Assembly (NCBI GenBank): GCA_038496445.1
Contig: JALMLS010000598.1
Coordinates: 124,001 to 188,000, forward strand
Direction: 5' to 3'
From: Trichosphaerium sp. ATCC 40318
Taxonomy: Eukaryota > Protista > Tubulinea
DNA length: 64,000 nucleotides
Positions 1 to 64,000 of the stretch are shown in pieces (positions within the stretch are counted from its first letter, which is position 1; each line of letters opens with the position of its first letter). The notes beneath the pieces were generated by a model. That model was not told where the DNA came from and did no database searches. It saw only the letters and a list, made by a program, of their open reading frames with translations. A program made the translations under genes and the position numbers.

Positions 1-650
1 CCTTGACAATGCTGAGCTCTTGGTTCCTCTTTTTCTTTAGAGTGGCTCTTCGAGATAAAGATACACATCCAATCATATTAAAATGTAAGCACTGCTTACA
101 AAAACAATCCCACTTGTACATCCATCTTTTTTTTTTGTCGTAGTACCACTGGACGCCGTCATCGTACTGGTAAGGCAAGGCCACCATATCTTTCGTACTA
201 TCTATGCTATCACACAACAAATCCAATCTTCGAATAGCCTTGTCATGATGAGGCGCTTGGTTAGATTCTGCAGAGCGGAGGAGTCGAAGATGTGCGATTT
301 CTCTCTCTCGTAAATGTACAAATAACTTCTTCTTTTGTTGCCTGTACCGCCTTGCAATATATCGAAGTAGTCTATTACATCTTGCGAAGGCATTCCACGT
401 AGGTGTATCGTTTATGTGTTTGGCTAAATAGTACAAAATGTCGGGGCATAATGTGCTCATTTGGCTTTCAAGGTTTTGTTACGGTTTTTTTGTTCAACGT
501 TAGATGTGAGAAGATGTTTAGAAAATTATGCTGTTGGTTCAGAGAACGGTTTATTTTTGATTGGGTTCTCTAATCTCTGTAATAGTATATTCTTTTAGCT
601 GGCTTGCAGTTTATGCTTGGTACGCCCTGAAGCAAACTAATCACTATAAT

Positions 651-840
651 GTTGACTTTAGTACGAGGTATTTCTGACAATAATGGGCTTAGGATGGATA
701 CACAGTTTGCAACGTGTTATTTATTGCCAATCACATATTAATGTCTTTTATGCTTAATCCAGGGTGGTCACCCTTAATAGTATAAAAATAGAAATAACAC
801 TTGTGGATATAGAGTAAATCGAAAGGAGCTGTGCTTAGCA
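651..840. repeat. Dispersed non-coding repeat, copy A (copy B at ~23751-23870)
   Basis: Shares gttga..tttagtacgaggt..atttctga and aatagtataaaaatagaaataacac..gtggatatag blocks with 23751-23870; copy A has ~100 extra bases between the blocks. Confidence 0.7.
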
Positions 841-984
841 TAGTCCATTAATGGGTGATTTTCCTTAACTTTGCACCTAGGCAATGTCTATCATACTACA
901 ACACATACTAAACTGTTCTATCGTCCAAAAATCTCTGAATGAACACCACGTATTTCTACCACTTTTTGGAACCTCGTACTACAC

Positions 985-1215
985 AATAGAATCAAGACCT
1001 GTTAGCGCTCTAACACCAACATCTGTCACATAATCTCAACCAGTAATATTGATGGTATGAACGCCATTCAGCTCTTTAATGCCTTCATCAGTTCCTGATG
1101 TGTGCCAAGAGCAATGGTATGAACACCTTGTAGATATATGCTTCATCAGTAAACTGATGTATCAGATATTTCTATGGAAAAGTGTGCACCACATCTTCAT
1201 TCATTTATGAATTTT
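985..1215 (-). pseudogene. Degenerate LRR fragment of the F-box-LRR family
   Basis: Reverse strand reads YLQGVHTIAL..TDEGIKELNGVHTINI..VTDVGVRALTGLDSI with frameshifts; closely similar to 22240-22475. Confidence 0.8.
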
Positions 1216-1705
1216 ACGCACTACCATTAATCTCAATGTGATGCTGGCCCAACAGTAGGATAGTATTTGTAAGTGACATCACTGAGCGGAAAAGCCAGTC
1301 GTCCTTAAGTTCATGCTAAGCGAACGGTTTTAATTTTAACTTACCTTTCCAACATTTTGTCAGTAGTCCTGAAAGTATTTGAACTCCATCCATATGCTTC
1401 ACATACCAACAGATCTACCAGAGTACGTATTTTGGAGTTGAGCTGAAATATTGTTAATTTAACGTTAAACCTACTTTTTTCAACGCTACTCTCCATTAGT
1501 AGCAAGTCACGTGACTTTTTGCTTTCCCTTTCATAAAAGTGTTACATATGCGCTTCAACCCACCTGAAAAATTACATGTTCTTTATTGTAAGCGTTGGGT
1601 TTGGCTACATCGCGAACTTAGGCAAAATGGTCTATTTCTTCGAAATCCGTTCTTTTGGAGCCCAACATTTTAGCAGAAAACGTATTTTTAGTCGATCGTG
1701 GCTCT

Positions 1706-3117
1706 ATGCAATTTTCTCTAAAGTAGTGCAAACTCAACACTTACAATAATAACATTTTCAGCCCTAACCTTTTTCAAAATTAGCACGTGTTATTTTAATA
1801 TTTTTGACTAACTAGTATTGACACAGGTCGTTTGAATTGCTTAGGCTACCAATAGAAATTATATTTTGTATCCTGGCATTATTGGGTAAGAAATGCCGTA
1901 TATCTGCAACGTTTGTTTGTAAACTCTTTTCTACAATCATTTTGGAGCATTTGGGGTATTGTATGGTGAATGTCAATTCAAGAGAAGCTCTACTAACGCT
2001 ACATGGAAGTCCTCTTTTAAAAAATACAAAAGTAGTTATTGATGATATTTCTATGACTGATGATGACTTTAAGAATATCTCTGGCGTCCATCACCTTGAG
2101 TTAAAGGGTACAATATCATTAACAAATGCTATGTTGGAACATATTTCAGGTGTACATAATCTGGAACTTCACATACATGAAGTTAAACACAAGGCGACAA
2201 GTCTTGGATTTAAATCACTCCAAGGTATTCATACACTAAATTCACAAAGATATTTTAATGATAAATGGCTTCAAGAACTTGCTGGTATTCATACAATTAA
2301 TATTTCAGGGACAGATATAACAGATAAAGGACTTGCAGCACTCTCTGGAGTTCATACTATTTACTTAGCTTGTTGTTTCAAAATCAGTGATAAAGGTGTT
2401 ATTGCCATTTCAGGTAATGTACACAAGATACAGCTTGCTCATTGCAATATTACGGATGAAAGTGTAATATCACTAACCAATGCAAGTGAAATATCTATTG
2501 TTAGGTGTAACTTTTCAGATGAGGGACTAAAGTATCTATTAACACAAAATATTAACATTAAACAAATTAGGATGAGTAGATGCATTCAAATATCAAACGC
2601 CGTGTTACAACTTTTGGCTGGTGTACCTGTTATAGATGTTGGCCACTGTACACAACTAAGAGATGATACTCTATCATGTTTAGCAGGAGTACGTAATATT
2701 AACTTGAGTGGTTGTACATCTGTAACCAATGATGGGATAAAACAATTGGCAGGTGTAAAAGTCATTGATCTTTCAGGTCTTGATTGTGTTGATGACACTA
2801 CTTTAAAGGCACTTGCTGGAGTACACACAATTATACTTGAAGGTACACGGGTGACAGACAAGGGTTTAAGATATTTAGTTGGTGCTAAAGTCATAAACAT
2901 TAGTGATTGTCTCCACATAACAGACAAAGGAGTGAACAGTCTTGTTCACGTTAAGAAAATTAATCTAGCATACTGCACCCAAATCACAGATGATGGTATT
3001 GCTAATTTAACAAGCCTTGAGTACATTTGGACTTATGGTACTAGAATAACAAAGAAGATGATTGATTATCTAGGATGCATATGCAAAGAAGATGTGTGTG
3101 AATGGCCTGATTTTTAA
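1706..3117 (+). CDS. F-box-like + leucine-rich repeat (AMN1/FBXL-type) protein
   Basis: ORF 1837-3117 has LLRLPIEIIFCIL (F-box-like) then ~21-25 aa repeats (GVHTIxLxxTxITDxGLxxL). Acceptor gactaac..acag at 1826; tentative micro-exon 1 ATG at 1706 gives MQFSLKSFELLRLP in frame. Confidence 0.85.
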
Positions 3118-4248
3118 CTAAATACCTAATAAAGTAACTAAAATAGATCTTTCTAAAACATGTGTTGTAGCAATTTGGTATATAAGAATAATTTTCTTGT
3201 ACAGTTGCTTGTCTTATTACACGTGTAGCACATATCAGTCTACAGCGTTAATATCATTACACGTTTATTTAGATAACAACAATAATTGGTTCAGAACCAA
3301 AGCAGCAAAATAAAACCATACATAGTGTCGCCCAGATATCTTATAACTCAAAGTGTGATGTCTATAGCTATGATTCCGCTTTTCATACTCAATACACGTG
3401 ATCAAACACTTTTGAAACAAACTAAATCTTACATAGAAGAAACTCTTGACCAACGGCTTTCTGCTCACGGTAAATAAAAAAGTTATTTCTTACGTATTTA
3501 ATTCACCAAGATCTATTTATTGTATGACATACTTTTTTTCATTGGATACTCCATAACTAGTACATTAATTTACCATTAACTGAATTATACTGAAGATTTA
3601 CTGTATTTTTACAGCTGGTGGTGATGTTAGTACCATTAGAACGCTATAATGGCTGTACACGTGTTTTACTCCGTTACATACGTTTGGGTAAAGTTCGGTT
3701 GACTTTGTATAAATCAACAACAACCTACAAGCTTATGAACAACATGGCGAGCCTTTCCATTTCAATTTGTTTCAAAAGCTGCAAAACTTTCTTTTCTCTT
3801 GTATAATATATAACAAACGCTTGGCGCTGCGCTAGAGCCACAAGATGTTTTGTCTTCCTCCCAATATCGTCTTTTGTTAGTGTTCCTTGGTTAGTTGATA
3901 GAAGAAAGTAAACTGAGAGTGTTAGAACTTTAACGTTTTTTCCGTTCTAGAACCGTTTTGTGACAACAGGCTTTGGAATAAAGCGATGTGTTGAGTTACC
4001 AAGATGACTTCTAATAGATACACATAGCGAGGTTGGAGATGTAGATTCTTTACACATTGCAGAGAATTAACCAAAATTAAGTAGAGCAAAACGTGCACAA
4101 CCAAACAACGTTTATGTTTATTCTTTAGTTAAACACTCAACTATGAGAACATCCTTGCATTGAACAAGGTGAACATGTTGATGTTGTTTGAGCTAGATCC
4201 ATTTGACCAATATTCTGTATTTTAAGTAAGTAGTAGAACATAATTAAA

Positions 4249-5796
4249 CTATTCACATGCCTTTGGATAGGAGGTAGTGTCAGAGAGGTACTTCAACGCG
4301 CTGCAATCTCCTTGTAGTATACCTTGACCAAATGCATTTACTATACCAGCTACAAAAGTTCTATAAGCAGTATAATCTGGGTGAGGCTCTGGATTTGTTC
4401 CACACACTTTTTCTAATATAGAATCAGTCAAAAAAACTATCAGCCACAGAATAGCGAGATTTTTATAGAATGCTCTTATTGTTCTTGTCAAACTCTAAAA
4501 CGTACCAACAGCAATGAGAAAAATATCATTCAAAAAATCAGCATGGCCCCTATGACAATTAGTGAGTGGTTCAGTTCATTGTGTAACATGCAAATCAAAA
4601 AACCAGCTTTGAAAAAAAAAATACGTTTTACTGTACGAACCATTCAGTGGCATTGAAAGACCATACAGGACAATTTGCTGCGTTATAGAATCTAGGGAAA
4701 TTTCTTCCAGCAGGTGCACATGCAGGGAATAATTTTCCGTGCTCTGGTCCATAAGCTAGTATGTTTTAAATCACATGATATTCGTTTTTGTTGGCTTTTA
4801 ATTAAGTACCTGTTCCGAGTACTAGCATTGGTATGGTAAAGTTAACTTTGTTTGGTGGATGGATCACATAGTAAGGTAATATACCCCAAGGGTCATCGCC
4901 ATCAACTGGATTCAATAAAATAGCAGCAAAGGCGTCATCGCACTTATCTTCTAAAAGACGAACAACCTGTTGGACATCACGTGAGAATCAAGAATCAAAG
5001 AAACCTCTTCACATAAAAACGTACCATCTTTGCTCCTGCAGAGTGTCCGGTGATTGCGATACGTGAAAAGTCAGCTTTTACACCAAACTGTATTTTATCA
5101 ATGAGTTGCTGGTTTAAGTTGTCTTTTGTCCATGAAACTACTTTTTCTGTGTTGAAAGCAACCTCATCAAAAGGAAGCGCTGGAAATGTCCATATACCAA
5201 CCTTGAAAACAAAAAGAGTAAGAAGACTGAAGGCACGACACAGATAAAAAAGGTAAAAAAAACCAATATAACGGAGAAATAGTTTTACTTTTTGTTAAAT
5301 TCTCCATGAAATACAAGTCCTAGTGTACGTACCAGTATAAAACCGTGAGATACAACTTGGTTGATGAACTGAGTGTAAAAATCTGATGGAATATCGCCAG
5401 CCTTGAGGTACAAACGTGAATACCAACAAAAACAATTTGAATTCATAAAAAACTAGACTGACGTACAAGGCCTGGAATGAAGTACATTATGGCGTACTCG
5501 CCTGGTTCTGAAGGAGACCATACCCCAAGATTGTAAGGAAGACCCTAAGAATCACCTTGTATAAGTACTGACGTTTGAAAAAAGTCACGTGAGCGAACAG
5601 GCATTTATCTTTTTTCGGACTTACGTTTTTGTTCGAATCAATGGAAAATGTTGTTGTGCTTAAAGTGCCGGGCTGGAAAGGGTCTCCTGTGTACATATAG
5701 GTAGCCGATACTAATAAAACGCTCAGTACTTCTTTTTTGACGATTACTAGGCGTACCTATCGCTAATAAAGCGAGAAAAAGGAGTACTCTGTTCAT
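4249..5796 (-). CDS. Secreted chlorophyllase-family alpha/beta hydrolase (multi-exon)
   Basis: Signal peptide MNRVLLFLALLA; spliced motifs VWSPSEPGEYAIMYFIPG, FYTQFINQVVSHG, IAITGHSAG (nucleophile), LLNPVDG, GHADFL match the chlorophyllase motif order. Confidence 0.8.
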
Positions 5797-5968
5797 TCTC
5801 GATGTCTAGACAATAACACAACAGAATATTGTTGACCGACACTGATTTTGAAATACATGTGCTTTCGGCCTTTGAGGTACGTATTGGTGTTAGTTAAGAT
5901 ACTTGGGTAACTACAGTTCAGTTTGTGAACGATGGGTTTCAATACTGTAGATTGCTTTTTTTGTTTAT

Positions 5969-8024
5969 TTATTTTTTGGAAATCGAAACAGTTATGATTG
6001 TGTCTGGTTGTATACTCGCTATAGGCTGAACAAGGACTTTTGTTCCATGTTGCTTCCATGTAGCAGCTCCTTGAGGTGTCATAATAACAGTGAAACCGTT
6101 GGGGTAGTGGTACTCTAATACAAAACAAAATAAGAACTAGCAAGTAACAAAACAGTTTCGAGACAACTTGCCTGTGTTGACATAAATCTCTGTAGGTTCC
6201 TTGATTGTAATATCGACAGTGTATGTAAGCTTGAAATCGGCAGTTTCGGGATCAAAACTCATTGATTGAATACGTCCAGCAGTCGCTACAATGTGAAGAA
6301 AATTTAAAAAAAGCCAGAATAAACTTTTGGAAAGGGTGCTGCTACCTTGCGCGTATGTTCTACTAAGAGCCTTGACTTTATCAACCAATAGAGTTCCGGC
6401 ATCATTATAAACACCGAAGTTGTATCCAGTAATCCGAATAAATGCTTTATACTCCCTTTTTTGATATAAGAAAACTGCTTACTTAAAAGCTGTGTGCTTA
6501 CCACGCAATCCAGCTCTGTAAGTATTGATCTGCTAATTTAGATACGTTATGAATATCTTCATTAGTATCAAGACCATACTCAGTGAGCATGCCTCCACAC
6601 TGGAGCTTCTTAATGTCAGCCATACGTGCACTGAAGCCGCCTGTAAAACGAATCAGGGTTGTAATATTTATGAACTTATACAAGAAGTTAACGTACTGGC
6701 GTAGTCTAACTGTGGTGGTAAATACAAATGATAACTTAATACACTTCTATTTTTATAAACGTCTCCACCAGGAACATTTTCGAATCCAACGCCAAAGTCA
6801 TCCCATGTTACTGACTCAAAGAAAATTGAATGCTAAGTATTGTTACCAACTTCAAAAAGATGAATGAGCTCCTTTGTTTGGTACCCACGTACATCTTCAT
6901 CAACAGATCGAATTGCTCTCTGAAGATTCTCATACATAGGTGCAAGGTTCTTAGAATCAGCAATAGTGGGCACCATCAATGTTGGATCCAAGTAAATATC
7001 GCCAGCCCAAGGCTAATTTATTTTAGCGACGGGAAAAAAACAAGAAATTCTTGGGATTTTTCGTTTTACCTCGTTCATCAATTCGTATCCTACGACATAC
7101 TTTGAAGATTTGTATAGTTTCGCTAATGTCATCCAGTATGCTGCGAAAGCATCTTGTATACCGTCAACGTTTGAATAAAGAGACTGGTAAGCTGAACTCT
7201 GCTCTTCAGCAACTTGATAAGTCGCCCACTGGTATTTATCACAATCTTTCTTGAATGGATGTCCAGTGGCGTTGTTGATAGGATAAGCGACATCAACTGG
7301 TTCTGGGAACTTGAAAGCACCTGGTCTTGAAACAGCAGCCCAATCTAAAGTAACATGAGATACACTAACCGTATGGATGAGGTAGTAACTTACCAGGAAC
7401 GCCTTCTCCACAATACTTCTGAGATAACCTAAGTAGCGTAAGTTTGTTCTTACAGTATGTGTTTGCCGTACAGATCTTGGTGAAAGTCCACAAGTGTGTA
7501 GATACCATGTGATGCCATATCATCAACCAGTTTCTTCATTACCTCTAAGAGAGTTGAGAATTTTTTAACGAAAAAACAAAAAACATGAACAAACTTTTTA
7601 TTCTTGTGACGTACGCAAATACGTTTGATTGTACTGACCACGTGTTGGTTCAACGCCAGGCCACATCTAAAACATAATTTTAGCCATAATTAAGCAAAAG
7701 AAAGATTTTTTGATGCGTACTACTCCTAGTCTGACTATATTAAGACCCCAACTCTCTAGTTGTTCTAAATCTTTCTCTGCGAACGATGTGTATGCGTTGA
7801 ACCTAAACAGTGCGTTTAACCGACTGTTAAAAGTAGAACAGATGAAGAGGAGAAATAACGCACTCGTTGACATCTGGGTGCCATGGGAAGCCTTTGTAGA
7901 CTACATTTACTCCATGAAATATACGCTCACGTCCAAATTCATCAACAAGCTTTTGTGTTTCGGGAATGACTGAAATAAACGCGTACGAAGAACAAACAAA
8001 AAAGATAAGCGCAAGAACTTTCAT
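5969..8024 (-). CDS. Endoglycoceramidase (GH5 with C-terminal beta domain), secreted, multi-exon
   Basis: Signal peptide MKVLALIFFVCSSYA; VDEFGRERIFHGVNVVYKGFPW, GIYTLVDFHQDL, VGYELMNE(P) acid/base, MLTEYG nucleophile, LSRTYAQ..AGRIQSMSFD..EPTEIYV. Confidence 0.92.
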
Positions 8025-8239
8025 TCTTCTTTTATTTTTGCATTGAACTTTAATCACGTGACTGTTTTTGACTTTGATCACAACACGTGACCGAACACCA
8101 TTTACTAGTGTTGTGATTCAAAATCCCTGGCAGGGTATTGTAAGCGACAACTCAAGCGAGATTCTTACTTTATTATGATTATTATAATTTAGTTGGACTT
8201 GGATGGTATTACTGAAAGGAACATACAGACGCGTTTTTA

Positions 8240-8296
8240 AACATTGCATGAATACCTGTAAGAGCTGTGATTCCATTGTCTGTAACTGTAGTATGG
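8240..8296 (-). pseudogene. Short LRR fragment
   Basis: Nearly matches 11724-11775 (TTVTDxGIxALTGxHxI unit). Confidence 0.6.
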
Positions 8297-8364
8297 CTAT
8301 TAGATAGTATGGAGCTTATTTTCATAAATTTCAACGTGATGCGGTATCTTTGGCTGTGTATAAG

Positions 8365-8520
8365 CTCCATGGCAACAAAAAACACAATTTTCCAGTTTTA
8401 ACAAATGTTGCACGTGCTTTCTAGTGCAACTGAACGCTTACTAGTTTTACATGGATGTCCTCTGGCCAAAAATTACTAGGACTTGCTCAGCGGATAAAGT
8501 AGATATTCGTCGTTTCATTT
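8365..8520 (+). mobile_element. Remnant of hAT transposase C-terminal dimerisation domain
   Basis: Broken frames read NKKHNFPVLTNVARAF, SATERL and RTCSADKVDIRRFI, the order of the hAT FPxLxxxAR..SxxxERxFS..RxxLxxxxV motif. Confidence 0.6.
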
Positions 8521-9231
8521 GTACATGTTTTATTGGCATATGGATTTGTTTTGTTCTGTCCCTTTCTTCACACCTTTTTGTCATTTGCGTGGTTGCCGCA
8601 ACATAAGAGGATTGCAATTTGGAGCAACTCTAGACTGTTTATGTACTAATCTATCCTACCAAGAATGTAGAGCGGTAGTCATCTTGGAGCAAACATCTAG
8701 TTGCTTGGAGTATTGACTTTGGCGTTACCAGAGGTGAGCTTCTGCTGTCGTTCTAAACAGATGCCTTATCGGTTCAACCAGCAATCCTTTAGTGTCGAAG
8801 TGTTCATTACAGAATAGACAAGTTTTTTGTAGACATGAACGAACATATCATTCGAAAAAAGAAACATTCATTGACGAATTGTGTGGTTTTTTTTTCCATT
8901 TTTAGCAATGTAGTTTTATTTCAGTATTAAGTAAAATACGCTCTACGGTTGTTGTTTGATTTGTGAGTTTTCTTTTTAGGAGGAAACTTGGTAGAAAACC
9001 AAGAATGCAAGTTGCATTGCCGACTTTTTGGCCGCAATTTTTTACCCTTCGTTCTCCATGTTTCGCCAAAGTATCTCCTTGTAAGTAACGTATTTTAGTG
9101 CACTGTGGACAATTTTCGTAAACAATGCGGCACGAGTTTTTTTTTTTTGTTAATCGGCCGAAAACAGCGGGTTGAGATATTTATTTTTATCAATTTTAGT
9201 TTTATACAAAAAAATCAAATCTAAACCAAAG

Positions 9232-9506
9232 ATGAAGCTCTTGCTCATATTACTTTCGTGCTTTATAGGTAAGCTAGTATGATGATACAACTGTCGTACT
9301 TTTTGTGGTTATGCTCAGAAAGAACCTTTCTTGTTCACACAGTACCTATCGGATTTGAATCTAACTTTTCAACTATAGTACTCTCTTCAGCAGTTGAAGA
9401 AGACGAGTTTGATTGCTCTAAAGTGGACTTTAGCGCCATTCTACGTAAATGCCAACCAGTCTTGGATAAAATAAATAATGAGAATACCCAATCATGCTTT
9501 TTTTGA
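9232..9506 (+). pseudogene. Truncated secreted-protein gene (signal-peptide exon plus one exon)
   Basis: MKLLLILLSCFI with GTAAG donor, acceptor cacag, exon 2 stops exactly where an LRR remnant begins. Confidence 0.35.
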
Positions 9507-9675
9507 CCTTCATCAGTAGCATATTTGCAGTAACGAAGCCAAATGCGTGAACACCTGCAAGCGATTTGATACCTTACGTCAAGCCAAGAGTATATTATGT
9601 CTCTAGGATATGTTGTACGCTGTTTAGTCACGCTGGTGGCGGTATCAGTGTTATCAAAGAGATGTTGATCAAGGT
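9503..9675 (-). pseudogene. Collapsed third copy of the F-box-LRR gene
   Basis: 9590-9675 matches exon 1 of the LRR genes (12870-12950, 16595-16665) and is fused directly to a GIKSLAGVH LRR unit. Confidence 0.8.
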
Positions 9676-9921
9676 TGACCTGTGATTGAAAGTGATTAAC
9701 ATTACACGCACTACATGTAAACAGTCAATAGTATACTGTCTTGGACAACTAATCAACCTATCACTCAATTTTTTCTCTGCACCACATTGCCACAACACAG
9801 AAGCAACTTGACTGTGTTTTATGGCAGGTTCAAAGAATCATTAAGTAATCAATCTGATTGAAAGTGGACATAAAAATTAGAATTCTACACAGTTCAAAGC
9901 ACGTCTTCACACAAACACTCA

Positions 9922-11458
9922 ATGCAACCTCAAAAACCCCGCAAATCCAATCCAATGAAAGGCCCACAGCCTAAAAAGGTACCAACTCACTTCAAAAGAG
10001 TAGACACTCGGTTGGATCTAACTCATCACTCAGGTAAACCGAGAAGATAATACTCCTGTTCGCTTGATAGATTTGCCGCTGGAACTGCACGATATGATCA
10101 TAAAAAAAGACTCAACTGGTCAAATCAATCAGATATGGCCGGTGTTAAATAAGGGTATGGCGTGGTCAACACGTTATACTCATGCACTAGAGCGGGATGG
10201 GGCGTTTCAAACATTCCACAGAGACGGAAAGGTAAAAACGAAGCAAATTTTTTCCGGTGGGGTTTTGCATGGCGAGAGCAAGTCATGGTTCGAAAATGGA
10301 CGACTCCAGTCACATACCACATGGAATCTTGGCAAAAAACATGGTGAGAGCAAACAGTGGTTTGAAAACGGCCAACTCTTTGAGCAATGTAACTACACAT
10401 ACGGCCTTTTAACAGGAGCACACAATACATGGTATGAAAACGGACAGCGAAACAGCACCTGCACATATACCAACGGAATGTTAAATGGAATATACCACCA
10501 ACAATATGAAGAGTCAGGAACATCGCAGCTTTTGTGCAGCTATGTCAATGGCAAAAAAGATGGTGAGTGTAGTGAATGGCATGAAAATATGCAACTAAAG
10601 GAACAGTGTGAGTGGTTAGATGGTGTACAGCACGGTGAACATAATGAATGGTATGATGATGGGAAAATAAAGTCGCAATCCAAATATGAGAATGGTAAAG
10701 AATATGGAGAGAGAAAACAGTGGCATAGCAATGGAAATCTGGAGCTTCATTTTAATTTTCAGGATAAAAGTGTGTCAATGTGGGAGTACAGCGGACAATT
10801 ATGGATGAAACAAACTAAAGGCAGAAGAGTATTTTACCACTCGAATGGAAACATGCAGAAACTAGACAAAGCAAACGAGCACAGTGAGTGGTATGAGAAT
10901 GGAAATTTGCGTCAGACAAATACGAAGAAGAATGGTAAAAATGAAGGGGATTACAAGAAGTTTTTTGAGAATGGTAAAGTGTCTATGCACTGTAATTATG
11001 CGGATGACAAACTCGAAGGGGAATACAGAAAGTGGCATGACAATGAATCGTTGGCTTTTCACTGCTTTTATAAGAATGGTAAAATCGAAGGGGAGTACAA
11101 GAAGTGGCATTCAAATGGTTCGATAGTTCTTCACTGCTTTTACAAGAAAGGTAAAATCGAAGGACAGTACAAGGAGTTTTATGAGAATGGTAAAGTGTCT
11201 ATGCACTGTAATTATGTGGATGACAAACTCGAAGGGGAATATAGAGAGTGGCATGACAATGGAGTGTTACGGATGCAGGCTAATTACAAAGACAGTAAAC
11301 TTGAAGGAGTTGTCACAAAGTGGCGTGCTACTGGTGTTGTTTCCATGTGTAGTAGATATGTTAACAACCTCAAGGAAGGGCTATACAAAAATGTACCATC
11401 AACGGCTAAAAAGATTGAACAAACCGTTTATCAAAATGATAAGCCAGTAAATCAGTAG
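9922..11458 (+). CDS. F-box-like + MORN (MORN_2-type) repeat protein, copy 1; exons 9922-9978, 10034-11458
   Basis: Exon 1 MQPQKPRKSNPMKGPQPKK, 55-nt GT-AG intron with CTAAC, in frame with LIDLPLELHDMI (F-box-like); 24-aa repeats GxxxxWyENGqlxxxxxYxNGK. Confidence 0.88.
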
Positions 11459-11532
11459 CCGAAAACTGTTATCAGCTCCTATTAACAAATCGTAGAATAA
11501 TCCAATAAATCCTTTTTTTTTTGAGTGTAGTT

Positions 11533-13108
11533 TTATTCGACATACATGTTTTCCTCTGTCAATAAACTGTGTAAAAATTCCCCAAAGTAATCAACAACAC
11601 GAGCATCAAAACGGCAAAATCGATTTAGTTTTGTTGAAGAAGGAAAAGCTATTTCTATTGCATGAAGACCTTTAACTGCATTAATACCGCTGTATGTCAA
11701 ATGTTTACAATTACTAACGCCGATTGTATGAACACCTGTAAGAGCTTTGATTCCTTTGTCTGTAACTGTAGTACCATCAAGGTTAATGGCATAAACTCCT
11801 TTGAGTGCTTTGATACCTTCATCTGTCACTGCAGTGCGAGTAAGATCGATGGCGTGTACACCTTCGAGCGCTTTGATACCCTCATTAGTCACTGGTGTGT
11901 CTTTAAGGTCAATGATATGGACACCTGCAAGTAGTTTGATACCCTCATCTGTCACTGTTGTACCATCAAGGTAGATTGTATGAACACCTGCAAGTGTTTT
12001 GACACTTTCGTCTGTCACTGTAGTATGAGAGAGGTGGACGGTGTGAACTCCTTGAAGCAACTTGATACTGTTATCTGTTACTGAAGTGTAAGAAAGGTCA
12101 ATGGTATGAACACCTACTAACGCTTTGATGCTTTCATCTGTCACATTACATTCATAAACACAAATTGTATGAACACCTCCAAGTGTTTTGATACTTTCGT
12201 CTGTCACTTTGTCACAACATGCAAGGTTTATGTTATGTACACCCTTTAGTGCTTTGATTCCATCATCTGATACTGCTGTCATAGAGAGGTCAATCGTGTG
12301 TACGCCACTCAATGCCATGATACCTTCATCTGTTATGTGTTTGCAACGGTGAAGACAAATAGAGTGAACTCCAGCAAGCGCTTTTAGATCATTATCATTG
12401 ATAGCACTAGTTATGTCAAAATCTGCCATTCTACGTCTAACAAAGTTTGTATCAATGTTACGACACCCAGATAACAATGAAAATAAAGTATTATTTTCTA
12501 CGTTCATGACAACAAGAGTGTTGTTCATGACACCTTTGTATTGTCGTATCTGTATGATATCTGGAATGTCATAAATGTAAATCTTTTTGTATCCAACAAC
12601 TTGATGGATGATGTCAGCCATCAAATGACACGATTGAGCAACACTGAACCTTGATTGTGCATCTGTATGATTTAGAATAGTTGCAATAACCTCTGGAGGA
12701 AAATCAATAATGTCAAGCACTTTGTTTGTCAAATGTTGTCTTCTATTTAGAACATTAGACAAACAAACTAAGATTAAGGGTGTGTAGCACGTACTCCTTC
12801 GTTTGCTTGGATTTTGGTAACTGTGCGTCCTCTGGCTCAAACTGTGCAACAGTTTCGGCATATTTTGGTACATTTATGTCTCTAGAATGTTCTGTACGCT
12901 GTTTAGTTACGCTGGTGGCAGTATCCGTGTTTCCAAAGAGATGTTGATCAAGCTCTTGTAAGAAGCGCTTGTTTGCAGCATTTACAATGTTTTCAAGTTG
13001 TTTTATGAACGTTTCATGCTGTTTTGCAGTAATTTTACTGAATTCGTCAGCATGCCTTTTGTGGTAGTATTTTATCGCTTGTTCAAGTGATACAACACAG
13101 AAATCCAT
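11533..13108 (-). CDS. N-terminal helical extension + F-box + LRR protein, copy 1; exons 13108-12795, 12742-11533
   Basis: ORF 12755-13204 splices (GTACGT..CTAAT..AG, 52 nt) in frame into IIDFPPEVIATIL (F-box) and 21-22 aa repeats VTDEGIKALxGVHxIxLxxT. Confidence 0.9.
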
Positions 13109-13204
13109 GATTTGGTGATGTTTGTAAGTGGCTAGAAACAAGTACAAGTTAAGTTTGATGTTAAGTACACATGTGCCATAGAAGAAACTTTTAATCGGAC
13201 CCAT

Positions 13205-13418
13205 GTTTTTTCCAAATTTTTCGAAAGATTCGATACAAAAACCGAATGCTTATACCCACCAATGGATCACTATATGTGAACGAAGGTCGGGTTCTAGTTC
13301 CGAGCACAGCGAGGACCCGACCGTAAGTGAACCAGGCGCTGTCTAGTTTAGTGGACTGCCCTAGCTATGCATCTTTCTACACTTTCGAATTTTTGTTTTC
13401 GGAAAATTCGGAAAAAAC
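13205..13418. mobile_element. Small non-autonomous element: imperfect terminal inverted repeats and a GC-rich internal hairpin
   Basis: ttttttccaaatttttcgaaagattcga versus tcgaatttttgttttcggaaaattcggaaaaaa; internal ggtcgggtt..gacccgacc stem; degenerate copy of the hairpin at ~17488-17542. Confidence 0.55.
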
Positions 13419-13643
13419 TATATCCCCCTTTTAATTGCTATTTCTTTTAGGTAAAGGGTATAGTAAAAAGAATGTACGACAACCAACTGTTGGTTTTTGA
13501 TGAGCACATTGTCACAACACAGAAGCAACTTGACTGTGTTTTATGGTAAGTTCAAAGAATCATTAAGTAATCAATCTGATTGAAAGTGGACATAAAAATT
13601 AGAATTCTACACACTTCAAAGCACGTCTTCATACAAACACTCA

Positions 13644-15165
13644 ATGCAACCTCAAAAATCCCGCAAATCCAATCCAATGAAAGGCCCACAGCCTAAAAAG
13701 GTACTGACTCTCACTTCGAAAGAGTACAAAACTCGGTTGGATCTAATGCATCACTCAGGTAAACCAAGAAGGTAATACTCCTGTTCGCTTGATAGATATT
13801 CCTGTCGAACTGTTTGAGGAGATAACAACACAAGATTTAACTGGTCAAATCAATCAGATATGGCCGGTGCTAAGTAAGTTCATGGCGGTTTCAACACGTT
13901 ATAAATACGAAAACCTACAAAAGAATGGGGACTTTGTAACGTTTCACGAGAACGGACAAACAAAAACGAAGTCCCTTTATCAGAATGATAACTTGCTTAA
14001 ACTTTTAAAGTGGTATCAGAACGGTCAACAACAAAGTCAAGTTGAGTTTGAGAATGGCTTAAAACACGGAGTATACATGGGATGGCACGAAAACGGGCAA
14101 TTGGCTGAACAGAGTAACTACGTGTCGGATGTTTTAAGAGGCGAGAGCAAGACCTGGTATGAAAACGGACAACTTAAGAAACATTGTACCTATGACTTAA
14201 ACGGAGATGTATGTGGAGAGCTTAAAGGATGGTTTGAGAACGGACAACTGAAAGTTCACACTTTTTATGTTGATTATAAAGTGAAACAGCATACGGTGTG
14301 GTACGAAAACGGACTATTGCATCACCAACACTTGCTGGGGAGCCTCAGACCACAAATAACGTTCTATTATGACAATGGCCAAATGGAGCGTCAGGTAAAC
14401 TATATCGGCAGCAGCTTTACCAAAGAAGGAGAAAATAGGAGCTGGTACAGGAGTGGACAACCGAAGGAGTTTTGTCACTATATCAATGGTAAATTACACG
14501 GAGAGTTTACAACATGGTATCAAAATGGCCGTCGGTCTATCCATTGCTTCTACAATAATGACGAATATGAAGGTGAGTACAGGGAGTGGCATGAAAATGG
14601 AAACTTAAAGCAAGAATATACTTATGTCAACGGAATGTGGCACGGAGTAGTGAAATTTTGGTATGCTTCCGGATGTCTAGAAAACCAACTATCTTATGTC
14701 AATGATGTAAGACACGGAAGATGCGAGTACTGGTTTGAAAATGGCCAGAAAGAGGAGCAATTTACTATGATCAATGATAAAGTTGGTGGAAAGCTGGAGA
14801 AATGGTTCAAAAACGGTCAAATGAAGACTCAAACCTCATATGTAAACGATGTTCAAGAAGGAGAGCATAGAGTATGGTATGAAAATGGGCGAGAACATAT
14901 TCATGCTAATTACAAGAACGGCAATCTTGAGGGCGAATTTAAGGAGTGGCATTCAAATGGTCAAATGAAACAGCATTCCAATTATAAGGACGGCAAGTTT
15001 GAGGGAGAATACAAAGAATGGCACAGAAATGGTCAAGCACTGAAACTATGTACCTTAGTGGATGGCAAGATAGAAGGCAAGTTTGTGGTTTGGCATTCAG
15101 ATGGTACTGAGCTCAAAGTTGGCACTTATGTAAATGGTGAGTTTAAAGAAATGCTTATAGACTAA
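13644..15165 (+). CDS. F-box-like + MORN repeat protein, copy 2; exons 13644-13700, 13759-15165
   Basis: Same exon 1 and intron layout as copy 1 (58-nt intron); LIDIPVELFEEI; 24-aa MORN_2 repeats. Confidence 0.88.
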
Positions 15166-15328
15166 ATGGCAACCAAATTCTCATGTACCACGCAACAATA
15201 AACAAGTACAATGATTTTCTGAAACCAACATAGTTTAAGTCATAATGACAGTATTTATCACTCTTTCAGACAATCATTAGAATAAAGAATTTATTGAGAA
15301 TTGTACTAAAAAAGTAGTAATATTACCG

Positions 15329-16823
15329 TTAGTAAATTAATCTTCCTAAAGAAAATTGCAAAAACAAGTTTGAGTAATCAACTGTATCAGCATTCAATTC
15401 CCAATGCACGATTGAGTGAGTACTCAAATTATCTAAATCAATTGTATGCAGGCTTTCTAGTGCATTAATGCCTTTGGCAGTCAAATGGACACAATTACTA
15501 ACACCAATTGTATGAACACCCATAAGCGCTTTAATCCCTTCATCTGTAACTGCAGTGCCAGCAAGGTTAATGGCATAAACACCTCCAAGTGCTTTGATAC
15601 CTTCATCTGTTACTGCAGTACGAGAAATATCAATAGCATGAACACCTACAAGAGCTTTGACACCTTCATCTGTCACTGATGTATTGCCAAGGTGAATGGT
15701 ATGAACACCTGCAAGTGATTTAATACCTTCATCTGTCACTGATGTCCCATCAAGGTAGATAGTATGAACGCCTTTTAATACTTTAATACCTTCATCTGTG
15801 ACGGGAGTGTCTGTGAGGTAGATGGCATGAACGCCTGCTAGCAGCTTGACTCCTTTATTTGTAACTGAAGTTCCCTCAAGGTCAATAGTATGGACACCTG
15901 CAAGAGCTTTGATACCTTCATCTGTCACATTTTTGCACTTGTGAAGTTTTATCTCATGAACACCCTTGAGTGCTTTGATTCCATCATCTGATACAAATGT
16001 CCCAGAAAGTTCTATTGTGTGAACGCCACTCAATGCTGTTATACCTGTATCTGTCACATTTTTGCAAAGGTAAAGGCAAATGGAATGAACTCCAGCAAGT
16101 GCTTTTAGATCATTATCATTGATAACACTACTTATATCAAAATCTGCCATTCTACGTCTACGAAAGTTTGTATCAATGTTACGACACCCAGATAACAATG
16201 AAAATAAAGTATTATTTTCTACGTTCATGACAACAAGAGTGTTGTTCATGACACCTTTGTACTGTCGTATCTGTATGATATCTGGAATGTCATAAATGTA
16301 AATCTTTTTGTATCCAACCACTTGGTGGATAATGTCAGCCATCAAATGACACGATTGAGCAACATTGAACCTTGATTGTGCATCTGTATGATTTAGAATA
16401 GTTGCAATAACCTCTGGAGGAAAATCAATAATGTCAAGCACTTTGTTTGTCAAATATTGTCTTCTATTTTTAGTATTAGCTCACAAACTAAGATTATTTT
16501 GGTGCGTACTCTTTCATTTGCTTGGATTTTGGTAACGGGATGTTCTCTCGTTTAGCTTGTGAGATAGTTTCGATATGTTTTGGTGCATCTATGTCTATAG
16601 AATGTATTGTACGCTGTTTAGTAGCACTGGTGGCAGTATCCGTGTTTCCAAAGAGATGTTGATCAAGTTGTTGTATGAGGCGCTTGTTTGTCGTATTTAC
16701 AATGTTTTTGAGTTGTTTTATGAACGTTTCATGCTGTTTTGCAGTAATTTTACTGAATTCGTCATCATGCCTCTTGTGGTAGTATTTTATCGCTTGTTCA
16801 AATGATACAACACGGAAATCCAT
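15329..16823 (-). CDS. F-box + LRR protein, copy 2; exons 16823-16510, 16463-15329
   Basis: 314-nt exon 1 as in copy 1, in-frame splice, identical F-box region, fewer and divergent LRRs. Confidence 0.9.
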
Positions 16824-16924
16824 GATTTGGTGATGTTTGCAAGTGGCTAGAAACAAGTACACATTAAGTGACAAGTTCGATGTTCTTACTTAAGTTCGAT
16901 ATTGAAAAAAACGACTTTATGTAA

Positions 16925-17045
16925 CGCTAAGTGCTCACCAAGCAATCCAGGTCTGTAAGTATTTATCTGCCAATTTAGATACGTTAGATATGTTACGAAT
17001 ATCTGTACCAACGCCATACTCAATGAGCATTGCTTCCACACTGGA
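16925..17045 (-). pseudogene. Captured fragment of an endoglycoceramidase exon
   Basis: Aligns by eye with 6490-6605 (QCG..MLxEYG..VSKLADxYLQxWIAW plus splice donor). Confidence 0.75.
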
Positions 17046-17264
17046 TAGAAGTGGTCGTGTTCTGGTCCCGGCTCATCAATCTGTTAACCAACGGCTGGTA
17101 AACAACAACAAACAACAAAATCTGTAATCGGCAGTTTAAAAATATGAGATTTTGTTGGTGTTCTACCATGGCACCACATGCTTTATTAAAGTTCTCAATG
17201 CTCTCAATGGCTCCTAAATTTGTTTATGTTCAATAAAAAGATACAAAACCTAGAATCAAAAAGG

Positions 17265-17350
17265 TTGGACAATTGGAAGTTCATATTTCGGAAGAAGGTT
17301 TCAAAAAGTGGTACTGCAATGGACGTAAGTGGGTGGAAGCTATTAAAGAC
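17265..17350 (+). pseudogene. MORN-repeat remnant
   Basis: Reads GQLEVHISEEGFKKWYCNGRKWVEA. Confidence 0.5.
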
Positions 17351-17676
17351 GCGCAATAACGTTATGGCACCCACTAGCATCACTTTCAGTTAATTCAATC
17401 AATATCGTAACTTGACCACGGCTGCTGTTTCAATCAACGCTACGATTCACTTGTTCGTAACTACCATACCAGCAAAGGATGACATTTGTGAGGAAGGTCG
17501 GGTCTTGTTCCTCGTGAACCACCACCCAACCGAAAGCGAACAGAACTCTATGTTAGCTTGCATTCGCTGTCCTACACTCAAATTGTTTTAAACAAAGCTG
17601 AGAAGACAAGGAGTGATTTTCAAACACATAGAGGAGAAAAGTAGTTTGCAGAAGCTAGCATTTGCCTTATCACCAT

Positions 17677-17911
17677 TAGAGATGTTGCGATTATCTAGAT
17701 ACCTAGATATACTTTGCGAAAAATGGTGTGCTGTACCATACTGTGAAATATATCTACTGGCAGGACAGCGATACCAACTTTTGAACTAAAACCTAGAATG
17801 TACCTTGTTGAAATGTTTATTAAGATAATATGTAAGGTCAGAGGACAAGGAAGTGTTGGATGTGGTTCCCAAAAGTAGATATCCAGATAACTAGATAATC
17901 ACAACTCTCTA
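17677..17911. mobile_element. MITE-like element with ~45-bp imperfect TIRs
   Basis: Left tagagatgttgcgattatctagatacctagatatactttgcgaa; reverse complement of right end tagagagttgtgattatctagttatctggatatctacttttgggaa. Confidence 0.7.
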
Positions 17912-18925
17912 TTGTTGAGGCTGAATTGACGCGTGATAGAACTTGACTCCATTGAGTTTACAACCACTGAAGAGTGTGATGTTAAACTTTTATTCTCATT
18001 CTTCATACGGCCTTTAATGCTGCAATCTTCAAGAAAAAGAATACGAAGGTCGGTAATGGCGTGCTATATAACAACAACTTTACTTCTTGTAAGATAAAAT
18101 TTGTCACGAATTGGGTTTGAGAAACAATCACATGTTTGGAAATGCCACTTTCATTTCTGCAGGCAATAATTTATGTATCAGCTAGCGTCTGAAACAGTAT
18201 GAGTTTTGTAACAATAGGGACAGTGTAGTAAATAAGTAACATATTTAACTAGCCAATCGGTAACTACAAATAACAGATGCCTACACATCTGTACACTGTT
18301 TCTATAAATATTGTTGGATCACATGAGCGCTCCCTTGGACTTTTTCGCACGTTACGAAAACTCGTACGAAGTTTTGTTGTTTCAGGTCACGTGATATCAA
18401 TGGGCGTATTATTTCCATACACGTAACTAGAGTGTTCAATTTTACAGGTAGGAAGAATTGTACGAATTGTCTGGCGTGTATTGCGTTATGAACCCCATCA
18501 TACGATGTCCCATTTCTACAATATGGGCTGATGAACCTCTGTATCAACAAACTAGTCGAATTATCTGTACAAATGTAAAATTCTCTGAGTTCTAAAACAA
18601 AACACATTTTGAATGTCCCTTTTGAACAAAAGTGAGTCGATGAAGCTCTATATCGATAAACTACTCTAATTCTGTAAAATTCGCGGAGTTTCTTTTCAAC
18701 CCAAAGACTGACACATTTTATATGTGCTTCTTTTTGTGTCTTATTTTTTTTTTCTTTTATTCAAACATACCACGCCAATAACAACACTTGCATCACAAAA
18801 GGTTCAAAAAGAAGGTAAATAAGCATGTAATTTTAATTTTAAAATACCTTTAACGTAGAGCTTTTATTCTTCTTTCCCTCACCAAGAATCTCTTCAACAA
18901 GTCTAATTTTCTTCCCTAGTTAACA

Positions 18926-21900
18926 ATGGCAGCAGCGTTATACTGCAGTGTTACGATCGCTTTAGTCTTCTTTGTGTCGAGTTCCCTTTCCGATTCAAGC
19001 GCTTCTCCTGATATTATCTTCACTTGTAACGCTACAGCTACAAACTGGGGATGCCCTCCGACTGATTGGCAGAACGTAACAGTTACCGTAAATGGCGAGG
19101 AAGTGCAAGTACCAGACCGCTTAGTCTGTGAAACGATACCAGAACCACTCATGAGTTGGGCAACAAAGGCGGTCCGGACTGATAACTATAAGGTTTTCGT
19201 TGGCCCACAGGATAACCCACAGACCGAGTATGTGCCTGGGAGTATCCTCGAAGTAACCGTACTTACCACAAAGTACTGGTCAAAGTACAGAGGGTTGATG
19301 ATGTACGATCACTTTTATCTTTTGTCATCTTACGCTTTTGGTTCCCTCTACAAACGTAACCGACTAATAATGTTTTAAGGTACGCTGAAGATTCGAACAA
19401 CAATCACGTGGGAGAATGGAAGATACCTGATGATTTCCCACGTGCGTAAACACAAATTTAATTGCTTTTGTAGATAGATCTTTCGCTTTTTTCATCTTTT
19501 TGTATTGCAGTGCCTGCAACATGACCTTACACCTATGTTTAGCCACATTCCAGTTGCCTTGGGCGTCCGATCATCAAACTTGCGCTCATACGTTGATGCA
19601 CGCGACTGCTCAATTGAAGCCTTTGAGCTCGACTATTGCGTTTGTAGCTCCACCGAAGGGTACTGGAAAAATCACTTTCCGAGCACTCATAAAGAGCGGT
19701 GATGCCAACACAGGTGACTTTTGGTGGCCTAATATGGATGGTGACTTTACAATGACCGAATCAAGTGAATCACTTCCAACAAACACAGGATGGTTCCAAA
19801 CAGAGGTACTTTGCTAACAACTATTTATTTATTATCTTACTCTTTCAAAGCTTGGCCAATCTTGTACTGAGCGATGTGAGATGGAAAATCTTGAATGCGA
19901 CTTAGTATCTTTGGAGAGTATAAACAGTATTGATAAGATTAACTCCGAATTGAAAGTATCTGGCTTTTTATGCAAGAAACCCTTCCTCAGCGGATGTAGC
20001 GCTCTTGGTACAACACAAAGTACAGCAGGATTTTGTTACTATGACGATACAAGATGTGCTACTCAAGGCCGCTCTAATGATAGAGTAAGTTGTGATGCAA
20101 CGAGTACAAATGAAGAAGATGGGTATGTTTGCATCTTACTTTCTTCTTTGTTTTCTAACTTCTTCTCTAAGCATGCGCTTTTGTCGATGCTTGGATGCTA
20201 CCCTAGCACCAGTCTCACTAGATAACACTACTGTACCTTCCGACTATGGCGATCCAAACGACACATCTTCATCCTCCCGACCAATCATCTCCGTTTTGTT
20301 GCTATGCTTGTGCACATTCGGTATTGCTTTCTTCACATCCCAAAATGGTCGTACATCAGCTCCATTTATCCTTGGGCTATTACTCATCGCTATAATCCTA
20401 TTGCCTTCAGCTCACGGACACAACTGGCTAACAGGTGTTAGCCGATCACCACGTGCAAGCACAGAACAACCATGTCCACCTAAGAGTCAAGACGGACCTC
20501 ATGTTCAAGTTGGTCCTGGTCAAGAATTTGAACTAGAATTTGTTCAAGGTCACGCTGGCTTTTCTTACTTTGCGATTGTTAACAAGAAGAACGAGGATAA
20601 ATTAAAAGTCCACGGAAACTATCTTTTTGTGAAATACTTCAACGAAGCGCCTGCATCAGCAATCTCATCAATTCCCGTTTTTCACAGACGTTTTAAAAAC
20701 CGTGCTGCAACAGCGACAGACGACTTCTTAGGACCACAGATTCTCGAGACAGATCCTGCCTTTATACCTAGACCAGAAGCTTTTGGAGGATGGATAGCTG
20801 CCGCAAAGTTGTTTCCATACTTACCAGAGTATCGTCAAAACAATTACGCTGAATATGAACATCCAGATATGCCTTGGATTGAAGGTGTTTTCAGATCAAG
20901 ACATATCGTCAAGAGAACTCAAGATTCTGATGTTGTTAAGATTAAGATACCTGAGCACCTTGAAAAGGGAAGTTATATTATTCATTGGGTCTGGAATGGA
21001 TATCGTGACTGTATAGATGTTGAATATGTTGATCAACAAGTTGAGCATATTTACGGACTTAAACTAAACGGGACATCATACACGTGCGTTCTTCAAAATA
21101 TATAAATGTCAATTGTACTTATCAATTGTGCTTAGGCGTGTGGATCACTGTTTCTTCCCACAGTACAGAAGTGCAGGAAGTACGAACTTAACTTTAAAAC
21201 CATTTTCTAACAGTTTTTTTTTCAGCATGTACAAAAATCTACAATGACTTCTCTTACTGTGCTCGAACATGTGGTACAAACTGTTATGGTATCGCTGTTA
21301 TGCCTCTATCAGTTGCATCAACATACGCAGAAGAAGCTTCACTTGTTGATAGTGGTTGTTTTGAGAACTTCGATAACTTTACAGCAATTGAAAACCCTGA
21401 GGATATAAACGTTTGTTTCTCTGTACAAGCAAGAATACCGTCCGAAACCGTTGGAGAAACAGAGATAGTCTTTGAGGGTGATCCTGCCTATAGAGCCACA
21501 TGCTATGTGAAAGGAACTGGCCGTTTGTTTCTGGGATATGAACCAGATACAGAAAAAGAAATACCATGGAGACACGGAGATAAATGCATCGATTGCAACA
21601 CAAGAGAACTCAACAAAGACTTATCATTGTTCAACATACCAAACTGGCCGCTCTCTGAAGATTGTATAAACTGTGACCTTGAACCTGTAGTAGTTACCAA
21701 GCCAAAGGTACCTAAGTTAATCAACGAACAGTCCAGTATGGCTTGCAACGGAGCAAAGAACGTTTGGACTAAAGTGAACGGAGAGAACCATTACAGCTGT
21801 AATGGAACAAATAACGAAGTTTCTGCGCTATGTCATAAACAACTTAGATTCGATGGTCGACTAGAAAAAACTGATGCTTTCTTCCCTTCAGAGTGTGCTA

Positions 21901-22079
21901 TGGCTGCTAGCTTGGATCCTGAATGTACAGACAAGATCACAATGTTCGATCGCACCTTCGTTTACGGTGGTGTAACCGCTGGCCAGTGCTTTTGTCAGAC
22001 AAAGGTTGAATGCTGTAACGGTTGCTCACTGGTTGATAGAGGTGTTAACTATCACTCTTATGATCTTACAATGGTTTGA
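18926..22079 (+). CDS. Multi-exon polyprotein-like gene: signal peptide, Reeler domain, Cys-rich module, TM, internal signal peptide, His-brace LPMO-like domain, Cys-rich tail
   Basis: Reeler motifs YVPG..YRGLMMYAED..VGEW..H..FVAPPKGTGKITFRALI; two hydrophobic segments then SAHG|HNWL; GH at second-His position; KIPEHLEKGSYIIHWVWNGYRDCIDV; intron 20123-20171 joins the parts in frame. Confidence 0.8.
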
Positions 22080-22239
22080 AGTATTACAACAAACTAAAAT
22101 TACTAATAAAAACATTATCATTACCACCCGTCTTTATAAATTCTGTCTTAAAGTATTACAAAATCGTAATATACCGTTCCTTTAGATTTCGTAAATCTAA
22201 AGTTTTTGAAGGTAAGCAAAGCGACAATGTCAAAATTTT

Positions 22240-22475
22240 GCCATCGATATTTCTCACACTGCAATCGCTGATGAAGACATAAAATATCTACAAGGTGTTC
22301 ATATCATTGCTCTTGACCACACTCCAGTTACTGATGAAGGTATTAAAGAGCTAAATGGGTTCATACCATCAATGATCAGTGCTAGTGGTTGATGTGACAG
22401 ATGTTGGTGTTAGAGCGCTAAAAGGTCTTGATTCTATTACCTATGATCAAATTCAATCACAGATGAGACTGTAAA
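22240..22475 (+). pseudogene. Degenerate LRR fragment
   Basis: AIDISHTAIADEDIKYLQGVHIIALDHTPVTDEGIKELNG then frameshift; homologous to 985-1215. Confidence 0.8.
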
Positions 22476-22990
22476 CGGTATTAATAGAATAGAATATCTT
22501 AATGTTAAGACAGTATTAAATGGTTTTGGTAGTAGCGACAAACTACATCTTGAAGAACCTCAATATCTTTTCCCATCACGTGAATATTATCGTGAACAGC
22601 AAACCATTCTAATTGTAAGTTACAGCTAACACATCACGAGCTGAGAACTTAAACAGTAATTGTTATTATAAATTAGAGAAGTAACTTCTGGTTACACGAA
22701 CAACTTTCAGTTTTGCGTGTCGGCCTGTTTGAATGGACGCACAAACCGAAACCCTACCAAAGTGGATGTCCATACGCGGTTATATTTTAATACGATACAT
22801 AACACAACGCTAGTAAATCACATACTCTTAGAAAACTATACGCCAAGATAATCTAATAGATGATGGTATAGCATCGCCGTAGACATTTCAGGTGCAAAGT
22901 GAACTAGCGTTACGGATGCATCATGCATTTTGACCCAAAGAAAAAGTGTTCACTATCTTTTTTATTTTTTTCAACAAAAAACTTTCTCAC

Positions 22991-23702
22991 ATGCAGCTCT
23001 ACCTTATCGTATTACTTGTACTTTGTAGTCTCTACTGCTCATCTCAAGCATGTAGATGCGTACCACAGAGCGAAGAAGAGATATACTGCAAGAATAATGG
23101 TGTACTTCGCGTCAAAGTTTTATACGAATGGTTTGTCGATAACGATAGCTATGGCACTAGAACATTCCTTGCGGAGGTTATACAGATCTTCAAACACCCT
23201 CGCGAACCCGAATATGTTAACATTGTAACTGGGTAAGTTAGCCGTTTTTTGTGTCAAAAAATACTAATCACGTGATACAAAGCGTCGGCGGTCATGATTG
23301 TGGTTTTGACTTTAAGATTGGAAAGGTACGGAAATAACAGTTCCAGACATTACTCACCTCCTATCTATCTTGTAGGAGTATCTAATCGCTGGATGGGTTG
23401 CTAGGATAACACCAAACGAGATATCTGTATCCAGCTGTGATATGATTGGTTTCTGTAACGCCCCTTATCCAGACTTGGTCGATTGTGAGAACCCAAAACC
23501 TCTACCAGACCGTTGTGAACCATGCCCAGAGATTATACCTCAGTGTGATAAAAGCTGTATCAATTGTGTTATAACACCTCAAACTTGCACAAGTTGCGCT
23601 AGAGCCGATTGCTGTGACTATTTAAGATGTGTTTTTCACCCTCAGTGCACTGAAGGTTGCACTCAACGAGGTTGCTGTGGCAGTGTATGCGTTCCTAAAT
23701 AA
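22991..23702 (+). CDS. Secreted TIMP/NTR-domain protein with Cys-rich C-terminus
   Basis: Signal peptide ending SQA, mature N-terminus CRC (TIMP CxC), CGFDFKIGKEYLIAG, ISVSSC. Confidence 0.82.
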
Positions 23703-23750
23703 ATGTTCAGTTGTCCCTAAAACAATGTTCGTTCTAACACTGACGATACT

Positions 23751-23870
23751 GTTGAAGTTTAGTACGAGGTGTATTTCTGAAACTATAAAATAAATTATAC
23801 CAATAGTATAAAAATAGAAATAACACGTGGATATAGTGCGAAGAAAACAGAAAAGAGCTCTTTGCAATAA
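23751..23870. repeat. Dispersed non-coding repeat, copy B
   Basis: Similar to 651-840. Confidence 0.7.
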
Positions 23871-24003
23871 TGTTGCAGTTTGAGGATCGAAATTTGGGAC
23901 TTCAGAAAGGTGGTACGTAGCATATCTATTGACTTAATACAAAAGGTTTCATTCATTTGCCATTAACTGAATTATAGGCATTGTTGGAATAGCAAAAACA
24001 CTG

Positions 24004-25449
24004 CTACTTTTTCAGGCTCCATTTTTTTTTCTTTTTTTTCTTTGGCTTTTGTTCTTCTTGGCACATCTTCTTCCAGTATTCTCTTGTAACACATACCATT
24101 ACCTCATCAATATTTATTCTATCCTTCGCTGATGTTTCAAAAAACGGTATACCATACTCATCAGCCAGTGCTATTGTTAAGTTTTGGTAAGTGCGCTTAA
24201 GAAACGTTTTATGTACCTTTTCCTTCTTCATAGCTAACTTCTCTGTTATCTTCTAAATCACACTTGTTTCCTATACATACCGCAGGTATCTGCATGGTAT
24301 TTTTAGCAATATATGGATGTAATAGTAAGGTTGTCGTCAGTACCTTGTCAAAATTGTCTGTATCTTTGACTTTCAAGACACACGGGAAATAATCACTTTT
24401 GCAGTCATTAAAAGATGTCTTACTCGTAATAGAATATCCTATAACAAAGCAATCGTGATCTTGAACCCATTGTGCCCTCATAGAGCTATACTAGAGGATT
24501 TAAGTACAAGATGAAATCATAAAACAGGTACACAATATACCTCTTCTTGACCGGCTGTATCCAAAATATCAAACATAACAACAATATCATCAACTCTATA
24601 CTGCTTTCTTTATAATAAAAAGACATGTCAACCCGTGTACCAATACACCACTGTACCTGTATGACTACAAACAAAGTTACGTTTAAACACGTGAAAAAAA
24701 AAAGTAGCAAATGAATGATCGAACATTCGCTTTAAAAGTCTAATAACAAACCGTACATCTTCAATTGTTGGATCATAGTCTGTTACCTACATAATATTGA
24801 CTAAGCTATTTTGTTGAAATAATTATAAGATGCACGTGCGAATCTATTTGCAACAAATTGTATAACAAACGCAGACTTATTCCCAGTACCTAACAAATGT
24901 AAGGAAATAGCTACAGATCATTTTAAATTTGTCTTTTGAAAATCACGTGTTTTACAACGAGACTCACAAGTTCGGTAAAATTAGGGTTTTGTCGTTGATG
25001 AGATCAAAAAGGCGCTGTGACATATTGAAGTGGTAGACACGATAGTCTGAAAATAGTGTTTGACCAAAATCATTTGAAGTTGTGTTTTTGGACGAGTATT
25101 CTTGGCGTACCTCCACTTCCTAAAAAACAAACTTTGATTTCCTGATGATCTCGCTTCACTCTCTTTCTTATCGTCAACTTCTACTCGTGATATCATAATT
25201 AGGTCCAATAAGCGCTTGTAACAAGTTTACGGCCAAAAAGCGTTACAACTTTGTTATTTTATTAAAAACACGAACCTTTTGCGTCGCCACGTATTTTGTA
25301 AGCTCGTTGAGGTGTTTACTGACAAGCATTGTTGAACTAAGCTGTTTCTTGCCACATTGAATTAAAACATTAGCCAGTACTTCATTAGGCATCTGTAGTA
25401 GTAGGGAAGTTGGTTTGCTGCCTTTACCAGGCATTTGCTTGTTGCCCAT
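24004..25449 (-). CDS. F-box-like domain fused to a Ras-family small GTPase
   Basis: MGNK (myristoylation-type start), LLQMPNEVLANVL; spliced IKVCFLGSGGTGNKS, YDPTIED, ILDTAGQEE, GNKCDL, ETSAK; polybasic tail with no CaaX. Confidence 0.85.
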
Positions 25450-25534
25450 AACAATCCAAATGTGCTCCTCGCAGCTGCTACAAACCGTACGAATTTATGT
25501 CCAAATTTGTCAATAGTATTCAAATAATAAGTAT

Positions 25535-26789
25535 TAATAGTACCACATTCAAACCTTCGTGAACTGCTATTTGTACTGATAATGCCAAGTGTTCATTTAT
25601 TTCCATTTCCTTTGGTAAAAGGAAATGATTGTGGGTTTTCTAGCATGTTCAGAAGGATTGCCATGTCGGCTTTGACCTTGGGTTCAACAATAACCTAGTT
25701 GCTAGTTGTTCCTACATTATTTATTCGCTGTCTTATACTTTACAAGTTGTGCTTCCTTGCTCAATATCTTGTTCCATTTCTTTCTGCCTTGCTAACTTTT
25801 TGCCCTCATGCAGTAAGTATGCCTTCACAATGTTCTTATTATACTAGTCGTTATTAGATAGACAGGTGGTAATATTTATTAATGTGGCAAAAATCAGCCG
25901 ACTGCTGAACCAAAAAAAGTCAAAAAGTTGTTTTCAATGTACCATGTTACTCCTGAAGAAGAAATCAAATATATCTCCTAATGCTGGTATACTATACATT
26001 GTTAAATTGACAAATATTATAAGTATAAACAATTAACATACGTTCCAACAAGCCAATCAAGAAAAATATAAGTAATCATTTTTGTACAATTCCAACACCC
26101 AACGCCCTTTTCAATAATAAGAACTATGCATAAACTTCATACGTACAATCAGCATAGCTTGAACAAATATAAATAAACTTATTGCCATTGTAATAAAATC
26201 ACCAACTGCTGGTAGTAGTAAACCGAGAATTGGATCTGTTAACAAACTGTTAGAAAAAAAAAAAAGTAATGTACTTTTACCTAGTCCAACACCACAGCAC
26301 ATACAATCACCGTCTGTAAAATCATCCTGCAGCTATTAGAATTACGCCATTTTATACAAACATACCAAAAGGTTTGCTATATACTTTATAGACTTGTATC
26401 TGAGCTGAGTTGACTTTGGAAACCTATTCTTGGATTAGTTTTACTAAAGTCAAAAACTGGCCATAATTACTTACAGGTGCAAATATTCCTTTAACTTCGC
26501 TTCCTTCTTCGTTTCATCTGATTGTTTTTCTGTATTACTTAGATCTTTTAATTCGACCTTGTCTTTTTTTGTTTTCTTCACACTCTTCGGAGTTGTTTTA
26601 ACAACAATTACATAAACGGAATAGAACTTACTTTGTTTTTATGCTTTTTCGTGCTCATCATATGGTGTTTATGCAAATCAGTAAGCTAAAATAATACTAC
26701 AAACACGTTACTTAACTCCTTCTTCAGTGAAACCGAGTACTAACGTGTGCACTCATACGATCGTTCACGTAACCTGAATTTGTCTTCAT
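25535..26789 (-). CDS. DUF4112 membrane protein (multi-exon)
   Basis: GLDPILGLLLPAVGDFI, FLDWLVG..IPALGDIFDFFFRSN; ends approximate. Confidence 0.75.
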
Positions 26790-27529
26790 AAGTCGCGGTA
26801 AAAAGACCAATGAAAACTACAAGCAGAATAAAAAAACTACAACAAAAATGCGTAATGCTTAATCGTGGTAATGTTCGGGTGGGGGAAATGTCGAGATTGA
26901 GATGATGATATTACGTTGCTAAGCTTCTACAATTGGGCAGTATTTCAAGCGTTACTTTTCGCGAATCATCGTGGGATGTATATCGCAATAAATCACGTGG
27001 CTCGGTAGTACAGTTCGGGTCTTTAGTATCAAACAACTGTTGAGAACCACCTTTCATTCTTCTTTTTTTTGTATGAGCTTTAATCACGTTACTATTTTGG
27101 CTTTTCACAAACACGTAACAATTCATGATTTGACCACCCTTAAAGAGTAACGGTATCAAACAGCAGTACTTCAGAAGTTTTTCAGACGGTATTCAAATGA
27201 CTGAGGTTTTACTAATTGTCGCCTTGCAATGGCCAAAAGGCTAAAGTTTGAGACAACAAGAAAATGAGGATTTCTGAAATATGGATGGACACAAATTTCA
27301 GGATGTATTGGAGATTTAAGAAAGCACAAAACTGTCAAGCTCTGCACTTACTTAAGTGTAAATCTTATGTGAGCATAATAAACAGTTTATCAATGGAGGT
27401 ACTGCGCTATTGCTTTCTTAGTTAAATTGTTATACCACACTGTGCTACCGCAAATTACAAGCGACACTTTATTTTCAATTCTAAATGAAAAGTCGCAAGT
27501 TTCTTAATTATTTTTATCAAACAAAATCA

Positions 27530-29230
27530 AATAATATTTAACCTGGAATTGTTGAGTTCACAGGTTCGCTTAGGCTAACCATTTTAAAATGCTGAGGTGA
27601 GTTTTCCGGAAGTTGAGTCATAGACTGGCACACAAGTTCAAAATATATGTGTTTATCTAAGCATCTGTTTTTTCGTATTATTGTACAACAAATAAATTTT
27701 TTTGAAGCCCAATCAAGTGCCTACAATAATACGCCAGTTGAGTAAAAGTACATGTACTCAAAATATATATTAGTACCTTTGTTTAGATCTTTTAGATCTA
27801 TCATAAAACTTTGACCAATCCCACAAGTGTTGAGGATGTAACCTTTGTTAATCTTAGTTTCTACAAACTATATTAAAAAAAAAAGAAAGTTTCTTACTTT
27901 GTTAGAACATGAGGAAAGTAAGGCAGTAATCCGCCCCCAGACTGAGCTGATATCTGAAATTGAGACACGTTATACCTATACCAATGCATTTAGTACAAAA
28001 GCAATATTTGCGTCATTACCAATCACTAGGTGAGTGTATACCAAGCGTATTCTCAACGACTCTAAGAAACGACATTACATTTTTTTGATTATGCCAGTAA
28101 TAACGTGGATTTATCTTTAAAGGCTTTGTCTTAATTTGTCTACACCTATCGCATAGCGATAAGTAACATAAAAGACATAACCGAGAGTGTACTTGAAGTG
28201 ATGGTCTTTCCACTTGAAATCTGGATAAAGCTTTCGTAACACTGCTTTGTATGTTCCATATCTATCAATAACGATTAAAAACATCTCAATTGTCGGCACC
28301 CCTTGTACATACTTTGATAGTATTTGTTGTGCACCATTATCAGCAAGAGCTTGAGCATTATGTTTATACCAACCATTTATAGCTGTAACATTTAAGTCCA
28401 TGGCAATTTCGTCAAGTTTTTTTTTTTGATTAGAAATATCATCCCAATGATGCCTTGGTACATGCCTATCAAGCTCGATTACTACCTCTGACTAATTGCA
28501 ATGTAAATAACATACTTGAAGTGTTGTGGTATCCATGTATGCTTTGGATATAGCGTAGAAAGCGCAGTGTACATAGAATCGTTGTATCTACAAGAAAGGT
28601 CAAAGAAAGAGGTAATAAAAAAAAAGTTTGTTAAATTGTCTTCACGTGACGTACTTAGATAATACACTTGAGCCTCCCTTGGCAATGGCCTTCGACTTGA
28701 CGATCGTATACCAATCGTTAAGAGTCTTAACACCAAGATGAAACGCCACTTTGTTGAATTGCGTCCGTTGGTTATCAAGGTTGTTCCAGTGACTCCTTAG
28801 ATGTAGTTTATTCGCGTAATCAAGGTAACCATGTGTTCTAGGAGCCCATTCTGGGTAAAGTGACGCTATTACATGATCTAGCGAGCCATTGTGTCTGAGT
28901 TTTCCAAAAGTCAACAATTAAATGCGTTTAAGCTAGTTGGCAATAGCGAGGATGGAAAGTTTTGGCGTAGAAAGAATTTTAAACGTACTGTGTAAGCAAA
29001 TAGTTGCCACCCGCTTCAACAAGCTTCTTATTCGTTACACCGTTCCACTGCCGCGATTTGGTTATATTAAGGGCTGTAGCTATCTGTACACCAAACAATC
29101 GCTTCTGTTTTTCGCGCTTTGTTTCCCAAAAGCTCCTCCTGGGTATCGTTTTAACTACAACAGTATTGTTTTAATAAAAGGTAATGGTTGTAATTTGTGA
29201 CAAAAGAAAGCCCTTCATACCAGCCATAGC
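27530..29230 (-). CDS. ~75-aa W-rich helical repeat protein (paralogue of 45645-49075, no nuclease domain seen)
   Basis: Repeats such as HWNNLDNQRTQFNKVAFHLGVKTLNDWYTI..GGSSVLSKYNDSMYTALSTLYPKHTW; start and end not resolved. Confidence 0.7.
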
Positions 29231-29436
29231 TTCATCTTTTAGCGATACGAGCTACTACCGGCTTACAAAATAAGTAAAAAAAACGACTTTCATGACATTC
29301 GTTTGACCGCCGCCTAGACCCTTTCCATGACTCTTTCTATACAAAATCTATAACGTCCAGCCACCCCTAGCTTACTTATAGTTATCAAAGAACGTTATTG
29401 GAATCTCCTAATGCGAGCTTTCTACTTTTGAACGAC

Positions 29437-31974
29437 ATGCCCACACGTGTATTATTGGCACTGTTGTGCCTGGTGATAGCTTCCAAAGCTACCTTGAGTA
29501 ACCAGCCGTTGCAGTGCGCTGTTTTGCCTCCTACGCACCCATGTAGTTTCCATAACACTTCAGACGCTGTTATACTCTCTGAACCGCTCATTGTGTTACC
29601 TTTAAACTACACTTTCGACACTCTTCACAATAAGTTCCTGGAGAACTTAAAAAGCATATCACACGCTTCTTTTGTATCACAGGAGTACGTTTAAACAACT
29701 TTCGACCAATAAAAGAAATAAACACTCTTTAGGTGTGGTAAACTCGCCAAAGAGGTGGCGTGTAAGCTTATATTTAGCCCAGGATGCAGTAAAGGCGCAC
29801 CGTTGCTGTTAAGACCTTGTAACTCAACATGTCACAAACTCATTTCGGCGTGCTCTGATATTTGGCAGCACGCGCCTAATTTAAAGCCTGATTGTGACAG
29901 ATATGATTTAATAGGTGGTAAGCTAAAAAAAATTGCATCGATACACATGTATTGCACGGTGCACTGCCGGACGATTACTTTCTAACATTTTTTTTCTGAC
30001 ACTAGCGATAAAGATTCAGCGTTTTGCGAGCGATGCACAGTGTAATAAACGTGGTGTTTCTTTTGTGCCAAAGGATTGTGTATTTCCTTACTCTTGGGAT
30101 GACGTAGATCAAAAATGTGGGTTATCTTGTCCACTGTTGAGCACGTGTCAAACCGAAAAAGCTGTACGATTTTTTTACATCTACTTGGGTTTAATTCTTT
30201 GTAGATAAACTATTTTGCTACACCGATTTTTGCTGTTTTGGGATTTGTTATTTTTGGTATACAATTGTTGAGTACTTCAAAGCAGTCTTTAGCGCAAACA
30301 CTGATGACAATAAGCAACTGGTACACACGGAATGAAAGTCAGAAGTGAATCTAAAATAAACAAAATTGGATTAGTGCTCACGTGTTTTTAGGTGCTTTTT
30401 GATTACAGTTATAATGTTTGCTTCTGTTCCAGCCTTTGGATGGGATAATTTAAATTGTAGAAACTCTGGTAGATCTATAAAATCATACGAAGCAGGAAGT
30501 TTTGCTTGTGTATTAAATGGTGAGTGCATGTGATTTGTTATGTGATTAACTTTGTATGGTAGGCACTAGCATCTTTTACTTTACTTATTTGGGCTTGAAT
30601 TTTTGGTTTGCGGGAGTATATGCGATGACATATATCATTATGGTTAAAGGAAAAGGGAAAAATCCTACGCTAATTAAATCGCACAAGTAAGAAATTTTGT
30701 TTTCATTTGCGTTGTGACACGTTTGTTGATATCTTTTTGTAGGCACTGCTGGTACTTAGTACCTTTTATTTTACCTACAATAAGTACTCTTGTTTTCTTA
30801 GCCAAAGGGGATGTAAATCCTCCGAAGTATATTTGTTTACCTGGCTGTACACGTGCGTTATTTATCATGGAAATTTTTTTTGGAAATCTCTTTTTCCTTC
30901 CGTTTACCATAAAAGGCATAAACTTAAAACTACGTTTTGTTCAATAATCACATAGTTGTCAACAGCACCATCTCATTTACATTTGATTTTACAAATAACC
31001 AAAGCACAAGTTCTGTTTTTCTCATTTTTCTTGATTGTTGATAAAAATATTGACTCATTTATGTTTAGTAACTACACCAGAACGATCGATTCGACTTATA
31101 TTCTTTGGTTTACCTGTATGTATACCACTAGCTATTGCTAGTATTTGCCTTGTATATATTGTCCGTAAAATTCGACAAGTACGTTGTTTTTGAAAAAAGT
31201 AGGATGGCAATTTCAATGACTTTTAACAAGGTCCCAGCATTTGACACTTTGTTACCCTCAAACATTTATTTTAGCTAACATTTACTTTTTCGCAATCAGG
31301 CATCAGCATTCTTAAAAACAATGATGGCAAGTAACAAAAGAGAATTACTGAAAAAATACATGCAAACACAGTTTATACTATTATATGGTTTGATTTTTAC
31401 TTGGTTGTTTACTCTTGGTATACTTCTACCTGTGCTTTACCATGAGCTTATAAACTACCAAAATTCAAAGAATAGTATGATAGAATGGATAAAATGTATG
31501 ACTGATAACAGGCATGACTGTGGTAAGTTGCGAAATGAATAATGAAGAGAACTTTCAACTATTTCTTCTTCGTCAAATCTTGCTTATGTTACACAAGGTA
31601 ATGCTCCGTCTGCATGGCCTATGGGAGTGAGTATCCTAGCTACCATAATATGGTGTACTTTATCTGTTCCTGGCACTATTCTAACTCTTGGTACGACTAT
31701 TGACATTTTTATGGTTACTTAACTATTGTTATTTTAAGTCACACCTGAATTTTGGCAAGGGTTTAGAAGACTGTGCAGCTTTTTTACGATACAAAACAAA
31801 CCTAAAAAAAACGCCAACAGTGATCGTATACATCTTGATACTTTGGGTACTGTTGAAAGCGTGGATCATAGTTATCAGGCAGTAGAAGATTCATTAGATT
31901 CAAGTGACGAAGGAGATCTGTACAGTTTATTATCTACGTCTCGTTCAAAGCCATCAAGTGAAGATACTACGTAA
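29437..31974 (+). CDS. Frizzled/Smoothened-like GPCR (CRD + 7TM)
   Basis: Signal peptide, CRD-like ACKLIF..RPCNSTCHKLISAC, multiple TM exons, EWIKC in the last extracellular loop. Confidence 0.72.
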
Positions 31975-32142
31975 CAAATGATCGTTGTAATAAATAGTTT
32001 TTGGGTAGCCAATGTGTCTTGAGGTAGAAATACATAAAACAAGAAGATGTGAACAATAAAAAAACTTTGAAAAAAACTTCTGCAGCGATTTGTTGCGTGA
32101 AAACATTGTCATCACTTGATTTAAACTACAATTATTTCGGGT

Positions 32143-33240
32143 TTATTTCGTATTATTTACACGCCTCCTTCCTCTTATAATGTGTATTGGTTCATCTCTA
32201 TAAACTTCATCATGTTCATTCAAAGGAACCTACAAAAGAAAATGTTAAAGAAAAGTTTAGAATTATTCAAAACTCCATACCTCTTTCATTTCAAATGTCT
32301 CAAATAGCTCATTCAAGAAAGGAGTATAATCTAGATACCTCTGTTCATAAACAAGAATAAGTTCAGTATGATCTGTCTTACATAAATCCCGTAAGGATTT
32401 ATTTAAAATAGGAAACAATGTGTCACAATAAAGCAAATCACAACAAACGACCATATCATATTCTTTGTCTAATTTTTTAGGTATCTCTCTACCCCTAAGA
32501 ATAAACTCAACCAACAACAACATACAGAGTACAAAAAGAATCTTCAGGCACTAGTACAGCCTCATAAAATTCATTGAATGTAAGCCAATACGTACCAAAA
32601 TAATTCATCAACTGTGACTCTGTCATTGAGACCATTAATGGAAACATTCGCTTTTAGTATCGGTAGAACTATTTCCATGTCCGTTAGAGTTACTGTTCCG
32701 CCAAGTTTCGCCATTAAATTACCAACCATACCTTAGAAAAAACGTATCAAAAATTATTGTTTGGAAATACATCAAATATTTATGAATACAGAAAGAGCTG
32801 TGGATAAAATGTGTATGTAATTATATAGATAATGGGGTTACCTGTACCGCTTCCTAACTCTATAATGTGTTTGTCGTTAAAGAATGATTCAGGAAATGCT
32901 TTTTTGTTTTCAAAGTATTTACAAAGCACAAAACTCTATATACACGCGTCAGCGAAGATTTGATTCGTTGTTTTAGGAGTATATTCGAGAAACATTAAAA
33001 GAAATAGTTTACAAAGTAGCGTACAGCGTCCCATAATCTAGCTCCAGTTCCTACGTTTATTCCTTGCTCTGGGTATTGTTTTATCTTAATATCAATACCA
33101 ATACAACTCAAACTAATCACAGGCTCCTTAGCCCACTACTTTAACGCGTAAGGTACATTTTTTAAACACTTATATGCCGAATTACCTCTGACATAGAAAC
33201 ACGCGTTAAATACTTACGCCATTCTGGCTCTTTCTACCAT
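32143..33240 (-). CDS. METTL21/Methyltransf_16-family lysine methyltransferase
   Basis: VGTGARLWDA, IIELGSGTG, VTLTD, YDMVVCCDLLY. Confidence 0.88.
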
Positions 33241-33431
33241 AAATTACTCAGTAACCATGTATGGCCATAATACGTACACGAATAGCTACAGCCTCTTCAT
33301 CTGTTGAAAACAAGGTATCAAAATCTTGATCAACAAGCACATTAAAGTGTTTAATCATGTTCACGCTGTATTACGCTACAAAATATTAACAGATTTCGTA
33401 AAAAGTCAACTCTATCCTAGCGCTTTACACG

Positions 33432-34923
33432 ATGACAGAAGCAATGGAAATCGATACACCTGAAGTTAATACCAATACCAACGCTATGAACAATAGCGCA
33501 AAGGTTATTGAAGAGTTTTCAAGTACAGTTTCGTAATGATATTGTTATTGTCTTATTAGACATTCAAGGTCAAACTTCTATCATTTGGAGCGTTTGTTGG
33601 TCACCTGATGGCAATTTATTGGCAACTTGTGGGGAAGACCGAAAAGTACACTCTATACACGTATTCATTGCTTATTAACGATTAGATTCGCTTGTGGGGT
33701 AGAGAAAATGACAAGTGGAGAGTAATGCAGCTCCTGAGCGGCCACCACACGCGTACAATACGCCGGTAAATTGTATTACCGTCATTCTAAGCTTATCTCT
33801 GTACAGAATTGCTTTTTCACCTTCTGGTAATTACATTGCGACAGCAAGCTTTGACGCTACTTGTATGGTATATAAACTCGAAGATGGCGGTATGTCTCGG
33901 AGAAATAATCATAATTTATAATTTTGACATTGGGTAGCTTATGAACCTGTTGCCACACTTGAAGGCCAAGATAACGAGTTAAAAGCAGTAACTTGGGACT
34001 CATCAGAGACTTTCCTTGCCACGTGCTCAAGAGATAAGAGCGTTTGGATATGGGAGCGTAAGCACTATTCTTCAAAAACTATTTTTTTGTATTCACAACT
34101 TTTGCTAGTTGACGAAGGTGATGATGATTTTGAGTGCGCTTCAGTACTTCAAGGACATACACAAGATGTTAAACACGTTATATTCCACCCGAGCAAATCG
34201 GTATGCATGCATTAAATGTTATACAGTTCTATCTTTGAAGCTAACTAACTTTTTTTATTTCAAGGAACTCGTTTCATGCTCATACGATAATACTGTAAAG
34301 ATATGGAAAGACACAGGAGATGATGACTGGAGTTGTGTACAAACACTTGAAGGACATACTTATACAGTATGGGCAGCAACCTATGATCCATCAGGAAACT
34401 TTTTAGGTACAAACAAAACACCTCACAAAAAACTTTCTGTTTCTACCTTGCTTGCTTTTATGAATTGCTTTTCTCCCGTGATACGTTCAACCATACTATT
34501 CTTTACGCATACATGCTAATTTCTTTCGTTTAGCGACTTGCAGTGGTGATTTATCAGTTCGTATTTGGCAAAGAAACGATAACGGAACATACATTGCTCA
34601 TGTCATGTTACCACAATGTCATACACGTCCAATAATATCAATTGACTGGAGTAAGCAAAATGTTATCGCTACATGCGCTCAGGATGACTCAATATGTTTC
34701 TATGCGAAGGTACGAAGAAAACATTTTTAAACAAAAGCAATGCTATGATTTTTCTGATTATTTTTTCTTTCTACAGAAAGACAACACTTGGGTGGGTCAT
34801 AGTCAAATCAAAAAGGCTCATAACGCTGATATTAATGCTATATCATGGAATCCTGTACAGCTTAATGTATTTGCTACTTGTAGCGATGACTTGACTGTTA
34901 AGATTTGGAATTTTTCGCTTTGA
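33432..34923 (+). CDS. CIAO1: Cytosolic Fe-S assembly WD40 protein CIAO1/Cia1
   Basis: [68 protein letters not shown]. Confidence 0.93.
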
Positions 34924-35087
34924 ATAAAAAATATGTCTTGTAACGCGTTATTTGTCATTTGTATTCTTTACAACCGCTTCCTAAGGTATTTATTTCACTC
35001 TGTAGACCAATGTCAACTTGTTTGGGTACCATTTAGTCGTGCCTTAATTAAATAGATTTAACTATCCTAACACAGGCAGCACAGTGA

Positions 35088-37533
<2,446 letters not shown>

Positions 37534-37758
37534 ACGAAAAAAAACAAATAAAAAACTTAGCAAAACTGTAATTGGGTTTACCTTGATTTTTCACTCCCTT
37601 TTTCTTAATGTCCCTGTAATATAATCTCTAATCGGAGTACTTGACTTAACAATAGTAAACGGCGATTGGTAGTATTTTTGAAGTTTACGCAGAAACGTCA
37701 TAGTTAAGCACGTGTACTGAGTATTTTTACACGCTAACACTTGAAGCCACAAACCAAA

Positions 37759-39157
37759 ATGGAACATACTCACGTTCTGCTTCTCTTCCTCGCTTTATTT
37801 ATCATTAGTTCAGACGCCGCTTGTGACTGCTGCTTACCATTTGGCAATAGTGTATATACGTGGCTTAGAGGAAACTCTTACGATACAATAAGAAAAGTGT
37901 GGGTTGATGTTTCTGGAAATGGCCATGACTCTACAGAGACAAGAGGCAATCCAAAAGTAACACCGAAGGAATATGCAAATGGTAAAATGTATTATACTGT
38001 GTCTGGTAGCATAACCGATACACTAGTATTTACAGGCGCTATAGGAGATAATATGACATTCTTCGGCATTAGCAGGTACGCACTGTCACTTAATAGTAAG
38101 ATTACAAGTCGCAGTTGAACGTTCAAGTTGTTATTAAATCCTCCCCGATGGTGGCCTACTCTTTCTTGAGCTTAAAATTATTGGTGTTGAACCTTTGTGC
38201 TTGAGAGGCAACTTAGTTCAATTGCGCACAATTTATCAAAACACGTGACAAAACTTTTCATCAGATAAACAAAAGAGTCTTGATTTGAATATGAACTAAT
38301 AATAAATTAGATATACAAGTAGTTTTAGTTCTAGACGTGCTCGAATATTTACATCTCGATCACCTACTAATTGGTATTCTGGGCATGTGAATAACTGGGC
38401 TGGGGTTGCTGGAAACGGAAGACATCCCACAAATAGTGGACCAGCTTGGCTTACTCAACAGCGAGATGTGTTTGGAAGCGATTGGGTGTTATCAGTTTCA
38501 CAACGAACAAGGTATAGAGGGAATGGTATTGACTTAACAATACCTAACATAATTGGAACAACCAAAGATACTGATCACTTTACAATAAACAACTATATGG
38601 ACACCTTTAGACAACGTTCATCATGGGAAGTCTTAGAGGTAATTGTATATGATAGAGTCCTTTCAATAGCAGAGATTGAGATGGTTGAAAGCTATTTAAA
38701 TACAAACTATGACATTGCAGAAGATATTCTTGCAGATGAAGATGAGTATGGAGATTGTTATCCAGGTATTCCTCGTCCAACAACTTTAACACCGACTACA
38801 ATTTATCCTTCTACAATACCACCAACTACTTTGTCTCCAACAAAAGCTCCAGTTCTCCCTCCTGCAAGGAATGTTGCACCCATATGTACAAGGCGCCTAA
38901 GTACACAACAGTAAACAGAACAAATAACTCACATGGATAAGGGAGTTAAAATCTCAACACAGTTTTATTTTTTTGAGCTCTTAACAAGTAGCTGTCTTTT
39001 CGTAGACATCACTTCAAATTTTTCAGCGGTACATATGAAACAGTCACCAAAAACCATTTGCGAATATAAGTACGTACATGATTTTGTTCAGCATATTCCA
39101 TGCTTTATGAGCACAGCAGCCCGAATGGCTCGAAGTTTACGGCCACGATTCCAGTAG
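37759..39157 (+). CDS. Secreted LamG/ConA-like domain protein with Pro/Thr-rich linker
   Basis: Signal peptide; WVDVSGNGHD; WEVLEVIVYDRVLSIAEIEMVESYL; PTT repeats; 3' end uncertain. Confidence 0.7.
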
Positions 39158-39528
39158 TGAAATAGTACACAAATACAATCATAAAGAGCCCAGTCCTATC
39201 AAGAAAAATAATGGAAACAAAAAATATTATTTCAGCTCAGTTTTTTACTGATGAACAAAATGGGATTTAGCTATTTCTTTTAGCCTTGGTACTCGTTGAA
39301 CAAATTTTGATTATTTGACAATGTTTCAACTTGGCTAGAATTACGTTGGACTACAGTCTGAATATCCTAAACCTATGTAGAATCTACTAAGTGAAAGGAC
39401 CAACAACACCAATGATAAGCTTTAGCAATTGTAGTCGCGAAATCAATGTAGACTAAAAGGTTTGTACTTAGAGAAGTCTAAACAAGTTGGACATAAACAG
39501 TTTTTGGTTTATTTTTTTGGTGCATTTC

Positions 39529-42500
39529 TTAGGCGGTAGCTTCAATATCATCATCCTCTAGTTGTGCATTATTGTCTTCATCTTCATCATCTTGATCACT
39601 CTGCTCTACAACACTATAGGCCGCTTGTACCATGTAATGTGTAAAGTCAGTGAAACAACTGTAAAACGAGGGGATACACAACAAGAAGAAGAAAAGTTTT
39701 CGTTGTGAAGGATTTTTCGACCAAAACTCAAATGATACGTATCTCTTGTATATGGTTTGGTGGAGGCTTTGATCTTATCTTAGACATAACAAGCGCCTCT
39801 AAGTTCATAAAAGGCTTTTCAACAAGTAAATAACCAATCAGTGCAAGACCAAATGATATCACAACATTAGATATAATATCGTTAGCATAAAGGTTGTCTT
39901 CATACGAAACAATATCACGTGTAGAAAAATTGAATACCATCATCCTAAAACCAAACATATTAGACATAATACAGAGGTGCTAAAAGCTCAAGCACAAAAG
40001 GAAACGCTTGAAATGCCTGTACAAGCTTTTCAAGCAACAAAAAAAAAAAAAAGCAAGCGCAACTACAAATCCTTTTAACGAAGCCCACTACTGAATATAA
40101 CAATATAATCCCGTACAATATAGGATGAACCAAATAGGCAGAGTATGTGAGACGAGCTAGCGGTAGCCATATGTTCAAACTGAGGAAATGCTTGATAAAA
40201 TCTCCATGTCCTTGAACAAATAAGTCAACACAGTTCACGTGTCAAATCAACGTACCAACAAGTGTTGTGTATACAAGCATGCCTAGAGATAACCCCCAAG
40301 CTGGTCTACTAAGTCCATTGAACAGAATTCTAGAAAAATACGACCATTTCTCTAATAAAGTACAAAAAGTGAGAAACCTACTTAATCAGATAAATGACTT
40401 AACTGGCGCCCTGCTTGTGTGTTGAAGCAGTCGAAAATACACAAACAGTCATAATAACACCAATGAGTACCCATGAGCATGCTACTTTCCATATACTAAA
40501 CTGATATAAGTGCCTGTCAACTTAAAGGAACGTGCCTCAATTTTGGCTTTGGGTAGAAGTAATACAATAACGCGACTAAAGATCCGATCTACAATAACAA
40601 GTCATTAAGTTATTAGTTTTAAAATTGATTAGTACAAAGTATGGACCCATCCTATACCAAGGTTGAGTGTAGAATCTCCATGCAAGCTAAAACCATGAGT
40701 TTTAAAAAAAATAGGAAAAAAACCCCCTATCACATGCTACTTACACCATTAGAACCACCTACTTGATCTAAATCCATGTCAAAAGCTGCTGTGACTCCGC
40801 CTCTATACTTAATTAAACAGGATCGTTTTGTTTGTGTACCTTATTATCATACAAAGAACTACAAGTCCGCCAATTACACTTGCACCAATACGTGGTTTTT
40901 TGTATGTTAAGAAAACCAAAGGAGGCATTACCATGAACATCTGTTGGTCATTTGCTAAATACCAAGTCCATCCCATGCACCTTTACAAATTTAGAGAATA
41001 TCAAGTAATGTGTACACTCATAGTGAGATTCATAAAACAAACGTCTTGAGCAAAGCGAAGGTTGGTTCAAATCTTAATGACAAAAAGAATAATGTTCTTG
41101 GTCGATTGATTGTGTACGTAGTTGATAGCCCCTGGTTGTAAGGTACTAGATTATTTATGTATAGCAAGTTTGTCCACCAGTAAGTAAAACAGGAATCTGT
41201 CTTTTTGTCAAGAGCAAACTCGTTCCTAACATCAAAACTCATGAGAAGAGAAAAAAAGCAAACAAAAAATAATAAGGGAAAAAAAAACAGCTTTTTATAC
41301 CATTCAGGACCTGATCCAAGTTGTGGTAGAAGAAACATATAAACACCGAGAAATGCCATATAAACTATAGTAAGTCTTAGGTATCTATGAATATAAATAA
41401 ACAGCCATTCTTTCCACGTGAATCCTTCTTTTTCTACAATACTTTTGTACATCATGTACGTAACAAGAAACCCTAGAAATAATACGTTAATTAAAACAAA
41501 CAACAAGAAAAGGCTGTAGTATTTCTTCATTAGAGTGCGGCAAAGAGAGAGAAGATAGTCCGAAAAAGAAAGAAAAAAGGAAGAAAACAAACTTCATTTA
41601 CCACTCAAGAAAAAGAATGAATCAACAGAATACAATGCATTATATACAATCTGAAAAGAAGTCCTACTCGCAACTGTTGCAGTATATTTGAAGTTTGTAA
41701 CACCAACTACTAATACCCAAACTACAACGTACAATAAGAACTAACATAAAGGACGGAGGCATTATACGTACAAAGAATAGTGTGTCCCAGTATAACCCAA
41801 CACATACTTAACACACTACGCGATAATTAGTTATTTAACATTGTTTTCTTCAAGTTTTTTTTTGCACTTACCGAACGCCATTTAGTACAGGCATTCCATC
41901 CTTAGGTTCTGCCACAAGTCGTTGCAAATTATGTTTCATCGAAAAGCATTTCAATATGTCGAACACAAGGTTGCCATCTTGCTCAGAATGGCTTGAATAC
42001 CACTGCAAAGCATAATATAAGCGTTTACAAAACTATCATTATAAATAATACCTTGGTTTTATACTTGAAGAAGTAATCCACAGCGGTGCCTATGACCACC
42101 ATCAATCCAATTAAGCTCAATATCGTGGTGAATATCTTAGCACCTGTGGTATACGTAAGTGACTAAGAAAAGTATGGTACGCTTATTTCTAATGTACCAA
42201 GACTCCAAGGTACTGTCTGTTCGCTACAAGATACATCAATCCCTTGGCTATTCAAGTACCTAAGAGCGTCTGTAACCTCTTGATAAAATGATTAAAATAA
42301 CAGTAACCACGCGGCGTATATACCCTTTACATCGCTGCCATATGAAACACGTAATAGTATGTTACTATTAACTTTGTCATCAATCGCGTTTGGCAAGTCG
42401 TATAGCAGAATTTGAACATCACGTGATGAACAAGTACGAGGAATACAAACACCCCATTTTACACGTGTTGTTTTAGCGTCGGTTTGCTATAAAAATAATC

Positions 42501-43089
42501 ACGTGTTAGTTTACAGCACGTTTGTTTTTCGTCAAGAACGTCATGGCTTTGAAAGTAGTCTTCAACCGAAAAGAAGTACTGGCGGGGGTTTTTGTTTCTA
42601 TAATTTCGAGAATACATTTGTACGTACGTTAGCAGAGAAACCTGATAATGGGAAGTTAAATGAGACTAAACAATGGTGAAGTGTTGGAACGAGAATACAA
42701 TCATCGTAATTTCCTACAAATACGGATTTTTAGAAGTGAGTTTGTGGCACAACGTGAAGTGGCAAAAAACGATTCTAAATATCAGAAAAGGTAGCCCAAC
42801 TAAGTTTCTAACGTATGGGCTTTTAATTTTAGCGAAAAAGGTTACCTAAGTCGTTAATGCCTTTTCCTGTATTGGTTCCCATACTCGTTGCGTCTTTGAA
42901 CTGTCCTGCGCTTATTTGCGCCTTATTGCGTGAGTTAAAGTTTAATTTGGATCAGACGTTTGTAGACGTAATTATTAAATATCTATCGACACGTACAAGC
43001 GATGTATTACATGCCGCAGATTGTCCGTTAACCATGACACTCAAATGTACTAAAACTGCTATCAATAGCAGTGCGCACTTAATATACAT
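39529..43089 (-). CDS. NRF-6/OACYL-like protein (NRF domain + acyltransferase-3)
   Basis: LGNYDDC, GVCIPRTCS, LNGVR..WVILGH, SVDSFFFLSG, HRYLRL, WWTNLLYINN, WTWYLANDQMF, PLARLTYSAYLVHP, LVEKPF. Confidence 0.92.
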
Positions 43090-43203
43090 TTTATAATGCG
43101 TTTGGCGTAGTTCCTCTCTCAGTTGGTTCGCCACTAACTGAAAACTAAGACATTATTCAAAAATGTCAAACAAAGTAAATTAAAAACAGAAAAAAAAACC
43201 ACC

Positions 43204-43627
43204 ATGGCAAGCCACAAAAAGAAGCTTTTCGAACAAAAAATAAAGGAAAACGCACCTGGCTATGTAAAAGGTAACAGCACGTGACCATTTTTTGTTTGGG
43301 GTGTTTGTCGAGCAACTTCATTTCATCAGCCGCCAACTCGCATTCTTTTTGTATAAGACATGTTGTACTGTAGTAGGTTGCTCAGCGATCGTACTTTAGA
43401 GCTTTTCCAAAAACAAAAAAATAACTTTTTATTCAAGGTGAGCAGAGACCTGTTGGTCAACGTGAATGGAACCCTCACCCACGTGGAGCGCATGATACAC
43501 ACGGTTACAACGTACAAACTACCAACACACCTCGCGGTACACGTGACTATTGAGCTAGCGAAGAAACAAGTTGCTGATAACCGTTTTAGGACCACCTCCA
43601 AAGAAGAGTTTTGCTGACTTGCCTTGA
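43204..43627 (+). CDS. Small three-exon uncharacterised protein (~67 aa)
   Basis: Hand splice gives MASHKKKLFEQKIKENAPGYVKGEQRPVGQREWNP..TPRGPPPKKSFADLP* with canonical introns. Confidence 0.6.
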
Positions 43628-43763
43628 GAGCAGTATTGTACTAATCAATTTATAAAAACTGTCCTTTTATTAATACGATGTATTGTTAATTGCAGTAGTA
43701 TGAGGTCAGTCATTATTCGTTTTTGAATCTAAGCAAATACAATGTTCTTTTTTTTTCAGTTTT

Positions 43764-44555
43764 TTAACAATCGCATATAAATCCTCCTGAGGAAGCTGTT
43801 TGTCTTGTCTCCTTCACAGTGCATGCAAGAAATTTTCCTTGAGGTCTTGAACAGAAGCACGTGTTTGTTTCAAACATACAGGAACAAGGGCCAGTAACGC
43901 ACCTAAGAAAGAAATAAGAAAAAAGATCAACTATCCAAGCTTTGCAGCGAAACACGGCTTCGTTTTGCGTTTTGGTGTCGCCTGTATGAACGTACATGCA
44001 TGAATCCGTTAGTATATTAATACAAGCCAGTTCAATAGGTACATCTGGGGACATTGGAGCAGAGGGCGCTATTACAACTTCGTCGACAAGTCTTGATGTC
44101 ATAGGACACCAAATATTGCTTGGTAAAAATGTGTCGTTACCGACGTCTTTAAGATTTTCCTCTACAACGCGAGTAGGAAAATCGCATGTAGGTAAACCAA
44201 AAGCGAAGAAATGAACGTTGGAAGGGTCAACGTGAAAGTTCCATTGCGGGTTATACGCCTGTCTTCCTATTACAACCTCGCCAAAAAATGAAGGTTGCTG
44301 TTCCATATCGATTAGATCTCTCGCTTGAGCGATTCTGTTTTCATCTAGTATCTACACGCACGCTAAGATAATCTAACACGTGATAAATTTGAAAAACTAT
44401 ACCTCAACAATAAAAATGTCTTCGTTAGCGTCTGTAAATCGGAAAAAAGCCGCATTGACTACAAAATAGCTAAAGAAATATAAAAATCTGGATACGAAGA
44501 TCTTTTGGTACCCTAACAACGAAACTAAAAGCGCTTGTACTAGAAAGCTCCGCAT
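43764..44555 (-). CDS. Secreted BP74-like domain protein with Cys-rich tail
   Basis: AFFRFTD..FIVEI..IAQARDLI..G.V..YNPQWNFHVDP..CD..FLPSNIWCP..SRLVDEV. Confidence 0.72.
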
Positions 44556-44679
44556 TTATCTACAAAATACTGTATGAGGCACAATAGATATGTTTTGTAT
44601 TCACTTGTAACCCACACGTGACTTAGCAAATATAACTTAAGTCAGGAAAATTATTTTGTCATTTTACTAATTTAGTCGT

Positions 44680-45527
44680 TTACAGCTCATCTTTTTCAGG
44701 AACATCATCCAGTATCATATTTTGGTATTGATCACATCCGTTTATAGCGTAGTGTTCAGGATGATGAAGTAGATGGTAGCACATGTCGAGGTTTTTGCGT
44801 TTTAGCAAATTACAAAATAATAGACATCTAACTCGCATGTGACTGCAAGAGTCATGACGCACTATCATCTTTAGGCAATGTCTCTTTTCTTTTGCAACTG
44901 GATCGTGTGGGTTCTCAGTAGCTTTTGAAGTACCACCAGTATCAAGAGCATCCATAATCTATGAGATAATAAACTAAACTGACAAGATTGTCGGAAATAT
45001 GTGATTACCTTTTCTGTCAGTTTGCCCATTTTGCTTCCCCAGCTCTCGAGCAACTTTTTGACTTGCTTCTCTGTCACCGACTTTATTTGTTCTTCTAGAT
45101 TTTCACCTTCTTCAGCACGTACAAGAGCAATAGCTTCTTGTTCCATTTCATTCAAAATGAGGTCTATCTTTTTACCAACACCAGATACTTTATTTATACG
45201 CACAGCGGACTCTACAAACGAAACTTAGCGTTTTGCTCAAAATCTTTTACTACAAAAGTGACCGCAGTGTATTAATAGTGTCTGTGGTATCTCTGAGGGT
45301 CGTTTAACCACTGTACCAAGCCACGTGGCACGAATGTAACGTAAAAAGAAAAAAAACTTTTTTTTTTCAAAAGCCGATTCGATATCACGTGTTTGTTGTT
45401 ATCGCGTATACACGTAGTACAGGTTAAATTTATCAAATGTTTTGTCGATAGACAGATTTTTTGAGGTGTCGTGCGTACCTACTACCATGAATAGGACCAA
45501 CAAAAGTAATCCCAAGACAACACGCAT
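44680..45527 (-). CDS. Uncharacterised ER-lumenal protein
   Basis: Signal peptide MRVVLGLLLLVLFMVV; C-terminal KDEL then stop. Confidence 0.7.
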
Positions 45528-45644
45528 GTTAACTATGCGAAAGATATGACGGAGCTCGGAGATTTTTTGGCGTACTTAAAACGTGACTCTTACTGACTAT
45601 AGAGACAGTACACCATACTAGCAGTGTTGTTACGCATTCAAGCA

Positions 45645-48600
45645 ATGCATAGACCGTTAAGTAAGCTCTAAACAATGGAGGCTTGCGTGTTTAGGTTTAA
45701 ACTACAAATAACTTATAATGAAAGTCGCAAGTAAACCTAGCGTAGGTACGCACTATTGAGCTCAAAATACGCATTTCAGTTCATGCTTGTCACAATCCTG
45801 CCAATTATTCCTTTTCTCGCAATGGCGAGCGTAAATAACGTAAATTAAACGCATACAGGCGCAATACAATTCAAAGTTCGTAAAAAACGAAAGAGAAGCC
45901 CAACTGAACATTCAAAACTCGCAGAGGATGACCTTATAGGACAACGCCGATATTTTGACTCAATATTGGCTCCAAAACTAAACGTTAAAACCGTTGACGC
46001 ATGGCATAATGTAACCATGTACAATGCCATGAGTAACGGAGGTTCACCTTTCCTCAAAAGGTCAGTTAACAGCAGAAAACAAGATTTCTCATCTTTTCCG
46101 AATAGATACCGTTACAACTTAGGTAAAGCCCTCAGAGTGATATATCCTGAACATGTATGGCAGGAGACATTATTTAGGTATGCTAGAAACACTATTCTCC
46201 TCTCCTCGAGCTTTTACTTCGAATTTGTTTGAAAAAAAACAGAAAAAACACGTTGGTTTACTTTCGTCTTTTAACCGTTCAGAAACGTTTCAGAAGGATA
46301 CTGGAAGGTTGAAGGGAATACAAGAAAGGTATTAGATTCAATGAGCAAGAAATTGCGTATCACAAAACTGTCAGATTGGTACGGCAGAAACGCGGGTGAT
46401 GTCTTATGTGTACCAGGTATTTTCAAAGTTTATGTCATTTTTTTCTTACATTATTCTACAATTCTTGTTAATGAAAATGCTGAATAAGTTCATATACTAA
46501 CGATTTTACAGGCGGAAGAAGCGTTCTAGCACAGTGTGTGATTATTATCTATTGCTTCAAGTCATTAATATGTTTTTTTTGAATTAGATTTAACTACTCA
46601 ATGTATCGAATGTTGTGTGCTGTTTACCCTGAAAATAGTTGGGACCCAACAAAGTTCTCGTAAGTGTACCATATTTATTTATATTTTAAATGTTAGAACA
46701 CATGCATTATCGTTCAGTAGTAGTAAATTTAAGGGATAGTTTGCTGTCTGTTGCTGGGTTTTTTTGTTGTTTGATTTTTTTCATAGATCGTCTTTGCGTG
46801 GCTATTGGGAGGTTAGGCAAAATCAAATAGGTAAAATGGACGATGTAGGTAAACTCCTGGGAGTTAAAACTATTGATCAATGGGCTACAATAACTAGAGA
46901 CCAGCTGTACTGGCATGGTGGTAAATCTATTGCAACTAAGTAAGAACGACGAACTTGTTCGTAAATCCTTTTTTGTTCTGTTGTCTTTTTGACACTCTTG
47001 TAGACACTCTAACTCAATGATTACCCTTCTGAATCACGTATATCCCAATTATCCTTGGGCCGAAATGAGGTTTAATATTGAGTACGTAGTATTGACATGC
47101 GGAGTTTGAAATGAATAGAATTTTCATTATTATTAAATGATCTCGTGCTATTTTGTAGTACCACCACTTCAATCCATTATTCATTTAACCAATAGCTAAT
47201 ATTTTACGCTCTTATTATAGGGTTCCATTACCACAACACATGATGATTGATCACAAAAGATGGCTTAACAAAATGGCAGAAAAACTTGCTTTAAAAACTT
47301 TCGAAGATTGGTATTCTGTTGATGGAGACCAAGTGAAGTGGGGTAAAAGCATACTACAAAAGTACGATTACTATTTCTACTGTTAACAAGACTAGCAATC
47401 CATAATTTTACAATACCTGTAGGTACAATAGGAGCTTGTACAAAGCTCTCAAAGCTAATTTTCCACAGTTTCCGTGGATACCATGGAAGTTCCAGTAAGT
47501 CAAATTCTGCTTTTTGTACTTTGGCTTAAGGTGTTGTAGGTGTCACCCTGGTATAATAAGAAACCAATCTTATGGTCACTGGAAAGATATTAAGAATCAT
47601 AAATATAAATTTGATCAGATAAGTATTGAGCTTGGATTAAAAACAGTGGAAGACTGGGATTCAATATCACATCAAGACCTTCAAAAAGCAGGAGCAAAAA
47701 CACTTATGAAACAGTACGCAAAAAAACCCAAAAGATTAATTCTACGCGCCTACTAAGTGAACGCTTCGTGAATAAGGCAAAACAAGTATTTTTTATGACA
47801 ACTTTATCGCAAAAGAATCACGTGATTAAGGACGCGAGTTGGAAAAAGCCAAAAAAAAGAATCCACTTTTCCTGTTTTCTTATTAAATACTAACCGCCTA
47901 TAGCTATGGATCAATACCAAGAGCACTAAAGTCATTGTATCCACAATATGAATGGCTACCAAAGAGAGTTCCTAATCGGTATTGGCACATAAAAGAAAAT
48001 ATCCAACAGTTTCTTGAATATGCTGAAGAAAAACTTTCAATCACTGATCCATCCATGTGGTATCGAGTTTCTCATGGTCAGATTACTGGATTAGGTGCTG
48101 GTGGTATAGTTAAATATTATCCTCAAATCCTCAACCTTATTCATCCTACGGTGAAATGGGATTGGAGCGAGTTTTACAAAGCAAAAAGTAAAAAATCTCA
48201 GCAATGGTAAGTACTTTTTGTTTTTATTCTTTTTAAACCTTGCTCGCTGTTGAGACTCAAGGCTGTAAAATATTGAACACAGGTCGGAAGCCTTTTAAAA
48301 AAAACCATTGCATTTATTTTTCATCAACATCTGTTGTACATACCTCACGTGACAGGATTGTTTTATGATTTTGTTTACTTACTTTAATGTCAAAAAGGGG
48401 GTTAAGTTCAGCGCTTAAAAAGATATACCCATTGGATGAATTACAAGAAGAGCATATTATAGGTGTAAGAGAAAGCACAGGAGCTATTCTAAGTGTAGAT
48501 ATTTGTATTCCAAATAGGAATCTAGCGTTTGAATATCAAGGTAAGTCGGATCTTTTTAGAGTCAACTACTTTCCTATGATCTCTAACGATTACGTAGGAG

Positions 48601-49075
48601 AGCAACATTACCATGATATATATCCTCTAAGGTTATCAGCTATGCATTGCGAATGGCTTGACCAAGAGAAATCAAAGCTCTGTGCAGCTGCAGGTATGTT
48701 CTAGTTTATAAATCAAACAAAAGGACAAAAGACGAGAACACCTTCCTATCTATATCATAACTGTTTTTAAATTTTTCTTAACAATGTGCACAAGGAATAT
48801 CACTTGTACCTATACCGTATTGGTGGGAAATAGATGACATAGAGTCACTCAAAGCTACTATCAATTTTTATAAACCAGATGCAAACTTGAGTGTTTCTCC
48901 TGATGTTCATCATTTAAACATTATGCCATCAAACACGTGGGAAGGTAAAATTTCTAATCATTTTTTCTTTTCTTTAGCGGTTGTGCTTTCTTTCCTTACA
49001 TGTTTTGACTTAGATCAACGAGGCGTAATTATGACACCAACAAATCAACATACTATTACAGTTTCAAACATGTAG
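45645..49075 (+). CDS. Helical-repeat protein (six ~75-aa units) with C-terminal PD-(D/E)XK (Vsr/DUF559/RAP-like) domain
   Basis: Repeat consensus (G)YW..N.r..fD.i...L.ik...dWy.v....l...GG..ll..Y..Sl..aL..vYP...W...F; then LSVDICIPNRNLAFEYQGEQHY..DQEKSKLCAAAGISLVPIPYWW; start approximate. Confidence 0.8.
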
Positions 49076-49565
49076 TTTATACAACTTGTAAATAAAAATT
49101 AAACAATGCCGAGACACAACCATTATTTAGAGTTTACCAAACAACTAGACAATACATAACTATCACGTTGTTGCTACAAGCAATTTAGCTAAACATAGAT
49201 GTCTTTTGTTGCTCCTGCACAGTCGGGATAGCTGTTTTTGTAGTTGTAAAGTTAGAGCGTCAGTTGTTTTTGCCTTCTTATCCTTTTCTTTCCATCTGAT
49301 ATAAGCGTTGTTAACATTATGCTCCTTTTCTTTGTTACGTTCATTGCTTCCCACATCTCTTTCTGTACTTGTGATGGCCAGGATCCTTTTCCTGAACTTT
49401 TTGTTGCACAAAGTAGATTGTATTGGCTTGCTAGTTTGGCGTAGCATTCATATGTATCTTTCATCTGCAATGTGTGCCTTTGGTGACAATTGTTTCATTG
49501 CGTAGAGTGAGCGGAGTCTTCTTTTTCTATGCTATTCCTTACACCTTTGAGCCATTCACTTATAC

Positions 49566-49803
49566 TAACATTCAAGAAGAAGCCCCTATCTTCAAAAGCA
49601 ACTGAGTTCATCAACGAATATGGTGGCAACAATCAAGCAGGCCCAACAATAGCAAAACCATAGTTTAGATTCAATTAGTATCCGGAAACATGTGGTGAAG
49701 ACAATACTACATCCCTCCTATTTTTGGGTTATACTTGATTGTTGCCACTATTCGTTGATGAACTCAGTTACTTTTGAAGATAATTGCTTCTTTCTGAATG
49801 TTA
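49566..49803. repeat. Long inverted repeat (arms ~86 bp, loop ~65 bp); foldback/MITE-like
   Basis: 49566-49652 is the near-perfect reverse complement of 49718-49803 (core tatcttcaaaagYaactgagttcatcaacgaata..gtggcaacaatcaag). Confidence 0.88.
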
Positions 49804-49900
49804 ATTAAGGTGTTGAGCTGTTGGTTAGTATAATTTAATACTTGTTTCTTAACTGTGTTTAAGATACTTTCAATATCCCAGTCTCTCCTTTTTGTGATTC

Positions 49901-50085
49901 TTCTCCTTTCATCTCCTTTTTCCCCCCTTTGTCTTTGTTATGAACGTCACAAGATCTCCTTTTATCTCCTTTTTCCCCCTTTGTCTTTGTTATGAACGTC
50001 ACAAGATCTCCTTTTATCTCCTTTTTTTACCGAGTCTTTGTTATGAACGTCACAAGATCTCCTTTTTTTTTCCCCTTTATCTTGC
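49901..50085. repeat. Tandem minisatellite, ~52-bp unit, about 3.5 copies
   Basis: Unit atctccttttatctcctttttccccctttgtctttgttatgaacgtcacaag. Confidence 0.92.
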
Positions 50086-50557
50086 AGAAAATGGTAATGT
50101 TCCTAGCGGTTTTAAACCATTTTCTTTCCATACGAATAGTGTTGTTTATTTTGTATTGGGTGTAGGGTCTTTGTTTTCTCTGTACAACTTTTTTTAAATA
50201 AACAGCAAAGGCGACACTGTTCTCCCTTTGTTAACTACAACTTTTCGCAGTTCGTGAAGAATTCTAGTTCGCTTTGGTGTATTCTTTAGGCAATCCTTAT
50301 AGCAAGGTGTGAATTATTCTCTGTAACTACAGGATATCTTAAGAGGTCAATATCGCATGACTTTTAAGAAGCATTCTTCCTTTTGAGGAAAGCGAGGAAG
50401 ACTAAGTATTCTATCTGCTGAAAAAGGTTGGGTTGAATGTTGTCTACTGCAATTACATTTAGAACGTAGCGAACAAGTATAACATAGACATATAATTCTT
50501 AATGTAACTTTGTTTATTTACAGTAATGTACAAAGCTCACAATTTAAAAAAATAAGC

Positions 50558-53500
50558 TTACCAGCTAAGAGATAGCTGATCGAATCGTTGTAGTACTTCA
50601 TGGGCAGCTACAACATCTTTTTGAACCTGCGTACGCTTATAAAAAATAGGACAATCGCGTGCAGCACAAATGACTTCTTGATGGAAACTTCCCTAAGAGA
50701 AAATCAGCCGACAATGTCAAGAATAGTCAATCGGTGAAGAAAAAAAAAAACACCGTTGCAGTCCGAAAAACAAAACGTACTTGGCATGATTGACAGTGCG
50801 TCCATAATCGAGAAAATTCATACTCTTTGGTTCTTAGAGATTCTAAATGCTTTTGATACTTCTCTGGTGCATGTGGGAGACAAGAAGAGCAGAGTTCATT
50901 ATCATCGTCGTTAAGTGGAGAACGGCAACCAAGACAGGTTGGTCTAACCTTCGCAAAGCCAAAGATACCACCCTTCTTTTGTTGACTTCTTGGCTTGACT
51001 CTCTTACGTGTATGCTCACCAGAGACTAAGTAATCGTAAGTAAGAATTTGCAATTGCAAAGCTCGGAAAAAAACAAGAAAGACAAAAGAAGAGACGTACA
51101 CAAAACTTTAGCAGCGTCTTTTCTGATAGGTTCAAAAATACGCAATAGTGGTTTCTTTAATTGCTGCTCTAGGTAATAATTCATATCTAGAGGAATACCA
51201 CTTTCCAGAACATATAGAGGATCTTCTGTTCTATCTGAGACACTATCTTTAGCGTTACCCTTTGAAAAAGTGTCAGAAAACGAGACTAAAATCCAAGCAA
51301 AGAAAAGAGCAATGACAACCTACCTGTACGATAACATAAGGTATTCTGTCACCAATTTTAGGTGCATTAGAAGGATTACGCTTTTTCATACGCTTAGCGA
51401 GTTCAACGTGAGCCTGAAGCATTCGTTAGGTTCACATTTTTGGAAAAAAAAAGAAAAGCTTACTTGTGTTGCTTTGTATTCCTCGGCCTTTTTAGACAGA
51501 GATTTTGTAATAACAAGCTGAGATAAATCTATTTCGTTGACAAGCAATTTACGAATTGTTTCTTGAACATACCTGAGAAAAGTATTAATAACATGAAGGA
51601 TGGGTAAAAAAACAAAAGTTTGTTTTCACAGAATAAAAAGCTTTATCAAAGCAATGATACTCTACGTACTTAATAGCAGCTTCAGTATCTTGTTTGATGA
51701 GTAAAAGATCAAGTGAACCTTCAACAACTTGTTTGACAAGTCGACAGACATCACGACGGATAGACTAGAAAAAAAATGAGTAAAAAACAGCCAATAACAA
51801 AAAAAAGCTGTTGGCGTTTTTTAACTTACTTCGATACCCTTGACATCAAGTTTATCTGGTTTATCTGGTTTGGTATACCATAATCCAGCGTAACGCTTCT
51901 TGGCAATGAGAAGATAAGGGTAGTAAACCTTTTCAAACTCAAGACTGATTGGTTTCTTGAAATGTTTTGTAACGTATTTAGCAGCTTCATGTCCTAACAC
52001 AAAAATCATTATTTCAACCTTCTTCTACTGTTTCTAGTAGTGGAGATATACATACCCAAATCGAGAGTCTGCTTAAGATCACTAAGACCGAATTTAATCA
52101 TGACAGAGTCAGTATCACCGTAAATAACTTTAGCGTCATGACTGAATCCTTCAGCAATACTATACTTTTTCTCTACAAGTTCTACTGTTTTTTGGATCAT
52201 GTCACGACCAAATGCAGTTACCGCTTTAGATACAGGTAGACAAGGTAGAGAACCAACAGTGGCACCAGTGAACCCGTATACCTAGTTCATTGATGAGTTC
52301 ACAAAGCGAAAAAAAAAGGTTCCGTACAGAGTTAGCACTTATTTTTAACGCCAATTGGCGACCATTTAGTACAGCCTTTCTGAATGGATCTGTTTCATTC
52401 TTCATATCTTTCTTGGCTTTAGCACGAGCCGTTAAGAGATTATGGAGAATTCCTGGTAAGATACCTATTGAAGAAAATTAAAAAACCGAGATTTCCCAAA
52501 AAGAAAGAAAGCTATCTTTATGCCTTACCCTTTTTCTTTGACGGTTTGACGAATTCGAACTTTTCCTGAGTTGGAGAGACTATGATATCATCTTTGGATA
52601 AAGTCTTTTAAACAATATATAAGCACATTATAGGAGTAGCTGTAGAAACAAAAGAGAACCAGGAAAGAATAAAAGTTGAAGAAAATTGCGTTTGAAAGGA
52701 TTTCTTGTTAACGTACTTGACGATCATGTGGCATAACACGTGTTGAGTAACAAAGATTATGAGCGATCATAATAGAAGGATACAAAGATGAGAAATCAAG
52801 TGTAGCAATAGGCTCGGTGTAAAATCCTTTTTTAGGTTCTACCACAATAGCTCCCTTATATTTCTTTCCACCAACGCCATCTACAGGTAATAGCATTAGA
52901 TATTGATATTCCCAGTACTTAAATAATGGAAATACAGCATTCATACCTGACTTCTCCTTGTGCAAGTACGGAATTAGTCTGTTTTGTGTTTTGGAGTGAC
53001 GGTAAATCTGAGAAACTACTTTAATAGACTGACCACGAGTGAGCAACCATGAGAATGGTACACCAGTCACACGAGCCATCTCTATGTAGTTGATAAAGCT
53101 CATGAGCTTGTCAAGAATACGAATAGGTAGCAGAGCATCCTATGAAAGGTTAGCAAAACAAACCAAGTTCGAAGAAAAAAAAAGCAATACCTTTAAACAA
53201 TACGATGCAACACGTCTTCTGTCCTCTTTGGTACCTTTCCAAAGAGTAGTGATCATGGAGTAATGTACATCCTCCTTTTGTTGGCCCAAGAATGTTGAGG
53301 CGACATTATTTAGTGAATAAGAGCGTAGTTTATCAGATCCTCTTTGTACAACCTTACGAGAAAAAGTCAGAGAAAATTCTTCAGTTCCAAGAAATAACAG
53401 TTTGTTGTGGCCGCTCTGGGCCTTAGCGACTTCTGAGAAAACGTACAATCATAGCGTCAAAGAATACACGTCCAAACATTGTAATTTGTGTACTCTCACC

Positions 53501-55228
53501 AAAGAAGGCTTGTGATTTAAAGGTGGATTTCTTCATTTTTGATAAGCTATCCTTTTGTCTTGATAAATTTGTAAAATCTGGGATCTTTAACGCTTCAGCG
53601 CGGTTGAAAAGGTATGGAATATCGAAATTATTTATATTGTAACCAGTAATAACATCAGGATCGCACTAAAAAGGATAAGAAACGGAGAAAAATACAATAA
53701 AAAAAATTAAAAAGTACCTCGCGAATAAAATCTGCCCAGGCACGTAATAAGTCTCTCTCAGAGTTGAAGCAACGGACATCAGCACCAAGGATAGATGCGG
53801 TATGATTTAAGCAGAAACAGTTACTTATAAACGGTTCACTTGATCCCTATTGCAAAAGTAAGAAAAAAATCGGAAATTCGTATCAAAAAACAAACAACGA
53901 AAATTGACGCTTCTTTGTGTACCTGCTCTTTGACAACATTACAAATATTAATTACTGGATCCAATTTAGCGTCTGGGAAAGCTCCATCTCTTCCAGCGCA
54001 TTCAATATCAAAACTGAGAATACGATATGGAGCGAGCTTCAACCACTTTCCTTCTGGAGCGTGAGAGATTAAGTCAGTGTACCATAAATCAATCTCGATT
54101 TGTGTAGTTGAGACTTTATCTTGCTAAAGCCGAGAGTGAGTATTTCAGTTGCGTAGATAAAGTACTAGAGAGAAACGTACAGCTGAAGGAAGATGGTACT
54201 TTCCAGCAGGAATCTCAATCCAGTTACCGCCAACGATGTCCATATCAACCATAAAACGCAGAGGAAAGAGAATATTGGATTCAAATGTTGGAAAAGCGTT
54301 TGAACCAATACGAGGAAGACTACCGATTTGACCATTTTCTAGAATTTCTAAAACAAGGGACGTGAGTGAGTAACTGAACACAAGTCTACAAAAAAATAAC
54401 AGAATAGAATTCGCGTAGCTACGTACTTCTTGCATGTGGTACTTGACCAGGTAGAGCCATTGTTATTCTGAAGTAAGGCACTAAAACATCGCCGTTGTAG
54501 CCCAAGATACTCGTCTTTTCTTCTATGCTGACTGCCATACAGTAGTCTGGAGTCTGGAGGTATTTCATGAACATCCCGCCGCGGACGGTTTGGTCTAGGC
54601 GTTGGCGCAAGTTTTCAGCCACCTCCATCAACTCTTCGTCGCTGAATCCTGCGCATGACTAGTTTGCAATGAGTGGCGATTGCTTTTGAAAAAAGCGAAT
54701 CTACAAAAATCCTAGAAACGCACCTTTGGTACTGGTGTGTAGAAATATGGCTTGAAACCGTATATTTTAGCGTTTACGCTGTGTCCTTCCTCAGTGATAC
54801 CATACATTCTAATCACAGGCACCTAATTGGTACAGTAAGTACGGCACAACGCAAAAACAACCATACCCTGTTTTGATTAGGCTTAAAATTTCGTTTAAAG
54901 TGAGGACTAGGCACTGTATTTGTATAGTCACAATCGAGCTGTTGGAATACTATACGATGTTAGTATAACGCATGGGGTGATAACGAAAGTGGAGGGATTT
55001 TTTAACAGCTAAACAATAATTTGAAAAATAACGGTTATGCGTACTAATTGTATCAGTAGTGGAATCTACTGGCTTCGCGAGTGGTTTACGTTGCCATCGT
55101 TTACGCTCTTGTACGTTTTGTACTTTTTGTTTTTCTACCTCGTCTTGATCGGATAGTTTAGCACCAACGTTAAGCTTCTTTGCTTGTTTGTTTACGGTTG
55201 GTGCGAGCTTTCGCTTACGAGATGCCAT
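50558..55228 (-). CDS. POLD1: DNA polymerase delta catalytic subunit (multi-exon)
   Basis: [59 protein letters not shown]-terminal CLGC..CSSC and [15 protein letters not shown] metal sites. Confidence 0.97.
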
Positions 55229-55347
55229 TGTTTCAAAATGTGGTTAAAAAAGTAGCGGCAAAAATTTACAAAAAATCAACTTTTACCAACCGAAGTCAAC
55301 GCAATTATTTTGTCTAGCTAATCCCACATCACATCTAGGCTATCACA

Positions 55348-56241
55348 ATGAAGTACGTATAATTAGCGAATTTAAACCACTATTAACCCAAAGTCGCCGG
55401 ATTTTTACTGTTTTCGCTCATCTCTTCATTTTTTCTTCAATCGGCTTTTTACGTTTAGCGATTGCGCCACGCGTTTGCTGTTTCGTTGTAGCCTTTTAGT
55501 ATGGAGTAAAATACAATTTTTCCACAGAGCGTTCTGTTGTAAAATACTATCGCTCTCTTTGTAATTTCGCGTTTGACGCAGTGTTACAATGTTTTCTACT
55601 GCTTTTCTCCTGATCTATTTAACAACGCTTTCAGGACCGAATTGTGCAGTTTTTCGCAGCGTAGGATTTATCCTGGCCATGGTATGACTTATGTCAGGAC
55701 TAACCTCCAGGTACACGCCAAAAAAAACTTTAATTGTCGCTTACTCGCTACCAGCTCCTCAATTTCCAAGTACAAGGATCCAGAAAGTACGTTATCAACA
55801 AGAAAAAGAATCCACGTTTCGTACGATGGACTGTTGTATACCGTAAGGTCAACAAAAAGGTGCGTGCACTCATGATCTCCCTTTATACGACCTTTTATGC
55901 GTTTTGACGTATTACTCTGAAATTCTTTGCCTATTGCGTGTTAGCTGCGTATTCGTCACTAACGAACTCCCTTCTAGGGTAACTACAAAGTTGTAAAAAG
56001 GAGAAAGGTCACACGCCGTATGACTAAGCGCGAGAGAGCTTACGTTGGCGCCACAGTTGAGAACATGCGACAAAGGAAATCCAAAGCCTCCAAAGCTAAA
56101 GAAGACAAATCTGTCCTCGAAAAAGTCAAAGCCCGCAAAGCCGAGCAAGCTAAGAGAAAGGCACAACTTAAGGCCGCAAGACAAGAATACAAGGCTGCTT
56201 TCAAACGTGGTGGCATGAAGGGAAGAAAAGATCGCTTCTAA
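55348..56241 (+). CDS. RPL24: 60S ribosomal protein eL24
   Basis: MKTELCSFSQRRIYPGHG..KKNPRFVRWTVVYRKVNKK..RAYVGAT, basic tail. Confidence 0.93.
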
Positions 56242-56457
56242 ATAATAAACCTTGTAGAATTGTTTTTGCCAAAATTCGTGTATTTTATTTGTACTGGAAA
56301 CCGGTTGAAAGAATTTGATTATGTTGTGGGAGTTCAACAAAAGTATGAGCAGTTTAATGGTCTTTGAGAATAATATCTTGCTTCACGTAAACGATTTCTG
56401 TATTTGGTCAATTGAATACGCCACGCTTTTTGTAAGGCTTGATATTAAACGTGTAGC

Positions 56458-58755
56458 ATGGCAAACAAATTTTCTGGCGCTGTACAACTCACAGGGTTGG
56501 ATGATCATATTCGACCAGCAACGGTATTTATTGTGCATCTAAACGTTATGTAACGTGGTATTTAGGCGTGTACACAGCCTGTCAAGATAGATAATACTCC
56601 TGGGAGCAAAGTACGCTTGTACCCTGTAAATGCCGCTGATTTGTCCGCTGTAGGTAAAAGAGATTGTTAGAAACGCAGATGGAACGTATACACAGGTTAA
56701 TCGAGATGGAAGTACAAAACAGCTACAAAAGGCTGAAATAAAACTACATGACTGTTTAGCTTGCAGGTAAGTTGTGTTTTAAACGTTATCATGAACAGAA
56801 TTGTACAGCAATCAATAACAAATGTTAGTGGGTGTATAACTACGTCTGAAAGTGTGTTGATCGAAGCACAGAGCACAGAAGAATTTCTGAAGCGGATAAA
56901 GGGTCAAGACACTACGATCGTTTCAATATCTCCACAAGCCTGCGCTTCCATTGCAGATCGCTACAAAATTTCAAGCGCAGCTGTACGTGTCACCCTGTGT
57001 TTGAATTCTCCGTTCCGAGTTTAAAATAACCTCTGACGCGGTTTTAGGCGTTTAAGAAGCTCATTACATTATTTAAAGATATTGGCGCTAAAGCGGTCTT
57101 TGGCACTAACTTTGCTCGCGATTTTTCTTTACTAGAGATCGCCCAAGGTACATTTAAACCATACAACATACTAAAGATACATATGTCGTTCGTTTGTGAC
57201 TATTGTTACCATGTATCGTAGTGGTTACCGGCATAAAACAAGTATTACATTTTTTTAATTTTTTGTAGATTTTGTACGTAGGTATAAAGCCCGACAAGAG
57301 TCTAAAACTCAAGATGCTATGGATGTAGACTCTGTTGGCGGGTTACCGTTACTTTCTAGTTCATGTCCAGGTTAGTAAACAACCTTTTTTTTTGCTTTTT
57401 TTTTGAATGTTTTTCAGGTTGGGTTTGTTATGCTGAAAAGAAAGAAGATGGTTTCTTGTTACCTTATATATCACCTATAAAATCACCGCAGCAAGTAATG
57501 GGATCTATCATAAAGGACTTTTATGGCAAACAAATCGGTTTAAAGTGCGTTTTTTTGCTTCCCATTACGAGGTCTTAGGCGTTTCGCTTAAAAACTCAGC
57601 TCTTTCTGTTTGTGCTTGTTGTATTATATTATAGGCATCTTATATAATATATTTAGACCTTCTGAGATATTCCATGTGACCGTAATGCCGTGCTATGATA
57701 AGAAACTTGAAGCCAGTAGAAAAGAATTTTTTAGTGATGTTTTAAATGCACATGATGTTGATCACGTTATTACAACAGAAGAGCTTTATAAAATGATTCA
57801 AGAGCAAGACATAAAGTTTGATGAAATAAAGGAGAGTCCAATTCCAGAACAGTACGCAGTAGGAAGTAACAAACTTGAACTCTAACTTTTTTCTTTCAAA
57901 AATAGGTTTACAACAATGCAACCAGATGGTGCTTCGTTTGGTATGCCTGGTGGATCTGGTGGGTATCTAGAGTATGTATTACGATATGCGTTACGTACTT
58001 TATACGGTGAGAAGTTACAAGAGCTGAGTTTTACGTATGGACGTAAAGGTAGGAATAAAAATTGGGGCGAGACGGAAGTTAAGGTACTATTCTTTTGTTT
58101 TAAGTCGGATCTGTTTAATTGCTTGTTGATGCAACTCGTACTGATTTTTTATTTTTTCAATAAAATAGTTCAACGGAGAGGTAGTTTTTAGATTTGCGTT
58201 TGCATATGGGTTTAGAAATATCACAACTTTGATTAAAAAGATGAAGAAAGGTGATTGTAATTTCGACTTTGTAGAAGTCATGGCATGCCCTAAAGGTACT
58301 TGAGCTAATTTATATATATATACCTCAATTAACTATGTAATAGGGTGTCTAAACGGTGGGGGACAAATAAAGCCTGAACAACCAGACAACGGTGAGTTTT
58401 TTGTTCGAAACGTTTTACAGTTTTTTTTTTTGGACATTTTGTTGTTCACGTATTCAGCGTCACGTGACATTTGATCATAAATTTGTAAAATGTTATTCTT
58501 TTTATTGTGTAAACCGTTTTTTTCCATTGAGCGTTTTGCTGACTGTTGTTAAAAGGTAATAAAATGGTTGCACGTCTTCGAACGTTATATAGCAAACAAT
58601 CCTATAGGGAACCTGAAGACAACCCAGAATTCAGTAAACTATACAAAGAATGGCTTGGTAATCCTCAGAGTCAAAAGGCCCGCGATATACTGTACACTAG
58701 TTACAACTTCATTCCAAGTATTGAAGTCACTAACCCGCTCGCAATAAAATGGTGA
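56458..58755 (+). CDS. CIAO3: Cytosolic Fe-S assembly factor NAR1/NARFL
   Basis: [80 protein letters not shown], ends IKW. Confidence 0.95.
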
Positions 58756-58951
58756 TGTATCAACAAGAGCAACAAAAAACACAAGCCCAAGAACTTTTTT
58801 ATTAAATTAATACACGTGTGCACGTGTTAAGAGATTTATTGATGATGAATAAATGTAGAAGAACAACTAATAACGAAAATGGAACGTTTTATTTAATTTT
58901 TTTTCAACAAATTTTTTTTTTGAAACAAGGATTTCTTCTTTAATGGGTTAT

Positions 58952-60315
58952 CTAGCTCTTATTCATTTCTAATCTTTTAAGAACACCTTCATCAGTGATA
59001 TTGGTACCATTGTATACTATTTTCTTCAGATTTTCAAGTTGAGAGATGCCTTCGTTGGTCAAGTTCTTACAGTTGATCACGTTTAGCTTCTCAACTTTTT
59101 TCAGATACTTGATTCCTTCGTCGGTGATGAATTCACAGTTGCTTAGTGTAACTTCGACAGCTGTACTACCGATGTACTTCAGGCCTTCATCTGCGATGCG
59201 ATGGCAATCTGATATATCGATAGAATAGACACCAGCCAAGTGCTTCAAGCCAGCATCGTTGGTTGGAGTATTTCTCAATTTAATCGTCTTAACACCTGCA
59301 AGAGCTTTAAGGCCGGCATCTGTCACTCCAGTGTTGTTAAGGTGTATTTCCTCTACTCCTTTTAGAGATTTAAGACCTTCATCCGTAATGTTGTAGCAGC
59401 CATCAAGGCAAACCGATTTGGCGCTAGAGATATATTTCAAGCCTACGTCAGTGATGTTGTCACATAGCGACAATCCGATTGTGTGTACTCCAGAGAGCTC
59501 CTTAATGCCGTCATCTGTGACAGAAGATGAATCTAGGTGTATGGCGTATACACCTGCTAGAGCATTGACATCTGTAATGGTTTTGCATCCTGCTAGCATG
59601 ATTTCATGAATACCCGCAAGCTGCGCGACAGTGTTATTCGAAACGTCACAGCATGTGAGATCCGCGCGTTTGAGGTTTGTAAGGAATCGTACACCGTCAA
59701 CAGCTTCTTCACACTCTTCTATTTGTATAGTCTTCAGATTGGTAAGAGATCGAAGACCATTCTCGGTTATGGTATCGCAAGCGGCAAGCATTAGATGTTC
59801 GAGTGAACCACTTAAGGCAGTTAAGGTATCATCAGTTAAGTTATCGTTTGCAATGATGCAAACTGATTTTACGCCTTTGAGAGATTTCATTGCTTCGTCT
59901 GAAACTTCGTCGCCTTTGATACTTACTGTCGTATTGCGTATTAAAGGAGTTTTTGCGAACTCAAGTAGCGGCTCGTTTTGGGTAAAGTAGACAACTTTGT
60001 AGCCGACGTTGTTGTGAACGCTGGCGTGTATGCGTTTGCAAGTTTGAGCTGCTGCGAGTCTTGTGTTGGTGTCGCCAAACTTTAAGATGAGAGAAAGTAC
60101 TTCTGTTGGTTGATCGAGGAGTCCTAGTACGTTGGAGATGTTGTCTGACGCGCTAGGGAGACTGTGAGTACAAAGTAGCGCGAAACCCAAAAGCAACTTT
60201 TTATGATTGATATTTTGAAGTGTGACGGAAAGTTGGATGAAAACGTAGGAGACAACCGCAAGGGAACAAAGGAATAAAATTCTAGTTGGAACACGTACTT
60301 GGTAGTATTGTTCAT
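58952..60315 (-). CDS. F-box + LRR protein; micro-exon 60315-60299, exon 60161-58952
   Basis: MNNTTN splices in frame (GTACGT..CAG) to LLDQPTEVLSLIL; same LRR type as the left-hand array. Confidence 0.88.
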
Positions 60316-61518
60316 GGTAAATGGAGTAATAAGGGTTGATTGATATTGTGGAAGCGTTTTGTTGATTGACAAGTTGCGTTGATGCGTTAGAGCTGTAAAA
60401 AATGAATAGAACTTAGCGCTGTCGTGACTTAGCGGAATCATGATTGATAAGTTGAACTTAACCCGGAAATCGCTAAGCGCCACTACCAAATATAGATATT
60501 TGAAAAAACACTATTTGCTAAGAGTGTACTGTATCAATGTTTCTGAGTTGCTTGGTGCTATGTACGTTGTTTTGACTGCGTTACCAAAAAAGCATGTCTT
60601 GAATACGTCACCGATGTGCTTTATTTGGCGTGAGAGAAGTGTATGGGCTATTTAGAAAGCAAAGCAACATGTTTAGTTTGTTTTTGTGCTGAACAGTTCG
60701 TTACTTTTACGCAATGGATGTGCAGCGCGTAGCGCTATCTAATCGCGTAGAAAAACCGATAGAAAGAGTTCTTTAAAGTCTTGTGCTCGATTCACATTGA
60801 ACATGAGAATACGTGTAGCTACGTTGCTTGTCATGATTTGACCATTGCCCAAACTCACAGGCAAGTTAGGCGAAAGCGCCCTCATTTATTTATACAAATT
60901 AGCAACTGTCTATCATACGCCCATTTATTAAAGGCATCGTTTCGGCTTTTAACAGGCGAAATACTCAAAGTGGAAGCTGAGAAAGCGCTTTCAACTTGAT
61001 AAGACAACGTAATAGAGTCTGTTTAATCTTATGTCGTCTCAAAAGCTTACCTGAACAAGAAGAACACAAATTGAGGAGTAAGTAAGTAAGGGGTATTTGT
61101 TGGGGCACAAATTGAGGATATAGCTCTTGGCTTGACCGCTGGTCTTGAGACCTTGGTTTTGTGAAGCCTGATAGACAAGATCAACACTCACAGTTGTGTA
61201 CAAACCTATATTAGTTCATTTACAGCTGATCAAGATTGTAGGTTTGCTAGTTAGTGCCTTAATCTTTTTTGTCTATAATCCGGGTCAACTTCTTTGTATG
61301 AAAAGTACTACGCTTGTGCAATGTGAGTATATCGAGCTCAGCGTAGTTCATTACAAATTCCCTTGTGTACATATTAATAACTTAACCGTAATTGCTTTCT
61401 CTACTGTTTAATAGATTTCACCGAGTTTTAAGATTTTTTCACGTATCCTACAATTACAAGTACCGGAAAAACTCAAACATCCGGCTAACTCTTAAAAACG
61501 AATTTATCTATACTAAGC

Positions 61519-61953
61519 ATGCACTTCATCACGTTATTATTCGCTCTTCTACTTGCTGTGTCCATTGGGGTAAACAGTAAAGCCGCCAAAAGATCTGGCA
61601 CGTGTCAAGATGTTATAAACACTCAAGTATCTTGGATGGCTGTATTTAATGGTGTTGTGGCAACAGGAACAGCGAAATACTTCCCAAATGGCACCTTGGT
61701 AACTTACGATCTCTCTGGAGCGCTAGTTAACACAGGGACTTACAACATTACTGAAAAAGATGGCTGGTGTTACGAATACGAGCAATACACATACCCGCCT
61801 GGCGCTTCACCAACCTGTAACACGTGGTTGCCTCCAGTAGATGGTACGTTTGTTGGTTGTGAGATCTTTGGTGACAAGTGTTTTGAAGCTTGCAAAACAG
61901 AAGGTCAATGGAAAAACTGGTATGCAGCCAGGATAATCACGACTTTACAATAA
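61519..61953 (+). CDS. Small secreted Cys-containing protein, intronless
   Basis: Signal peptide MHFITLLFALLLAVSIG, six Cys; family not recognised. Confidence 0.75.
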   Translation: MHFITLLFALLLAVSIGVNSKAAKRSGTCQDVINTQVSWMAVFNGVVATGTAKYFPNGTLVTYDLSGALVNTGTYNITEKDGWCYEYEQYTYPPGASPTCNTWLPPVDGTFVGCEIFGDKCFEACKTEGQWKNWYAARIITTLQ

Positions 61954-62512
61954 AAATCGATTGTCGACTGATCACAAAATGCTGTAACATCTCAATCAGA
62001 ATTTGTATTTTTATAATACTCCTCAATAAAGTGTTTTACATATTTAGAGTCATTCCGTTTCGGGCTTGTAGCTATAGTTTGGAGTACAAAAGCTTAAGCG
62101 GGTATCACATCAAGGCTCTAGAGCACAGAAGAGCTGGTTTGTCATTGGGTATTAGAAATAAATACAAGAAAATAGTAAGAAATGTGGTTGCTATCATAAT
62201 GTTTGTGCTCATCTCAACGTAAAATACAAAACTGATTCCCTTAATATTGATTCACATCGTTTTTAGCGGGTCACTTGGAACAATAACAAACGTCTTGATA
62301 GGATTTTCCCTTATGGCAGTTGCTACGACTTTAACCTTGGGGCAGTTGGTATCTAGGTGCTACGCCCAGTGCACATAGCACATTTGTTGATATTTTCATT
62401 TTGCAATCAAAAGCTGAAAGCAGAAGTTCAAGCATTATCTGGTTATTCAAAACGGCATTAGATACGAAAGGAATGTATTTTAACAACATGAGTGCACTGC
62501 TGTATTACATGA

Positions 62513-63818
62513 CTAGCGTCTTAACAGTTCTATGCGAGCATTGGAATCAATAACTGCATCACTACATGGCAAAACTGTAAATAGCGTTGGTTCTGCGATA
62601 CCACATACACCTTTAAAAAGGAGTAAATGTCTGCATAAAAATGATAGTACAAAGTAACAAAAGTACAAAGGTGGTCTTCCAGATATGCTGTGAATTGATC
62701 CACTTGTTTGTAAGGACGAATAAGTTATGTCAGCCTTTAATTCAGCCGCAGTTGGTCCTAAAACTGTACAAGTCAAAACACAATACAACTGCAAGTCTTT
62801 CAACATACATGAAGCGACAAAGTCAAAGCTACAAATGCCCTCATAAGTACTTGCAACAACAAGACCATTTCTAGTATCCATCATATCAACTTTTCCTGTC
62901 TCGCACATTCTAGAAGAGGCGTCCACTCTCCCAATTGATGTTGGTATGATAAACTCAACATCTGAAAGACCTGTTATGTCTATACAACTGAGTTGTACAG
63001 TGACTCTTTGGCCTACCCACAATCAATAACACTACTGGTATTTTTTTTAACTGTACCTCCCCTTACTGATGTGACAGGCATTCCGTTTACCCAAAATGAG
63101 TGCTCACACACCATCCCTGTTGTAGCACATAAGGTTTCAATCGTATAAGTTCTTGTCATAGTTGAAGGGAGAGCATTTGATGTAAAGAAAGAAAAGTCAA
63201 GGTTGCTTAGGCTCTCAAGAGTAACTTGTTGTGGTAGTTGTGGACAAAATCTAAACCCTTCAGGACTTGCGGAAGTAACTGCAAAACCACCGGGGACATT
63301 AAAAGATATTGTGGATCGAATTGGAGAGCTAAGGAAGAAACTGTAGCACTCTAAATTATACAAAATCAGGTAGTATAATTCATGACGTGTGAAGATAGTT
63401 TGATTCAAATAGATTGATGTAACCAAAAAAGTAATTATTTTCTTGAAAGAAAACACGTGATTAACGTACGAACACCCAAAGATGAACCATCAACTGGCAT
63501 AGGCGATACATACGATAAAGTACAAGTGCCAGTGACATCTACACCCATCACAACTGTTAAAACGCCATCTGCTATCGAGCAAATAATGGTGGTCATCGAA
63601 TTAGAAGGATTTGAATCAAGCCGTGCTGTTAGCGTTCTTGTTCCTCCAAATACATCCGAAATTGTCTGGGTCATGGTATCTTCGGTTCTTGGTGTGGTTG
63701 CAGTTACTGTAGCGGCAGTGGTAAATGGATCAATGAAACGTGTTGTAATTAGCGATTGACCCATTGCCACAGCAAAGAAAAACCAAAAGTAAGTTATTGA
63801 TACACGAGCAACTGTCAT
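62513..63818 (-). CDS. Secreted Thr/Ser-rich beta-rich protein (multi-exon)
   Basis: Signal peptide MTVARVSITYFWFFFAVAMG; three ORFs joinable by short GT-AG introns; 3' end uncertain. Confidence 0.6.
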
Positions 63819-64000
63819 TGTTTTGCTCCTAAGGGTTGTGATAACTGGCAGATTTAAAGGTGATTAATTGTGTTCTCATTTTTTTCATTTATGACTGAAC
63901 ATGAAAGACATTTCAGACGTTTGGTCAGAACGAACTTGACTATCAAATTGTGACCAACAAGACCAACTCAGGATAGCAAGCAGAAATCACCCTCCCACCG

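Follow-up and report, generated by a model that had tools for sequence, protein, structure and literature searches.

Two neighbouring copies of a gene pair in the marine amoeba Trichosphaerium are nearly identical at the 5' ends of both genes and cannot be aligned in several other segments. The question raised by the locus is how such a pattern arose, and whether it reflects selection, as a sequence-only reading had proposed in describing the genes as an innate-immune receptor array. Positions refer to the window (the whole 64,000-nucleotide stretch analysed) unless a contig is named. The two-gene module consists of a MORN gene on the plus strand and a convergent LRR gene on the minus strand, and the stop codons of the two genes are 74-163 nt apart in the two units. 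The unit measures about 3722 nt; the repeat families D4-D8 recur at a spacing of 3715-3725, and sliding identity also confirmed the unit, which bears out the earlier description of a unit of about 3.7 kb occurring twice intact with decayed neighbours on either side. The features are as follows.

9596-9673, minus strand: remnant of exon 1 from a third LRR gene (tblastn with exon 1 of LRR gene 2, E 2e-8, 77% amino acid identity).
9783-9921, plus strand: conserved 5' flank of MORN gene 1, presumed promoter and 5' UTR (96% identical to 13505-13643).
9922-9978, plus strand: exon 1 of MORN gene 1, 19 basic residues (predicted, running from an ATG to a phase 0 GT donor; 98% identity with unit 2).
9979-10033, plus strand: intron of MORN gene 1, 55 nt, GT..AG (83% identity with the corresponding 58-nt intron in unit 2).
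10034-11458, plus strand: exon 2 of MORN gene 1, MORN_2 repeats preceded by an F-box-like head of three helices at about 10055-10210 (Pfam MORN_2, E 7e-43).
11533-12742, minus strand: exon 2 of LRR gene 1, F-box, linker, 11 LRRs of 21-22 aa and C-tail (Pfam LRR_6, E 2.5e-16; splice acceptor).
12743-12794, minus strand: intron of LRR gene 1, 52 nt, phase 2 (splice-site model).
12795-13108, minus strand: exon 1 of LRR gene 1, helical N-terminal domain of about 105 aa (homologous exon upstream in 30 of 30 LRR loci).
13250-13400, no strand assigned: young dispersed repeat in the inter-unit spacer, outside the module (at least 40 copies, 91-99% identity, on many contigs).
13505-13643, plus strand: conserved 5' flank of MORN gene 2, where the resemblance to unit 1 starts on the left, at 13505 (repeat families, sliding identity).
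13644-13700, plus strand: exon 1 of MORN gene 2 (splice-site model).
13701-13758, plus strand: intron of MORN gene 2, 58 nt (splice-site model).
13759-15165, plus strand: exon 2 of MORN gene 2, head related to gene 1, body unrelated at the DNA level (Pfam MORN_2, E 2e-44).
15329-16463, minus strand: exon 2 of LRR gene 2, F-box, linker, 10 LRRs and C-tail (Pfam LRR_6, E 7e-14; AF2; Foldseek).
16464-16509, minus strand: intron of LRR gene 2, 46 nt (splice-site model).
16510-16823, minus strand: exon 1 of LRR gene 2 (dS 0.20 to gene 1).
17267-17347, plus strand: remnant of a third MORN gene, consisting of a single repeat that ends in a stop (85% amino acid identity, E 1e-10).

Exon 1 of the MORN genes is predicted from its conservation and from the logic of the sequence: with an in-frame stop lying ahead of exon 2, at 10019, MORN gene 1 needs this exon to reach its head. 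The LRR genes were found to have a further 5' exon of 314 nt, coding for the domain of about 105 aa, which had not been described as an exon before. In transcripts of relatives (P0001-P0003) this domain and the F-box are contiguous. It matched no Pfam family, and the Atlas leads, to integrase SAM-like domains, were below the trust level. Both relics point to a birth-and-death locus. The LRR relic belongs to repeat family D7 and is 85-89% identical in nucleotides to both intact copies; of the larger interval proposed for it, 9503-9675, only 9596-9673 was recovered, 9503-9595 being undetected at E<=0.01. The MORN relic, placed earlier near 17265-17350, was found at 17267-17347 and matches residues 111-137 of the MORN gene in the unit at 98-100 kb of contig C122. 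No tRNA or Rfam matches were found within the window.

The degree of similarity between the two units depended strongly on the segment compared. The expected near-identity was found for the MORN 5' flank (96%), MORN exon 1 (98%) and the LRR head (97%). The MORN intron (83%) and head (80%), LRR exon 1 (87%) and the LRR intron (67%) were less similar, and the MORN bodies, at 56%, were at the level of unrelated sequences. The 3' intergenic spacer (34%) and the inter-unit spacer (48%) could not be aligned, nor could the C-termini of the LRR proteins (C-tail 55%), and the number of full LRRs was 11 in gene 1 and 10 in gene 2. The repeat regions are thus far more diverged than the heads, with differing repeat number and C-termini, as had been noticed. 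The accompanying statement that non-coding DNA is better preserved than the repeat coding DNA holds for the 139-nt MORN 5' flank and partly for the introns, but not for the 3' and inter-unit spacers. Divergence between the units ranges over 3-66% of sites from one segment to another, and on this ground duplication by an assembly artefact was rejected.

Database searches and folding were run on single exons, which were joined only for frame checks and substitution counts. In the LRR proteins, evidence for an F-box N-terminal to the LRRs came from several lines, in sequence and in fold, each weak and all concordant. The Pfam F-box scores of LRR genes 1 and 2 (18.3 and 19.4 bits) were under the cut-off of 20.5, and a paralogue at 1837-3117 of the window exceeded it (22.1 bits). 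When the LRR head profile was compared with the PDB, the top matches were the F-boxes of AnkB and FBXW7 (E 0.24-0.29). The AF2 model of LRR gene 2 had an overall pLDDT of 82; in the solenoid, where strand and helix alternate with a regular period, it exceeded 90. Its best Foldseek match was FBXL2-SKP1 (E 9e-14, TMq 0.66), a full-length fold match that takes in the F-box, and FBXL17 was also among the top matches. The genome contains Skp1 genes over the Pfam cut-off at C137:79701 (99 bits) and C57:207719 (84 bits).

The predicted MORN protein begins with a short basic stretch; the three-helix head comes next, followed by some 18 MORN_2 repeats. No Pfam F-box match was obtained with the MORN ORFs, no sequence match by Pfam on 25 MORN heads or by a PDB profile search, and nothing by a word search with residues 1-110 of MORN1. 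Alignment of the MORN head to the LRR F-box by hhalign gave a probability of 4.8%, covering the LPxE motif only. The AF2 model of the head showed three helices with a pLDDT of 67 (the values for MORN and LRR heads were low, 50-67). Foldseek found nothing with this model. With VIA-align, however, 6 of 14 matches at Z >=2 (top Z 3.5) fell in F-box regions, namely those of Cdc4, cyclin F, FBH1, FBXL17, FBXL2 and FBXO31, and among Atlas look-alikes of the head 10-19% of members carried an F-box. The MORN head is therefore a putative F-box by predicted fold only. Of what had been called a paired F-box-MORN gene, the MORN_2 repeats are upheld, and the F-box is a candidate that Pfam does not recognise.

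With the F-box and LRR_6 matches, the FBXL2-SKP1 fold and the Skp1 genes taken together, both genes look like SCF substrate adaptors, in line with the sequence-only reading. Judged from domain matches and fold models, the MORN and LRR proteins are most likely interchangeable substrate receptors of SCF ubiquitin ligases, in which the head would dock on Skp1 and the repeat domain would hold the substrate.

Both families have at least 150 members: all 150 head-profile matches scored for each were significant, out of 1231 and 1383 candidates, and copies occur on more than 100 contigs. These very large families are restricted to this marine amoeba lineage, most likely Trichosphaerium. F-box adaptor expansions are known in plants and nematodes and have been little studied in protists. 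To assess pairing, the flanks of 60 loci were read over 1.5 kb. A convergent MORN partner was present at 21 of the 30 closest LRR loci fetched, giving 16 distinct pairs when identical copies were left out. The stop-to-stop distance was 30-277 nt, with a single case of 673 nt, and the similarity of the MORN partners tracked that of the LRR genes (Mantel rho 0.37, p 0.007). The tail-to-tail pairing of two adaptor types, recurrent at dozens of loci, is without obvious precedent.

Synonymous sites gave the key to the history of the two units. Between them the LRR head had a dS of 0.07 and the LRR array one of 0.60, a difference of about 8-fold (Fisher p 1.8e-8 for synonymous differences), and omega was 0.30 in the head and 0.32 in the array. 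In the family at large the median dS was 1.08 for heads and 1.04 for arrays (276 pairs); in other close pairs, too, head and array dS were about equal, and only the C122 trio departed from this (0.06-0.11 versus 0.51-0.60). At >=93% identity the genome contains exactly four copies of the MORN 5' region, and at >=95% four of the LRR head, the next copy being at 87%. The four units comprise the two described here, one lying inverted 36 kb upstream on the same contig and one on contig C27. LRR1 is nearest to the upstream unit over about residues 106-270; LRR2 is nearest to it over residues 256-315 and to paralogues outside the clade over residues 196-270. The MORN heads of genes 1 and 2 differ by a dS of 0.31. 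The body of MORN2 has diverged from that of MORN1 with a pS of 0.68-0.91 and has no paralogue above 44% amino acid identity; MORN1 and the MORN gene of the upstream unit are related throughout.

The account that we consider probable as a whole combines an old tandem duplication, conversion of the 5' ends, mosaic arrays and an SCF-adaptor module. The duplication would be old, at about 0.6 substitutions for each silent site. Subsequent exchange among the four units, by gene conversion or by ectopic recombination, a history that rests on identity tables, would have made the 5' ends of both genes nearly identical. The LRR arrays would be mosaics of segments with different nearest relatives, and the body of MORN gene 2 would have been replaced or scrambled. 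Conversion tracts of 200-350 nt could in this way keep the family coherent, homogenising promoters and putative Skp1-docking heads as the arrays drift and swap segments.

Selection on the repeats was examined by pairwise NG86 with post-hoc site classes, which has little power for episodic positive selection. LRR variability was concentrated at positions 8, 9, 11 and 21, which adjoin the beta-strand. At these positions omega was 1.2 in the window pair (CI 0.76-1.8, includes 1) and 0.60 (CI 0.46-0.72) when six independent close pairs were pooled; the highest value for a single position was 1.03 (position 11). Framework omega was 0.05, and positions 4 and 6 on the face of the beta-strand were conserved between close paralogues (omega 0.04-0.22). 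It is thus correct, as noticed from the sequence, that the LRR framework is kept while a few positions vary. The anticipated rise of dN/dS at exposed sites was seen relative to the framework but did not go above neutrality. Positive selection on the repeats is not shown. The four variable positions would evolve near-neutrally, with the rest under strong purifying selection. The attribution of the abrupt identity drop to selection on exposed residues has to be given up, because synonymous sites in the array diverge 8-fold more than in the head. A pattern of conserved head and diverged repeats needs this silent-site check before positive selection is read from it.

The same data bear on other explanations of the 5' identity. 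Constraint at the nucleotide level, e.g. by a regulatory element, would also keep the 5' ends alike, but it leaves the switching of nearest neighbours unexplained. If the duplication were recent, the heads would show its true age and the arrays would have diverged fast by slippage and shuffling within the array. The differing repeat number would fit this, and so would the 62-77% similarity of the 63-nt units, which favours misalignment and exchange. A recent origin is nevertheless very unlikely, as non-repeat DNA has diverged too (the 3' spacer, the C-tails, the LRR intron at 67%, LRR exon 1 with dS 0.20) and other close family pairs have no excess array dS. A direct comparison showed that the unique segments outside the repeats are less alike than the heads. 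It is scarcely credible that the module is cargo of a mobile element spreading across the genome. A pair of about 3.4 kb does occur on many contigs, and a young dispersed repeat lies in the inter-unit spacer, but similarity stops at the two promoters, the flanks differ between copies, and the unit has no transposase ORF. Neither within the units nor beside them were inverted repeats of >=25 nt found, and nothing therefore points to a cut-and-paste element.

The proposal of an immune array, in which viral or bacterial targets drive the repeats apart and SCF then ubiquitinates them, draws on several lines of evidence: huge clustered families with relics form a birth-and-death pattern, variability adjoins the beta-strand, omega reaches 1.2 at the variable positions of the window pair, and nearest neighbours switch along the array through exchange among paralogues. 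Sequence exchange of this kind is typical of plant R-gene clusters. Nematode F-box expansions under positive selection are documented (PMC8120010). We still regard the proposal as unlikely, given the pooled omega of 0.60, the single-position maximum of 1.03, the conserved positions 4 and 6, a whole-array omega at the level of the head, and an identity drop that is synonymous as much as non-synonymous. For the draft genome of Trichosphaerium, about 1568 gene models matching viruses, with F-box and MORN as the commonest domains, were reported and transfer from giant viruses was proposed (PMC10521059). That the present genes came from Mimiviridae-like viruses and then multiplied would agree with this, with ESM Atlas look-alikes of a family head in Nucleocytoviricota clusters carrying MORN_2 and F-box (score 0.87-0.89, a lead only), and with the occurrence of MORN_2 repeats chiefly in bacteria and viruses; for the MORN body the best matches are bacterial YwqK-like proteins (25-37% identity). 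We consider such an origin quite improbable. Both genes have short GT-AG introns, with the LRR intron position kept in 30 of 30 loci, their GC content equals that of the flanks, and copies lie on more than 100 contigs. The MORN head profile matched only 56 proteins among 1.84 billion representatives, and all 20 head relatives looked up were MMETSP or JGI amoeba transcripts. No viral relative emerged from three IMG/VR scans, whose queries were the LRR alignment, the LRR head profile and the MORN2 protein, or from HMMER with the heads, and host-to-virus transfer would fit equally well. The introns and lineage-restricted heads argue for resident host genes, though the MORN_2 repeats may have an ancient viral or bacterial origin. 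The published claim at issue is a giant-virus origin for some 6% of the gene models of Trichosphaerium, chiefly those with F-box and MORN domains (PMC10521059); as the genes studied here look like resident host families that carry introns and are specific to the lineage, the direction of any transfer should be re-examined. The MORN/LRR pair might also be a functional two-component unit held together by selection, a speculation to which we give little credence. Its two adaptors, whose recognition domains differ, might share their regulation by way of overlapping 3' ends and target one invader or pathway in common, and dozens of variants might have arisen in an arms race with giant viruses carrying look-alike F-box-MORN proteins. 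If true, this amoeba would have in the pair a ubiquitin-based equivalent of paired immune receptors.

Among known systems, giant-virus F-box and MORN families (Pandoraviridae, Klosneuvirinae) share the domain types and tandem duplications (PMC5995976), and the viral MORN_2 plus F-box clusters resemble the family head in language-model features; the amoeba genes differ in having introns and lying in host-like DNA. The Trichosphaerium gene set ascribed to viral transfer has the same F-box and MORN domain types (PMC10521059). FBXL-type SCF receptors (human FBXL2, FBXL17, SKP2) have the same order of an N-terminal F-box and a curved LRR solenoid of the LRR_6 type. The repeats of the amoeba protein, however, are 21-22 aa long (about 26 aa in FBXL) with a conserved G-V-H start, and it adds the N-terminal domain of about 105 aa on a separate exon and a conserved linker of about 60 aa after the F-box. 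The family, in a single genome of 70 Mb, numbers at least 150 genes and probably several hundred. Nematode and plant F-box families (C. elegans fbxa/fbxb, plant FBX) likewise combine a conserved head with a variable C-terminal domain, and form lineage-specific expansions in tandem clusters with pseudogene relics; some authors have proposed them as immune adaptors (PMC8120010, PMC3030570). In the amoeba the C-terminal domains are LRR and MORN_2 instead of FTH, DUF38, FBA or Kelch, omega is 0.6 at the most variable sites, and head identity is probably due to gene conversion. Plant NLR/R-gene clusters and paired NLRs show mosaic LRR arrays, variability adjoining the beta-strand and a fixed gene pair. 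The amoeba genes, in contrast, lack NB-ARC and show no sign of a sensor/helper relation, they are paired tail-to-tail, not head-to-head, and their predicted output is ubiquitination, not resistosome formation.

The window was eukaryotic in character (sparse ORFs, GC ~37%), and no tRNA or Rfam matches were found in it. Between 9.6 and 17.4 kb it carries four intact genes arranged as two units of ~3722 nt, which bears out the sequence-only reading's claim of a tandem two-gene unit present twice. In each unit a MORN gene, whose MORN_2 repeats match Pfam at E 7e-43 and 2e-44, faces a convergent LRR gene with LRR_6 repeats; the F-box of the latter stays below the Pfam cut-off of 20.5 bits, at 18.3 in one unit and 19.4 in the other. 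The decayed neighbours claimed on either side were also real: a piece of LRR exon 1 on the left and an internal MORN stretch on the right.

Family members and related features in the window (coordinates, strand, description)
967-1101, -, LRR-gene fragment
1801-3072 (also as 1837-3117), +, intact F-box-LRR gene of a more distant subfamily; Pfam F-box 22.1 bits, above cut-off
9596-9673, -, relic, piece of LRR exon 1, left flank
9922-11458, +, MORN1 (unit 1)
11533-13108, -, LRR1 (unit 1)
12795-13108 and 16510-16823, -, LRR exon 1 domain, ~105 aa, helical; homologue in 30/30 paralogous loci and in relatives' transcripts
13250-13400, young dispersed repeat in the spacer between units; at least 40 scored copies (91-99% identity, many contigs), 110 first-look candidates
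13644-15165, +, MORN2 (unit 2)
15329-16823, -, LRR2 (unit 2)
17267-17347, +, MORN relic, 85% to a specific internal stretch of a sister MORN gene
22219-22447, +, LRR-gene fragment
59018-60130, -, intact F-box-LRR gene of a more distant subfamily

Two-exon models were obtained for all four genes by reading the sequence. The MORN genes consist of a 57-nt exon 1, an intron of 55 or 58 nt and exon 2; because an in-frame stop lies just 5' of exon 2, the intron is needed for inclusion of the N-terminal F-box-like head. In the LRR genes a 314-nt exon 1 codes for the helical domain, and a phase 2 intron (52 or 46 nt) precedes exon 2, which encodes in order the F-box, a linker and 11 or 10 repeats of 21-22 aa. 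The N-domain, F-box and LRRs are contiguous in three transcripts of a related organism (P0001-P0003, 52-56% identity), thus the LRR splice model was borne out. No Pfam family was found for the exon 1 domain; Atlas leads were integrase SAM-like domains, under the trust level. All searches and folds used single exons, which were joined in local scripts only. At three paralogous loci (L007-L009; G000:C199:12001-13095, C252:43020-44114 and C252:58864-59958) LRR exons 1 and 2 run together in a single open frame (489-490 aa), pointing to loss of the intron in these genes.

Identity between unit 1 and unit 2, by segment
MORN 5' flank, 96%
MORN exon 1, 98%
MORN intron, 83%
MORN head, 80%
MORN body, 56%
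3' intergenic, 34%
LRR C-tail, 55%
LRR head, 97%
LRR intron, 67%
LRR exon 1, 87%
inter-unit spacer, 48%

These identities uphold, with corrections, the main observation that the heads are alike and the repeats diverged. The further statement that non-coding DNA is kept better than repeat coding DNA was true of the MORN 5' flank and partly of the introns, but failed for the 3' intergenic region and the spacer. The dispersed repeat in the spacer, which has a GC-rich hairpin around 13285-13322 (fold z-score -2.1), is probably of the SINE or MITE kind; a decayed look-alike of it lies near 17480-17540.

The contrast between head and array in the LRR pair was found in silent sites (Fisher p 1.8e-8). 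The head (120 codons) had dS 0.07 and dN 0.02, the array (224 aligned codons) dS 0.60 and dN 0.19, and the C-tail dS about 1.1, while omega was equal in head (0.30) and array (0.32). Selection on exposed residues therefore cannot be the cause of the contrast. Nor is it a general property of the family, since median dS was 1.08 for heads and 1.04 for arrays in 276 pairs of 24 paralogues. Other close LRR pairs had similar head and array values; departures (dS 0.06-0.11 in the head versus 0.51-0.60 in the array) occurred only among the three copies on this contig (C122), two in the window and one in an inverted upstream unit at C122:98 kb. Genome-wide (assembly of 70.28 Mb, 642 contigs, GC ~37%), the MORN 5' region has exactly four copies at 93% identity or above, and four LRR heads reach at least 95%, the next head being at 87%. 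Both sets belong to the same four units, the fourth of which is on another contig, C27, at 233-236 kb.

The two units differ strongly in their unique, non-repeat DNA, so the duplication must be old and the heads homogenised later. The pattern would be explained most simply if gene conversion or ectopic recombination had reshaped an old tandem array, in tracts of a few hundred nucleotides. The LRR arrays are also mosaic in a sliding scan for nearest neighbours: LRR1 is nearest to the upstream unit across roughly its first eight repeats (80-92%), the last repeats of LRR2 are nearest to the same unit (87-93%), and the middle of LRR2 is equally near or nearer to out-of-clade paralogues. The MORN2 body is saturated relative to MORN1 (pS 0.68-0.91) and has no paralogue above 44% identity; MORN1 and the MORN gene of the upstream unit are related along their entire length.

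The sequence-only reading had explained the divergence by hypervariable surfaces of an immune receptor array. In the LRR repeat consensus (G1 V2 H3 x4 I5 x6 L7 x8 x9 T/C10 x11 V12 T13 D14 x15 G16 I17 K18 x19 L20 x21) positions 8, 9, 11 and 21 were the most variable (column entropy at least 1.95); an AF2 model placed the strand at positions 4-6 and the helix at 14-19. Pooled NG86 omega from six independent close pairs was 0.05 for the framework, 0.11 for strand positions 4/6, 0.41 for helix positions 15/17/19 and 0.60 (CI 0.46-0.72) for the four most variable positions; neutrality was not exceeded even though choosing the site classes after seeing the variability biases omega upward. The single-position maximum was 1.03, at position 11, and the window pair alone gave 1.2 (CI 0.76-1.8) for the four positions. 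Positive selection at these positions was thus not shown by pairwise NG86 in the six pairs and the window pair, a test of low power for episodic selection. With this omega and with the head/array contrast in silent sites the immune-array reading is unsupported, and gene conversion on an old duplication would replace it as the explanation of the repeat divergence.

An opposite-strand MORN gene was present directly downstream in 21 of the 30 nearest LRR loci retrieved. Those 30 take in the locus of the query and several identical copies; without the duplicates, 16 distinct pairs are left of the 21. Stop-to-stop distances were 30-277 nt, with one pair at 673 nt. Among 29 MORN loci selected for resemblance to the MORN2 body, no LRR neighbour lay within 1.5 kb, indicating that pairing is confined to part of the MORN family. 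The more alike two LRR genes are, the more alike their MORN partners tend to be (Mantel rho 0.37, p 0.007). Recent duplicates fit this trend, which shows that both genes of a pair are copied together; turnover is much faster in MORN bodies than in LRR genes. The linkage may be selected, or it may simply result from a short spacer and from how long duplication tracts are. Neither inverted termini nor a transposase was found at the units.

Both families are large: with the head profiles, all 150 scored candidates were significant for the LRR family (1231 first-look candidates) and likewise for the MORN family (150/150; 1383), giving at least 150 matches each. Stretches of ~4 kb are identical across contigs among L007, L008, L009 and L010 (C199, C252) and between L027 and L028 (C231, C450); such loci, whether haplotigs left uncollapsed or segmental duplications of very recent date, make the copy counts too high.

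In the published Trichosphaerium draft (70.87 Mb, 710 scaffolds, 37.69% GC) about 1568 gene models were ascribed to giant viruses, F-box and MORN being the commonest domains (PMC10521059). The genes studied here have introns, the GC content of their flanks and lineage-restricted heads, and family copies occur on more than 100 contigs. No viral relatives were found in IMG/VR scans with the LRR head profile, the MORN2 protein and the LRR alignment. From these sequence features the genes appear to be resident host families; an exchange with viruses in the distant past, from or to the host, is possible. The MORN repeats belong to PF07661, the MORN_2 'variant' type, and the nearest database relatives of the bodies are bacterial YwqK-like MORN_2 proteins (25-37%), not canonical eukaryotic MORN proteins, so the repeat module may be of non-eukaryotic origin.

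Of 1.84 billion representative proteins searched outside this genome, the MORN head profile matched only 56; the 20 that were looked up all proved to be MMETSP or JGI transcripts, and nine of the ten scanned with Pfam carried MORN_2. Sequence tests of the head for an F-box (Pfam, PDB profile search, hhalign to the LRR F-box) were blank. It has a motif with F-box spacing (L-P-x-E-[IL], a hydrophobic ladder, L-S-K), and AF2 predicted three helices with modest confidence. When this model was searched against 48,161 chains, six of the 14 matches at Z of at least 2 (top Z 3.5) were F-box regions, those of Cdc4, cyclin F, FBH1, FBXL17, FBXL2 and FBXO31. Language-model look-alikes, a lead only, were giant-virus clusters with MORN_2 and F-box. 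The head is probably a divergent F-box. This putative cryptic F-box on a MORN_2 family and the fixed convergent pairing are the points worth following. Judged from their architecture, both proteins most likely serve as SCF substrate receptors and would be exchangeable in that role. The SCF-type adaptor function proposed earlier is reasonable in this respect: Skp1 is encoded in the genome, including a locus at C137:79701, and the best fold match of the LRR protein was the FBXL2-SKP1 complex, followed by FBXL17.
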